Part shown: positions 1-38,156 of the stretch, in pieces | Position numbering within the stretch: the stretch's first letter is position 1 | Layout: the number at the start of each line of letters is the position of its first letter | NCBI GenBank assembly: GCA_045656065.1 | Contig: JAZOQL010000013.1 | Span: 1-38,156, forward strand | Reading direction: 5' to 3' | DNA: 38,156 nucleotides | DNA from: Rikenellaceae bacterium | GTDB lineage: Bacteria; Bacteroidota; Bacteroidia; Bacteroidales; Rikenellaceae | Program-made: the position numbers and the translations under genes | Notes under the pieces: generated by a model | Seen by the model: only the letters and a program-made list of their open reading frames with translations | Databases searched by the model: none | Told to the model about the DNA's origin: nothing

Positions 1-11
1 AAAAATAGATG
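1..11. repeat. Terminal direct repeat AAAAATAGATG, copy 1 (circular-closure overlap)
   Basis: Identical to 38146..38156. Confidence 0.9.
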
Positions 12-172
12 TACGCTTCCGGGTGAATATCGACGTTGAAGTTGTTCGGAAGCTTGTGATGATACTTGACGTAGTAAGCGGCGGCAAGCATAACAAGAAC
101 GAAATCATCACCCCCAAGAGCCTTGTATGCCTTGAGGATGATGTTCGGGTCGAGTGTCAGTTTCGTTTCCAT
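1..172 (-). CDS. Hypothetical protein, 5' part of the junction-spanning gene (continues at 38145 downwards)
   Basis: ATG at 172..170. METKLTLDPNIILKAYKALGGDDFVLVMLAAAYYVKYHHKLPNNFNVDIHPEAYIYF runs off the left edge without a stop. The frame matches the open frame at the right edge once the 11-nt overlap is removed. Confidence 0.6.
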   Translation of the reverse strand, partial: METKLTLDPNIILKAYKALGGDDFVLVMLAAAYYVKYHHKLPNNFNVDIHPEAYIYF

Positions 173-570
173 ATCTTCTGGTGTTAGCGATAAAAAATCT
201 GGTCCGTTGGGTTTCCGGAGCCTCCATTTCCGTACTTCCCATTGGACCAGTAATCTTCTGCGATGAGCGATTTTTGGAGGCAGCACCATCGTTCCTGTTC
301 CAAAGATACGGACAATATTTCGGAATCGCAAGGGCTTGGAACAAAAATTGCAGTGTCCGTCCAGATTACGAAAAAGTAATCGAGTATGATTACGGAACCT
401 TCCCTTCCCTCCAATGGAAAGAAGAAAGGTTCCCCCACACCCCTATAAAGAAGAAAGGTTAACCAGCAAATGCTTTGTTGATACTCAACAAACCATTTTC
501 CTTTCCTAACCAGTGCTTACGCATATTGTTTAACCAAAGGTGTTGTTTAATGGGTCTATCGTAGTGTAAG

Positions 571-1065
571 CTAAGAGACAGTCTGACGAAACTTGAGATA
601 GATGACGACGACGAAGACTAACAACAGCAGAGCATCAAGAACTAACAATGACCAGCACCAACGGGGAACAACCTTACGGATGACCTCGACCTCAACAGGG
701 ACTTCCTTGACAACGATGCTGTCCTTACGGATTTCGACCTTACGGTCCTGGTATTTGATGACTGTTCTGATTGAGTCCTTACGGTTAACGATAGAGCCCT
801 TGAGGGTGTGAGTCAAGGTGTCAACATAAGCAGCAGCGGAAGCAAGAGTAGTCTCAAGCTTGAGTGTATCGTAAACGGGGACGACATCAACGTAACGTTC
901 AATCGGCACCTGGACGTAGATTGTGCTGTCCTTCCACCTTATCGAATCCCTGATTGTCGTCTGTGCCTGTGTGTGCGTCTCTATCGCTACTGGGCGTATC
1001 GCCGCACACCCCGTCACCAGGATTGCGATAACCAATGATGTGATAACGTTGAAACAAAACCTCAT
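571..1065 (-). CDS. Unimolecular spanin candidate (N-terminal lipoprotein signal plus C-terminal transmembrane helix)
   Basis: MRFCFNVITSLVIAILVTGC has a lipobox (VTGC). The C-terminus WCWSLLVLDALLLLVFVVVIYLKF is a transmembrane helix. The middle carries repeated (R)KDSI motifs. It is the last gene of the lysis cassette, 12 nt after the endolysin stop. The track start at 1071 is TTG; the first ATG is at 1065. Confidence 0.55.
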   Translation of the reverse strand: MRFCFNVITSLVIAILVTGCAAIRPVAIETHTQAQTTIRDSIRWKDSTIYVQVPIERYVDVVPVYDTLKLETTLASAAAYVDTLTHTLKGSIVNRKDSIRTVIKYQDRKVEIRKDSIVVKEVPVEVEVIRKVVPRWCWSLLVLDALLLLVFVVVIYLKFRQTVS

Positions 1066-1077
1066 TCTCAAGCTCCA

Positions 1078-1506
1078 TTATGCTGCGGTCAGTCCGAACA
1101 TTTTACGGCGTTGCTCACCTCGGTTGGAATAGAGGCTGAAATGGACCCACTTCGCCCCTGAGGATTTGCTGGTTTCCCAGATGCACTGGTCGAAGCCCTT
1201 ACCAACGAGCCACCTCTTCAAGAACGCTTCGAACTCAGCCATTTTTCCGTTTACTGGCGATATGTCAACTGCGTTACCGTATTGATGAGCACTACCTGAA
1301 ACTCCACCGACTGCGGCATTGAGTTGCGGGCATCGATACCCTGAACTGACCCTAATGCCGGAGCCCCAGGCTTCCCTCATATTGTCCAGAAAAGCGGCGA
1401 GCCTGTGTAGATTTCCGACCACTTCCCAACTGGGACTGTTGTCTATTCGCTTTCTGATTGCGGTGTCGCTCTTCAACAGTTCCTGCAATGTAAACCACTT
1501 ACTCAT
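1078..1506 (-). CDS. Endolysin, zinc peptidase M15 (VanY / L-Ala-D-Glu peptidase-like)
   Basis: SGYRCPQLNAAVGGVSGSAHQYGNAVD carries the H-x6-D zinc motif, with a later WVHF histidine. 142 aa. The start overlaps the holin stop (ATGAGTAA). Confidence 0.8.
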   Translation of the reverse strand: MSKWFTLQELLKSDTAIRKRIDNSPSWEVVGNLHRLAAFLDNMREAWGSGIRVSSGYRCPQLNAAVGGVSGSAHQYGNAVDISPVNGKMAEFEAFLKRWLVGKGFDQCIWETSKSSGAKWVHFSLYSNRGEQRRKMFGLTAA

Positions 1507-1813
1507 TTTCCTCGCCCTCCATACCGACTATCGAGTCTTCGTTAGATATTCCGTCGTTATCAGGGGTTTCCTCGATATGACCTACGGTTATTGAACCGAC
1601 CTTGGTGTTGATTTTGACCTTCTTGTTGTCGTCAAGGGCTTTGGCTCCGAACGCCAATGCTGGGTAGCAGAACATTATTGCGACGCCCTGGAGTACGCTC
1701 GGATGGATTTCACCCTGAGGTGGAAGCAAGAACGATGTTATCAATAAACCGAGGCTGATGAAGAGCGTTACGAAGAACGCTACGAAGTAGTGATTACGAA
1801 TGCAGTTTTTCAT
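1499..1813 (-). CDS. Holin candidate (two transmembrane helices, acidic C-terminal tail)
   Basis: Transmembrane helices YFVAFFVTLFISLGLLITSFLL and VLQGVAIMFCYPALAFGA, followed by a charged tail. Lies immediately upstream of, and overlapping, the endolysin gene. Confidence 0.55.
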   Translation of the reverse strand: MKNCIRNHYFVAFFVTLFISLGLLITSFLLPPQGEIHPSVLQGVAIMFCYPALAFGAKALDDNKKVKINTKVGSITVGHIEETPDNDGISNEDSIVGMEGEENE

Positions 1814-2232
1814 TATTCCGGACAGATGATTTCTTTAGGTACCTCGATTTCAAGCGTCACATACATACCAGCACACTCATCCTTGAACTTCTCGGTGAAG
1901 CTCTGGTACTTCCTGATGCCTGTAACCTCGGCGTTATAATCAGCGCAGAACCTGTTAACGATGTTGTCCAGAACCTGTTTGGCGGTGGACTCGATTTCAA
2001 GTTCGTTGCTCTTATCGTCCAGGAGTCTATCCACATAGAACAAATTGAACCCATAAACATCAAACAAATCATTGCTTCTGTGTGTGGTTTGTACCACATA
2101 GAACACAGCGTACCTCACACTTGGGTTTCCGTTCAAATCATCATACAGGTGGTTCTCACCGACTGTACGGACATTCGGCTGGTCGAGGGCGATATTTTGA
2201 AGGGTCTTTACGACCGAGTATAGCGTAGCCAT
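1813..2232 (-). CDS. Hypothetical protein, co-transcribed with the lysis cassette; possible virion neck/tail accessory
   Basis: The ORF runs to 2301, but the ATG at 2232 (MATLYSVVKTL...) lies 15 nt downstream of a TATATTTAT box (2248..2256). The stop overlaps the holin ATG (TAATG). Confidence 0.5.
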   Translation of the reverse strand: MATLYSVVKTLQNIALDQPNVRTVGENHLYDDLNGNPSVRYAVFYVVQTTHRSNDLFDVYGFNLFYVDRLLDDKSNELEIESTAKQVLDNIVNRFCADYNAEVTGIRKYQSFTEKFKDECAGMYVTLEIEVPKEIICPE

Positions 2233-2317
2233 TGTTATTCCTTTGGAATAAATATAGTTTTCACACCCATCGGCTTTGTCACTTTTCGAAATTTTTGACA
2301 TTTTTTTTTAAGAAACC

Positions 2318-2349
2318 CTTGCTTATTAAGATTTCCGAACATATCTTTG
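2318..2349 (+). promoter_or_regulatory. Candidate Bacteroidota-type promoter (CTTG-N19-TATCTTTG) for the plus-strand gene 2473..3054
   Basis: TATCTTTG at 2342..2349 matches TAnnTTTG. A TTG-containing -33-like element lies 19 nt upstream. Confidence 0.3.
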
Positions 2350-2472
2350 GTTAGAGTTCGAAACGAACCAAGTAGCGAGACGGCTTTACAATCGCCAAAA
2401 GTTCGGGCGCCAGTAAGTGACTCGACAATAGAAACACTGACCGCACCAACGAAGCATACTAACCGAGACACT

Positions 2473-3054
2473 ATGCCAAGAACCGAAAAACAGAGAGAAA
2501 CAGCTAAAAGGTACCGGGAGGCACTGCGAGAAATCAAGCTTGCCGAAGGTAAAATGAGAAACATTGAATCCAGGGTTGTTTTGAAAGGTTACGGTTTCAG
2601 GGTAGTAGTCAGTACTTTTAACAAATACGACGTCGATACAGTCAATCTTGATGGGACGATAAACTGTGAGGGGGGTGATTATAACGGAAGTGTATTGAGG
2701 TCGGTTGACTTGGAATTGAGGCGGCTAATCAGGGAATGGGTTAACAAACATTCGGACCATTGGTTCAATCGGTACATTGCCATAGTTGACGCACTTGACA
2801 ATTACAACAAGGAACGCAGATACAACTACATCAAGTACGTACCCAAGAACAAGCACATCAAAATCGACATAACCCTGAAACAAAAAAACAACTTGCCCTG
2901 GAAGGAAGTTGTCTCAGTAGTTTCGGAAGACCTCCGGGACCTGTATGATGGAATCGTCGAAACGATAGAAAGCAATGGTTTAGCCCTGAAGAACTTCAAG
3001 GGCTACAACTCGAAAGATTATGGAACCCAGAAGACCTGTTGCTCAGTAACTTAA
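2473..3054 (+). CDS. Hypothetical protein; lone plus-strand gene inside the minus-strand late region (moron-like)
   Basis: First ATG is MPRTEKQRETAKRYREAL...; the track start at 2347 is TTG and sits inside the putative promoter. Its stop overlaps the convergent gene's stop (TTAA at 3051..3054). Confidence 0.5.
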   Translation: MPRTEKQRETAKRYREALREIKLAEGKMRNIESRVVLKGYGFRVVVSTFNKYDVDTVNLDGTINCEGGDYNGSVLRSVDLELRRLIREWVNKHSDHWFNRYIAIVDALDNYNKERRYNYIKYVPKNKHIKIDITLKQKNNLPWKEVVSVVSEDLRDLYDGIVETIESNGLALKNFKGYNSKDYGTQKTCCSVT

Positions 3055-3665
3055 CACCTGGGATTGCGATAGCCACCAAGCCATAGTCCGGTTGAAGCAG
3101 CACTATCGAGGTTTGACCTCATTGAATTGCAGGCGCAACTGTCGATAGGGAACAAATCGGAATTGGCAAGCAGGTATTCCTGCATACGTTTAAGGTACGC
3201 ATCAGCCTTAATGATGTGGAAATGCTGGAGTTTTTCAGCATCGGCAACCGAAAGGTTCTCTACATACTCGTCCTTGCTATGGACAGTACCAAGATTGGCA
3301 ACCTTAGCACTGACGATAGGAATGAGGTCAGCCAGGACCCTTTCAAGAAGGAAAGGCTGGATGTACTCATCAAGAAGCTCTTTGAAATTCGCATTTTCCG
3401 GGTCTATGATGGAACCATCGGACACAACGTCGATGATAGAGTCGTACAATGTCTTACCAAGGACCGGAGCAAGGTACAGTTCCTGGCTCGTCCTGATTGC
3501 TGGCAAAAGATATTTACCATACATATTGTCGGTTAGTTCGGAGTTGGTTTTAACGTAGTCCTCGCTAATAAGTAGAATATTCTGCATTGCAATGTAGTTT
3601 TCAGTAAATATTAAAACTGCGTTGAATGGCATCAACATATAAAAAACGGTACCTTCTGTGTTCAA
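3051..3665 (-). CDS. Hypothetical protein (possible head-tail connector-type protein)
   Basis: 204-aa ORF with an alternative ATG at 3587 (MQNILLISEDYVK...). No motif recognised with certainty. Confidence 0.5.
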   Translation of the reverse strand: MNTEGTVFYMLMPFNAVLIFTENYIAMQNILLISEDYVKTNSELTDNMYGKYLLPAIRTSQELYLAPVLGKTLYDSIIDVVSDGSIIDPENANFKELLDEYIQPFLLERVLADLIPIVSAKVANLGTVHSKDEYVENLSVADAEKLQHFHIIKADAYLKRMQEYLLANSDLFPIDSCACNSMRSNLDSAASTGLWLGGYRNPRC

Positions 3666-3834
3666 TATTCATATTTGGTTAATTTGTTTCGGACTCTTGT
3701 CGGTTTCTGTACCGTTCCGACAATTCGACTATCCTTCTGTTAGCATATATGAAAAACGTTGTGTCTCGTTTACGTTTATGATGTTTACGTACTGTCAGTT
3801 TTTTCAGCCAGTTTGACAACGTTCTGGCTCACAT

Positions 3835-3911
3835 TGCGGGGTAGAGCAGTTGGTTAGCTCGTCAGACTCATTATCTGGAGGTCGCAGGTTCGAGACCTGC
3901 CCCCGCAACCA
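3835..3911 (+). tRNA. tRNA with CAU anticodon (Met, or Ile2 if lysidine-modified), CCA encoded
   Basis: Manual cloverleaf: acceptor TGCGGGG/CCCCGCA, U8 A9, D arm GAGC-AGTTGGTTA-GCTC, anticodon arm TCAGA-CTCATTA-TCTGG (CAT at 3869..3871), variable loop AGGTC, T arm GCAGG-TTCGAGA-CCTGC, discriminator A, CCA. Confidence 0.9.
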
Positions 3912-3955
3912 AGCCTTCTGGCTTGAACAGGCACAAGTTAGTTATCTTTTGGTGG

Positions 3956-3987
3956 GTGCCCAGGGTAAAACCTGGGCACTTTTTTTT
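3956..3987 (+). terminator. Rho-independent terminator after the tRNA
   Basis: GTGCCCAGG-gtaaaa-CCTGGGCAC followed by T8. Confidence 0.75.
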
Positions 3988-4111
3988 ATTGAAACACTTG
4001 ATAATTTCGTAATAAAACCGTATCTTTGATATAACAATAAGTCAATAGGTGAATATAAATGTGGCAGAGCTGCTGAGAAGCACCTCCCGCTAAAAACAAA
4101 GGTTTTTCAAG

Positions 4112-4140
4112 AAAAACCCCCAGGCTGTAAAGTCCGGGGG
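4112..4140 (-). terminator. Rho-independent terminator after the distal tail-fibre gene
   Basis: On the minus strand: CCCCCGG-actttacag-CC(T)GGGGG followed by TTTTTC. Confidence 0.65.
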
Positions 4141-4148
4141 TTCCTTTT

Positions 4149-6443
4149 TTATATCGACTTGAATAGTTTCGCAATGAACGGAGCCTTGCTGCTGTCAAGT
4201 CCGGAAATCATAAACTCTCTTGCGTAAATCGGGTCAGGGTCACCACTGACGTAGGCATTGGTGAGTGCCATACTGTTTCCGTACTTCATCACCGCAGCGT
4301 CCGTTGACGTTCCAATCGAACTTCCGGCAGAGTCATAAATGGTGCTACCGAACTCGAACACACCCGGAGTACTACCGAGGGAAATGTTGTCGCCGTTGAT
4401 TTGCAGGTACTTGTTGGTGCCAGCCTGTTTCAAGGTATAACCACCGGACACCGCCTGTATCTCAAAGAACAGAAGGTCTGAAGGCAGATTGGTAATCTGG
4501 TTGTTTCCGTATGTCACATCCGTCGCTATTGCCGTATAAGGTCCGATGTCGGTCGTCGGTACGTACCACTTGTTGTCCGAGTACAGCGAGGCGAAGGTAT
4601 AGTACTCGCCGGGCTGTGGATTGAACTGTGTGTACGGACACTTGGTGAAACCGGATGGAGCCACAACTGGTTGAGGCGGCTGCACTGCGTCCTCATTGTA
4701 GTTGATGACCTGCAACACCTCAGCATCGGTAAGGGCGTCATTTGACAGGTACATCCAATACAAAATACCGTTGAAATACTGAGACCAGCCGTATTCACTA
4801 AAGAAACAAATCTTGTCAGAAGCACTACCCCAGGATATTGATGTTCCACTCGCCTGTTGCAACACATTACCATTAACATCAAGCACAGACCTTTCACACT
4901 TTCCGTCAGCCTGTACTCTTATAAGCATAATGTAAGGGTCGGTAGCAGGTGTATATCTAAGGAAACTTCCACTCGATGTATGGAATTGTATTCCTCGAAT
5001 CATATAATTATAGCCGCTTCCTCTGTTACCGAACAATGTCTGGTCATTAGTGGTGAACGAACCGACCTTATAGATGGCAGTTAATTTTCTGTCATTACTA
5101 TCCCTGTTGAAAGGATTGTCTGAAGAAGTATTATACGCTTTTGTCATAACCGCCGTCGAACCAACAAACGATACACAGTCAGCACTAACGTTGGTAGGTG
5201 CCTGGTCAAGAACGAGGTCCTCATTGAACAACTGACCCTGAGTCTTAGGGAACGTATATGTGCCTGGGTCGTATTCCTTGGCGTTGTAATTGAACATAAA
5301 CGGTTTCTGCGGTAGTGGCATATTCCAATGTATCGTCACATTCGTACTTGCTGAATATTGAAGGTCTGTGGTCGTAGCCGTAATTTCGGTGTTTATGTCA
5401 GCCTGGGTCGAGTTGGTAAGTGCGGTAATCTGTACCGTAGATTCACCACTGCTTCCACTTGCCTGACTGACCGCAATGTAGTTGCTGTCATACGAAAGCG
5501 TCCATCCGGTAGAGGATTTGATTTGGAGCGTTCCGGTGCCTCCGGTATAAGCGAACGCCATTGAAGAAGGTTTGAGTTTGATGCCCTGGAAAGGTCCAGT
5601 AGGAAATATCAAAATGTCACCAAGGTACATTGCATCAACTGTCAGGTCACCGAGATACATACCTTCCGCACCAAGGTCACCGAGATAGACGTTACCAATA
5701 GAACCAGGGACCACCATTTTTTTCTGTGTGACAGTAAGTATGGCGGTTTTACCAGAACAGGTGAATTCAACTGTTCCGGTCCTGTTTGTGGTCGTATCCT
5801 GGTAGTCAGGCGTAGTGATAGTGACCGTAGTCTGTCCTGAAGCCCCGGACAACGTTGATGCGGTAATCCAGTTGTCCGACACAACGGCGGTCCAGTTGTC
5901 TTCTGCGGTTACGAGAACCGTATCGGAACCTCCGGTTGACTTGAAACTAACAGAGTTCTTATCGAGGGAAATTTCATCTGTGCCGATTTCAACATACACC
6001 TGACCAGCGGACACACTCGTACCTGTGTAGCAGTAGTACAATGGGACATATCCGTCCCAAGTAGTGAAGTCAACCTCATAGAACGTCTGTCCATCAATGA
6101 CTACGATGTTGTCGTAGAACTGGGTCCTGCGAACGTCGTGGACGGCAGTCCCGGCGGTGCCGGACCCAGATGTGACCGCAACGTCGTTTGTTGTCCTATA
6201 TTGGTTGAGGAACGTACAGGTAAAACTATTGTCACCCCTACCAGTCCTATGCGTCGAAGCATAACCCCAGTTCGGTCCGGCATTCAAGTACCAGTCCCTG
6301 TTGTCGATGGTTATACCACTTAGCTCACTAAACTCCAAGAAGTCACTCGTATTCTGTGCGATGGTAAGGTTTTCCAACCACCTAACTTTTCCGAAAGGCG
6401 TCCTGTTGTCGAGCGTAGTTATGTCAACCCACTGCTTACTCAT
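4149..6443 (-). CDS. Tail fibre / receptor-binding protein with two BACON domains and a LamG (concanavalin-like) domain
   Basis: BACON-like segments: DKNSVSFKSTGGSDTVLVTAEDNWTAVVSDNWITAS...NRTGTVEFTCSGKTAILTVTQ and LKPSSMAFAYTGGTGTLQIKSSTGWTLSYDSNYIAVSQ... . LamG-like end motif: ILYWMYLSNDALTDAEVLQVINYN. (M/V)YLGDL occurs three times. Confidence 0.65.
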   Translation of the reverse strand: MSKQWVDITTLDNRTPFGKVRWLENLTIAQNTSDFLEFSELSGITIDNRDWYLNAGPNWGYASTHRTGRGDNSFTCTFLNQYRTTNDVAVTSGSGTAGTAVHDVRRTQFYDNIVVIDGQTFYEVDFTTWDGYVPLYYCYTGTSVSAGQVYVEIGTDEISLDKNSVSFKSTGGSDTVLVTAEDNWTAVVSDNWITASTLSGASGQTTVTITTPDYQDTTTNRTGTVEFTCSGKTAILTVTQKKMVVPGSIGNVYLGDLGAEGMYLGDLTVDAMYLGDILIFPTGPFQGIKLKPSSMAFAYTGGTGTLQIKSSTGWTLSYDSNYIAVSQASGSSGESTVQITALTNSTQADINTEITATTTDLQYSASTNVTIHWNMPLPQKPFMFNYNAKEYDPGTYTFPKTQGQLFNEDLVLDQAPTNVSADCVSFVGSTAVMTKAYNTSSDNPFNRDSNDRKLTAIYKVGSFTTNDQTLFGNRGSGYNYMIRGIQFHTSSGSFLRYTPATDPYIMLIRVQADGKCERSVLDVNGNVLQQASGTSISWGSASDKICFFSEYGWSQYFNGILYWMYLSNDALTDAEVLQVINYNEDAVQPPQPVVAPSGFTKCPYTQFNPQPGEYYTFASLYSDNKWYVPTTDIGPYTAIATDVTYGNNQITNLPSDLLFFEIQAVSGGYTLKQAGTNKYLQINGDNISLGSTPGVFEFGSTIYDSAGSSIGTSTDAAVMKYGNSMALTNAYVSGDPDPIYAREFMISGLDSSKAPFIAKLFKSI

Positions 6444-6445
6444 TT

Positions 6446-7966
6446 TTACTCGTCTGGAACAATTATGTATAGTGTAGTGGCATTATGTGATGCCATTGCG
6501 TCGTAGTCGTCCTGTGAACCAGTCCAGAAATCAATACCGAGAGCCTGGGCAATGGTCTCGAATACTGGGGCGGTATCACCCTGCGATACAAGCAAACTTC
6601 CGGTTGCTCCCGACGCTGTAGGAACAAACATCCTCTGTATCGGAAGGTTATTATTTGAAGAGAAGTAAGCCCAAGGCGAACTGTAGCCACTATTATTGAT
6701 ATAAATTACCTTGTCGTAAGCTGGACGCCCAGGATACGCTTCACCCGTAGTGTAGTCAAAGTTGGTCAGGTAGTACGTTGGTGAAGAAATATAGTTAACG
6801 AGTGACATATCCCTTGAAATCGGGTAGTTTCTACTCAGCGGCTGACTAAGCTCGTAGTGACTTGTTGAAATTTCAGTGACACAGGGTATTAACAACTGTA
6901 TGTAATGAGTGTTTGGTCTCAACTGTATTACATTGTCATTCCAAGACACATACATCTGTACACTACTGTTATTGATGTATGTTTCACTTCCGGCATTACG
7001 CTGGATTTGGTAGAGAACAGAGCCAGTCTTTCCACTGTTGTCGTAAACGTCGATTGTGTCGTTTCCGAGATTGAAATAACACCAAATTTGAGTCCCCCCA
7101 GTGTTACCCTTAATCCAGCCCAAACCGAAAGCAAGCTCGCCATCCATAGACCCAGGAATCACACCGTAGAACAATGTCGCACTATCGCACATATCCCTAC
7201 TATAGGTGCGAAGTACGTCGGCACCAGTCCAATAACCCCACTTGCCAGCACCGTTAACGAACTTAATAAGCACTCCGTTGTAGTTGTACACAGCACCGTC
7301 AACCGGGTCGGAAGGCAACTCGGTAATCATTTCCACACTGCTTGCGTCACCACCGCCTTCAATAACGATGTCACCGCCTTCGGTAATAGCACTTCCGTTG
7401 ATGGTTGCAAAATCAGTCGTAGGCGTATAGGCTGTGAGAGCGTCAGAAATACTTTGGGTAACAGCCGTAGTGTCAGCCTTGCCACTTACTGCGTTTTCAA
7501 CGTCCTGGGTGGTAGCCATACCACTTGTTGCCGAGGTAATCATAGAATCGACATCATCCGAGGTCACAAAATCATCAGTAGCCTCGGAAATCATCGTTTC
7601 CACATCCCCGGTCGTAGTGAACCCGCTAATCATCGTCTCTACGTCGCCAGAAGTGACGAAATTCTGCGTCTGGGAGGTAATCTGGGACTGGACGTCACCG
7701 GAGGTAACAAAGTCGCTTGTAGCCTCGGAAATCATCGTTTCCACATCACCTGTGGTGGCATAGTCGAGCGTCATTCCGGTAACTGTTGACTCAATCGCCT
7801 CGGTAAGTCCGGTTACGTTGATAATGTTGGTCGGGGTAATCTCAATGTTGGTACCAGCATAGTATCTCTCGGTGCCACCCGTTGAAGGATGGTACGCAGA
7901 AGCCTCAATATTGGTCCTTGGTATGTGGACCCTCTGGGTTTCAGTTGTATTGTCGAAATAAACCAT
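6446..7966 (-). CDS. Tail fibre protein with an N-terminal tandem ~15-aa repeat region
   Basis: Repeats of the form (F)VTSGDVETMISEAT(S/D)D. 506 aa. Translationally coupled between the portal gene and the distal fibre gene. Confidence 0.65.
   Translation of the reverse strand: MVYFDNTTETQRVHIPRTNIEASAYHPSTGGTERYYAGTNIEITPTNIINVTGLTEAIESTVTGMTLDYATTGDVETMISEATSDFVTSGDVQSQITSQTQNFVTSGDVETMISGFTTTGDVETMISEATDDFVTSDDVDSMITSATSGMATTQDVENAVSGKADTTAVTQSISDALTAYTPTTDFATINGSAITEGGDIVIEGGGDASSVEMITELPSDPVDGAVYNYNGVLIKFVNGAGKWGYWTGADVLRTYSRDMCDSATLFYGVIPGSMDGELAFGLGWIKGNTGGTQIWCYFNLGNDTIDVYDNSGKTGSVLYQIQRNAGSETYINNSSVQMYVSWNDNVIQLRPNTHYIQLLIPCVTEISTSHYELSQPLSRNYPISRDMSLVNYISSPTYYLTNFDYTTGEAYPGRPAYDKVIYINNSGYSSPWAYFSSNNNLPIQRMFVPTASGATGSLLVSQGDTAPVFETIAQALGIDFWTGSQDDYDAMASHNATTLYIIVPDE
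7470..7755 (-). repeat. Degenerate ~45-nt in-frame tandem repeats inside the fibre gene
   Basis: About six peptide repeats (TGDVETMISEATSDFV / TSGDVQSQITSQTQNFV ...). cctcggaaatcatcgtttccacatc recurs about 140 nt apart. Confidence 0.6.
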
Positions 7967-7968
7967 CG

Positions 7969-9072
7969 TTAGGATACTGTTTCGTCGTTATTAACTGTGT
8001 TGTTGGTGCTATCCACCGTAAATGTGTCAATGGTCACCGTTCCCTTAATCTGGAACACCTTGTCAAGACTGTCGATGAGCGTTCTCTGGATGTTTCGGAT
8101 TGTCGTTGCGTTGTAAAGTGCGAAAGCCTCTGTGAATTCCTGGGAATTGAAGCCCGTTGACTCGCTCATAAGACCGAACAAAGCCGGAACCGCACCCATA
8201 GCTGTAAAAATCTGTTCCCTGGAACGCTTCGCTGCTGCCTGGTACTTGTCGCCAAAGTCCTGAACATCAAGCTTTTGCACAGTTGCAAGATTGTCCTTTG
8301 AGGTGGCAAAATTGAGCATTATACGTCCCGAATTTCCGGTTCCGCAGAACTTTTCCTGGACATTTTTCTCAATTTCAGCCTTTTGGTCGTCGGTAGGGAT
8401 GCCGTTCGTAAAATTGATGAGGTAGGAGGGTGCAAACCCGTTCTGGAGCCCGGAAAGGTGGAAATCGTCTATATGACGCTCAATTTCACAAGCCCTGATA
8501 GCACCGGAGTACCTTGGGATAGGGTAAGGTGTCGAAGTTGTGTTCTTGATGTACACAATCGAGTTAACGTCGGTCGAATCCAGTACGAACTTCGGGTACA
8601 CCAACACTTTTGAGCTTCTAACCCACTTTTTCGCATATTCCTTACTATAATAAAACGACTGATTGTTTTCATCGGTCCTCAGGTAGCGGAAATCGATGTA
8701 ATTCAGCTCTGCGGGTTTGCCATTCTTGTTGCGAACGACCTCGTAGGCGCATCCACCGTAGATTTCGTAGTCCTTGGACAGATTTTTGATGAGGTCTCGC
8801 ATCGTATCACCCTTGCGGTTGACCGACACTTCCATTCCGGGGATGTTGCAGTGAACGTCATCGCCTGTAATGTAGTCTGCGGTGCCATCTACGATAGTTT
8901 TCAGGGTTGAGACATCGTTATAGAGGGACCATAGATATTCCGGGTATAGATTGTCTTCCCCGTAGTACACATAATCCTTGTTTCGAGCCGTTTCCTGGGT
9001 CAATGTCGGGATTGACTCGACGATTTTCTTGTCAATGGCAGCAAAAACCATTGGAATTGATGTATTTTCCAT
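7969..9072 (-). CDS. Portal protein (HK97-family-like)
   Basis: 367 aa. Portal-like segments include YYGEDNLYPEYLWSLYNDVSTLKTIVDG, GNSGRIMLNF and REQIFTAMGAVPALFGL. Confidence 0.7.
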   Translation of the reverse strand: MENTSIPMVFAAIDKKIVESIPTLTQETARNKDYVYYGEDNLYPEYLWSLYNDVSTLKTIVDGTADYITGDDVHCNIPGMEVSVNRKGDTMRDLIKNLSKDYEIYGGCAYEVVRNKNGKPAELNYIDFRYLRTDENNQSFYYSKEYAKKWVRSSKVLVYPKFVLDSTDVNSIVYIKNTTSTPYPIPRYSGAIRACEIERHIDDFHLSGLQNGFAPSYLINFTNGIPTDDQKAEIEKNVQEKFCGTGNSGRIMLNFATSKDNLATVQKLDVQDFGDKYQAAAKRSREQIFTAMGAVPALFGLMSESTGFNSQEFTEAFALYNATTIRNIQRTLIDSLDKVFQIKGTVTIDTFTVDSTNNTVNNDETVS

Positions 9073-9074
9073 TT

Positions 9075-9335
9075 TTAACCTTGGTATTGTACGTAAGTAG
9101 TCTTGGACTGAGCCGTATAAGCCGTTTTTTCAGGTACATACGCACCAACCTGGGCTACACCAGTCGCAAGATGGTTATTTTGGTCGTCCATAAGGACATA
9201 TTCATAGTCTCCGTCGTCCATTCCTTCCGGCAACTCAACATCGAACTCGTAATTGTAGGCTGAGGAACCCAAATCGACGATATTTTCAATGATTGTGACG
9301 ACTTTTGTAAGACAGTTGCTGAGTTGTAACTTCAT
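9075..9335 (-). CDS. Hypothetical small virion-module protein
   Basis: 86-aa ORF with an ATG start 16 nt after a TATATTTAT box. Its stop lies 2 nt before the portal ATG. Confidence 0.5.
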   Translation of the reverse strand: MKLQLSNCLTKVVTIIENIVDLGSSAYNYEFDVELPEGMDDGDYEYVLMDDQNNHLATGVAQVGAYVPEKTAYTAQSKTTYVQYQG

Positions 9336-9387
9336 TTTTCAACGATTTTACATAAATATAATCGTCATACCACCTGGCAAAGTGGTA

Positions 9388-9419
9388 CAATAAAGAAAGG
9401 TGGTACGAGACCACCTTTC
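9388..9419 (-). terminator. Rho-independent terminator inside the structural region
   Basis: Perfect 10-bp stem GAAAGGTGGT-ctcgt-ACCACCTTTC followed by TTTATTG on the minus strand. A second hairpin TACCAC/GTGGTA lies at 9367..9388. Confidence 0.7.
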
Positions 9420-9464
9420 ACAGTTAATATGGGGACCCAGGAATTACGCCTGGATAGTTGCAGA

Positions 9465-11681
9465 TTAAAGGTCATCAACGACCGTCCAGTTACTTCCAAG
9501 ACCAGTTATGATATTGGAGTAGTTTGAAGTTGCACCAGACGGGATGTGAAGGGTACCTGTTGAACCACTCAGACCAGTGATTGGGTCACTTCCAGGATAA
9601 ACACTGTTTCCGTCTGCCATATAGCAGTTGAAGACAGTCACACCAGTCAAATCGCTAAACGTAGGTTGTTCAAACTGAGCACAATTAGCGTCGAGTGTGA
9701 TTGCGGTCAAGCTGTTGGAACCGTTAAATACGTCACTCCAGAAACCCCAAGAAACGTTATCCGAATGACCATAGAAGCTCACCATATCAGTATTTTGTAG
9801 CCAACCCTGGAGGTACGGGTCGTTCTCTCGTTCAAGGACGATTGTGTGTGTACCAGCGGAAGGTATTGTGTACTGGAAATGACTATCACCATCAAAAGAA
9901 ATGCTATCTCTAATGTCGGCTCCGTCACAGTAGGCACCGGAGAACTCAAAATAACCTTCACCGCTTGAAATGTTCACAGTCTGATTGTCTGCCGATGTCA
10001 TATACACACATTCGTAACTTGTAACCGGAGCATAGGCTCTCTGTACGAAAGTCAGAGGCACCTGTTTCACACAGTGTTCGTCTGAAAGGTCGGGGTCTGA
10101 GTAGTAATTCACACTAAAGCTGTGTACAATATCATCAGAGCTTGTATTTGCTGAAGCGATTGTTGTTGCGGTCACTGACTCGCTGGTGCTACCCGAAGTA
10201 ATCAATACCTCATACTCGCCCTCAGATAAAAGTGCAAAGTAGGCACCAGTTGTAACGGTAATATCAGCAACTACATCACCAGTCCAGTTGTATTTGACAC
10301 TATATTCTGGCTCGTTACTACCAGCTAACACAGCATCGCCAGGATTAACACCTCCCTGGTACAAGCCGTCACCATAATAACTAACTTCTGCACCAGAACG
10401 GTAGAATCTTGCAGTTACTCGACAATCCCTTGCAGCAAAAGTAGTGTTTGCGTTTATGGTGATTGATACACTATCTTCACTCGTTACACCAGATACACTG
10501 TAAACACCTGGGTAATCAGTGAAGGACATTGAACCATCGTTAGGGATTTCAACCCTCCAGGTGTCAGGATATGCAGCCGTACCAAGGTTTACTACAAAGT
10601 CTCTTGTGGCACCAGATTGCGGAACTTCAGAAGTGTCATTCCAGTATGCGTATGGCATTGAGGTATTACCGTCCTGATTGAAGTTTAGCCATTCAACCCT
10701 TTCCTGATGTGTGTACTCACTGTCTGTGTAGAAATCAACCTGAATTTGATAGTACTGAGGGGCGTAATTTGTGTTTTCTGGATATTCAATATTGAAAACA
10801 TTTTGTGAAGAACCACTATACTCTTCGCCAGTGAACGGGTTATGGACCACTACGTAATATCCAACTTGGTCGTTGACGATATAAACGGAAGTTGTGCCAC
10901 TTTCATAACCAACAGTCTTGTCTTTGATGTAATAGTCTGGATTGAATGAAGGTACAACCTTGTTTCTACCAGTCTGTGTAACTTGTCCAGTTACTGAGTT
11001 CTTGAGAACGGTCCTTTCCGGGTCTTTATAGAAATTCACTGTGAAGGTAGTTTCCCTGACAGCGGCATCATTTCTTACACAATAAAATGCAACAGAACCG
11101 CTACCATACCCTTCGATACGGGTTGGTCTGAGCCATTCAACATTATACTCAATACGCCAGTATAGGTTTTCTCCGTACACCGTACAATAGGTGTTGCCAG
11201 CATTGTAACCCCTATTGAGGCTTGTTGGTTCGATAAAACCATCCTCAATTACAACACCTTCCTGGTTGATGGTTGTAACCACCCTGTTACGTTCTACTAA
11301 GAACTGGCTGTCGTAATAGAAAACAACAGTAAACTCTGTACTTCTACTATCCTCACTTGTGTTCTGTTGAACATATAGTGTTGGGTAAGCGTTACCGTAG
11401 CCTTGCTGTTCATCACTGTAAGCAAAGGAACCAAACTCTATTTGCCAGTAAAGTCCGTCTGCCTGAATTTGGAATGGAGTTGAAGCCTCTCCGCTAACAA
11501 AATCAATGGTACCACCAAGTGTATCGGAACCAGCTTCTATCGTTTCCAGGCTGTTGTAGTCGAGGTAGATTCCGTCGTTCTCGTTGCCGTACTGAGCGAC
11601 GTATGGCTTTGCCAACTTGCCCTGGTCAAGAGCCTGCTGGACATATAGCTGACTTTCAAATTTACCAATATAATGCGCCAT
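9465..11681 (-). CDS. Large virion protein with about five degenerate BACON/Ig-like repeats and a BspA-LRR-type C-terminal cap
   Basis: Repeating units end ...STEFTVVFYYDSQFLVERNRVVTTINQEG, ...ETTFTVNFYKDPERTVLKNSVTGQVTQTG and ...YYQIQVDFYTDSEYTHQERVEWLNFNQDG. The C-terminus GTLHIPSGATSNYSNIITGLGSNWTVVDDL is shared with 22549..24978 and 24998..26674. Confidence 0.55.
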   Translation of the reverse strand: MAHYIGKFESQLYVQQALDQGKLAKPYVAQYGNENDGIYLDYNSLETIEAGSDTLGGTIDFVSGEASTPFQIQADGLYWQIEFGSFAYSDEQQGYGNAYPTLYVQQNTSEDSRSTEFTVVFYYDSQFLVERNRVVTTINQEGVVIEDGFIEPTSLNRGYNAGNTYCTVYGENLYWRIEYNVEWLRPTRIEGYGSGSVAFYCVRNDAAVRETTFTVNFYKDPERTVLKNSVTGQVTQTGRNKVVPSFNPDYYIKDKTVGYESGTTSVYIVNDQVGYYVVVHNPFTGEEYSGSSQNVFNIEYPENTNYAPQYYQIQVDFYTDSEYTHQERVEWLNFNQDGNTSMPYAYWNDTSEVPQSGATRDFVVNLGTAAYPDTWRVEIPNDGSMSFTDYPGVYSVSGVTSEDSVSITINANTTFAARDCRVTARFYRSGAEVSYYGDGLYQGGVNPGDAVLAGSNEPEYSVKYNWTGDVVADITVTTGAYFALLSEGEYEVLITSGSTSESVTATTIASANTSSDDIVHSFSVNYYSDPDLSDEHCVKQVPLTFVQRAYAPVTSYECVYMTSADNQTVNISSGEGYFEFSGAYCDGADIRDSISFDGDSHFQYTIPSAGTHTIVLERENDPYLQGWLQNTDMVSFYGHSDNVSWGFWSDVFNGSNSLTAITLDANCAQFEQPTFSDLTGVTVFNCYMADGNSVYPGSDPITGLSGSTGTLHIPSGATSNYSNIITGLGSNWTVVDDL

Positions 11682-11830
11682 TAGTTACCTGAGTTATTTT
11701 CTACATTATTCATACGTTCATTGAGGTCGTTAAGTGCTCTTGCAATAACCTCTTCCTGTGCGGTTGACATACCGCCACCACCGCCGGAACCACCGCCAGC
11801 GAAGTTGATAGTTGACAAATCAATAACCAT
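11681..11830 (-). CDS. Small ORF (49 aa) absent from the ORF track
   Basis: MVIDLSTINFAGGGSGGGGGMSTAQEEVIARALNDLNERMNNVENNSGN. ATG start 12 nt after the upstream stop. Its stop overlaps the next ATG (TAATG). Confidence 0.4.
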   Translation of the reverse strand: MVIDLSTINFAGGGSGGGGGMSTAQEEVIARALNDLNERMNNVENNSGN

Positions 11831-11842
11831 AGCTGTGGAATA

Positions 11843-12073
11843 TTAGTAGATTATTGTTACTGTGTCGGTATTACCGCTAAGACGGATGTATTGGTTAAAT
11901 GCGACCCCGTTGCAGATAAGGGTTTCGTCTGCCGGAACTTCCTCGCTGTAGCTCGAATAGTTTTCGCCATCGGCTGAATACTGGAGTACGTAACCGCTGC
12001 TTGAAGGACTGACGCTGAAGGAATGGGCGTCCACCTGGAATGGGGTCTCCCCCTGGATAATTTTCTTTGCCAT
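11843..12073 (-). CDS. Hypothetical small beta-rich protein
   Basis: 76-aa ORF with an ATG start, in the structural operon. Confidence 0.45.
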   Translation of the reverse strand: MAKKIIQGETPFQVDAHSFSVSPSSSGYVLQYSADGENYSSYSEEVPADETLICNGVAFNQYIRLSGNTDTVTIIY

Positions 12074-12121
12074 TTTGTTAATCTTTTTCTCACCCTGATT
12101 AACAGGTTATTTACCATAGAT

Positions 12122-12155
12122 ATAAAAAATCACCGCATCGGTTGATACGGTGATT
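12122..12155 (-). terminator. Rho-independent terminator after the tube-like gene
   Basis: AATCACCG-12-nt loop-CGGTGATT followed by TTTTATATC on the minus strand. Confidence 0.7.
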
Positions 12156-12174
12156 AACTATTTGCGGAATGCGA

Positions 12175-12753
12175 TTAGGCTTCCTTCTCAGCAGCCTCGA
12201 TTACTGCAAGTGCAGCAGCCTCAGTGACTTCGAACGGATACTCGTCAGAAGAATCCCTAAGGGTGACCTGGTAGTAGTTACCGTCGGTCTTCTGCTGTCC
12301 GGTCTGACCAACACCAGCGTTTGCGGTGACACCCTCGTTGTAACCGAGGAACCAGTAAGCACCGTTTGAGTCCTTGACCAAACAAGCTACTTCACCCTTT
12401 GCAAGTGCAACCATTTCGGTGCGCTTCTTGGTTTCCATACGGCTGAAGAGCATAACGAGGTCAGTCTCGATGTAAGAAACACCGTTGGTCTCGTCGATGG
12501 TAAGGTTTGAGGTCATAGAACCACTGTTCTTGCGGAACTTGTATTCAACCCAACCAGCGGTAGCCACCGTAGCGTCACCAGCATAGGTAAAGCCAGTAAT
12601 CATATTGTAGGTAGATGCAGACTCGTCACTTTCCGTATCGACAACGGCTGACTGGAGCTTGTCGTAAGGGAGTAGGTACACAACCTGGATACCACCAACA
12701 CTGTTTGAGCAGCTTGCGTTAAGTGCGTTAAGTGTAATTGATTTACAAGACAT
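12175..12753 (-). CDS. Abundant virion protein: major tail (tube) candidate, alternatively head decoration
   Basis: 192 aa, directly after the capsid gene and followed by a strong terminator. The segment LVKDSNGAYWFLGYNEGVTANAGVGQTGQQKTDGNYYQVTL resembles tail-tube families. Confidence 0.4.
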   Translation of the reverse strand: MSCKSITLNALNASCSNSVGGIQVVYLLPYDKLQSAVVDTESDESASTYNMITGFTYAGDATVATAGWVEYKFRKNSGSMTSNLTIDETNGVSYIETDLVMLFSRMETKKRTEMVALAKGEVACLVKDSNGAYWFLGYNEGVTANAGVGQTGQQKTDGNYYQVTLRDSSDEYPFEVTEAAALAVIEAAEKEA

Positions 12754-12834
12754 TGTTATACTTTGTTTACTTTCTTATTTTTTCTCATAAAGGGGCGAAC
12801 CCTATTGTCCACCCCAGGTTTCCAGCGGTCCTGA

Positions 12835-13746
12835 TTAGGCGATGGTATAAAGAACCACCATATCAGGATAGAAGGTGTTGATACCAGCAGCGAACTTAAT
12901 CTTCAGTTTGAAGATGTCGTCGTCCTCGGAGAACCAGAGTTTGTACTCTTCCTTATCGTTGAGCATATCGGAGCCGAAACGAATGTTGTTCCAACTGGTG
13001 ATGTAAATCTTGTCGTTTACGCCACTCATACCGATGGTCTTGTGGATAGGAACGTTGGTGCCAGGGAAAGTGATGTCGATGTCCTCCTGCTTTGCATCAG
13101 GTGCGAAGTGGTAAAGGTTCTTCTCAACCAAAGCATCAACAAATGCCCTGTAATTGCTTGGACTTACGAACACAACAGCCTCGTCAAGAAGGTCCTCAGG
13201 GATAGCGAAGATAGCTTCCTTGATTGCGTTGTAAACGCTGGTACCAGCAGCGGTCTGACCAGTGATGGTGGAAGCGGCGTCAGCACCAGCAGCGATGGTC
13301 AAAAGACCGTCGATGAGGTCACCGTTATTCTTGTCACCCTGCCACACAAGCTCTTCAAGCTGCTTGTTGACGGAAAGGTTAACCTCGTCCATAAGCTTGC
13401 CCTCGAAAGGAAGGGTCTCCTGTCCAGCAGCGAGGCGAACCTCGTACTCATAGACCTTACCAATAAGGTCGTCCGGACACCAAGTCTTGTTAACCTTCAT
13501 AATTGCGACCTCGATTTCCCTCTCGGAAAGAACGTCGTCGCCTTCTGCGTTGAATCCGCAGCCCCTACCGTCCTGAAGTGGAGCATTGACGGAAAGTTGA
13601 TGCATACGAGCCTTGGTCTTCACACCAAGCTCCTTGCCTGCCTTAGCAATAGTGTCACCCTTACGAGAACCGAAGATAGCCTCTTTGGTCAAAAGCTCGG
13701 TATTCTCCTTTACATAAGCGGTAAGACCTGAAACTTCAAATGCCAT
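12835..13746 (-). CDS. Major capsid protein
   Basis: 303 aa, directly downstream of the protease and acidic coiled-coil scaffold genes. Composition and size fit an HK97-fold capsid protein. Confidence 0.65.
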   Translation of the reverse strand: MAFEVSGLTAYVKENTELLTKEAIFGSRKGDTIAKAGKELGVKTKARMHQLSVNAPLQDGRGCGFNAEGDDVLSEREIEVAIMKVNKTWCPDDLIGKVYEYEVRLAAGQETLPFEGKLMDEVNLSVNKQLEELVWQGDKNNGDLIDGLLTIAAGADAASTITGQTAAGTSVYNAIKEAIFAIPEDLLDEAVVFVSPSNYRAFVDALVEKNLYHFAPDAKQEDIDITFPGTNVPIHKTIGMSGVNDKIYITSWNNIRFGSDMLNDKEEYKLWFSEDDDIFKLKIKFAAGINTFYPDMVVLYTIA

Positions 13747-13812
13747 TTTTCTTATAGTTTTACTTGATTATTATTTTCTTTTGCTTCTAAATATCAGATA
13801 GTCAAAAACTGG

Positions 13813-14370
13813 TTAGTTTTTGAAGTACCTGCGAAGATTGTTCAGTTTCTTGTCGTCTGATTTTTCAGAAACGACCTTATCGAACTGTTCCTCGGCTGGC
13901 TCAGCAGCGGGCTCTTCAAGCTTTGCCTCAAGCTCTGCAATGCGCTCCCTGAGTTCACCATTTTCTCTTTCGAGTCTTGCGACCTCGGCTTCCAGGTTTG
14001 CGATACGCTCGTCCCTTGGGTCAACCTCAGTCTCTGCCTCAGCCTCAGGCTCTTCGGACTCGTTCTGTTCGTCGTTCTGCGGAGTTTCCTCGGCAGGTTC
14101 CTCAGTTTCCTGCGGTGCTTCATCGGCAACTTCAGGCTCCCTGATTTCCGCTACCTTACCATCGGCGATTACATAGACAGTTCCGTCCTCGATTTTGTAT
14201 TCACCGTCCTCAGGTACAGTCTCGTTTCCATCTTCGTCAACGAGCATAACACTCATACCAACCTCAAGTTCGTCACCATCGTAAGAAAGCAAACCCTTAT
14301 CAGTTGCGAGTTTGGCAAACTGTGCGAGTACGCTCTGCAACAGTGCCTTGATTTTGTTAATTTTTGCCAT
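13813..14370 (-). CDS. Scaffolding protein
   Basis: 185 aa, highly acidic (EEPAEETPQNDEQNESEEPEAEAETE), with a coiled-coil segment (RIANLEAEVARLERENGELRERIAELEAKLEE). Lies between the protease and capsid genes. Confidence 0.6.
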   Translation of the reverse strand: MAKINKIKALLQSVLAQFAKLATDKGLLSYDGDELEVGMSVMLVDEDGNETVPEDGEYKIEDGTVYVIADGKVAEIREPEVADEAPQETEEPAEETPQNDEQNESEEPEAEAETEVDPRDERIANLEAEVARLERENGELRERIAELEAKLEEPAAEPAEEQFDKVVSEKSDDKKLNNLRRYFKN

Positions 14371-14372
14371 TG

Positions 14373-14981
14373 TTACTTATTTAATTTGTTACTTATTTTC
14401 TCAAGCAGACCCTCGATTTCGTCGAGGACGTTTATTTTCTTTGATAGCTCAACAGGAACCACATCGAAAGTACCAGCAAGGCTGAACCCCTTCCACTGAC
14501 CTTCCTTGATGCCTTGCCAGATTTCGTCGTTGAGGATGTGGTATTCGAACATAAGGGTGTCATCCGGCATATCCTCGAAACCCTTGGGGGCGATGCCCTT
14601 TTCCCGGTTGATGAAGAACGCCTGGGTAAGCACAACACCTTCAACCAGTTCGAAACTATGGTCAGTATCGACGTTGTTTACGTTCATTTCCTGGAAGAAA
14701 CGCTCAGCCATCTTATGGATTGTTGCCGCCTCGTATTTGATGTAGTAAGGCATACCATCAGCGGTTTCCCTGTAAATGAGCTTGTCAGGAACCATCACAA
14801 CACCAAGGACCTTTCTCTGTTCCTCGTCCTGGATGCTGAACTGGAGTTTTTCCTGTTTATTGAAGGCAAGGAACTCGCTCTCAACGGCTGGGTCGTCAAC
14901 GAGTGAAACAACCACCATTCCGGTGTCCTCGCTGTCAAGCATAGCCTTGTAAACAGGTATTCCGTTATATGATGAAATCAT
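14373..14981 (-). CDS. Prohead protease candidate (XkdF-like)
   Basis: Pattern EEQRKVLGVVMVPDKLIYRETADGMPYYIKYEAATIHKMAERFFQE...DTDHS resembles XkdF-type phage proteases. The ATG at 14981 was chosen because the longer track ORF runs into the upstream terminator. Confidence 0.55.
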   Translation of the reverse strand: MISSYNGIPVYKAMLDSEDTGMVVVSLVDDPAVESEFLAFNKQEKLQFSIQDEEQRKVLGVVMVPDKLIYRETADGMPYYIKYEAATIHKMAERFFQEMNVNNVDTDHSFELVEGVVLTQAFFINREKGIAPKGFEDMPDDTLMFEYHILNDEIWQGIKEGQWKGFSLAGTFDVVPVELSKKINVLDEIEGLLEKISNKLNK

Positions 14982-15003
14982 TGTGAACAATTTTGTTATA
15001 GAT

Positions 15004-15033
15004 ATAAAATAAGGGGCTTTTGGCAAGCCCCTT
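15004..15033 (-). terminator. Rho-independent terminator after the tape-measure gene
   Basis: AAGGGGCTT-gccaa-AAGCCCCTT followed by ATTTTATATC on the minus strand. Confidence 0.7.
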
Positions 15034-15072
15034 TACTTGTAATCAGCACTAACAAGCTATGTTGCTTGTAAG

Positions 15073-18000
15073 TTACCAGGTTGTCTCATTTGTACGTTTC
15101 GTAGCCAGTTCCTGACTTGCCGTCACATCCGATTCTACTACGAAGGCTCTAAGAGGTTTCTCGTCAAGACTGTTGCGTAGGTAATCGGTATCGTCCTTAC
15201 CTGTCACATTGGTCACATACTGTGGCTGGTAATCGGAAAGTGAAGGCATCGCATTGACGTATGAGTCAGCACCGGAACCAGTATTGTCCTTGGTGGTGGC
15301 GAGAATAAGCTTCACATTTGCCATACCAGCGGCGAGTGCGGCGGCAGCAGCAGCGATACCAAGTGCCGGACCGACATAAGGGATTGAAGCAAGTGAGTTG
15401 TAAGCACCAACGGCACTACCGAGAGCGTCCATCGTTGCAGCAGCAGCCTTGATACCCCTGTACTCGTCAAGCTGTTTCTCGGCTTCCTCATTGGTCATCT
15501 TGCCTTCCGCAACCTTTACCTGCATCGTCTTTTCAACGGCGGTATAAACATCGTCGAAGATGCCACTGAGTCCCTGGAAACCCTGCTGGAGGTAACCCGA
15601 AATCTCATCGAAAGCAGCCTTCGCATTATCAACCCTCATCTGGTCAATCTGCAACTGGTATTCAAGCGTACCGAGTGCAAGTTCCTTCTGGGCGTCCGCA
15701 AGTGCGGCTTCCATTTCGAGCCTTTCCTGACCGACGAGTTTGCCACTATCAAGCACCTTCTGCATCTGTTCAATCTGAGCCTTGGCACTTTCCTCGTAGA
15801 TTTTCTTTTCATCTTCGAGACCTTGAAGTTCAGCTTTGTTACGTTCCACACCCCAGACGCTGGTGCTACCCATAGCACCCCAGACCCTTTCGCCCTTGAC
15901 GTTTGCATCATTACCGAGAAGCATAGCGTATCCGGTATTCACACTGTTCATTCGTTTGCGGGCGTCCTCCCAACGCTGAATCTGTGCGATTGCAGCATCG
16001 GCTTCCTCCTTTGCATACTTTGATGTGATTTTCAGGCGTTCCTGGGCGTAGTGTTCCTCAAGGTTGGTAGTTTCAATACCCTTGCGTTCGTACTCCTTGA
16101 TTTCCTTGTCCATTGTGTCCTGAAGGTTGGCAAGTTCAACTTCCATCATCGCCTTGTTGTATTCGTTTATGGTCTTTGAAGTTGCCAAATCAAGTGCCTT
16201 GCGTTCAAGCAGTGCGTTCTTGTACTTATCGACGTACTTGTCAAGGATGTCCTGCTTACGCTTGGTGTACTCAGCCTCCAGTCCGGTCGTATCCTCACCA
16301 GCGTTCTTGTAGATTTCCACCTGAACGGTATGCCACTCTTCGAGTTTGTCCAGTTCAACCTGGAGTTCAGTCTTAAGTGAATCAAGGTACTGTTTTTGGA
16401 GTTTGGTATGGTACTCATTGAAATCGTTGAGGTACTTCTGCTTGTTTACCTGTGCCTCTCTGAGAGCCTTTTCGTCATTCTTGTAATGCTCGATGTACTC
16501 GTCATACATCTTGTTGTAATACTTGAGACCTTCGGCACTGTACTTCCAGATTGAAGCGAAGTCGAGTTCCTCGTATTCACCCTGGAATTTCTGCAAAGTC
16601 GCCTCGAATTCCTTGATGTAGAGTTCCCACTTACTGAACCAGTTGTCACCCTTACCGGAACCACCGTTCTTACCAAACAGCAACTCGCTCGGATTGAACT
16701 CTTCGAGGAACTTGTTAAGCCACTGCTCAAAGTCGTTCTGAACACCCTTAAGGTTTTCCTCGGCTCTCTTGATGGAACCCTGCAAAGCATCGTCCATAGC
16801 CTTCTGGGTTTGTTCAGGCGTAGGCATACTACCGACACCGATGGTAGGTGAGTAAACGGTACCCATAGTCTGCTGGAAACTACCGAGTGCGTCAATCTTT
16901 CCGTTCCTTGCCTCGGCGACCTTATCCATTGCATCGATTACGTCCTTGTACTTCTCGGTAATCTTGGATGTCATAGCCTCAGCTTGTGCCTGTTTGATGA
17001 GAGCCTTTGTAACCTCGTCAATGGACTGTGCGAACTCACCGTTCTTTACCTTTGCTATATTGGTTGCGGTCGTAGCACTGCCCATCGTTTTCAGCACTTC
17101 CTTCGCAGCAATGGTACGTTCCTTATCTGACTTGGAAGCCATCGTAGCCCACTTGCTGTATATCTGAAGGTCTACAAGCTGTTTTGCGGCGTTCCTATGT
17201 CCCTCCTGCATTGCCTGGTTCCACTCCTTCTGGAACCTTGCAGCCTGCTTTGCTTCCTTGTTGAAAATGTTAAGGTTTCTCGCCCACTTGATAATGTCCT
17301 TACCGAAGATTGCAAGCACCATAATCACAGCAAGTATTAAAGTCTGCCAGGACAAAAGCGTCTTGATTAGACCCTTCAATGCACCTCCGGCGGTCTGCAT
17401 CTTACGCTGTTCCTCGACTACTTTCTCAGCAGCAGCAAGTTTGTTTTCAGCATTGGTGAGACCGATTTCAGCAGCCGTAAGTTCAGCGGTTGCAGCAGCA
17501 AGGTCGATGGTAAGCTGTGAGTTCTGTGCCTTGAGTTTGTTAAGGGTTTCAAGGTTTATGATAAGTTCCTGGTCTGTGCCGTTAAGGTTAACCTTTGAAG
17601 CAACCTCAGCCATCAATGCCTGGACCCTTGCCTGTGTCAGAGCAAGGTCGTTCTTCTTAGCCTGAGCAGCCGCCAAGGTCGCCCTTGCCTGTTCGAGTTC
17701 TGCCTTGGCACTGTCCCTAACAGCCTCGGCTTCCGCAAGGTGTGAACCAGCGGACTGCAACACCGCAGTAGTTTCAGCCTGGTGCGCTTCCATTGACTCG
17801 GCTGCTTCACCAGCTTCTGCTCGGTGTGCGGTAGCATCCTGAGAAGCCGCAACACTTGCAGCATCCCCTGCTTCCTTGAGTGACCTATAAGCGTTGACTA
17901 TGCTTGGAATTTGCTGAGCCAACTGCATAAAGAACTGCTCAGGACCATTCTCAAGTGAAGGTATCGTCTTCGCCAGGCTGATGAAAGACCTTGACATAGA

Positions 18001-18423
18001 ATCAGCCGCACTGTTGATGGCTCCCTCGTAATTTCCGACATTCCTTTGGAAATTTCCGATGGATGCATCCATACCCTTGAGCTCGTTGTTGATTGCCTTG
18101 ATTGAAGGTGCAAGGTCAAGTCTCTGGGCTTCATCAGAGGTCTGCTTATATGTTTTGTTGAGGTCCTTGAGGATGTCGTTAAGCTGACGATAACTGACGT
18201 TCGATGCATCGATGACGTTATCGTTCTTCTGCATAACCTTCACCAACGCCATTTCCTGGTCAGCCAATTGCTTGGTCAACTCAGCGGTTTTTTCCTTGTC
18301 GTTCTTATACTCCTTAAGCTCTTCCCTGGTCCTTGTAATCTGGTTCACCAGTTCCTCGAATGCAGCCTGGAGTTGTGAGGCATCACCAGTAAATACGACT
18401 TTTTCTTCAATCTGTTCTGCCAT
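15073..18423 (-). CDS. Tape measure protein
   Basis: 1116 aa with long coiled-coil Ala/Glu/Lys-rich stretches. Internal hydrophobic segment LLSWQTLILAVIMVLAIFG. C-terminal Gly/Ala-rich hydrophobic region GPALGIAAAAAALAAGMANV. Confidence 0.75.
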   Translation of the reverse strand: MAEQIEEKVVFTGDASQLQAAFEELVNQITRTREELKEYKNDKEKTAELTKQLADQEMALVKVMQKNDNVIDASNVSYRQLNDILKDLNKTYKQTSDEAQRLDLAPSIKAINNELKGMDASIGNFQRNVGNYEGAINSAADSMSRSFISLAKTIPSLENGPEQFFMQLAQQIPSIVNAYRSLKEAGDAASVAASQDATAHRAEAGEAAESMEAHQAETTAVLQSAGSHLAEAEAVRDSAKAELEQARATLAAAQAKKNDLALTQARVQALMAEVASKVNLNGTDQELIINLETLNKLKAQNSQLTIDLAAATAELTAAEIGLTNAENKLAAAEKVVEEQRKMQTAGGALKGLIKTLLSWQTLILAVIMVLAIFGKDIIKWARNLNIFNKEAKQAARFQKEWNQAMQEGHRNAAKQLVDLQIYSKWATMASKSDKERTIAAKEVLKTMGSATTATNIAKVKNGEFAQSIDEVTKALIKQAQAEAMTSKITEKYKDVIDAMDKVAEARNGKIDALGSFQQTMGTVYSPTIGVGSMPTPEQTQKAMDDALQGSIKRAEENLKGVQNDFEQWLNKFLEEFNPSELLFGKNGGSGKGDNWFSKWELYIKEFEATLQKFQGEYEELDFASIWKYSAEGLKYYNKMYDEYIEHYKNDEKALREAQVNKQKYLNDFNEYHTKLQKQYLDSLKTELQVELDKLEEWHTVQVEIYKNAGEDTTGLEAEYTKRKQDILDKYVDKYKNALLERKALDLATSKTINEYNKAMMEVELANLQDTMDKEIKEYERKGIETTNLEEHYAQERLKITSKYAKEEADAAIAQIQRWEDARKRMNSVNTGYAMLLGNDANVKGERVWGAMGSTSVWGVERNKAELQGLEDEKKIYEESAKAQIEQMQKVLDSGKLVGQERLEMEAALADAQKELALGTLEYQLQIDQMRVDNAKAAFDEISGYLQQGFQGLSGIFDDVYTAVEKTMQVKVAEGKMTNEEAEKQLDEYRGIKAAAATMDALGSAVGAYNSLASIPYVGPALGIAAAAAALAAGMANVKLILATTKDNTGSGADSYVNAMPSLSDYQPQYVTNVTGKDDTDYLRNSLDEKPLRAFVVESDVTASQELATKRTNETTW

Positions 18424-18534
18424 ATTCTAACAATTTTAGATAAATATCATTTCTAAACACAATGGGGGCACCGCAAGGCACCCCCACACCCAGTCCATTA
18501 ACAAGGTAGCGACTCCGGTAGCAACGGCGGGTGA

Positions 18535-21500
18535 TTATCCTTCCTGATATATTCCGATGGTTCCGGAAACACCATTCTTTTCCATTTCCAAGTGTCCACT
18601 CCTGCCTTCACCACTTGTATTCGGGTCGCAGACTATGGTTCCACTCCAGACATTGTTCCCAAGATGGACGAAATTGTCCAAGGTGTGCCATTGCCCGTCG
18701 AAAGGTTCATCGTAATCGAATACCCAGTTTGCACCAGCATCGGCTCCTATGACTGTAACAGTGAACGCCGAACTTCCACCACTTGCCGGGAAGTACATAG
18801 TTCCAGGGTTAGGAACAACCAACGAACCCTCAGGTCCCAACTGTATGAAGTTGAACATCTGTCTATCGTCGTAGTCGCCAACAAGAACGACTGTGAACGT
18901 CCTCCAATCTGAGTCTGTGTCGGTATTCGTCAGAGCCGTAGCGGTAAAGGTCGTCTGTCCACTCGGATTGTGACCCATCCAGTAATTGTCTGAGAATTCA
19001 ATCCAGTCATAACCCGGACCGTTGCCACCCCAACCCTGGGTAGAGTTAACGGTGAACGTAACGACACCACCGGAAGCTGGAATCGGGTCTGGTGACATAA
19101 CACAGGTGGTCGTAGGTGTTTCACTCGTAGGGACCACAGGGTCAACATAGCTGGTGTAGTCAGTGATTGCCTGGACCTTCACAAATTCAACCCTCGTAAG
19201 GTCATTGGAACATACGTTCCAGTCGATGATGCGGTTAATTCTCCATAGGGAATCACCGAACCAATAGAACTGTCTCAGCAACCTTTCACCCTGTGTCTTT
19301 GGAAGCCTTACGTAGGTTTCGAGAATCCTTGTATTTACGTCATAGAGGTCATTGACGTAGCTTGACCAGAACCTGTCATAGATGTTCGCATTTTCGTTGT
19401 AATACACAAACGGTGTGTACAGTTCCTTGGTTTTACCGAAATCCCAGGCGTTGATGATGTATGAGCCGTTCTCGGTGTAGGTGTAACGACCGAATGAAGG
19501 CAGAGCACCGATTACGTCACATATCTGCTGACCGGACTTATTCCAGATAGTATTCGACCATAACCAGCAAGGATTGCTGTTGAAGGTCATCATTTCCGGC
19601 AGGTCATCAGAAAGGGTGTAATACACATAGTTGCCACTTGCGTCGTATGTTCCGACACTTCCATTGTAGAATACGAACACACCACTTCCATCGATAGGGT
19701 CCTTCTTGACATCCCTGAACTGAACCTTCGGGAATACGTCGTACATATCGCCATACTGACCGAGCGCAATGTCAGAGAAGTTGAGAGAACTACCAACATC
19801 AACAGAGTAGCTGTCTTCACCGTTACGAAGGCTGTACTTCACCCAGTTGAACAGAGGGGTAGGGTAGTTATCCTGACCATTGACAACCCTGTTGTAGAAG
19901 TAAGGTGACTTCTCAAGACCCTCGGCAGCATTGTTATACACAATACCTTCAAGAAGGTCCTCGGTCTCACTATCGAAATTATACCCGGTGTTGACCTTCT
20001 GTGCGCCGTAATCATTACCCCATTTGTTATAGTACTTGGTTTCGAACATACCCTTGTCGTTCTGGGTGTAGTTGAAACTGTACCATTTGTGCTTGAAGGT
20101 AAGCGGAGTTATCTTGGTGTCCCTTGCCATATCAATGCGGTCGGACCAATCCTGTATCGGGTTTGAATTGTAATACTTACCCCTCGTAAGGATTTCAACC
20201 CTCTTCCTAAGCGGGTCCTTACGCAGATACAGTCCGAACGTCTTAAGATAACCGAGCAAATAGTCGCAAGGCGTACCATCAACGTTGAGCAACACCTGTT
20301 TTGTGACCTTTGCACCGGAGTTAATTTTGGTACCACCACCATAATATGCCTGACCAGTCATAACTGGCTTTATCCAACTTGAATCCTTTGTGTTTGCGGT
20401 ATAGTTGGACTCCGTTATCGAGGTTGACGCATAAAGCTTGCCCAACCTTGAACCGTAGGTATTGACCCACTCACCCCTGTACGTCTGCACCTGGGTAAGG
20501 TTCGCCATCATCGTAGCATACAGTTTCACAGTGGCAACCTTGCTGTTGTTGGTGTTCATCTTCAAAGTGATGTCCTCAGCCCACTGATAGGTTCCTGCAC
20601 TTACCTTTGAAAAGTAACCGAGCCTGTTCTGGATGCTTGCATTCGCATATCCCGGCTGATACAACGTCTGGGTAAGGTTGAGGTATGAACCGTTAACCTC
20701 GGAAGTGAGGTTGTAGATGTCACTACCACAAACAACGTTACCCTGGGCGTCGAAACCTACCAACTGGTAAACGTATGAACCATAGTCAACCCTTGAATTG
20801 CTACCGGACACATACGCAGATGTGTAGAGTGTGTTCACCGTCGCAGGGTCCCTCGGATAAGAGTAATCCCTTGCAGTGAGCATAGGTCTGAACGTAACCT
20901 CCAATGCGGTGGTTCCCTGACCCCTTGCGGAGTCTTCCCTCAAAGTGTAGATGGTGTTCGCCTGACCGTTAAGGGTCATAGTACTGGAGATTGATACCGA
21001 CCAAGGCTGTGTGGTCTCGTCCTCGTACTCCATATCAGTGAGCAACGGCAAAGTCACCCAGGCGTCCTCATAGTAGGTATTCCCGACATTAAAGAAATCC
21101 GGGTCGAGAGAAACATCATAACCACCATTCTGCGTCGGGTCACAGCAAGCATTTATAAGCTTCTTGACCCTCAGCACTGGTCTCTGAAGGTATGAACGAA
21201 GGTCCCTTATTTCCCACTCGTTCATTTTCCCGTTAATTTCACCAAAGCCGTAGCCGTTGATGGTTGAATATGTCTTGCCACTTGCGGTTACCGACGTAGG
21301 GAAACCCTGAACGACGTTCGTATTGCTTCCTTCCCTCACCCTTACATCATCAGTGAACCCTGTGGTGTTGATTAGCACCCTGTCCGCATCAATGGAATCC
21401 GGGTAACCATTATAGCAAGGTGCGAAGTTAATTACACCCCATTTCGGATTGGAGCTTTCAGTATGCTCCGAAAGTGTGAGCCAGGCGGCTTTGACTGTCT

Positions 21501-21993
21501 GCCAGGTGATGTTGAAGTCAAGCTCGGTCTCAGGATTGCCACTCGTACCGCCAGTCACAAGGTAGTTAAGGTCACAAAGCCTGAGTTCCTCACCAGTATC
21601 GGAATAAGTGAGCGAATATAGGAAATCGCCGACACCGCCATACAATGTTACGTTGTATGTAACAGTATTGTTTTTCCTGTTGACAGCATCAAGCTTGACG
21701 TATCCGGTCTCATAGAGGTCTCCATCAACGAACAGTTTGAAATCAGTTCGCTTGGAAGGATTGAAGTAACCCTCGATTTCACCGTTTGTCGCCTGGGTAC
21801 GGGTAAGGTCCCAAATATCATTGAATATCTGGTTGTTCCTTGGTGTGCCCTCAACCTGTACGGTCTTGGTGTATGAGTTTTTCACTGCGGTCGGGTTCTG
21901 GATGGAGTCCATATCGAACTGGTACAGAATCGAAGGCTCCTTGCTGAACTCAAGTTCCTCACCGCCAATGAAGAGTCTTACTTTCTGGTGCAT
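18535..21993 (-). CDS. Large tail-tip / baseplate (Tal-like) structural protein with two C-terminal BACON-like domains
   Basis: ATG at 21993 (MHQKVRLFIGGEELEF...) is preceded by AGGAGATAAT and lies 1 nt after the upstream stop. The C-terminus has ...PIPASGGVVTFTVNSTQGW... and ...MYFPASGGSSAFTVTVIGADAGANW... . Confidence 0.5.
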   Translation of the reverse strand: MHQKVRLFIGGEELEFSKEPSILYQFDMDSIQNPTAVKNSYTKTVQVEGTPRNNQIFNDIWDLTRTQATNGEIEGYFNPSKRTDFKLFVDGDLYETGYVKLDAVNRKNNTVTYNVTLYGGVGDFLYSLTYSDTGEELRLCDLNYLVTGGTSGNPETELDFNITWQTVKAAWLTLSEHTESSNPKWGVINFAPCYNGYPDSIDADRVLINTTGFTDDVRVREGSNTNVVQGFPTSVTASGKTYSTINGYGFGEINGKMNEWEIRDLRSYLQRPVLRVKKLINACCDPTQNGGYDVSLDPDFFNVGNTYYEDAWVTLPLLTDMEYEDETTQPWSVSISSTMTLNGQANTIYTLREDSARGQGTTALEVTFRPMLTARDYSYPRDPATVNTLYTSAYVSGSNSRVDYGSYVYQLVGFDAQGNVVCGSDIYNLTSEVNGSYLNLTQTLYQPGYANASIQNRLGYFSKVSAGTYQWAEDITLKMNTNNSKVATVKLYATMMANLTQVQTYRGEWVNTYGSRLGKLYASTSITESNYTANTKDSSWIKPVMTGQAYYGGGTKINSGAKVTKQVLLNVDGTPCDYLLGYLKTFGLYLRKDPLRKRVEILTRGKYYNSNPIQDWSDRIDMARDTKITPLTFKHKWYSFNYTQNDKGMFETKYYNKWGNDYGAQKVNTGYNFDSETEDLLEGIVYNNAAEGLEKSPYFYNRVVNGQDNYPTPLFNWVKYSLRNGEDSYSVDVGSSLNFSDIALGQYGDMYDVFPKVQFRDVKKDPIDGSGVFVFYNGSVGTYDASGNYVYYTLSDDLPEMMTFNSNPCWLWSNTIWNKSGQQICDVIGALPSFGRYTYTENGSYIINAWDFGKTKELYTPFVYYNENANIYDRFWSSYVNDLYDVNTRILETYVRLPKTQGERLLRQFYWFGDSLWRINRIIDWNVCSNDLTRVEFVKVQAITDYTSYVDPVVPTSETPTTTCVMSPDPIPASGGVVTFTVNSTQGWGGNGPGYDWIEFSDNYWMGHNPSGQTTFTATALTNTDTDSDWRTFTVVLVGDYDDRQMFNFIQLGPEGSLVVPNPGTMYFPASGGSSAFTVTVIGADAGANWVFDYDEPFDGQWHTLDNFVHLGNNVWSGTIVCDPNTSGEGRSGHLEMEKNGVSGTIGIYQEG

Positions 21994-21994
21994 A

Positions 21995-22522
21995 TTATCT
22001 CCTGATTCTGGTTTGTGATTCTTCGACCGAAACAGTGTACTGAACAAACCTGCGATTGTTCGTAGCAAACGTCTTATACTCTGCCACACTGTTCGTAATA
22101 AAGGCTGGTCTGATTTCATCTGTAATTAGGTTGTGTAGGTATAATTTTGTCGTTGGCAGGAGGTCCGATGCCAACCTCTCGGCTTCCTCGTCAGACAGCC
22201 ACCCGGTATTCAGTTGGTACGTCGGTGAAATCTCGACCATATATCGGTTGTTCTCGAAATTGATGGTCTGGTTGCTCACCGTCCTGTTGTACCTATGGTC
22301 CGTAAGGTTGTCGGTACGCTTGCACTTGCCTTCGAACAGGAACGAATTCCAACCACCGTATTTGTTGACATAGTAAACGGCATAGTCACCACAATAACTA
22401 CAGTCGTATGTGACCGAGTTATTGATGGTGATTTTTGCGTTGCTTGCACCGAGGTCCGAACAGTCCCTGACCCAGGTTGAAACTCCGGCTGGAAACGTTT
22501 TGGTATTTGATATAACTGCCAT
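21995..22522 (-). CDS. Distal-tail/baseplate protein candidate
   Basis: 175 aa, coupled to the large tail-tip gene. Pattern YYVNKYGGWNSFLFEG...TGWLSDEEAERLASDLLPTTKLYLHN. The assignment rests mainly on position. Confidence 0.3.
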   Translation of the reverse strand: MAVISNTKTFPAGVSTWVRDCSDLGASNAKITINNSVTYDCSYCGDYAVYYVNKYGGWNSFLFEGKCKRTDNLTDHRYNRTVSNQTINFENNRYMVEISPTYQLNTGWLSDEEAERLASDLLPTTKLYLHNLITDEIRPAFITNSVAEYKTFATNNRRFVQYTVSVEESQTRIRR

Positions 22523-22548
22523 TGTTCAAGTTTTACATAGATATTATT

Positions 22549-24978
22549 TTACGCATCACCGACCGCACTCCAATTGAAGTATCCGAGGTAGTAACGGTCC
22601 TCGCTCATCCAGGAACTATAGTCAGCCCCGGCAGGGTAATGCAGTGTTCCACCTTGCGGTATCAACTGGAACGAATACTGAAGCACCGTTGGCGCCGTAG
22701 TGCCAAGTGCGGTTATCGACATTAGCGAATCACAGCTACAGAACACACCCTCTTCGAGTTTGGTGATGTTAGCCGGAATGGTTATCGAAGGCAGTGATTC
22801 ACACCTGTAGAACAAGCTGTCGCCGAGAACCGTCATACCCCTACCAATGGTAACCGCAGTCAAGTTGTGCATATCTGTGAACGCAAAGTCGGAAACATCC
22901 GTAACACTGTCCGGTATAATCAACTCAGGTACCGCACTGTAACTCAGTATATTGTTTCCTATATGTACAAGACCCTCGTTGAGCGTCAGTGAGGTCAAGC
23001 TTTCAGTGTATTGCAATGCGTTCGCTGAAATGTACCTTAGTGAAGGTGGAGCGACGAAAGTCCTGATGCCCGTATTTGCAAACATATCCATACCGAGGCT
23101 TTCGCACATAGAAGGCTGTGCAAATGTCACCGCAGTAAGGTTGGTACATCCGCTGAATACATTCGGGTAGGCTCCGGTTACGTTCTGTGCGATTTCAACT
23201 TTCCTCAGATATTGGTTGTTCATCCACATCTGCCAACCGATGCTTCCTGTTTCTCCACTGACCTGGAACTTGACGATATGCTCACCAGCTTCCGAGAAGT
23301 TGTAGTACTTGGAAAGTGGAACGTCAACGCCATCAACCCTCATAGTCTGTTTGAGCGTTTGAGTTCCGGTACGCCCGGTTTGAGCCATAGTTGACATTAC
23401 GAGGTTATTTCCAGACTGAGGGAAGTCGAACGTACACACAATCCAGAAGTTCGAAGGGTCGTTGTCTTCCTGGTATAGAGGCACCTGTATTGAATGGTCT
23501 GAGTTGTAAACGACAAGAGTGTCAGTCTTTGACGTTGAATATGGGTTGAAACCACAGGTAACGCTGATGGTTGTGGTACCGCTGCCACCACTATTCTGAC
23601 TTACAGTAAACCAACCTGATGTGTTGCCACTGATTTGCCAGCCGTAGTTACTGGTAATGGTGAGCGTCTTGGTACCACCTTCGTTGGTCCAGTTGAGTGA
23701 AGAAGGAACGACCGTAAGGGTTTTTTCCATATTCTTCTGAGAAACTACCGCAGTAGCGGTTGAACTGTCGCTACCGATGACCACAATCCTTCCAGTCTTT
23801 TCATTGAAAGTCTGGTTTGGCTGCGTAGTGCCAGTAAATGTGAACGTTCCAGCACCGCCGGAAGTTGAACCATTGATGGTAATCCATTCAGGATAGGAAT
23901 CAAGCCTCCAAGATACGTTTGAAGTAACAGTGAAAACCTGTGAGCCGCCAGTATAAGAGAATACGTAAGTCGTAGGAGCAATGGTGATGCTCGACTCGAA
24001 CGCATCCTGGGTAACAGTCACAGGAACACTCTCGGAACCAGCAGCAAATACGACGACGCCGTTTCTGGTTTCGGTCCTCAAATTACCCTGGGCAACAAGG
24101 TCAACAGTCGCATTTCCGTTTCCTGATGATATAGGTGCGACAATCCAATCAGGCTTGCTCTGTATGTACCAGTTACCGTTCGTAACAACAGACACCTGCT
24201 TAATCTCGCCATCGGCAATATAGTGCAGGCTCAAAGGAGAAACCGCAAGGTTGATGTGGTATCCCTGGGTTACTGGAATGGTCAAAGTTCTGTCACCGTA
24301 ACTTATTACGATGGACCCGTCCCTTCCGGTTCCGGCTGGGTTCTCGGTGGCGGTAAAAACGACCTCGGTGTTCGACACAGCGGAATAACTTCCACTACCT
24401 GTCAGGGTAGAAGCACTCAACCAATCTGGCATTGAAATAATGGTCCAGGATGTATTTGTTGAAATTGACATTGTTCGAGAACCTCCGGTCCAGTCATAAC
24501 TCAACGAACTTGGGAATGTGTTGACAAACAAATCGTACTCGATGTCATAGTTGAAGGTTGTGGAACCAGTGTTGTATATGGTGAACATCGACCGCATCCT
24601 CGAATCAATGTGACCGTTGATTGGCTCTGTCATCATATACCTCGTCTGACCAGTCCACCTGTCCTCGTATGACCAGTCGTAGATGAAATTGTACGTCTCA
24701 AGTAGCTCGGTGCCAGGCAACTGCCTGATTTGGTAATTCTTGCTGGCTTCACTGTTCTTGACAACATCATCGAACGCACCCCTTATGTCGGTATCGAAAT
24801 CAGGAGTGACATATTCCTCGACAATGTTGTTGACATTGATTGTGATGCCAGTCTGGTCAGGCATACGCATAGTGTAGCCGTTATGAACGGTGTTTCCACT
24901 TTCATCGGCTATCACATAATCAAGTGTATCTGCGTTGCTCTTGAACGTAATATCTTTCCAAATTGGTGAGTATATCAT
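22549..24978 (-). CDS. Virion surface protein: IWKD/TEPINGH N-domain, four BACON domains, BspA-type leucine-rich repeats (LRR_5-like)
   Basis: Four units of the type ...GGS..(V/L)(T/S)(V/I).SN..W......W(L/I)......G.G......R.G.I.V......VTQ. LRR region: VFSGCTNLTAVTF...PPSLRYISANALQYTESLTSLTL...IPDSVTDVSDFAFTDMHNLTAVTI...FYRCESLPSITIPANITKLEEGVFCSCDSL. Confidence 0.65.
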   Translation of the reverse strand: MIYSPIWKDITFKSNADTLDYVIADESGNTVHNGYTMRMPDQTGITINVNNIVEEYVTPDFDTDIRGAFDDVVKNSEASKNYQIRQLPGTELLETYNFIYDWSYEDRWTGQTRYMMTEPINGHIDSRMRSMFTIYNTGSTTFNYDIEYDLFVNTFPSSLSYDWTGGSRTMSISTNTSWTIISMPDWLSASTLTGSGSYSAVSNTEVVFTATENPAGTGRDGSIVISYGDRTLTIPVTQGYHINLAVSPLSLHYIADGEIKQVSVVTNGNWYIQSKPDWIVAPISSGNGNATVDLVAQGNLRTETRNGVVVFAAGSESVPVTVTQDAFESSITIAPTTYVFSYTGGSQVFTVTSNVSWRLDSYPEWITINGSTSGGAGTFTFTGTTQPNQTFNEKTGRIVVIGSDSSTATAVVSQKNMEKTLTVVPSSLNWTNEGGTKTLTITSNYGWQISGNTSGWFTVSQNSGGSGTTTISVTCGFNPYSTSKTDTLVVYNSDHSIQVPLYQEDNDPSNFWIVCTFDFPQSGNNLVMSTMAQTGRTGTQTLKQTMRVDGVDVPLSKYYNFSEAGEHIVKFQVSGETGSIGWQMWMNNQYLRKVEIAQNVTGAYPNVFSGCTNLTAVTFAQPSMCESLGMDMFANTGIRTFVAPPSLRYISANALQYTESLTSLTLNEGLVHIGNNILSYSAVPELIIPDSVTDVSDFAFTDMHNLTAVTIGRGMTVLGDSLFYRCESLPSITIPANITKLEEGVFCSCDSLMSITALGTTAPTVLQYSFQLIPQGGTLHYPAGADYSSWMSEDRYYLGYFNWSAVGDA

Positions 24979-24997
24979 ATTCGTTTATTTTTATCCA

Positions 24998-26674
24998 TTA
25001 TAAATCATCCACAACAGTCCAGTTATAGTAACCGAGGTAGAACTGTTCGGAGCCCATCCAGGAACTGTAATCAGCACCAGCCGGGATGTGCAGCGTACCG
25101 TTCACTGAAGCACTGTGCATATAGAAACTTGTACTGGTAATCGTAGGTGCCACAAGAGCATAACAGGTAATCTCGGTCATTTGGTTATTTGCAAAAACAG
25201 TCAACCCTATGCTTGTTATTGTACTCGGTAGGATAATCCTTCTCAACCTTGCTTCACCTGAGTAGTTGGCAAACGCACCATCAGGCACCGTAGTCACCGG
25301 ACCGTCGAATATCATCTTGTACCCATTCGTAATCCTCTCGGTCGTAATGTAGTTTGCACCCCATCCGGTCGTCACTACCGTACCCTGTTCCATACCTCTG
25401 TTGGTGTAGTAAGTAACAGAATATTCATCCGGTATCTGACTAAACTGCGTAACGTCAATGTTCACACTCATATCGACACCGTTAAGCTTCACATTGATTG
25501 TACCAGTTCTTTCGTTTCCGGTTGAGTTTGAAAGACAGTTGACCGTAAACCCGGTATTGCCAAGGCTCGTAATAGAAAGCCAGGCGCTCTGGGTCGTTGC
25601 CATATATGATGTCGATGCCGTAACATTGAAAGTGGTGTCACCACCATTTACAAGGAATGAGGCTGACGTAGGTGATACGGACAATGTGTGTGCATACTGC
25701 GAAACCGTTACAACCTTTACCTCGTTCCCACTGGTGACCCTGATGCTTCCGGTCCTTGAAGCTGAGCCGGAATTGTTCTGACAAGTCACCACAAACCCGC
25801 CAGAATTCCTCGTTACGCTCAGGAAACTATCTTCACTGGTAACACTCCAATTGCCGGACAATGAATCGACGGAGACATTCGCAGTTCCACCCGAAGCCTG
25901 GAATTCAAGCGACAGTGGAGTTACATTGAAGTATCTGTCACCGCTATTGTATATGAAGTAGCCGACATCCCTCTGACTGTCACCGTACTCTGTGTACATA
26001 GCCTTCATCCTTGGGTCAAGGTGCCCGTTGATTGGCTCGGTCATCACATAGGGGCTTTCACCCTGCCAGTCGCCACCATAGTCCATAAGGAACTCGTAGT
26101 TCATCACCTCGTATCCGTCCTCACCGCACAGTGAAAAATACCTGACGGCATTCTCGTTCTCAACCACATCATCGTCAAGCTCCCTGATGTCAGGCAATAC
26201 ATTCTTGAGATAGTTCTGGCAAATCTTGTTCACCTGGACGTAACACCCGCCGTCACCCGGACGACAGTACGACGTTCCGAAATAGACAGACACACCGCTG
26301 GTGACGATTGAGTAACTGAACGAGCTTCTGTTCGATGCATAAAAATACGTATCCTTCCAGATTGAACATTTTGTTAATTCCCCGGTTCCCTGGGTTACAT
26401 AGATGTAGTTCGTCCAGGTCTGACCGCTGGTGTCGGTGCATTGGAACGTTATCCTGTCATTCCTGACACCACCAGTGTTCTCGGCAACGGTGAAACGGTA
26501 GCTCACAACGTAATCGTCACCCTCCTGACCCGCACCGATGAAATCGTATGTAATCCAGGACGGGCACACTGGGTACTGCTCGTTCCCACCCACCGTATTC
26601 TCATAGAAAACAGTCGGTGAAAAGGTGCCTCCGGTATGTGAGAATCCTACACTTTGGGTATCAACTTGTATCAT
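24998..26674 (-). CDS. Paralogous virion surface protein: BACON, IWKD/TEPINGH domain, two BACON domains, short BspA-type LRR cap
   Basis: Shares IWKD...VMTEPINGHLDPRMKAMYTEY and the C-terminus GTLHIPAGADYSSWMGSEQFYLGYYNWTVVDDL with 22549..24978. Confidence 0.65.
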   Translation of the reverse strand: MIQVDTQSVGFSHTGGTFSPTVFYENTVGGNEQYPVCPSWITYDFIGAGQEGDDYVVSYRFTVAENTGGVRNDRITFQCTDTSGQTWTNYIYVTQGTGELTKCSIWKDTYFYASNRSSFSYSIVTSGVSVYFGTSYCRPGDGGCYVQVNKICQNYLKNVLPDIRELDDDVVENENAVRYFSLCGEDGYEVMNYEFLMDYGGDWQGESPYVMTEPINGHLDPRMKAMYTEYGDSQRDVGYFIYNSGDRYFNVTPLSLEFQASGGTANVSVDSLSGNWSVTSEDSFLSVTRNSGGFVVTCQNNSGSASRTGSIRVTSGNEVKVVTVSQYAHTLSVSPTSASFLVNGGDTTFNVTASTSYMATTQSAWLSITSLGNTGFTVNCLSNSTGNERTGTINVKLNGVDMSVNIDVTQFSQIPDEYSVTYYTNRGMEQGTVVTTGWGANYITTERITNGYKMIFDGPVTTVPDGAFANYSGEARLRRIILPSTITSIGLTVFANNQMTEITCYALVAPTITSTSFYMHSASVNGTLHIPAGADYSSWMGSEQFYLGYYNWTVVDDL

Positions 26675-26698
26675 ATAAAACTGTTTGAAATAAATATC

Positions 26699-27334
26699 TT
26701 ATAGGACCATTATGTCCGTAATCGTCTTGTCGGTCCAAACACCGTCACCCTTGGTGAGATTGACACCTGACCACAGTTCACCTACAACGGTGTGGAAGTC
26801 ACTGCTTACGTCCTTCGCCAGAGCCTCGGCAATCATCTTCCTGAAAGCATCCATCGTTTCCTTAACGCTGTCCCTGAGGATTGGTTTTGGTTCAATGCCA
26901 TTCTTCGCAATGTTCGTAGCAATAGCCCAGGCAAGACCGGAAGTCTGCTTGCTGACGTCCAACGCTCCGAGGTTCGGGGTCAGGGACGCATAGTTCGGAA
27001 CGCCCCTCTGGGTGTCACTTGGAATTATGTGCTTCCACTCAATCCACTTCTCGATAGCCTCAATCGGTGGAAGGTGACCCTTGTATTCGCTGCCGTATGC
27101 CTTGCGACCTGACTCGACGAATTTCCAGTAACTCATAAGGTTGATTGAAACCTTCATTCGTCCGTTGCCGTCAATGTCAGCCGTATGGATTGTGACGCTC
27201 TTGAACAGTTCCCTGGAAGCAAGAGCATCATACTTTTCAAGTCCGTCCTTGTAAGCCTCACATACAGCCTGGGCAAACTCCATAAGGACCGCCCTGGTGT
27301 TCTCGTACTTTAATACCTGTGTGCCATCTGCCAT
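26699..27334 (-). CDS. Hypothetical virion-module protein (possibly HK97 gp10-like neck/tail completion)
   Basis: 211 aa. SYWKFVESGRKAYG...LPPIEAIEKWIEWK gives only a weak resemblance. Confidence 0.3.
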   Translation of the reverse strand: MADGTQVLKYENTRAVLMEFAQAVCEAYKDGLEKYDALASRELFKSVTIHTADIDGNGRMKVSINLMSYWKFVESGRKAYGSEYKGHLPPIEAIEKWIEWKHIIPSDTQRGVPNYASLTPNLGALDVSKQTSGLAWAIATNIAKNGIEPKPILRDSVKETMDAFRKMIAEALAKDVSSDFHTVVGELWSGVNLTKGDGVWTDKTITDIMVL

Positions 27335-28097
27335 TTGTTCAAATCCTCCTGTTCTCTACGACTTTTTTCCTTTATGTAATCGACAATGTTGAAGAACTCA
27401 ATCACACCCATTTCCCACACATCGTCCCAGGTCACCCGTTTTGTATGTGCGACTTCATCAATCTGCCTAAGCCAATTATACCTTCGATGTTTTTCATCAA
27501 ACTCATCCTCGTTTCCTTCAGCTTTATCTTCCTCACCGGGTCCTTTTCCCTTATCTCCATCATCGTCGTCCCCCAGACCAAACGTATCAGACCTTTCAGA
27601 TACGAATTCTTTGAACGCTTGGCAAAAAAAAAGCAGGCGTTCTCGGCAACCTCGACAGGCATCTTCTCCCGGAATACCTCGGCAACCTCCAGGGCATCGT
27701 ACCCGTCGTTGTACTTGTGACCCTCAGGAAGAATGAAACAAGCCAGTACGTTGCAGTAATTCTTTTCGTAATCCTTGTAGAACGTCTGGAAGTCGATGTA
27801 CTGAGCCGTTGTGATGTCCTTGAAGTCGGTATGCACCACATACTTCACACCATCCAATGTGATGTACTTGTTCCTTAACCTGTCCTTCACATCAGGCTTC
27901 TTCAATATGAACGCACCATCAGCCAACAAACGCCTCACCTCACCAACCGGGGAGTTGAGAAGCTCGTCAGGGGTGCAGTCACACAACACAGCCAGGATTT
28001 CAATGTCACTGTTTTCAACCTCGTCCCTGATTATTTCCTTGATTTTCTCGTACTTACCAACAGGTAACGTACCCCAACTCTTGTATTTCAGTTCCAT
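27310..28097 (-). CDS. Alternative 262-aa product made by a -1 shift (or a 1-nt homopolymer length difference) at the T9 run
   Basis: The -1 frame stays open for 104 codons after the T9 run, ending ...VTWDDVWEMGVIEFFNIVDYIKEKSRREQEDLNKWQMAHRY*. It fills the 97-nt gap 27335..27431. Confidence 0.45.
27432..28097 (-). CDS. Hypothetical protein (tail-assembly-chaperone-like?), frame-0 product
   Basis: 221-aa ORF with an ATG start, containing TGC TTT TTT TTT GCC at codons 155-159. Confidence 0.5.
   Translation of the reverse strand: MELKYKSWGTLPVGKYEKIKEIIRDEVENSDIEILAVLCDCTPDELLNSPVGEVRRLLADGAFILKKPDVKDRLRNKYITLDGVKYVVHTDFKDITTAQYIDFQTFYKDYEKNYCNVLACFILPEGHKYNDGYDALEVAEVFREKMPVEVAENACFFFAKRSKNSYLKGLIRLVWGTTMMEIREKDPVRKIKLKETRMSLMKNIEGIIGLGRLMKSHIQNG
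27624..27632 (-). other. Slippery homopolymer (U9 on the mRNA; A9 on the plus strand)
   Basis: Counted directly: ggcAAAAAAAAAgcagg. Confidence 0.9.
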
Positions 28098-28158
28098 AAG
28101 TGTAGCCTAAATCTTGTAACTTATTGATACACAGTTCAAGTTCGAGTTCGTTTACAAC

Positions 28159-29439
28159 TCATCTTGAAAAGCCTATGCAGTACTGTCCGGTTGTCTGGTT
28201 GGTGTAGTAGGCGTTGTAGGCAAGCATCGACGACATAACGATGTCGTCGTGAGTGCCGTAGGCGCCGTTGTAGGTAACCACCTGGGTTTTCGGATTGTAC
28301 TCGGCTTCGTATGCGGTGAACTGTGACACCAATGCCTTGTTATTAAATAATTTTATTTTACCTTGTTCCAGGGCGACCTGCATCTGTTGTACGAGTTCGC
28401 TCTTGGATTTATTTGTTGTGACCCACCTGTTAATCTTGCCGGACACAACGTTGAGCCGTTTATCGTTCAGTCCCTTGATGATGAGGTCAATCAGTGGTGA
28501 GCCGATGCTGTTGTTCTCGGCATTGATGCTGGCAATCCTGACACCGAACTTCTCAATGTCCCCCACAATCCTTTCAACCTGCTGGAAGGTTGTCAGGTCA
28601 TTCCAGAAATCCAGGAACACCATTTCACCGTTCTCGTTAACCGCAGAAATTGCGGTATAGTCACCGCCGTTCCCGGCTCCGAAATCAATGCCCAGATAAA
28701 CCCTGTTGAATGGTACAGGCGCCTCGTCAATCAGGTTCTCGTTAACGAAGCTGAACACCATACCGTCATCGTCCAACCACTCACCGAGGATTTCTGACTT
28801 GAACTGGTTTGCGGTAAGAATCCTCCGGTACTGTTCGACCATTTCATCGCTGATGAGGCAACTGGTATCCCAATCGTTCCAGTCGATTGATACGACCCTT
28901 CCGTTCCCGTCAAGACCTTCCTTGTAATAGTTGTAGAACACTCCGTCCCTAATCTTCGGCGTTGATACCAGGAGCATAGGGGCATTGGAAACCTGTCGCC
29001 AGGGAAGGACCAGTTCAAGTAGCTCAGGTGAAAGGAACGCAGCCTCATCGAGGATAAGCACACCCGTTACAGTGTAACCTCGAAGACCGTCCCGGATTTC
29101 AGCACTCTTGAAAAAAATCGTCGAGCCGTTGATGAACTCGATTTCAAGCAGGGTCTCGTTCTTTTTCTTGATGACACCGGAAGCATACACAGCATCGACC
29201 AGTTCCTTGTATATCTTTCGAGCCTGAGCCATCGTCGGGCTTATCAGGGCGTTCTTGGTCTTTGCGTAGTTCAGTGCGTAATGCAGGAGGATGCCCTGAC
29301 ACACATAGGACTTACCCCTCTGGCGGGGAGCCTTGACACAACATACAATTCCACTGTTGAGTCTGTTGCATACTGTATTAACAACGGCTTTCTGCCAGGG
29401 GTACAACTTCGGACCTATGTATGTCTTACCCTTCGCCAC
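28159..29439 (-). CDS. terL: Terminase large subunit
   Basis: Walker A-like KAPRQRGKS, Walker B LILDEAA, and nuclease-domain motifs YLGIDFGAGNGGD and GTHDD. The GTG start overlaps the upstream stop (TAGTG). Confidence 0.85.
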   Translation of the reverse strand: MAKGKTYIGPKLYPWQKAVVNTVCNRLNSGIVCCVKAPRQRGKSYVCQGILLHYALNYAKTKNALISPTMAQARKIYKELVDAVYASGVIKKKNETLLEIEFINGSTIFFKSAEIRDGLRGYTVTGVLILDEAAFLSPELLELVLPWRQVSNAPMLLVSTPKIRDGVFYNYYKEGLDGNGRVVSIDWNDWDTSCLISDEMVEQYRRILTANQFKSEILGEWLDDDGMVFSFVNENLIDEAPVPFNRVYLGIDFGAGNGGDYTAISAVNENGEMVFLDFWNDLTTFQQVERIVGDIEKFGVRIASINAENNSIGSPLIDLIIKGLNDKRLNVVSGKINRWVTTNKSKSELVQQMQVALEQGKIKLFNNKALVSQFTAYEAEYNPKTQVVTYNGAYGTHDDIVMSSMLAYNAYYTNQTTGQYCIGFSR

Positions 29440-29933
29440 TACTTGTCAAACTCGAACTTGATTGGACCGTCAGCACTGACCTCAACCTTCTTCGTCTCGG
29501 CGTACAGACCGTAAATCTTGTTGAGTTGCTCAGTGAACATTGCGGCTTCCTTGTACTTGCCAAGACCCTTGCACTCCTTGATGGACTTTTCAATCTTTTC
29601 AATCTGGGTCTGCCTTGCCAAATCCCTGTACTCTTCGAAACCCTCGTTGAGGGACCTTAAAGCCTCGTTGGTCCACTCGAAAGCATTGGACCTTGCAATG
29701 CCGAATACCTGCATAAGCATCTGGACAGCCTCAATCCTCGACAGACCTTCCTTGGTAATCCAATAAATGATTAACTGGTTGCGAAGGATAAGGTCTTCCT
29801 CACCCCACTTGAATCCGGTCCTGACAAGCTTCCCGGACTCGTCCTTCCTAATCGGTCTCTGTTGCTTGAGGTATGCGATTACCTCTTCCTCACTCATACC
29901 ATTACTGAACGGTGGTCTCTGTTTCTTTGCCAT
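29439..29933 (-). CDS. Terminase small subunit candidate
   Basis: 164 aa, immediately upstream of and overlapping terL. Called by position only. Confidence 0.4.
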   Translation of the reverse strand: MAKKQRPPFSNGMSEEEVIAYLKQQRPIRKDESGKLVRTGFKWGEEDLILRNQLIIYWITKEGLSRIEAVQMLMQVFGIARSNAFEWTNEALRSLNEGFEEYRDLARQTQIEKIEKSIKECKGLGKYKEAAMFTEQLNKIYGLYAETKKVEVSADGPIKFEFDK

Positions 29934-30282
29934 TATCTTCTGATTTTTGTTCGTTATTTGTAGCCTGTTTCTTTGGGCGACCAGGCTTACGCTTTGGTGC
30001 TGAGGCGGTTACGTTTTCAGGTTCGAGTTTATTTTGGACTTGCTCGGTTTCAAGGCGTTTCTTCTCGGCGAAGTAGAGCTTACCCAGTTCCTTGATGAAC
30101 TTGAGCGTACAATGCGGGCACCCGAAGTCTGTCTTGTAGCGTCGCCCGGTGATGCGTTCGTAAATATCGTTGAGGGCTCTGTACTGTTTGCTTCCGAAGT
30201 TCCTTGCGTAGTTGCTGTTGATAGCTGTGTTGAAGTAGTACTCGTAGCCTTCAAGAGCTTTCATATCTTCTGCTGTAATCAT
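29902..30282 (-). CDS. Hypothetical DNA-binding protein with an AT-hook-like tail
   Basis: ATG at 30282 (MITAEDMKALEGYEYYF...) lies 16 nt after a TATATTTAT box. Contains CPHC and KRKPGRPKK motifs. Confidence 0.45.
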   Translation of the reverse strand: MITAEDMKALEGYEYYFNTAINSNYARNFGSKQYRALNDIYERITGRRYKTDFGCPHCTLKFIKELGKLYFAEKKRLETEQVQNKLEPENVTASAPKRKPGRPKKQATNNEQKSEDNGKETETTVQ

Positions 30283-30307
30283 AGCTTTATCATTTGGGAT
30301 AAATATA

Positions 30308-30664
30308 TTATAAGCCGAAATAGTCGGCGACTGCCTCGAACATACGGGCGATAAAATCAAGTGAAATAACAAGCAGGTCCTTGAATGCCGGGGTCAGGAA
30401 ACTGAGCAACATACAGTAGGCGACCATCGGTATCGACAGGCAACCGCAACAGATTGTGACGATGAACGTAACCCACCAGGTCTGGCACCTGCTGCATTCG
30501 CATACTTTGAGAAGCGGGTGAATGTCCTTCCAGGAAAGGTCATCAGGGAACGGCTTGGTCTTGTAGGCATAACGCCAGACCACCCGGAGCATTTCGTCCG
30601 GGAACCCGGTGATGTCCGTCACATAGACAATCATCAATGCTATGAGGAACAGTTCGAGCGTCAT
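30308..30664 (-). CDS. Small integral membrane protein (about three transmembrane helices)
   Basis: LELFLIALMIVYVTDITGF, WWVTFIVTICCGCLSIPMVAYCMLLSFL. ATGA overlap with the upstream gene. Confidence 0.5.
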   Translation of the reverse strand: MTLELFLIALMIVYVTDITGFPDEMLRVVWRYAYKTKPFPDDLSWKDIHPLLKVCECSRCQTWWVTFIVTICCGCLSIPMVAYCMLLSFLTPAFKDLLVISLDFIARMFEAVADYFGL

Positions 30665-31455
30665 AGGTCCTGAGGTCTAACTGCGTTGTGGTAACGCTTA
30701 TTGTTCCAGTATGGTTCCCTCAAATCCTTCGCTTCAATCGGGGCGAAAGCTATGTTCGAATTATGGGCGTACCAGGTGAAGTAGTCGCTCTGGTACATAC
30801 GCTGGTCAACCCACATTATCTTTGCCATAGGGAAATACTTCTGGAGTACGAAACTGAACACCGTCTGGTCAACCCTTTCAATGCCGGAACTGTCACCGAG
30901 GTATTTGAGCAAAGCGTATGTGAGCCTGTTCAGGTCCTCGTTCAACCTGTTCTTTGTCTGAATGGAATAGCACATCTGAGCCATACCCTTGTAGTTCTTG
31001 ACATCCCAACCCTCAGCCATCTGCATAAACGCAAGGACCTTGTTTGCCTGCTGTATGTCATAACCCCTCGACTTGACCCAGGCTGTGTACTCTTCAAACT
31101 GGGTGTTCCTTGAAGGATGGAACATAAGGCTCAATTCACTGCCTTCCTTGATGTATCGGTCGATAAGCGGGTCAAGGTTCTTGTTGACACCCACACTTCC
31201 ATCAATGCGAAGGACAATCTTGTCGTCGGTGTACTTCCAGGGGTCGAAGCGAATCTGGTAGCACTTGTCGAATGTGCTTCCACTGAGGGTGTCGTCATAT
31301 ACCACCTCCCAGGAACCGGACTCGTCCTTGAGGTTTGGGTCGTTGGTCACCAGAATGTACCTGGCTCTGTCACTTTTTTCCTTGACCGGATGAATGATTT
31401 CGTACCCGTCAATGATGTAAGTCAAAACTGTGTAACGTTCGTTATTTGTAGCCAT
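30661..31455 (-). CDS. DUF616-like glycosyltransferase-fold protein
   Basis: Ordered motifs YTVLTYIIDGYE, ILVTND, W.VV, IDGS, FHPSRNTQFEEY and RVDQTVFSFVLQKYF match the DUF616 pattern (YT.I.G.YD, FTD, W.I, IDGN, HP.R...EE, RDQ.SF.Y). Confidence 0.5.
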   Translation of the reverse strand: MATNNERYTVLTYIIDGYEIIHPVKEKSDRARYILVTNDPNLKDESGSWEVVYDDTLSGSTFDKCYQIRFDPWKYTDDKIVLRIDGSVGVNKNLDPLIDRYIKEGSELSLMFHPSRNTQFEEYTAWVKSRGYDIQQANKVLAFMQMAEGWDVKNYKGMAQMCYSIQTKNRLNEDLNRLTYALLKYLGDSSGIERVDQTVFSFVLQKYFPMAKIMWVDQRMYQSDYFTWYAHNSNIAFAPIEAKDLREPYWNNKRYHNAVRPQDL

Positions 31456-31480
31456 ATTTATCTAAGTCTTTGATTATCAA

Positions 31481-31786
31481 TTATAGTTCGAGTTGATTGC
31501 CGACTAAACCCATCTTGGTCATAATGTCGGTCTTGATTCTGTTGATTTCCTTGAGGATGGTGGAGTGAGAAATGTTGCCGAGTAATCTTCCGAGCTTCCG
31601 GCTACTGCCGAGTTCCATATAAAGGCACCAGATTATTTTGTCAGCCTCCGGGAGCTTTGATATTGCCCGTTTGATTTCCAGGCTTCGCTCGTCCTCATTG
31701 TTCATCGGGTCATCGTCGTACTCGTATTCCTTCATAATCTGGTGAAGCTCGTCCGGGGTAATGTCAATGTTCATCTGGGATTTCAT
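31481..31786 (-). CDS. Sigma-70 family region 4 (ECF-like) as a stand-alone ORF
   Basis: SLEIKRAISKLPEADKIIWCLYMELGSSRKLGRLLGNISHSTILKEINRIKTDIMTKM fits the region-4 HTH pattern (L..LPE..R.v..L....g.S...ia..lgiS..Tv...l.Ra...l). Confidence 0.6.
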   Translation of the reverse strand: MKSQMNIDITPDELHQIMKEYEYDDDPMNNEDERSLEIKRAISKLPEADKIIWCLYMELGSSRKLGRLLGNISHSTILKEINRIKTDIMTKMGLVGNQLEL

Positions 31787-32099
31787 ATATGTTCCTCGTT
31801 ATTGGTCCACCCAGCAACCTTGGGCGTTTATAAATCCGGTAGAACGGAGAAGTAGCCGAAGCAATGTTGTTCATAACTAATCGAGCCAGATAGAAATTTA
31901 ACTCACCCCTTTCGTAAATGCCTGATAATTTGGAGTCTACGAGAAGGCTAAATAGTAAATCCTGTTCCAAATCACAGAGGTCCGGGTCGCTCGAATTGTT
32001 GGTAACCTGACGGATTATTCTATCCAGAAGTCCCTCTCTCACAATCGTTTCCGTAATGCGTCTGTTTTCATCTGACGAAACCTTTTTATTGTCAATCAC
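31764..32099 (-). CDS. Sigma-70 family region 2 (ECF-like) as a stand-alone ORF
   Basis: DPDLCDLEQDLLFSLLVDSKLSGIYERGELNFYLARLVMNNIASATSPFYRIYKR fits the region 2.1-2.4 pattern (D.eDl.Qe.f......... F..WL.rIa.N). GTG start. Overlaps the region-4 ORF by 23 nt in a different frame. Confidence 0.6.
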   Translation of the reverse strand: MIDNKKVSSDENRRITETIVREGLLDRIIRQVTNNSSDPDLCDLEQDLLFSLLVDSKLSGIYERGELNFYLARLVMNNIASATSPFYRIYKRPRLLGGPITRNIYEIPDEH

Positions 32100-32122
32100 T
32101 GATTTCTAAATAATTTTAATAT

Positions 32123-32147
32123 TTCCTTATTACGTAGTAATAAGGAA
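32123..32147. promoter_or_regulatory. Perfect 11-3-11 palindrome in the divergent control region
   Basis: TTCCTTATTAC-gta-GTAATAAGGAA, 24 nt upstream of the sigma-region-2 ORF start. Confidence 0.5.
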
Positions 32148-32332
32148 TTATTAAGTGTCATTCCTTCCATCCTGGTAACCGCACATATAAATAATAGTGT
32201 CCTGTTCAGAAATGTAAAGTCCAACACATTCCGTAAATAAATATGTTCCAACATCAAAAAAGTTTCAAGTTTGGCATACTTTTTGCTATAGTGTAGGTGT
32301 AATACGAAATGAATACGTTTAACCATTAAATA

Positions 32333-32668
32333 ATGCAGATTATGAAACAGACCAAATTAGACAAAGCGATGAGGCTTATGACTGGCGACTACGTTCTGAT
32401 GAGTGAGCACAGCAATATGTTCCTTATGATGACCAAGAAGCAGGAAACCGACTGGGAGAACGCTCAAATCGCCCAGTATATGCAGATGCCTGAGGGTTTC
32501 CTGGACTACGAGCTTCAGCGTCGTCAGAAGCTCACCAAGGAGCAGTTGAGTGACGAGGCTCTGCACTGGATGATTACCGGGAGCCGGGTCGATGCCAAGG
32601 AGCTTGCGGTGGGTTATATGGAGTGGGCGCACATTCCATACGACAAGAAGAAACTTTCAAGACTGTAA
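32333..32668 (+). CDS. Hypothetical early protein
   Basis: 111-aa ORF, first gene of the plus-strand block. Alternative ATG at 32342. Confidence 0.5.
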   Translation: MQIMKQTKLDKAMRLMTGDYVLMSEHSNMFLMMTKKQETDWENAQIAQYMQMPEGFLDYELQRRQKLTKEQLSDEALHWMITGSRVDAKELAVGYMEWAHIPYDKKKLSRL

Positions 32669-32673
32669 TGTCG

Positions 32674-32748
32674 ATTTCTTAATAAAACGCTTGGACATTC
32701 CGAAATTACTACTAACTTTGCATACGAAACAGATAAACCGAATATCTA
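32674..32748 (+). promoter_or_regulatory. Early promoter-leader cassette, copy 1 (-7 box TAACTTTG at 32713..32720)
   Basis: The 52-nt core 32697..32748 matches 33392..33443 at 51 of 52 positions. TAnnTTTG match. Ends at the ATG of the next gene. Confidence 0.5.
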
Positions 32749-33377
32749 TGAAATACAATTTCAGTAAAATCGACGAGACCGTCAAGATTGTTCCTATGGG
32801 GGCATTGTTCTGCAAGCGGATTATGGACCGTCTGCGCAAGAAGTGCAAGGGTGTGATTATGCCGAACCAGTGTTTCTTCAACGCCCTGGTGGTGGCTGGC
32901 TGGCTCAGGGAGTGGGGTTTCGATGTTGAGGTGGTTGAAGGTATGCAATCACAGAACGACAACTATATTGCGTTGAGTCGTAAGCTTGGGTTGAAGGAGG
33001 AAAGTGACAGGGAGCATTTGAAGAACCAGGCTCCGATTGCTCACAGGTGGCTCAGGAAGGGTGACAAGTATTTTGACCCTACTGTGGAGTTGCTGTTCGG
33101 TATGGAGTTCGTCAGGAGCTTCGACTACAATGCAAAGCGTATCTATGACAACCAGGAGCTTATTCGGTACGCTGGTGAAATACGGGACACCTTCGGGGTT
33201 GACGAGGTTCACTTTGTATCATCAATCACAGGCACCACCTTCTACTATGATGGTGACAACGACATCCCTGTGCATTGGGGTTACATCAACGACGACGGTG
33301 AGTATGTGGCACCTGAACAGAACCCGTATGAGCTGTTCACCGCATTGCGTAACACAAGGTACCCTTCAATTTCTTAA
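32748..33377 (+). CDS. Transglutaminase-like / papain-fold cysteine peptidase candidate
   Basis: ATG at 32748 (MKYNFSKIDE...). Candidate Cys-His-Asp triad: NQCFFNALVVAGWLREWGF ... IAHRWLRKGDKYFDPT (compare G.C..FA.l...llRa.GiPaR ... HaW.E.y..g.W..fDPT). Confidence 0.4.
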   Translation: MKYNFSKIDETVKIVPMGALFCKRIMDRLRKKCKGVIMPNQCFFNALVVAGWLREWGFDVEVVEGMQSQNDNYIALSRKLGLKEESDREHLKNQAPIAHRWLRKGDKYFDPTVELLFGMEFVRSFDYNAKRIYDNQELIRYAGEIRDTFGVDEVHFVSSITGTTFYYDGDNDIPVHWGYINDDGEYVAPEQNPYELFTALRNTRYPSIS

Positions 33378-33443
33378 AAAAAGTTTAGGAAATTCCGAAA
33401 TTATTACTAACTTTGCATACGAAACAGATAAACCGAATATCTA
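33367..33443 (+). promoter_or_regulatory. Early promoter-leader cassette, copy 2 (-7 box TAACTTTG at 33408..33415)
   Basis: See copy 1. TTTAG-N19-TAACTTTG spacing fits the Bacteroides -33/-7 architecture. Confidence 0.5.
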
Positions 33444-33815
33444 ATGAAACATTTCGACATCACCGATTACTTCGACTGGGAGATTGAACCCGGTGAACCA
33501 TACAAGGTCTGGGAAGAGGACAGTGAGGGTAATGAAGTTCTGACCCGAAAGGCTGACGACTACTACCGCATCAAGCTTAACGTTTCCAAGCTCTGCAAGG
33601 ATTATGAATTGGATGAGCAGTGGGTGGTTGAGAACATCTTCAAGGTGAACGGACACCGTTTCCACTTCTCACAGGCTGTCCTTGTGGACGGTTGGTATGT
33701 GACCACCGACATCGACGAGCAGGAGGACTGGGACAGCGACCTTATCGAGAATGAGATTATGCCTGGACTCCAAAGGTACATCGTAAGACTCATAAACGCA
33801 GCACACCCGGCGTAA
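33444..33815 (+). CDS. Hypothetical acidic early protein
   Basis: 123-aa ORF with an ATG directly after cassette copy 2. Confidence 0.5.
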   Translation: MKHFDITDYFDWEIEPGEPYKVWEEDSEGNEVLTRKADDYYRIKLNVSKLCKDYELDEQWVVENIFKVNGHRFHFSQAVLVDGWYVTTDIDEQEDWDSDLIENEIMPGLQRYIVRLINAAHPA

Positions 33816-33842
33816 AAGGGTGTATTTCATATCATCCATATT

Positions 33843-34130
33843 ATGGTACAAGTAGAAAGTAACAGGACCAGGCGGGAGCCGGAGCACAGACTGGAACTGA
33901 CCGTTAATGAGATACGCAGTTACGTATTTCCTCGTTTCAAGTATATGTCCGGCAACTTCAAGCTTGTCAAGTGGACCGGGAAGGGTGGTATTACCCTTCA
34001 CTACCGGAGAGACCCTGAGCACCCGGAGATTGTTCGGGTTGGGTTCGAAGAGCCTGGGTATGGTGTGACTTCCGTATATTACACCCTGGACGAGCTTGAG
34101 GCTTTGATACTGGACTCACAATTCAAGTAG
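33843..34130 (+). CDS. Hypothetical early protein
   Basis: 95-aa ORF with an ATG start. Confidence 0.45.
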   Translation: MVQVESNRTRREPEHRLELTVNEIRSYVFPRFKYMSGNFKLVKWTGKGGITLHYRRDPEHPEIVRVGFEEPGYGVTSVYYTLDELEALILDSQFK

Positions 34131-34134
34131 GGTT

Positions 34135-34335
34135 ATGGGCAAGGGTAATGCGAGTTACAGGCAGGTGCTTAAGCTGGCATCCCTGATTGAGAACCTTCCG
34201 TCCTCTGAAGGCAAGGAGTTCCAGCACTGCGAAAGCGACCAGAAAGCAAGGATGCTGATGGAACTGGCTTGGAAGGAACTGACTGGTGACACTTACACCC
34301 ATCAGTGGTATGTTGAAAATAAACGCTACTTGTGA
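34135..34335 (+). CDS. Hypothetical early protein
   Basis: 66-aa ORF with an ATG 4 nt after the upstream stop. Confidence 0.4.
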   Translation: MGKGNASYRQVLKLASLIENLPSSEGKEFQHCESDQKARMLMELAWKELTGDTYTHQWYVENKRYL

Positions 34336-34371
34336 GCGCTGTTTCTTAGTATTATTTTTCATTTGTATGTG

Positions 34372-34408
34372 GGCTGGTGCGTTGGGAAATGTGCCAGCCT
34401 TTTAATTT
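34372..34408 (+). terminator. Rho-independent terminator after the early operon
   Basis: GGCTGGTGC-10-nt loop-GTGCCAGCC (two G-U pairs) followed by TTTTAATTT. Confidence 0.6.
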
Positions 34409-34460
34409 CGACAATTTTTCAAAGGTGTATTGTGTAATTCGGACAATTTTGCTACATTTG
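34404..34460 (+). promoter_or_regulatory. Third related promoter (-7 box TACATTTG at 34453..34460) with a tandem TT(T)CG(G)ACAATTTT pair
   Basis: AATTTCGACAATTTTT at 34404..34419 and AATTCGGACAATTTT at 34436..34450. The region aligns at 19 of 27 positions with the cassette promoters. Confidence 0.45.
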
Positions 34461-34464
34461 CAGT

Positions 34465-34773
34465 ATGGAACTACGTAACAAAGACATTGCGACCAGGCTG
34501 ATGAACGCCCAGGTGTCGCCTGAGGAACTGACCGAGTATCTGGTGAAGAACCACAGCGTCTATGAGATTGCCAACGAGCTTGCCGGGTATCTGATTGAGG
34601 ATGCGTTGTACGAGGCGAACAGGATTATACTTACCCAGGCTCAGGACCAGTTGGTCGAGAGGCTCTGGAACAAGCTGGTGAGACTCAAGAGGACGGACGT
34701 AGGTAGGAAAGCTAAGACCGAGAAGTACCTCAAGCAGAACCGGGGGATTGACGAGGGACTGTTCAAGGATTGA
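34465..34773 (+). CDS. Hypothetical helical protein next to attP/int (possible excision or regulatory factor)
   Basis: 102-aa ORF. Its ATG lies only 4 nt after the -7 box, so it is either leaderless or the true start is Met13 at 34501. The functional suggestion is positional only. Confidence 0.4.
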   Translation: MELRNKDIATRLMNAQVSPEELTEYLVKNHSVYEIANELAGYLIEDALYEANRIILTQAQDQLVERLWNKLVRLKRTDVGRKAKTEKYLKQNRGIDEGLFKD

Positions 34774-34844
34774 TGAACGTAGTTGTGACCTGACGACTAT
34801 TCAACACTATAATAAAAACCCGCAAGGGTATTCGTAGAAATAGC

Positions 34845-34895
34845 GCACTCTTAAAAAATGCCGGGTCCAGGGTTCGAGCCCCTGAGAGTGTACCA
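34845..34895 (+). other. tRNA 3'-end-like segment (T arm, acceptor 3' strand, ACCA): candidate attP core
   Basis: CAGGG-TTCGAGC-CCCTG, then AGAGTGT, A, CCA at 34868..34895. An upstream GCACTCT (34845..34851) can pair with AGAGTGT. Lies 33 nt upstream of the integrase ATG. Confidence 0.5.
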
Positions 34896-34928
34896 GACTA
34901 CGGAGCCCTTGCACAAAGCGAGGGCTTT

Positions 34929-36053
34929 ATGCGTACTACATTTTCCTTTTCCTTCTATTGCAGAAGGTCGAAAGCCGACCGGAACGGTCAGGCGCCAATC
35001 GAGCTTGGTATCACCATCAACGGTACCAGAAAATTCATCAACTGTGCTATGAAATGTAGCCCAGTGGAATTCGGCTACAAACGGAAGCCGAAACACATCC
35101 AGGACTACATCGACACCCAGCGGGTCATCGTTTCCAACCTTGTGACAGAAATGGCAAGACAGGGAATTCCGCTGACCGCCGAGAACCTGCGGGGTTACCT
35201 CCGTACCGGGGGTGTCGTATCGTACACCATCCGCAACCTGTTCGACGACTATTTCAAGCTGTTGGGCAAGCGGGCTGGTGTGGACCTCAGTGTCAGAGCC
35301 TACGACAAGTACAAGCTGGTTGAGAAACAGTTCTCGGAGCACATCGACTTCTCCAAGGAGGTCACCGCCATCACTCCGGCGGTCATCCAGGACTTCTATG
35401 CTACATTGAAGTCCAAGTACCAGGACTCTACCAGTTGCGGTATGATGACCAAACTTAAGACTGTGGTCAAGTATGCTATCGACAATGGGAAGTTGAAAGT
35501 GAACCCGTTCCAGGGTGTGAAGATTAAGAAGGGTATGAAGGAAATCAGGACCATTACGATGCAGCAGCTTCAGGCAATCATCAATCACCAGTTCGTACCG
35601 AGGGTGCAGAAGGTTGCTGATATGTTTATATTCTCCTGTGGGTCTGGTTTGTCTTTTGCTGACTGTATGGCTCTGAAACCTCAGGATTTCACTGTCAGGG
35701 AAGGGAGGATTTGTGTGTTCAAGGAACGTCAGAAGACCGGGGTCCGGTTCTACAGTGTGTTGATGCCCTGGGCGGTTGACATCTACCAGAAATACGCTGG
35801 CGACTTTGAAGGGCTCAAACTGAGCAACCAGAAGGCTAACAGCTATTTGAAAGAGGTGCAGGACATAGTTGGCATCGACCTACCGCTTCATTTCCACCTC
35901 GCCCGACATTTCTATGCAATGCACCTCTTGAACAAAAAAGTACCTATCACAACCGTAAGCAAAGCCATCGGTCATTCAACTCTCAGTATGACCACCCATT
36001 ATGCGAAGGCTCTGGAGAGTACAGTCATCAACGACATCGGGAACATCATCTGA
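34929..36053 (+). CDS. int: Tyrosine recombinase / phage integrase (Bacteroidota IntDOT-like architecture)
   Basis: N-terminus TFSFSFYCRRSKADRNGQAPIELGITINGTR is typical of the Bacteroidota integrase arm-binding domain. Catalytic region LHFHLARHFYAMHLL ... GHSTLSMTTHYAK carries the H-x-x-R, H and Y residues. Confidence 0.85.
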   Translation: MRTTFSFSFYCRRSKADRNGQAPIELGITINGTRKFINCAMKCSPVEFGYKRKPKHIQDYIDTQRVIVSNLVTEMARQGIPLTAENLRGYLRTGGVVSYTIRNLFDDYFKLLGKRAGVDLSVRAYDKYKLVEKQFSEHIDFSKEVTAITPAVIQDFYATLKSKYQDSTSCGMMTKLKTVVKYAIDNGKLKVNPFQGVKIKKGMKEIRTITMQQLQAIINHQFVPRVQKVADMFIFSCGSGLSFADCMALKPQDFTVREGRICVFKERQKTGVRFYSVLMPWAVDIYQKYAGDFEGLKLSNQKANSYLKEVQDIVGIDLPLHFHLARHFYAMHLLNKKVPITTVSKAIGHSTLSMTTHYAKALESTVINDIGNII

Positions 36054-36311
36054 CTCCTCTTCCTCGCCAAGGTAGAACGTACTCAGCGCAGCGACCATTT
36101 CCGCACTATACCCCCGGCGTATCGTAACGAACTCGTCGGGGGTTTCCTTACACTGGTAAAACCCCTCGCAACTCCACACACCGTTCCGGTAATCAATCTG
36201 AAAATGAAACGGATTCCTCTCGTTCAATACATTTGGTATTGAGGGGTTCTCTACTATCTCAATCTGACACTCGTCGATGAATGTATCGGCTACAACTTCA
36301 AATGCTGTCAT
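35976..36311 (-). CDS. Hypothetical protein, convergent with int and overlapping it by 78 nt
   Basis: 111-aa ORF with an ATG start; acidic C-terminal region. Confidence 0.4.
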   Translation of the reverse strand: MTAFEVVADTFIDECQIEIVENPSIPNVLNERNPFHFQIDYRNGVWSCEGFYQCKETPDEFVTIRRGYSAEMVAALSTFYLGEEEESDDVPDVVDDCTLQSLRIMGGHTES

Positions 36312-36552
36312 ACTTCAATTCTTTGCCGTCTGTTTTGACCGTAGGGCGACCTTTAGGCTTTATCTGGACTCCCGGTCCATTTTTGTCTTAAAGCCGCCCT
36401 ATGGGGCTTATTTTGGCTCGTTCTTACATTCGTTCATTTCCTTCTCGCTACTGACGAAGGTAACTGACCAGCCTGGTTCATTTTTTACGCAATGCATAAG
36501 GAAATTCGCAACGATGCATTCCTCGCAATGGAAGGCGTAGATGGTTTTCTTT

Positions 36553-37245
36553 TTATGGTTCACAAACATAATCTTCCGGGTTTAGGTATTTAATTTCGGT
36601 TCCGTCTTCGTTACGTTCAAGGATTGCCACAGCGTCCTTGAGGTTGTAGTATGCCCTCAGTTTATTGACGAGGCGCCCGTCATTCTCATAGGTGCTTGCG
36701 TACCCTGTTACAGGTTCTACCTTGAAGTAGCCGTTGAGCTTATGGAAGACGCAGTGTTTGTCGTCAGCGGTTATGGTCGCAACCAGAACTTCGTCATATA
36801 CGCCAGGCTTTTCGCATTTTGTGAAATCGACCTCGATTGGCTTGGTCTTGAAATATTCGAGGTCGTAAGGGTTCCCGTTCCGGTCGGCACCTTCCCTTCC
36901 CTTGAGTTCGATGTACTCGGTGTATTGTTCACCCTCGAAACCAGGCTCAACGCTTGTGAGCTTGTAGTCGTAGTCGGCATTGATGGGAAGTTGCTTTACG
37001 GTCCATCGAGCCTTATTATTGAGACCCTTGATATAGCTGTCAAGGAAAGGTTCAAAGCGTCGTCTTGATATAGCCTCTCCGACTGCGTATCCGTTGTTGC
37101 TGTTATTGAGGACCCTGATTACTCCGTACCTGTCGTAGTACCAGTAGGCTCCGTCCGTAGTCTTATCGACGAGCCCGTTCTTGAAGAGCCATTCGTAATG
37201 TTCGGTGAATGGCAATTTACCTAATTCTTCCAGTGTGTTTAGCAT
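36553..37245 (-). CDS. Hypothetical protein with a PD-(D/E)xK-like nuclease signature
   Basis: 230 aa. NADYDYKLTSVEPGFEGEQYTEYIELKGRE gives a D ... E-x-K arrangement. Weak, motif-level evidence only. Confidence 0.35.
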   Translation of the reverse strand: MLNTLEELGKLPFTEHYEWLFKNGLVDKTTDGAYWYYDRYGVIRVLNNSNNGYAVGEAISRRRFEPFLDSYIKGLNNKARWTVKQLPINADYDYKLTSVEPGFEGEQYTEYIELKGREGADRNGNPYDLEYFKTKPIEVDFTKCEKPGVYDEVLVATITADDKHCVFHKLNGYFKVEPVTGYASTYENDGRLVNKLRAYYNLKDAVAILERNEDGTEIKYLNPEDYVCEP

Positions 37246-37763
37246 ATATTCTTCTGTTTTTCTTCGTAAGCCTTATTGAAAATCTGGTCCGTAAGACCCA
37301 ACTGTTTCGCAGCCGAGTAGAATTCCAGGTAACAGTAGTTGTCGAACTCGTAGATTGTGACTGCGAGTGCATTGTTGTAGTTGAAGAGGAACGAGAAACC
37401 GAAGTCCTGACCGCCGAAGATGATAGCCAGGAGTTCCATAAAGGTAAACCCGTCAACAGGGACTCCCTCAACCGGGTCGTCGTACTCCGGTGCGATTTCG
37501 ATAAGCGGTGCCTCGTTACCCATCATAGGTGACTTGATGGTGCAGATTTCACTGCCGTCGAAAACCCAGTTGAACCATACCATACGGAAAAGGTATTCGA
37601 GTCTCCAACTGTTGGGTTCCTTGGTGCTGATGGTGATGTTGTCAAGCTGTTCCTCGGTCATACGTACCGGACCTTTTGCGTACTTGAGCCTCGGTTTGAT
37701 GGTTTTCTTGAGCCAGTCGAGTGCTTGCTGGCGTTCTTCGTCTGTGTATTTAACTGTCTTCAT
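37239..37763 (-). CDS. Hypothetical protein
   Basis: 174-aa ORF with an ATG start. Overlaps the downstream gene by 7 nt. Confidence 0.5.
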   Translation of the reverse strand: MKTVKYTDEERQQALDWLKKTIKPRLKYAKGPVRMTEEQLDNITISTKEPNSWRLEYLFRMVWFNWVFDGSEICTIKSPMMGNEAPLIEIAPEYDDPVEGVPVDGFTFMELLAIIFGGQDFGFSFLFNYNNALAVTIYEFDNYCYLEFYSAAKQLGLTDQIFNKAYEEKQKNIC

Positions 37764-37774
37764 AGGTTGAATAA

Positions 37775-38156
37775 TTATTGGTTTTCACTGAACAATTGAT
37801 AGAGCTTCACCTCGTTGAAAGTGTGGTACGAAGTGAGGTAGTCACCGTAAGGTCTGTTCTCCCAGGTAAGGCATTCCTCGGCTTTGAGCCATTTCCTGAG
37901 TTCCGAGAACTTCTCGCTTTCAATTCCGGTGCGGCTCAGTGCCATACTCTGGGTGTAAATCATTTCCGTCCTTGAGTAACCCTTGCGGTTCCACCATAGG
38001 TCGAGCATATCCTTGAGCGTCTTGATTTCCTGGGCGTCGAGCAAGGTGGTGTTCGTAATCAACGCAAGCAGTTCGTCCTTCTTGGAGTCGGGAATGGATG
38101 TGTCGTTGTCCGGCTTTCCGTCGAGGATGGGCTGAATGTGGTTGGAAAAATAGATG
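37775..38156 (-). CDS. Hypothetical protein, 3' part of the junction-spanning gene (180 aa in total)
   Basis: The frame is open from the right window edge (…IYFSNHIQPILDGKPDNDTSIPDSKKDELLALITNTT…) down to the stop at 37775. The track ORF (TTG at 38062) covers only the last 95 codons. Confidence 0.6.
   Translation of the reverse strand, partial: IYFSNHIQPILDGKPDNDTSIPDSKKDELLALITNTTLLDAQEIKTLKDMLDLWWNRKGYSRTEMIYTQSMALSRTGIESEKFSELRKWLKAEECLTWENRPYGDYLTSYHTFNEVKLYQLFSENQ
38146..38156. repeat. Terminal direct repeat AAAAATAGATG, copy 2
   Basis: Identical to 1..11. Confidence 0.9.

Follow-up and report, generated by a model that had tools for sequence, protein, structure and literature searches.

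The gene directly following that of the large terminase subunit (terL) in the window, i.e. the whole stretch of 38,156 nucleotides analysed here, raises the question of whether a run of nine T's within it directs the synthesis of two proteins from one gene, or is a one-base error that breaks an ordinary reading frame. The frame-0 ORF (27432..28097, minus strand) codes for 221 aa, and the coding strand around the run reads GAG AAC GCC TGC TTT TTT TTT GCC AAG. The T9 run (27624..27632, minus strand, hence 27632..27624 in the direction of reading; U9 in the mRNA) lies in phase 0 and makes up three Phe codons, F156-F158. This candidate slip site contains in its zero frame the heptamer U_UUU_UUU, of the form X_XXY_YYZ, and the ORF continues for 63 codons 3' of it. 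A slip of one base back after the third TTT would lead into the -1 frame, which provides an extension of 104 codons and a TAA stop (27310..27624, minus strand; stop at 27312..27310); this extension spans the otherwise empty 97 nt of 27335..27431 and reaches 25 nt into the next ORF, which starts at 27334. Residues 1-158 and the -1 extension would together form a 262-aa product with the junction peptide ...ENACFFF-CQAFKEF... (ENACFFFCQAFKEF). The segment 27432..27623 (minus strand) is a dual-coding overlap, in which the 63 frame-0 codons and their stop are read in the -1 frame too. The earlier note had described the position of the run, the 221-aa ORF, the 104-codon -1 frame with its end at 27310, the filling of the gap and the 25-nt overlap, and re-derivation of coordinates and frames returned the same values throughout. 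Homopolymers of at least eight bases occur only three times in the whole window; the second 9-mer (2301..2309), considered as a further slip site, was judged to be an A-run in a 5' leader.

The element that carries the gene is a temperate phage of gut Bacteroidales. The terL gene (28159..29439, minus strand; phrog_2 at 2e-39, Pfam Terminase_6N and Terminase_6C) is the conserved upstream neighbour in related loci and in the marine Nonlabens phage P12024S. The downstream neighbour (26699..27334, minus strand) codes for a 211-aa protein with weak tail-completion/Neck1-like matches (phrog_5 at 0.023). Its homologues are found directly after the frameshift gene in 21 of the 21 loci examined, and its P12024S counterpart, P12024S_42, matches phrog_5 at 4e-4. 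Downstream of the frameshift gene, at a distance of five genes or about 9 kb, comes a tape-measure-like gene of 1116 aa (15073..18423, minus strand; phrog_2854 at 4e-5, phrog_167 at 8e-4), after which stand the protease, scaffold-like and capsid genes; P12024S_49 (phrog_58 at 2e-4) has the same placement relative to the protease. In the window, in all 21 loci and in P12024S, the frameshift gene directly follows terL and never adjoins the tape-measure-like gene, in agreement with the earlier remark that it follows terL rather than preceding the tape measure.

The frame-0 product belongs to a family of 4259 cluster representatives at E<=1e-3 (clusters at 50% identity). Among the best 150 of these, nearly all are 200-250 aa long, which is the length of the short form, and of 118 homologues retrieved in one search all but one (P0040) were short forms. 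Of 81 related sequences with a protein identity of 28-38%, 71 (88%) have an exact T9 at the corresponding position, and none has a run of ten or more T's. Among the 74 sequences first analysed, the T9 lies in phase 0 in 11, in phase 1 in 14 and in phase 2 in 42. The phase moves from 0 to 2 inside the window's own subclade, and at least four independent phase changes can be placed on the tree, with the length of nine retained. Shortened runs, which arose independently on the tree, comprise five T7 lineages, two T6C and one T8. All eight have a U_UUU_UUY heptamer in the zero frame, for which the chance probability is roughly (1/3)^7 x 2/3. Each of the 119 family representatives that possess the upstream motif has FF at the slip position. 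T9 is present in all five near relatives, which come from as many separate samples and were processed with different assemblers. In about 200 sequences examined, T10 turned up a single time, in P0040 (a 3.6-kb Logan contig), where it results in a contiguous fused long protein; a near twin with T9 has the short form.

Past the run, the -1 frame remains open for 90-118 codons in the 74 analysed sequences (TGA being read as Trp in one clade), and the +1 frame closes within 0-19 codons in the same set; it is because of this comparison with relatives, and not of ORF length alone, that the open -1 frame is regarded as exceeding chance. Alignment of 37 tails reveals a conserved domain. In the tail, an acidic disordered linker separates a short helix from a conserved helical domain (WL.QIDEVAHTKRVTWDDVWEMGVIEFFNIVDYIKEK...); in the AlphaFold model of the tail alone, pLDDT exceeds 90 for residues 39-102 and stays under 50 in the linker. 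The -1 peptide is conserved from immediately behind the run, where the motif (I/V)N.GY.NLF stands, and no conserved start codon was found at the opening of the -1 frame across lineages. In the region read solely in the -1 frame, differences at the three codon positions amount to 0.175/0.455/0.233, the maximum falling on the third position of the -1 frame. In the one recoded clade, TGA codons fall exactly on the Trp columns of the tail. Sequence comparison thus strongly supports the view that the -1 tail is a conserved, translated protein domain.

The frame-0 product comprises the shared N-terminal alpha/beta domain (residues 1-158) and a frame-0-specific basic helical hairpin (residues 159-221). 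It was modelled by AlphaFold with pLDDT 91.2 and pTM 0.79, as a structure separate from that of the -1 tail. The product ends with IQNG in the window, and a related NGDG-like motif ends many of its relatives. Codon-position differences are 0.23/0.14/0.45 in the single-coding N-terminal part and flat, 0.28/0.32/0.26, in the dual-coding overlap. The frame-0 tails, which extend 29-84 codons past the run, align among relatives, and judged by this alignment the frame-0 tail is conserved as protein too. The alignment of related phages proposed in the earlier note gave conservation of the U-run (71/81 exact T9) and of both frames, both tails being alignable.

These observations make it highly probable that the gene undergoes conserved programmed -1 recoding, by which one gene would specify two products. 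The earlier note had left a choice between recoding and an indel; the former is upheld by the conservation of the run, both frames and both tails and by independent assemblies, and the latter is rejected. A homopolymer sequencing or assembly error would imply a true T10 and an ordinary 262-aa ORF. One-base miscalls in a 9-mer are a common artefact, and P0040 really has T10 and a contiguous ORF, but the T9 can hardly be a miscall because it is kept, together with both frames and both tails, across divergent relatives and independent assemblies. It occurs in the 71 divergent and five near relatives and also in the finished genomes of the cultured phages P12024S and P12024L; moreover, the frame-0 tail is conserved as protein over its 29-84 codons, and the short form is found in all but one of the 118 homologues. 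The probability of such an error is practically negligible. Homopolymer tracts are classic contingency loci, and the T10 of P0040 would also be compatible with phase variation at the DNA level, in which the T9 expands and contracts during phage replication and subpopulations with T10 make the long form. However, T10 was encountered once in about 200 sequences and in none of the 81 loci, it would abolish the conserved frame-0 product and so fits poorly with selection on both tails in the same genomes, and lineages with T6C and T7, which cannot phase-vary efficiently, nevertheless keep both frames; phase variation is therefore very improbable. Alternatively, the -1 ORF might be a small gene that is initiated independently, as a 41-aa ORF beginning with GTG (27435..27310) is listed in this frame and in P12024S the distal part has been annotated as a 55-aa gene in its own right. 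This is extremely improbable, given that the -1 peptide is conserved from the run onward, where start codons are not, and that the -1 frame opens exactly at the conserved run in every lineage.

Under programmed recoding, standard decoding would yield the 221-aa product ending in the basic helical hairpin, and decoding one base back at U9 would yield 262 aa, with the acidic linker and helical domain in place of the hairpin. We infer the slippage itself, the ratio of the products and the responsible machine from the comparison of sequences. RNA polymerase may slip on the T9 and add one U, and translation of the U10 transcripts would then run straight on into the long form. The ribosome may contribute alongside, by a tandem -1 shift of tRNA-Phe on U_UUU_UUU, and this would be the sole route in the few lineages in which the run has shrunk to T6C-T8. 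For the T9 lineages, including the window, polymerase slippage is somewhat favoured as the main route. The earlier note was right in proposing recoding but had left out RNA polymerase, which is a serious candidate given the exact-T9 pattern. A site of transcriptional slippage is characterised by an A/T run of about nine whose length is kept in any phase, and such is the situation here (71/81, phases 0-2). The length of nine persists while the run slides relative to both frames, and T8 is rare and T10 absent in the 81 sequences, though both would hold a valid heptamer.

A ribosomal -1 site, in turn, has X_XXY_YYZ in the zero frame, as do the window and all eight shortened-run lineages, and the shift might be purely ribosomal, on U_UUU_UUU, RNA polymerase having no meaningful share. 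A T9 contains X_XXY_YYZ in every phase, and the retention of the zero-frame heptamer in eight of eight independent shortened runs indicates that the ribosome alone can suffice; the annotation of P2 gpE/E+E' likewise places a translational shift to the -1 frame at GGT TTT TTG (U_UUU_UUG). A downstream stimulatory RNA structure is common but not obligatory at -1 ribosomal frameshift sites, and phage chaperone sites often, as Xu, Hendrix and Duda reportedly noted in 2004, have no need for one. In the present family, RNAalifold predicted no pairs in a conserved downstream structure (0 pairs, 32 sequences), and local folding in the window was not significant (z-scores -0.3 and 0.0). A hairpin just 5' of the run was considered as a slippage stimulator and set aside, being strong in some GC-rich clades, absent in AT-rich ones and not family-wide. 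A scan of the window found no terminator-like site. The lack of conserved downstream structure, of significant local folding and of a terminator-like site counts in favour of polymerase slippage. A purely ribosomal mechanism would leave unexplained the exact nine T's in 88% of the sequences, since seven suffice and the two spare T's switch sides of the heptamer with phase, as well as the rarity of T8 and the absence of T10 among the 81; in addition, shifting on U_UUU_UUU is comparatively inefficient in E. coli (PMC5009743). It is thus possible, but rather doubtful, that the ribosome acts alone.

A more inclusive proposal, also put forward only tentatively, is that the T9 is tuned to exactly nine for polymerase slippage, that lineages losing the long run switched to ribosomal -1 shifting on U_UUU_UUY, and that this terL-adjacent family of more than 4000 clusters thereby sets an isoform ratio without being a canonical G/GT system. 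If this is true, two recoding machines have been interchanged in evolution at one homologous site, in a protein with two alternative tails. Whether polymerase or ribosome slips on a homopolymer is an open question in recoding, for which the family represents a natural comparative system, because T9 in all three phases coexists with independent short-run derivatives that obey the heptamer.

The pair may be a virion or tail assembly factor of the G/GT type, having a fixed isoform ratio, a common binding module and different partner-binding tails; this assignment falls a little short of an even chance, and the tail-chaperone reading is plausible. In the G/GT pair the tape measure is bound by the domain common to both products and the tube protein by the -1 domain, and neither product occurs in virions. 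The -1 frameshift is said, in work of Xu, Hendrix and Duda of 2004, to be conserved in tail assembly chaperone genes. The label G/GT given in the earlier note holds as regards a nested two-product device, the run, the -1 frame and both tails being conserved, but the identity as a chaperone is not established, the similarity being marginal and the gene never standing beside a tape-measure-like gene. HMM searches for chaperone families, which had also been suggested, were marginal: PF10109 (Phage_TAC_7) exceeded its cut-off in 1 of 20 relatives (P0057, which scores 25.6 bits where 25 are required, across 40 residues in the N-terminal helices), another relative (P0101) gave E=0.035, and the window protein itself had no match to PF10109 at E<=1. 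PF06528, the C-terminal part of P2 GpE', matched none of the 37 -1 tails at E<=1. Comparison by hhalign with P2 gpE gave a non-significant probability of 0.3 against a shallow P2 profile whose members are all at least 79% identical, and that with the C-terminal part of P2 E+E' a probability of 0.1, although RVTWDDVWEMGVIEFF pairs with HWPPSELYPMSLTELI. Foldseek reached a known chaperone at E=0.04, and two annotated chaperones are among the weak fold matches.

The lack of a significant match to any chaperone profile or fold is consistent with another role, in which the pair would serve packaging or the head in association with the terminase, e.g. as an adaptor for the portal or terminase step. 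No feature of the locus varies less than the position of the gene beside terL, which phages of gut Bacteroidales share with P12024S, and the gene never adjoins the tape-measure-like gene. However, the genes located 3' are tail-like rather than head-like (Neck1/tail-completion-like, BACON/LRR and tape-measure-like), one relative passes the Phage_TAC_7 cut-off, two annotated chaperones appear among the weak fold matches, and no other frameshifted gene pair precedes the tape-measure-like gene. The packaging role is therefore a conceivable, though not a favoured, assignment. Should the pair be a tail chaperone, it would represent a large exception to the rule that G/GT genes stand just before the tape measure.

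Database searches with the two products of the window against PHROGs and Pfam returned nothing besides a sub-threshold leucine-zipper match, and PDB searches by sequence and by fold gave no significant match. The model of the -1 tail matched only uncharacterised proteins in BFVD (Foldseek), with no annotated match, and tblastn of the window protein against GenBank phages gave none. No description of the frameshift gene family was found in the literature. The long product is overlooked by gene callers in essentially every member, and in P12024S the gene is split; therefore, recognition of the site corrects the annotation, namely that of a major unnamed protein family of Bacteroidota phages from the gut, the rumen and the sea.

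The arrangement may be compared with several known systems. Like lambda gpG/gpGT, the gene is a late phage gene with nested products, a common N-terminal part and a C-terminal domain in the -1 frame; there is no obvious stimulatory RNA structure, and the arrangement persists even where the sequences have very little similarity (PMC5009743). Unlike the lambda pair, which is encoded between the tube and tape measure genes, it is located after terL and five genes from the tape-measure-like gene. The shift in the window occurs 63 codons before the frame-0 stop, so that the short form, unlike lambda G, has its own conserved tail of 63 residues, and the slip site consists of exactly nine T's in any phase, whereas lambda-type sites are phase-fixed heptamers, e.g. 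G_GGA_AAG. P2 gpE/gpE+E' (PF10109 and PF06528) has in common with it a T-rich slip site, GGT TTT TTG, and hhalign pairs the same motifs in both halves, at probabilities of 0.3 or less; the shared part is 158 aa in the window but 84 aa in P2, and the genome position differs.

Shigella flexneri mxiE (T9) and Thermus dnaX (A9) contain runs subject to transcriptional slippage. As in the window, a run of nine lies within a coding region, one base added to the transcript would fuse two frames, and it is the length of the run, not its codon phase, that is conserved (PMC5009743). These are single cellular genes in which the product of the upstream ORF has little role, whereas in the family described here both products are conserved, the members are phage genes numbering thousands, and those with short runs are bound to the heptamer.

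Among other flavobacterial phages, the gene is absent from Flavobacterium phage 11b, where terL and portal stand in the classical order; in Flavobacterium phage 6H a remote relative by fold is encoded, but without T9. The closest parallel is provided by genes _38/_39 of Nonlabens (Persicivirga) phage P12024S (JQ823122). This is a marine lytic-type phage of Flavobacteriia, its protein has no sequence similarity to the window protein by tblastn, the gene is annotated as two separate hypothetical proteins, and a search of GenBank phages with the P12024S protein retrieved P12024S and P12024L only. Nevertheless, it encodes a structural homologue of the frame-0 product (Foldseek E=1.3e-7), with an exact T9 at 23578..23586, directly after terL, and a -1 tail with the LYPELY...KWSW pattern, and its whole structural module has the same gene order as that of the window.

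The frameshift gene is carried on the minus strand as a 221-aa frame-0 ORF (28097..27432) containing nine consecutive T's (T9, 27632..27624) in the context GAG AAC GCC TGC TTT TTT TTT GCC AAG. After the run, frame 0 stays open for 63 more codons, and entry into the -1 frame at the end of the third TTT adds a 104-residue extension that ends at a TAA (27312..27310). This extension spans the 97 nt left without an ORF ahead of the next one (start 27334) and runs 25 nt past that start. Reading out the window sequence bore out all of these features as the earlier note had described them. Homopolymers of at least eight bases occur only three times in the window. The sole other 9-mer (2301-2309, A9 on the minus strand) lies in the overlap of two minus-strand ORFs in a -1 relation (2564..2235 and 2301..1813). 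The upstream 109-aa ORF looks non-coding, being rich in Leu, Ser, Cys and Val and antisense to the plus-strand ORF 2347..3054, and an A-rich leader is a likelier explanation of this A9 than a second slip site, because a better start, ATG 2231, comes after it.

A search with the joined 262-aa sequence returned 118 homologues, of about 205-230 aa in all but one case and covering only the first 60-67% of the query, i.e. up to the run; FF(F/L) is kept at the run position in all of them. DNA was analysed for 81 sequences, namely the window and 80 fetched phage contigs related at 28-38% protein identity. Exactly nine T's are present at the homologous position in 71; the run is T8 in one, T7 in seven and T6 followed by C in two, and none of the 81 has ten or more. 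Past the run in the related sequences, the -1 frame is open for 90-118 codons (median 99) and frame 0 for 29-84 (median 52), and the +1 frame closes within 0-19 codons. T9 is also present in each of five closer relatives (49-82% identity), which represent five different samples and more than one assembler. One relative (P0040, on a short Logan contig) carries T10, and hence a contiguous 263-aa ORF, whereas P0101, its near twin, carries T9 (seen in two samples), which shows that the long protein results from one extra T and that T10 is the exception.

The cultured Nonlabens phages P12024S and P12024L, with finished genomes, have the same arrangement as the window, with structural relatives of the frameshift gene that are undetectable by sequence. 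In P12024S, terL is followed by a 175-aa gene with an exact T9 (23578..23586) and then by the -1 frame, over the distal part of which a separate 55-aa hypothetical gene is annotated. GenBank lists the two frames (JQ823122, 23136-23830) as hypothetical proteins P12024S_38 and P12024S_39, which are probably one gene with two products. A remote fold relative of 191 aa is encoded by Flavobacterium phage 6H (KC959568, 10050-10930, minus strand); it has a T6 run only, with a -1 stop straight after, and the 305-nt gap downstream, which carries no annotation, is taken up by an ORF of about 105 codons whose tail pattern is similar. The earlier note had offered programmed recoding and a homopolymer indel as alternatives. 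The indel was rejected because T9 is kept in 71 of 81 divergent sequences, in five independent near relatives and in the finished P12024S and P12024L genomes; recoding was upheld by the conservation of the run, the -1 frame and both tails among relatives. The site is very probably a real, conserved and unannotated case of programmed -1 recoding, giving 221-aa and 262-aa proteins.

The -1 tails align as a protein domain, with (I/V)N.GY.NLF, an acidic linker of variable length and WGW...VD.VSET.R.SWD.V....EFLN.L.YRKDK...EK..IE.WKRTH, a pattern that the tail in the window matches. In one clade (L001 and L004-L017, from IMG/VR metagenome 3300045988; e.g. L004:6453-6800), apparent early stops of the -1 tail are TGA codons exactly in the Trp columns (KWNW, IE.WK), and this clade therefore appears to decode TGA as Trp and to carry a full-length tail; this placement is a protein-level signature in the -1 frame. 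In these contigs the tail terminates at TAA, and the long ORFs become much longer once TGA is sense, as in a code-4-like recoding. Pairwise differences among the window and three near relatives were counted at the three frame-0 codon positions. They run 0.23/0.14/0.45 in the single-coding N-part and stay flat in the dual-coding overlap (0.28/0.32/0.26); the stretch covered by the -1 frame alone has 0.175/0.455/0.233, the peak having shifted to that frame's third position. This is the pattern predicted by purifying selection on both frames. Frame-0 tails are conserved as well; in the window the tail is modelled as a basic helical hairpin (helices 148-183 and 187-220; AlphaFold, pLDDT 91), and the NGDG-like motif ending it in many relatives has the counterpart IQNG. 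The model of the -1 tail has a short helix, then a disordered acidic linker, then a small helical domain predicted with confidence.

The evidence on the slipping machine points, in our reading, both ways, and RNA-polymerase and ribosomal routes would both exist in the family. Several points favour RNA-polymerase slippage. A length of nine T's is classical in programmed transcriptional slippage, with mxiE and Thermus dnaX as examples (general knowledge; PMC5009743). Among the 74 sequences first analysed, T9 lies in phase 0 in 11, phase 1 in 14 and phase 2 in 42; the tree requires at least four independent phase changes, and the phase varies even inside the window's own subclade. The conserved feature of the run is its length of nine and no codon register. 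Shifting the run by one base through substitution must pass via T8 or T10, both still with a valid ribosomal heptamer, yet T8 was seen once and T10 never in the 81 sequences. RNAalifold found no conserved structure downstream of the run (0 pairs, 32 sequences), the window has no significant local folding or terminator-like site, and a hairpin upstream is confined to certain GC-rich clades. Evidence for the ribosome comes from the shortened runs, all of which preserve X_XXY_YYZ in the zero frame, in five independent T7 lineages (NNT TTT TTT), two T6C lineages (NNT TTT TTC) and one T8 lineage; with phase free, the chance of this is about (1/3)^7 x 2/3. The shift of P2 gpE/E+E' on a similar GGT TTT TTG counts on the same side. 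We lean towards the polymerase as the source of most long-form message in T9 lineages, including the window, with the ribosome contributing; in short-run lineages the ribosome would be the sole route.

In a 1.99-Mb bin of 328 contigs, the largest contig is the window in its entirety, and the 11-nt direct repeat AAAAATAGATG stands at both of its ends (1-11 and 38146-38156). The window may therefore represent a full circular phage genome of about 38.1 kb that was binned together with a bacterial MAG. The late operon, on the minus strand, begins with small genes including a split sigma factor and a putative small terminase, followed by TerL (28159..29439), the frameshift gene, a 211-aa protein (26699..27334) with weak tail-completion/Neck1 matches, two BACON/LRR proteins, a 175-aa protein, a 1194-aa protein, a 1116-aa tape-measure-like protein (15073..18423), an XkdF-type protease, a coiled-coil scaffold-like protein, the capsid protein, two proteins of no assigned function, the portal, a protein with a tail-tip domain and a BACON protein. 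This structural order (4149-29439), with tail-like genes between TerL and the protease/scaffold-like/capsid genes and further tail-tip and BACON genes after the portal, is unusual and common to P12024S, which shares the overall module and has common PHROGs for the protease, capsid and Neck1-like gene. The 175-aa ORF (22522..21995) overlaps the longest reading of the 1194-aa gene (22119..18535) by 125 nt (21995-22119), and the real start of the latter may be further downstream; relatives carry the 175-aa domain within larger proteins of 320-720 aa. In a near-relative lineage an HNH endonuclease gene (140 aa; L089:2613-3035, L090:1819-2241) lies between terL and the frameshift gene, overlapping the start of the latter, and a NUMOD4/HNH_3 gene (L089:715-1284) lies just upstream of terL.

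With a profile built from 46 members, 4259 cluster representatives (clustering at 50% identity) matched at E<=1e-3, of which 890 reached E<=1e-30. Nearly all of the 150 best among the 4259 are 200-250 aa long, the size of the short form. FF stands at the expected distance in 119 of 119 representatives with the upstream Q(Y/F)IDFQ motif. No description of the family was found in the searchable literature.

The earlier note had suggested a tail assembly chaperone like lambda G/GT. Two nested products from one conserved slip site agree with this, and the resemblance to known chaperones is marginal. Of 20 relatives, one passed the Pfam Phage_TAC_7 cut-off, on a stretch of 40 N-terminal residues, and a second reached E=0.035. 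A phrog_166 'tail protein' match at 6e-5 was obtained for three relatives, and a match to a chaperone PHROG at 0.02 for one. Foldseek against BFVD gave 33 strong matches, all uncharacterised, with two annotated chaperones at E=0.04 and 0.79 only, and PDB searches found nothing. The hhalign comparison with P2 E and E+E' was not significant, although it paired the same motifs as by eye. The order TerL, frameshift gene, 211-aa homologue, 175-aa-domain protein and ~1000-aa protein is kept at all 21 loci examined, where the frameshift gene opens the tail-like block and always adjoins terL, never the tape-measure-like gene. No other frameshifted pair precedes the tape-measure-like gene. On this evidence it is conceivable, at slightly under even chances, that the two proteins work like a G/GT pair, as two isoforms made in a set proportion that share one module and differ in the tails that bind partners; a role linked to packaging or the head is somewhat less likely. 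In G/GT the gene lies before the tape measure gene and the shift near the end of the short ORF. Here the gene lies beside terL and, in the window, the 63 frame-0 codons follow the run, and membership of the G/GT family is therefore not claimed. The tail-chaperone label is a reasonable analogy rather than a demonstrated membership, and the site is a known kind of device in a new variant form.

Follow-up and report, generated by a model that had tools for sequence, protein, structure and literature searches.

Two adjacent, overlapping genes at the head of the late operon of a temperate Bacteroidales phage probably encode the separately translated subunits of a single ECF-like sigma factor, the first (ORF1) being a domain 2-like half and the second (ORF2) a domain 4-like half. 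We infer that the two products bind RNA polymerase, form a heterodimer, recognize phage promoters, and act late. Both genes lie on the 38,156-nucleotide stretch of DNA analysed (hereafter the window), as follows:

31764..32099, minus strand: ORF1, GTG start, 111 aa; half resembling sigma domain 2 (regions 2.1-2.4), its C-terminal tail disordered
31481..31786, minus strand: ORF2, ATG start, 101 aa; sigma domain 4-like half (regions 4.1-4.2, helix-turn-helix)
31764..31786, minus strand: ORF1/ORF2 overlap, ATATATGAAATCCCAGATGAACATTGA, 23 nt, containing the ORF1 tail and the ORF2 start in different frames

The first-pass annotation had described two ORFs offset by +1 and overlapping by 23 nt, and this is confirmed from the sequence and the list of ORFs; the peptide motifs that it quoted for each ORF are also present. 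The ORF2 start is 313 nt past the ORF1 start, which places ORF2 in the +1 frame. A TAA four codons upstream of the ORF2 ATG closes the ORF2 frame, the motif GAGGA lies 6 nt upstream of that first ATG, and no homopolymer run occurs within the junction. There is a second in-frame ATG at 31774 that gives a 97-aa product and an 11-nt overlap, and it is this 97-aa form of ORF2 that is present in a public protein collection (P0009).

The sigma-like character of ORF1 emerges from its family. Direct Pfam and PHROG searches with ORF1 gave no sigma region 2 match, with ORF1 falling below every Pfam threshold, and a Pfam scan of nine close homologues gave nothing sigma-like. Two ORF1-family profiles (A1, A3) returned no sigma factor from PDB sequences, and a Foldseek search of the PDB with the ORF1 model returned no sigma-2 domain and only noise (E > 5). 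Over 146 family members, Sigma70_r2 is the top Pfam family, matching 37 of them with a best E of 3e-5. When compared by hhalign with 14 genuine ECF sigma factors, the ORF1 family aligns with RpoE residues 29-102 (Prob 89%, score 41.3, P = 2.5e-6), against scores of 9-16 for its controls; the controls, which ranged overall from 7 to 16, had the two halves exchanged, the templates reversed, or the template columns shuffled (40 shuffles). In the AF2 model, ORF1 forms five helices; pLDDT mostly exceeds 84 at residues 10-80, and residues 97-111 are disordered. Fold matches of the model in BFVD are phage proteins of 160-232 aa, one of them named sigma-70 region 2. The most conserved positions are the sigma-2 core-binding motif D-L-x-Q-D/E and a region 2.4-like xWL/YLxRIxxN, and the fold ends in a family-specific conserved segment, SxTSPFYRxY (also written SxTSPYYxxY). 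At the profile level, and only there, ORF1 can be assigned a sigma domain 2 with high probability.

ORF2 carries a sigma domain 4 with a helix-turn-helix (HTH), as indicated by Foldseek, hhalign, and, in some family members, Pfam. Searched directly, ORF2 has only weak HTH matches in Pfam (HTH_50, E = 6e-4, 19.8 bits against a cut-off of 27) and weak sigma matches in PHROG (E about 0.02). Scanned member by member, the ORF2 family matches HTH_50 in 51/51 cases and Sigma70_r4_2 in seven (best 9e-5), with Sigma70_r4 also among the matches, and the HTH scores with other generic HTH families too (HTH_38 and the DnaA C-terminal domain). The best match of the ORF2 profile among PDB sequences is FliA region 4. 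The AF2 model (pLDDT 86) has top Foldseek matches in the PDB that are nearly all ECF sigma-4 domains (SigD4, SigL4, SigR4, and sigmaE region 4), the best structural match of the HTH being sigmaE region 4 bound to -35 DNA. Against the same 14 ECF sigma factors, the ORF2 family aligns by hhalign with RpoE 114-191 (Prob 82%, score 37.7, P = 1e-5; 38 versus 7-16 for controls). Its N-terminus has a conserved segment of its own, IDITPDELxxIxKEYEYD (also written ITPxELxxIxxEYxYD).

The ORF1 family followed by the ORF2 family tiles an ECF sigma factor colinearly, RpoE 29-102 and then 114-191. The similarity of the first stops near RpoE 102 and that of the second begins near 114, so the break falls in the sigma2-sigma4 linker, where the first-pass annotation had put it. 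Its central proposal – an ECF-like sigma factor split into region-2 and region-4 ORFs – is likewise upheld by profile-profile comparison with controls, by structure search, and by the per-member Pfam scans. The sigma-domain HMM check that it proposed succeeded with family profiles and per-member scans and failed for ORF1 searched directly, with weak matches for ORF2; because ORF1 is invisible to direct Pfam and PHROG searches and ORF2 matches are weak, the domain identities needed family profiles. The pair departs from group 4 (ECF) of the sigma-70 family in that its domains are on two polypeptides and its scores lie below the Pfam gathering thresholds.

An alternative that dispenses with a sigma factor would make ORF2 an ordinary HTH or sigma-4-like regulator (activator or repressor), or a sigma-appropriation type of factor, and ORF1 a sigma-2-derived polymerase modulator that inhibits or re-tunes the host sigma. 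Phages make sigma-mimicking modulators, ORF1 is very divergent from sigma-2, the ORF2 HTH scores equally with generic HTH families and with sigma-4, and a palindrome typical of the operator of a dimeric regulator is located just upstream of the pair. This account is nonetheless unlikely, given that both families tile an ECF sigma factor specifically and colinearly and that D-L-x-Q-D/E and xWL/YLxRIxxN are the most conserved positions of ORF1. Strict adjacency of the two genes in 14/14 lineages also argues for a joint function.

The source element is a temperate phage of Bacteroidales, specifically of gut Bacteroidales. The sigma pair heads the strand of packaging, structural, and lysis genes, and terminase, portal, protease, tape-measure-like, and endolysin genes are located downstream of it on the same strand. 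The features of the control region and of the late strand are:

32100..32332, no strand assigned: intergenic control region that separates the sigma pair from the divergently oriented early/lysogeny genes of the plus strand
32125-32145: palindrome CCTTATTACTACGTAATAAGG, 25 nt upstream of the ORF1 start
32237-32244, minus strand: copy of ATATTTAT in the control region
30299..30306, minus strand: ATATTTAT (TATAATATATTTATCCCAAAT when extended), with an ATG 23 nt downstream; putative target of the pair and candidate for a late promoter or initiation element
26679..26697, minus strand: ATATTTATTTCAAACAGTT, followed after 23 nt by the start of gene 24998-26674; candidate late element
18429..18447, minus strand: ATATTTATCTAAAATTGTT, preceded by a terminator-like hairpin and followed after 24 nt by the start of gene 15073-18423; candidate late element
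9341..9359, minus strand: ATATTTATGTAAAATCGTT, in the 9073-9464 gap, preceded by a terminator-like hairpin and followed after 22 nt by an ATG; candidate late element
2248..2255, minus strand: ATATTTAT, followed after 24 nt by an ATG near 2231; candidate late element

Two related lineages (L005, L006) have, in the same place, a palindrome whose outer arms match those of CCTTATTACTACGTAATAAGG, and in two others (L002, L003) the same 17-mer is found between the two sigma-half genes. In the control region, a simple scan for sigma-70 promoters produced matches no commoner than in shuffled sequence. On the late strand, ATATTTAT occurs in six copies where 0.35 are expected, and five of the copies are followed by an ATG at a distance of 22-24 nt where 0.02 are expected. 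Its position is conserved in close relatives, and the element is absent from more distant ones: the 30299..30306 element is kept at the equivalent position in L001 (3214), L002 (2304), and L005/L006 (4458), and the 26679..26697 element is conserved in L001 at 7442. By-eye inspection found no convincing -35-like partner, and because of this and its closeness to start codons, ATATTTAT could instead be a translation element or a host-promoter element. The gene order and the conserved late-strand motif are consistent with a pair that switches on late transcription; as the sigma gene heads the operon that it supposedly activates, a separate early promoter would be needed.

Phage T4 provides a parallel, in that gp55 and gp33 are likewise a phage pair that stands in for sigma domains 2 and 4 on the host polymerase to switch on late genes, and T4 late promoters require gp55 plus gp33 (PMC13627669, PMC7892883); the sliding clamp gp45 is also required for late transcription (PMC7892883). 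On a T4-like scheme, ORF1 alone would be the specificity subunit at a -10-only late promoter and ORF2 a beta-flap co-activator that does not read a -35 region, and the sole recurrent late-strand element is a single AT-rich box without a clear -35 partner, recalling T4 late promoters. We consider such a scheme distinctly improbable. ORF2 has a complete HTH of the canonical sigma-4 type, best matched by sigmaE region 4 on -35 DNA, whereas gp33 is a co-activator and not a canonical sigma-4 domain, and acts with the gp45 clamp (PMC7892883); no clamp gene is found among the annotated genes of the window, in which many ORFs carry no annotation. Neither family is similar in sequence to gp55 or gp33, with hhalign and hmmsearch both giving background scores in comparisons whose sensitivity is limited by the use of the T4 proteins as single sequences. 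The gp55 and gp33 genes are far apart in the T4 genome, whereas ORF1 and ORF2 are adjacent.

Of the three explanations initially offered for the split, comparative genomics favours the first – a genuine two-polypeptide factor – in that all 14 lineages examined are split; this is the comparison of relatives that the first-pass annotation had asked for, and its outcome counts against a 1-nt error. In 14/14 an ORF1-family gene is directly upstream of an ORF2-family gene, the two-gene layout persists down to about 25-30% identity, and ORF2 begins at a start codon of its own throughout. The geometry of the junction varies: the genes overlap by 1, 8, 11, 13, 17, 20, 23, 29, 32, or 53 nt, or, in L002 and L003, are 37 nt apart with stops in all frames of the gap. 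The ORF2 frame relative to ORF1 is +1 in 12/14 lineages and +2 in the remaining two (L030, L033), and in related lineages the stop codon that ends ORF1, TGA or TAA, usually falls inside the ORF2 codons for a conserved I-(D/N/K)-I motif. A contig from another sample (L069) is 97% identical without indels and has an identical junction. Compared with it, ORF1 has synonymous/non-synonymous codon differences of 6/4 in its correct frame versus 1/9 in the wrong frame, and ORF2 of 8/2 versus 2/9; both ORFs are under purifying selection, each in its own frame.

None of 52 ORF2 homologues (79-106 aa) is fused, and the ORF1 family comprises at least 633 representative clusters at 50% identity, the best 150 of these 633 representatives being almost all stand-alone proteins of about 95-135 aa. 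One 214-aa protein (P0201) was considered as a natural fusion and set aside: its N-terminus is ORF1-like, and its C-terminus shows no significant similarity to either the ORF2 family or ECF sigma-4. The 52 ORF2 homologues and the best 150 of 633 ORF1-family representatives included no confirmed fusion. GenBank phages contain nothing related to the region at the DNA level, tblastn with ORF2 gave no match among them, and screening 185,579 species genomes with the ORF2 family turned up no prophage copy. The division into two genes is real and of long standing, is not a sequencing error, and spans a large, previously undescribed family of phage proteins.

Programmed +1 ribosomal frameshifting or transcriptional slippage could in principle yield a fused sigma factor, either as the sole active form or beside the separate products. 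The +1 relationship in 12/14 lineages despite varying overlap length, the GAGGA upstream of the overlap in the window, and an A7 run in the L005 overlap all speak for such an event, and an obligatory frameshift was entertained when the first 10 lineages were all +1, then dropped in light of the +2 pairs (L030, L033) and the L002 spacer. No slippery or shift-prone site is common to the overlaps, no single shift can fuse the L002 or L003 pair, and each lineage provides ORF2 with a start codon; the overlaps lack what marks prfB-type programmed +1 frameshifting, namely a conserved shift site followed by an open downstream frame. The hosts are Bacteroidales, which make little use of Shine-Dalgarno pairing, so a Shine-Dalgarno-stimulated shift is unlikely, and the predominance of +1 is explicable by common descent together with an ORF1 stop embedded in conserved ORF2 codons (ATT GAC contains TGA). 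The programmed +1 shift, the second explanation of the first-pass annotation, is unnecessary and without a conserved shift site; we give fused products of any such kind little credence, and obligatory frameshifting is very unlikely.

The last explanation, that a normal single-chain ECF sigma gene has been broken by a 1-nt mistake in the assembly or by a frameshift mutation, accords with the +1 offset, the overlap, a summed length that fits an ECF sigma factor, and the fact that one indel in the overlap would fuse the ORFs, and it is rejected – an assembly error is excluded, and a recent lesion has next to no probability – by the two-gene layout of 14/14 lineages to about 25-30% identity, the 37-nt spacer of L002/L003 with stops in all frames, the same indel-free junction in the independent, 97%-identical L069, the 0/52 fused ORF2 homologues, the purifying selection on each ORF in its own frame, and the ORF2 start codon in every lineage.

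A genuine two-polypeptide factor has its closest functional analogue in the Bacillus subtilis SigO-RsoA (YvrI-YvrHa) system, in which sigma-2 and sigma-4 functions are likewise on two small polypeptides encoded by adjacent genes. ORF1/ORF2 has the arrangement by which a two-subunit sigma is recognized, with sigma-2- and sigma-4-like functions on separate polypeptides from adjacent genes. In the work of MacLellan and colleagues from 2009, SigO reportedly bears sigma-4, is the larger protein, and has its gene first, and RsoA is said to be an 80-aa fragment limited to a core-binding motif like that of region 2. Unlike SigO-RsoA, ORF1/ORF2 has sigma-2 ahead of sigma-4, in the order of an undivided ECF sigma factor, and is cut in the linker to leave about 100 aa per half, each a complete domain; it is also a phage system, whereas SigO-RsoA governs a cellular stress regulon. 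SigO-RsoA has been described as ECF-like with split domains (PMC7826278).

Single-chain ECF (group 4) sigma factors, such as E. coli RpoE and phage ECF-like ones, have the same domain content (sigma-2 and sigma-4 only), order, and summed size as the pair, which differs in having the linker interrupted, the parts translated separately, and additional family-specific motifs at both broken ends. The sequence has diverged far enough for ORF1 to escape Pfam models entirely. A non-canonical split sigma has been proposed for Francisella, in which two small proteins, MtvS1 and MtvS2, are placed at the beta-prime coiled-coil and beta-flap sites in the manner of sigma domains 2 and 4 (PMC13627669). MtvS1 has a YgfB-like fold that is not of the sigma-70 family, the genes are unlinked, and activity was not reconstituted (PMC13627669), whereas ORF1/ORF2 is recognizably of the sigma-70 family and has adjacent genes. 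The ORF1/ORF2 family appears to be separate from SigO-RsoA, as compared by description, and from gp55/gp33, as compared by sequence.

In the mechanism that we propose for the split factor, ORF1 would take the sigma-2 role, binding the beta-prime clamp helices and recognizing and melting the -10 region, and ORF2 the sigma-4 role, binding the beta-flap and reading the -35 region with its HTH, with the chain interrupted inside the sigma2-sigma4 linker. The adjacent, usually overlapping genes are probably translationally coupled, so that both halves would be made together. In single-chain ECF sigma factors the linker threads the RNA polymerase active-site cleft and the RNA exit channel; in the divided factor, the SxTSPFYRxY segment at the end of the ORF1 fold and the IDITPDELxxIxKEYEYD segment at the start of ORF2 may tether the two halves to each other or stand in for the linker on RNA polymerase. 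The pair most likely would redirect host RNA polymerase to phage late promoters, with the ATATTTAT elements as candidate targets. More tentatively, these proteins may represent a large, unrecognized family of split ECF-like sigma factors in Bacteroidales phages, in which the linker has been replaced by two free ends bearing conserved peptides and the halves assemble non-covalently on polymerase. If so, -10 and -35 recognition could be independently loaded, released, or regulated, and the pair would be the master switch of late transcription in these temperate phages.

To our knowledge, the natural divided-sigma systems commonly cited are only B. subtilis SigO-RsoA and T4 gp55/gp33. ORF1/ORF2 would add a third, apparently independent, and much larger divided-sigma family (at least 633 clusters at 50% identity), one with a clean cut in the sigma2-sigma4 linker and halves that stay recognizable as sigma-70-family domains, and one that current ECF catalogues and Pfam models overlook completely. 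It would offer a natural test case for the role of the ECF linker in initiation and promoter escape, and its halves could serve as ready-made, orthogonal components from which to build synthetic AND gates in Bacteroides. The pair points to a likely late-gene switch of widespread temperate phages of gut and rumen Bacteroidales.

The two ORFs that the first-pass annotation described as the separated halves of a sigma factor are both present on the minus strand:

32099 to 31764, minus strand: ORF1, the putative sigma-2 half, 111 aa, GTG start
31786 to 31481, minus strand: ORF2, the putative sigma-4 half, 101 aa, ATG start

The ORF2 start lies 313 nt after the ORF1 start, placing ORF2 in the +1 frame, and the genes overlap by 23 nt, as originally noted. 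The sequence GAGGA is located 6 nt before the ORF2 ATG, and a TAA four codons upstream of this ATG closes the ORF2 frame. Use of an alternative in-frame ATG at 31774 gives an overlap of 11 nt and a 97-aa product, the form represented by P0009 in a public protein collection. The gene overlap suggests that translation of the two halves would be coupled.

Direct searches with the individual sequences were weak – ORF1 has no Pfam or PHROG match, and ORF2 matches HTH_50 (E = 6e-4) and two PHROG sigma families (E about 0.02) – and family alignments were therefore built. There are eight close ORF1 homologues (118-130 aa), and an exhaustive profile search with the family identified 633 representative clusters at E <= 1e-3, with almost all of the best 150 being 94-135 aa long. 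Within a broad alignment of 146 ORF1-family sequences, Sigma70_r2 is by far the commonest Pfam match (37 of 146 members, best E = 3.1e-5). The alignment of 52 ORF2 homologues (79-106 aa) includes seven members matching Sigma70_r4_2 (best 9e-5) and four matching Sigma70_r4, amid generic HTH families, and in searches of PDB sequences the ORF2 profile matches FliA region 4 best. The HMM searches suggested in the first-pass annotation recover Sigma70_r2 and Sigma70_r4_2 in some members of the families, although not in ORF1 itself.

For the AF2 model of ORF2 (pLDDT 86), the best-matching PDB structures are nearly all ECF sigma-4 domains, including sigmaE region 4 on -35 DNA (prob 0.99), SigD4, SigL4, and SigR4, with target-normalised TM-scores of 0.6-0.69 and, for several, an rmsd of 2.3-3.2 Å. 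The ORF1 model is confident for residues 10-80 and has no structural match in the PDB; among predicted viral structures it matches phage proteins of 160-232 aa at 24-30% identity, one of which is named "RNA polymerase sigma-70 region 2".

We compared both families by hhalign with 14 annotated ECF sigma factors taken from plasmid records and spanning six phyla or classes; the RpoE query is a 100% match to an E. coli record. The ORF1 family aligns to the full ECF alignment at RpoE 29-102 (score 41.3, Prob 88.8%, P = 2.5e-6), scoring 39.5 with the correct half, 9.3 with the wrong half, and 10.3 when reversed, with 40 column shuffles having a mean of 10.3 and a maximum of 15.9. The region 2.2 motif D-V-V-Q-E pairs with D-L-x-Q-D in ORF1, and F-Y-L-A-R-L-V-M-N-N lies opposite the region 2.4 motif T-W-L-Y-R-I-A-x-N. 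The ORF2 family aligns at RpoE 114-191 (score 37.7, Prob 82%, P = 1e-5), scoring 36.2 with the correct half, 7.2 with the wrong half, and 10.2 when reversed (40 shuffles: mean 11.0, maximum 16.2). Both family profiles therefore match the domains originally proposed, with controls at background, and as judged from these alignments ORF1 followed by ORF2 covers a complete ECF sigma factor, with the break in the linker.

An ORF1-family gene lies directly upstream of a separate, same-strand ORF2-family gene in every locus holding the relevant sequence, comprising the window and, from independent metagenome assemblies, L001, L002/L003, L005/L006, L007/L008, L009, L010, L011, and L012. Five far more distant pairs (L013, L030, L031, L032, and L033), with ORF1 homologues about 25-30% identical, are arranged alike; the proteins encoded by their second genes are hits to the ORF2 profile (E = 1e-5 to 3e-26) and, taken together, align with genuine sigma-4 (P = 4.6e-7) but not with sigma-2. 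The junctions vary by lineage, with overlaps of 1, 8, 11, 13, 17, 20, 23, 29, 32, or 53 nt, and L002 and L003 have no overlap at all, their genes being separated by a spacer of 37 nt in which all frames contain stops.

One interpretation of the +1 arrangement is that obligatory programmed frameshifting produces a fused sigma factor, and the +1 frame does predominate, occurring in twelve lineages with only two (L030 and L033) in +2. However, those two +2 pairs, the L002/L003 spacer – across which no single shift could fuse the genes – the retention of an ORF2 start codon in every lineage, and the lack of any slippery motif common to the junctions make this very unlikely. The +1 predominance is most simply attributed to common descent and may record the original frameshift that split an ancestral gene, reinforced because the ORF1 stop is embedded in conserved ORF2 codons (ATT-GAC or ATT-AAx). 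The closest relative, L069, originates from a separate sequencing run; over the two ORFs it shares 97% identity, with an identical junction and no indels. Its substitutions are predominantly synonymous in each ORF's own frame (synonymous/non-synonymous 6/4 in ORF1 and 8/2 in ORF2) versus 1/9 and 2/9 in the wrong frames. The lineage-wide split, the varied junctions, and these features of L069, in which no single-base difference restores a continuous ORF, rule out both an error of assembly and a recent frameshifting mutation. Of the explanations first offered, it is the two-polypeptide arrangement, with adjacent genes having their own starts, that fits all of the relatives.

By homology, ORF1 would bind the beta-prime clamp helices and act at the -10 region, and ORF2 would bind the beta-flap and recognise a -35 element. 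Two strongly conserved, family-specific segments without counterpart in ECF sigmas are located at the ends made by the split:

31824-31859, minus strand: S-x-T-S-P-F/Y-Y-R-x-Y, ORF1 residues 81-92, just after the region 2.4-like helix
31709-31768, minus strand: I-D-I-T-P-D-E-L-x-x-I-x-K-E-Y-E-Y-D, ORF2 residues 7-26, at the ORF2 N-terminus

These may form a subunit interface, and we propose that they stand in for the covalent linker.

A 233-nt divergent control region separates the sigma pair from the plus-strand genes, whose promoters have the Bacteroidota -7 box TAACTTTG. The elements in and around it, with the late-strand copies of a second motif, are:

2248-2255, 9341-9359, 18429-18447, 26679-26697, 30299-30306, and 32237-32244, minus strand: copies of ATATTTAT
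32125-32145: palindrome CCTTATTACTACGTAATAAGG, 25 nt upstream of the ORF1 start
32671-32748 and 33366-33443, plus strand: 78-nt direct repeat, 90% identity, each copy ending at a plus-strand ORF start

Both 78-nt copies contain TAACTTTG, matching the Bacteroidota -7 promoter box TAnnTTTG, and are probably duplicated early promoters. The six late-strand copies of ATATTTAT compare with 0.35 expected, and five have an ATG 22-24 nt downstream (0.02 expected); two come after terminator-like hairpins, and the extended consensus is TATAA-K-ATATTTAT-YYMAAA (K = T/G). Close relatives (L001, L002, L005, and L006) carry the motif at the corresponding positions and never on the other strand; more distant ones lack it. 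It is a candidate target of the sigma pair and may be a late promoter or an initiation signal, although it could also be a variant of a host promoter or a signal for translation. As for the palindrome CCTTATTACTACGTAATAAGG, the same 17-mer also occurs between the sigma genes of L002 (about 785-801) and L003, and L005 and L006 (about 2620-2650) have in the same place a longer palindrome that shares its outer arms, the 3-nt centre being inverted between these otherwise near-identical contigs. The palindrome could serve as an operator, or it could be a hairpin prone to recombination.

With relatives on contigs of 36-40 kb, the window appears to be a nearly complete genome of a temperate phage. 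Downstream of the pair, the minus strand encodes a conserved 264-aa protein, large terminase, head protease, portal, tape-measure-like protein, and endolysin; the plus-strand genes past the control region end in a tyrosine integrase, preceded by a short tRNA-like segment:

34864-34892, plus strand: 29-nt tRNA 3' end (T-arm and acceptor stem, then CCA), shortly before the integrase gene (34929-36053)

The tRNA-Lys(CTT) genes of 33 species genomes have exactly this 29-mer at their 3' ends. Nearly all of these genomes are Bacteroidales (Prevotella, Alloprevotella, and Bacteroidaceae, many being ruminant-gut MAGs), which points to Bacteroidales as the probable host group, with 34864-34892 probably the attP core and the tRNA-Lys(CTT) 3' end the attachment site.

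The conserved neighbour (30661-31455, minus strand; 264-273 aa among homologues in L001, L002, L005, L007, and L069) always adjoins the sigma pair, following it in most lineages and preceding it in L007; it has a weak PHROG glycosyltransferase match and no Pfam match. At L015, the N-terminus of P0201 (594-1238, 214 aa) is of the ORF1 family (hhalign 98%) and its C-terminal region is HTH-like by eye, making this protein a candidate natural fusion of both halves; the C-terminus has no significant similarity to the ORF2 family or sigma-4. A Glyco_trans_1_4 protein is encoded two genes further downstream, with one 96-aa ORF between. Elsewhere in the window, a complete tRNA-Met (CAT; 3835-3911, plus strand) lies on the opposite strand in a 483-nt late-region gap with terminator-like hairpins on either side, and an 83-nt direct repeat (7533-7615 and 7674-7756, 80% identity, 141 nt apart) within gene 6446-7966 points to an internal protein repeat. 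Repeated segments of 72-80% identity are common to two large neighbouring genes, 22549-24978 and 24998-26674, which may be paralogous tail-fibre or receptor-binding genes:

22555-22650 and 25004-25099: inter-gene repeat
24581-24639 and 25992-26050: inter-gene repeat

Sigma functions divided between polypeptides are known from SigO-RsoA, an ECF-like factor with sigma-2 and sigma-4 on separate polypeptides (PMC7826278), and, according to PMC13627669 and PMC7892883, from T4 gp55/gp33, which with the sliding clamp stand in for sigma domains 2 and 4. By analogy, we infer that the ORF1-ORF2 pair works like these. It is nonetheless a family apart, as judged by sequence comparison with gp55 and gp33, to which neither family has any similarity; its genes follow the domain order of an ECF sigma that is not split, and each half contains a complete domain. 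Our literature search found no paper on a phage ECF-like sigma split at the linker. The split ECF-like sigma factor proposed in the first pass holds as a genuine finding, given the domain tiling and lineage-wide two-gene layout, with two-subunit sigma activity as its predicted function, and the ORF1-ORF2 pair represents a large, previously unannotated family.
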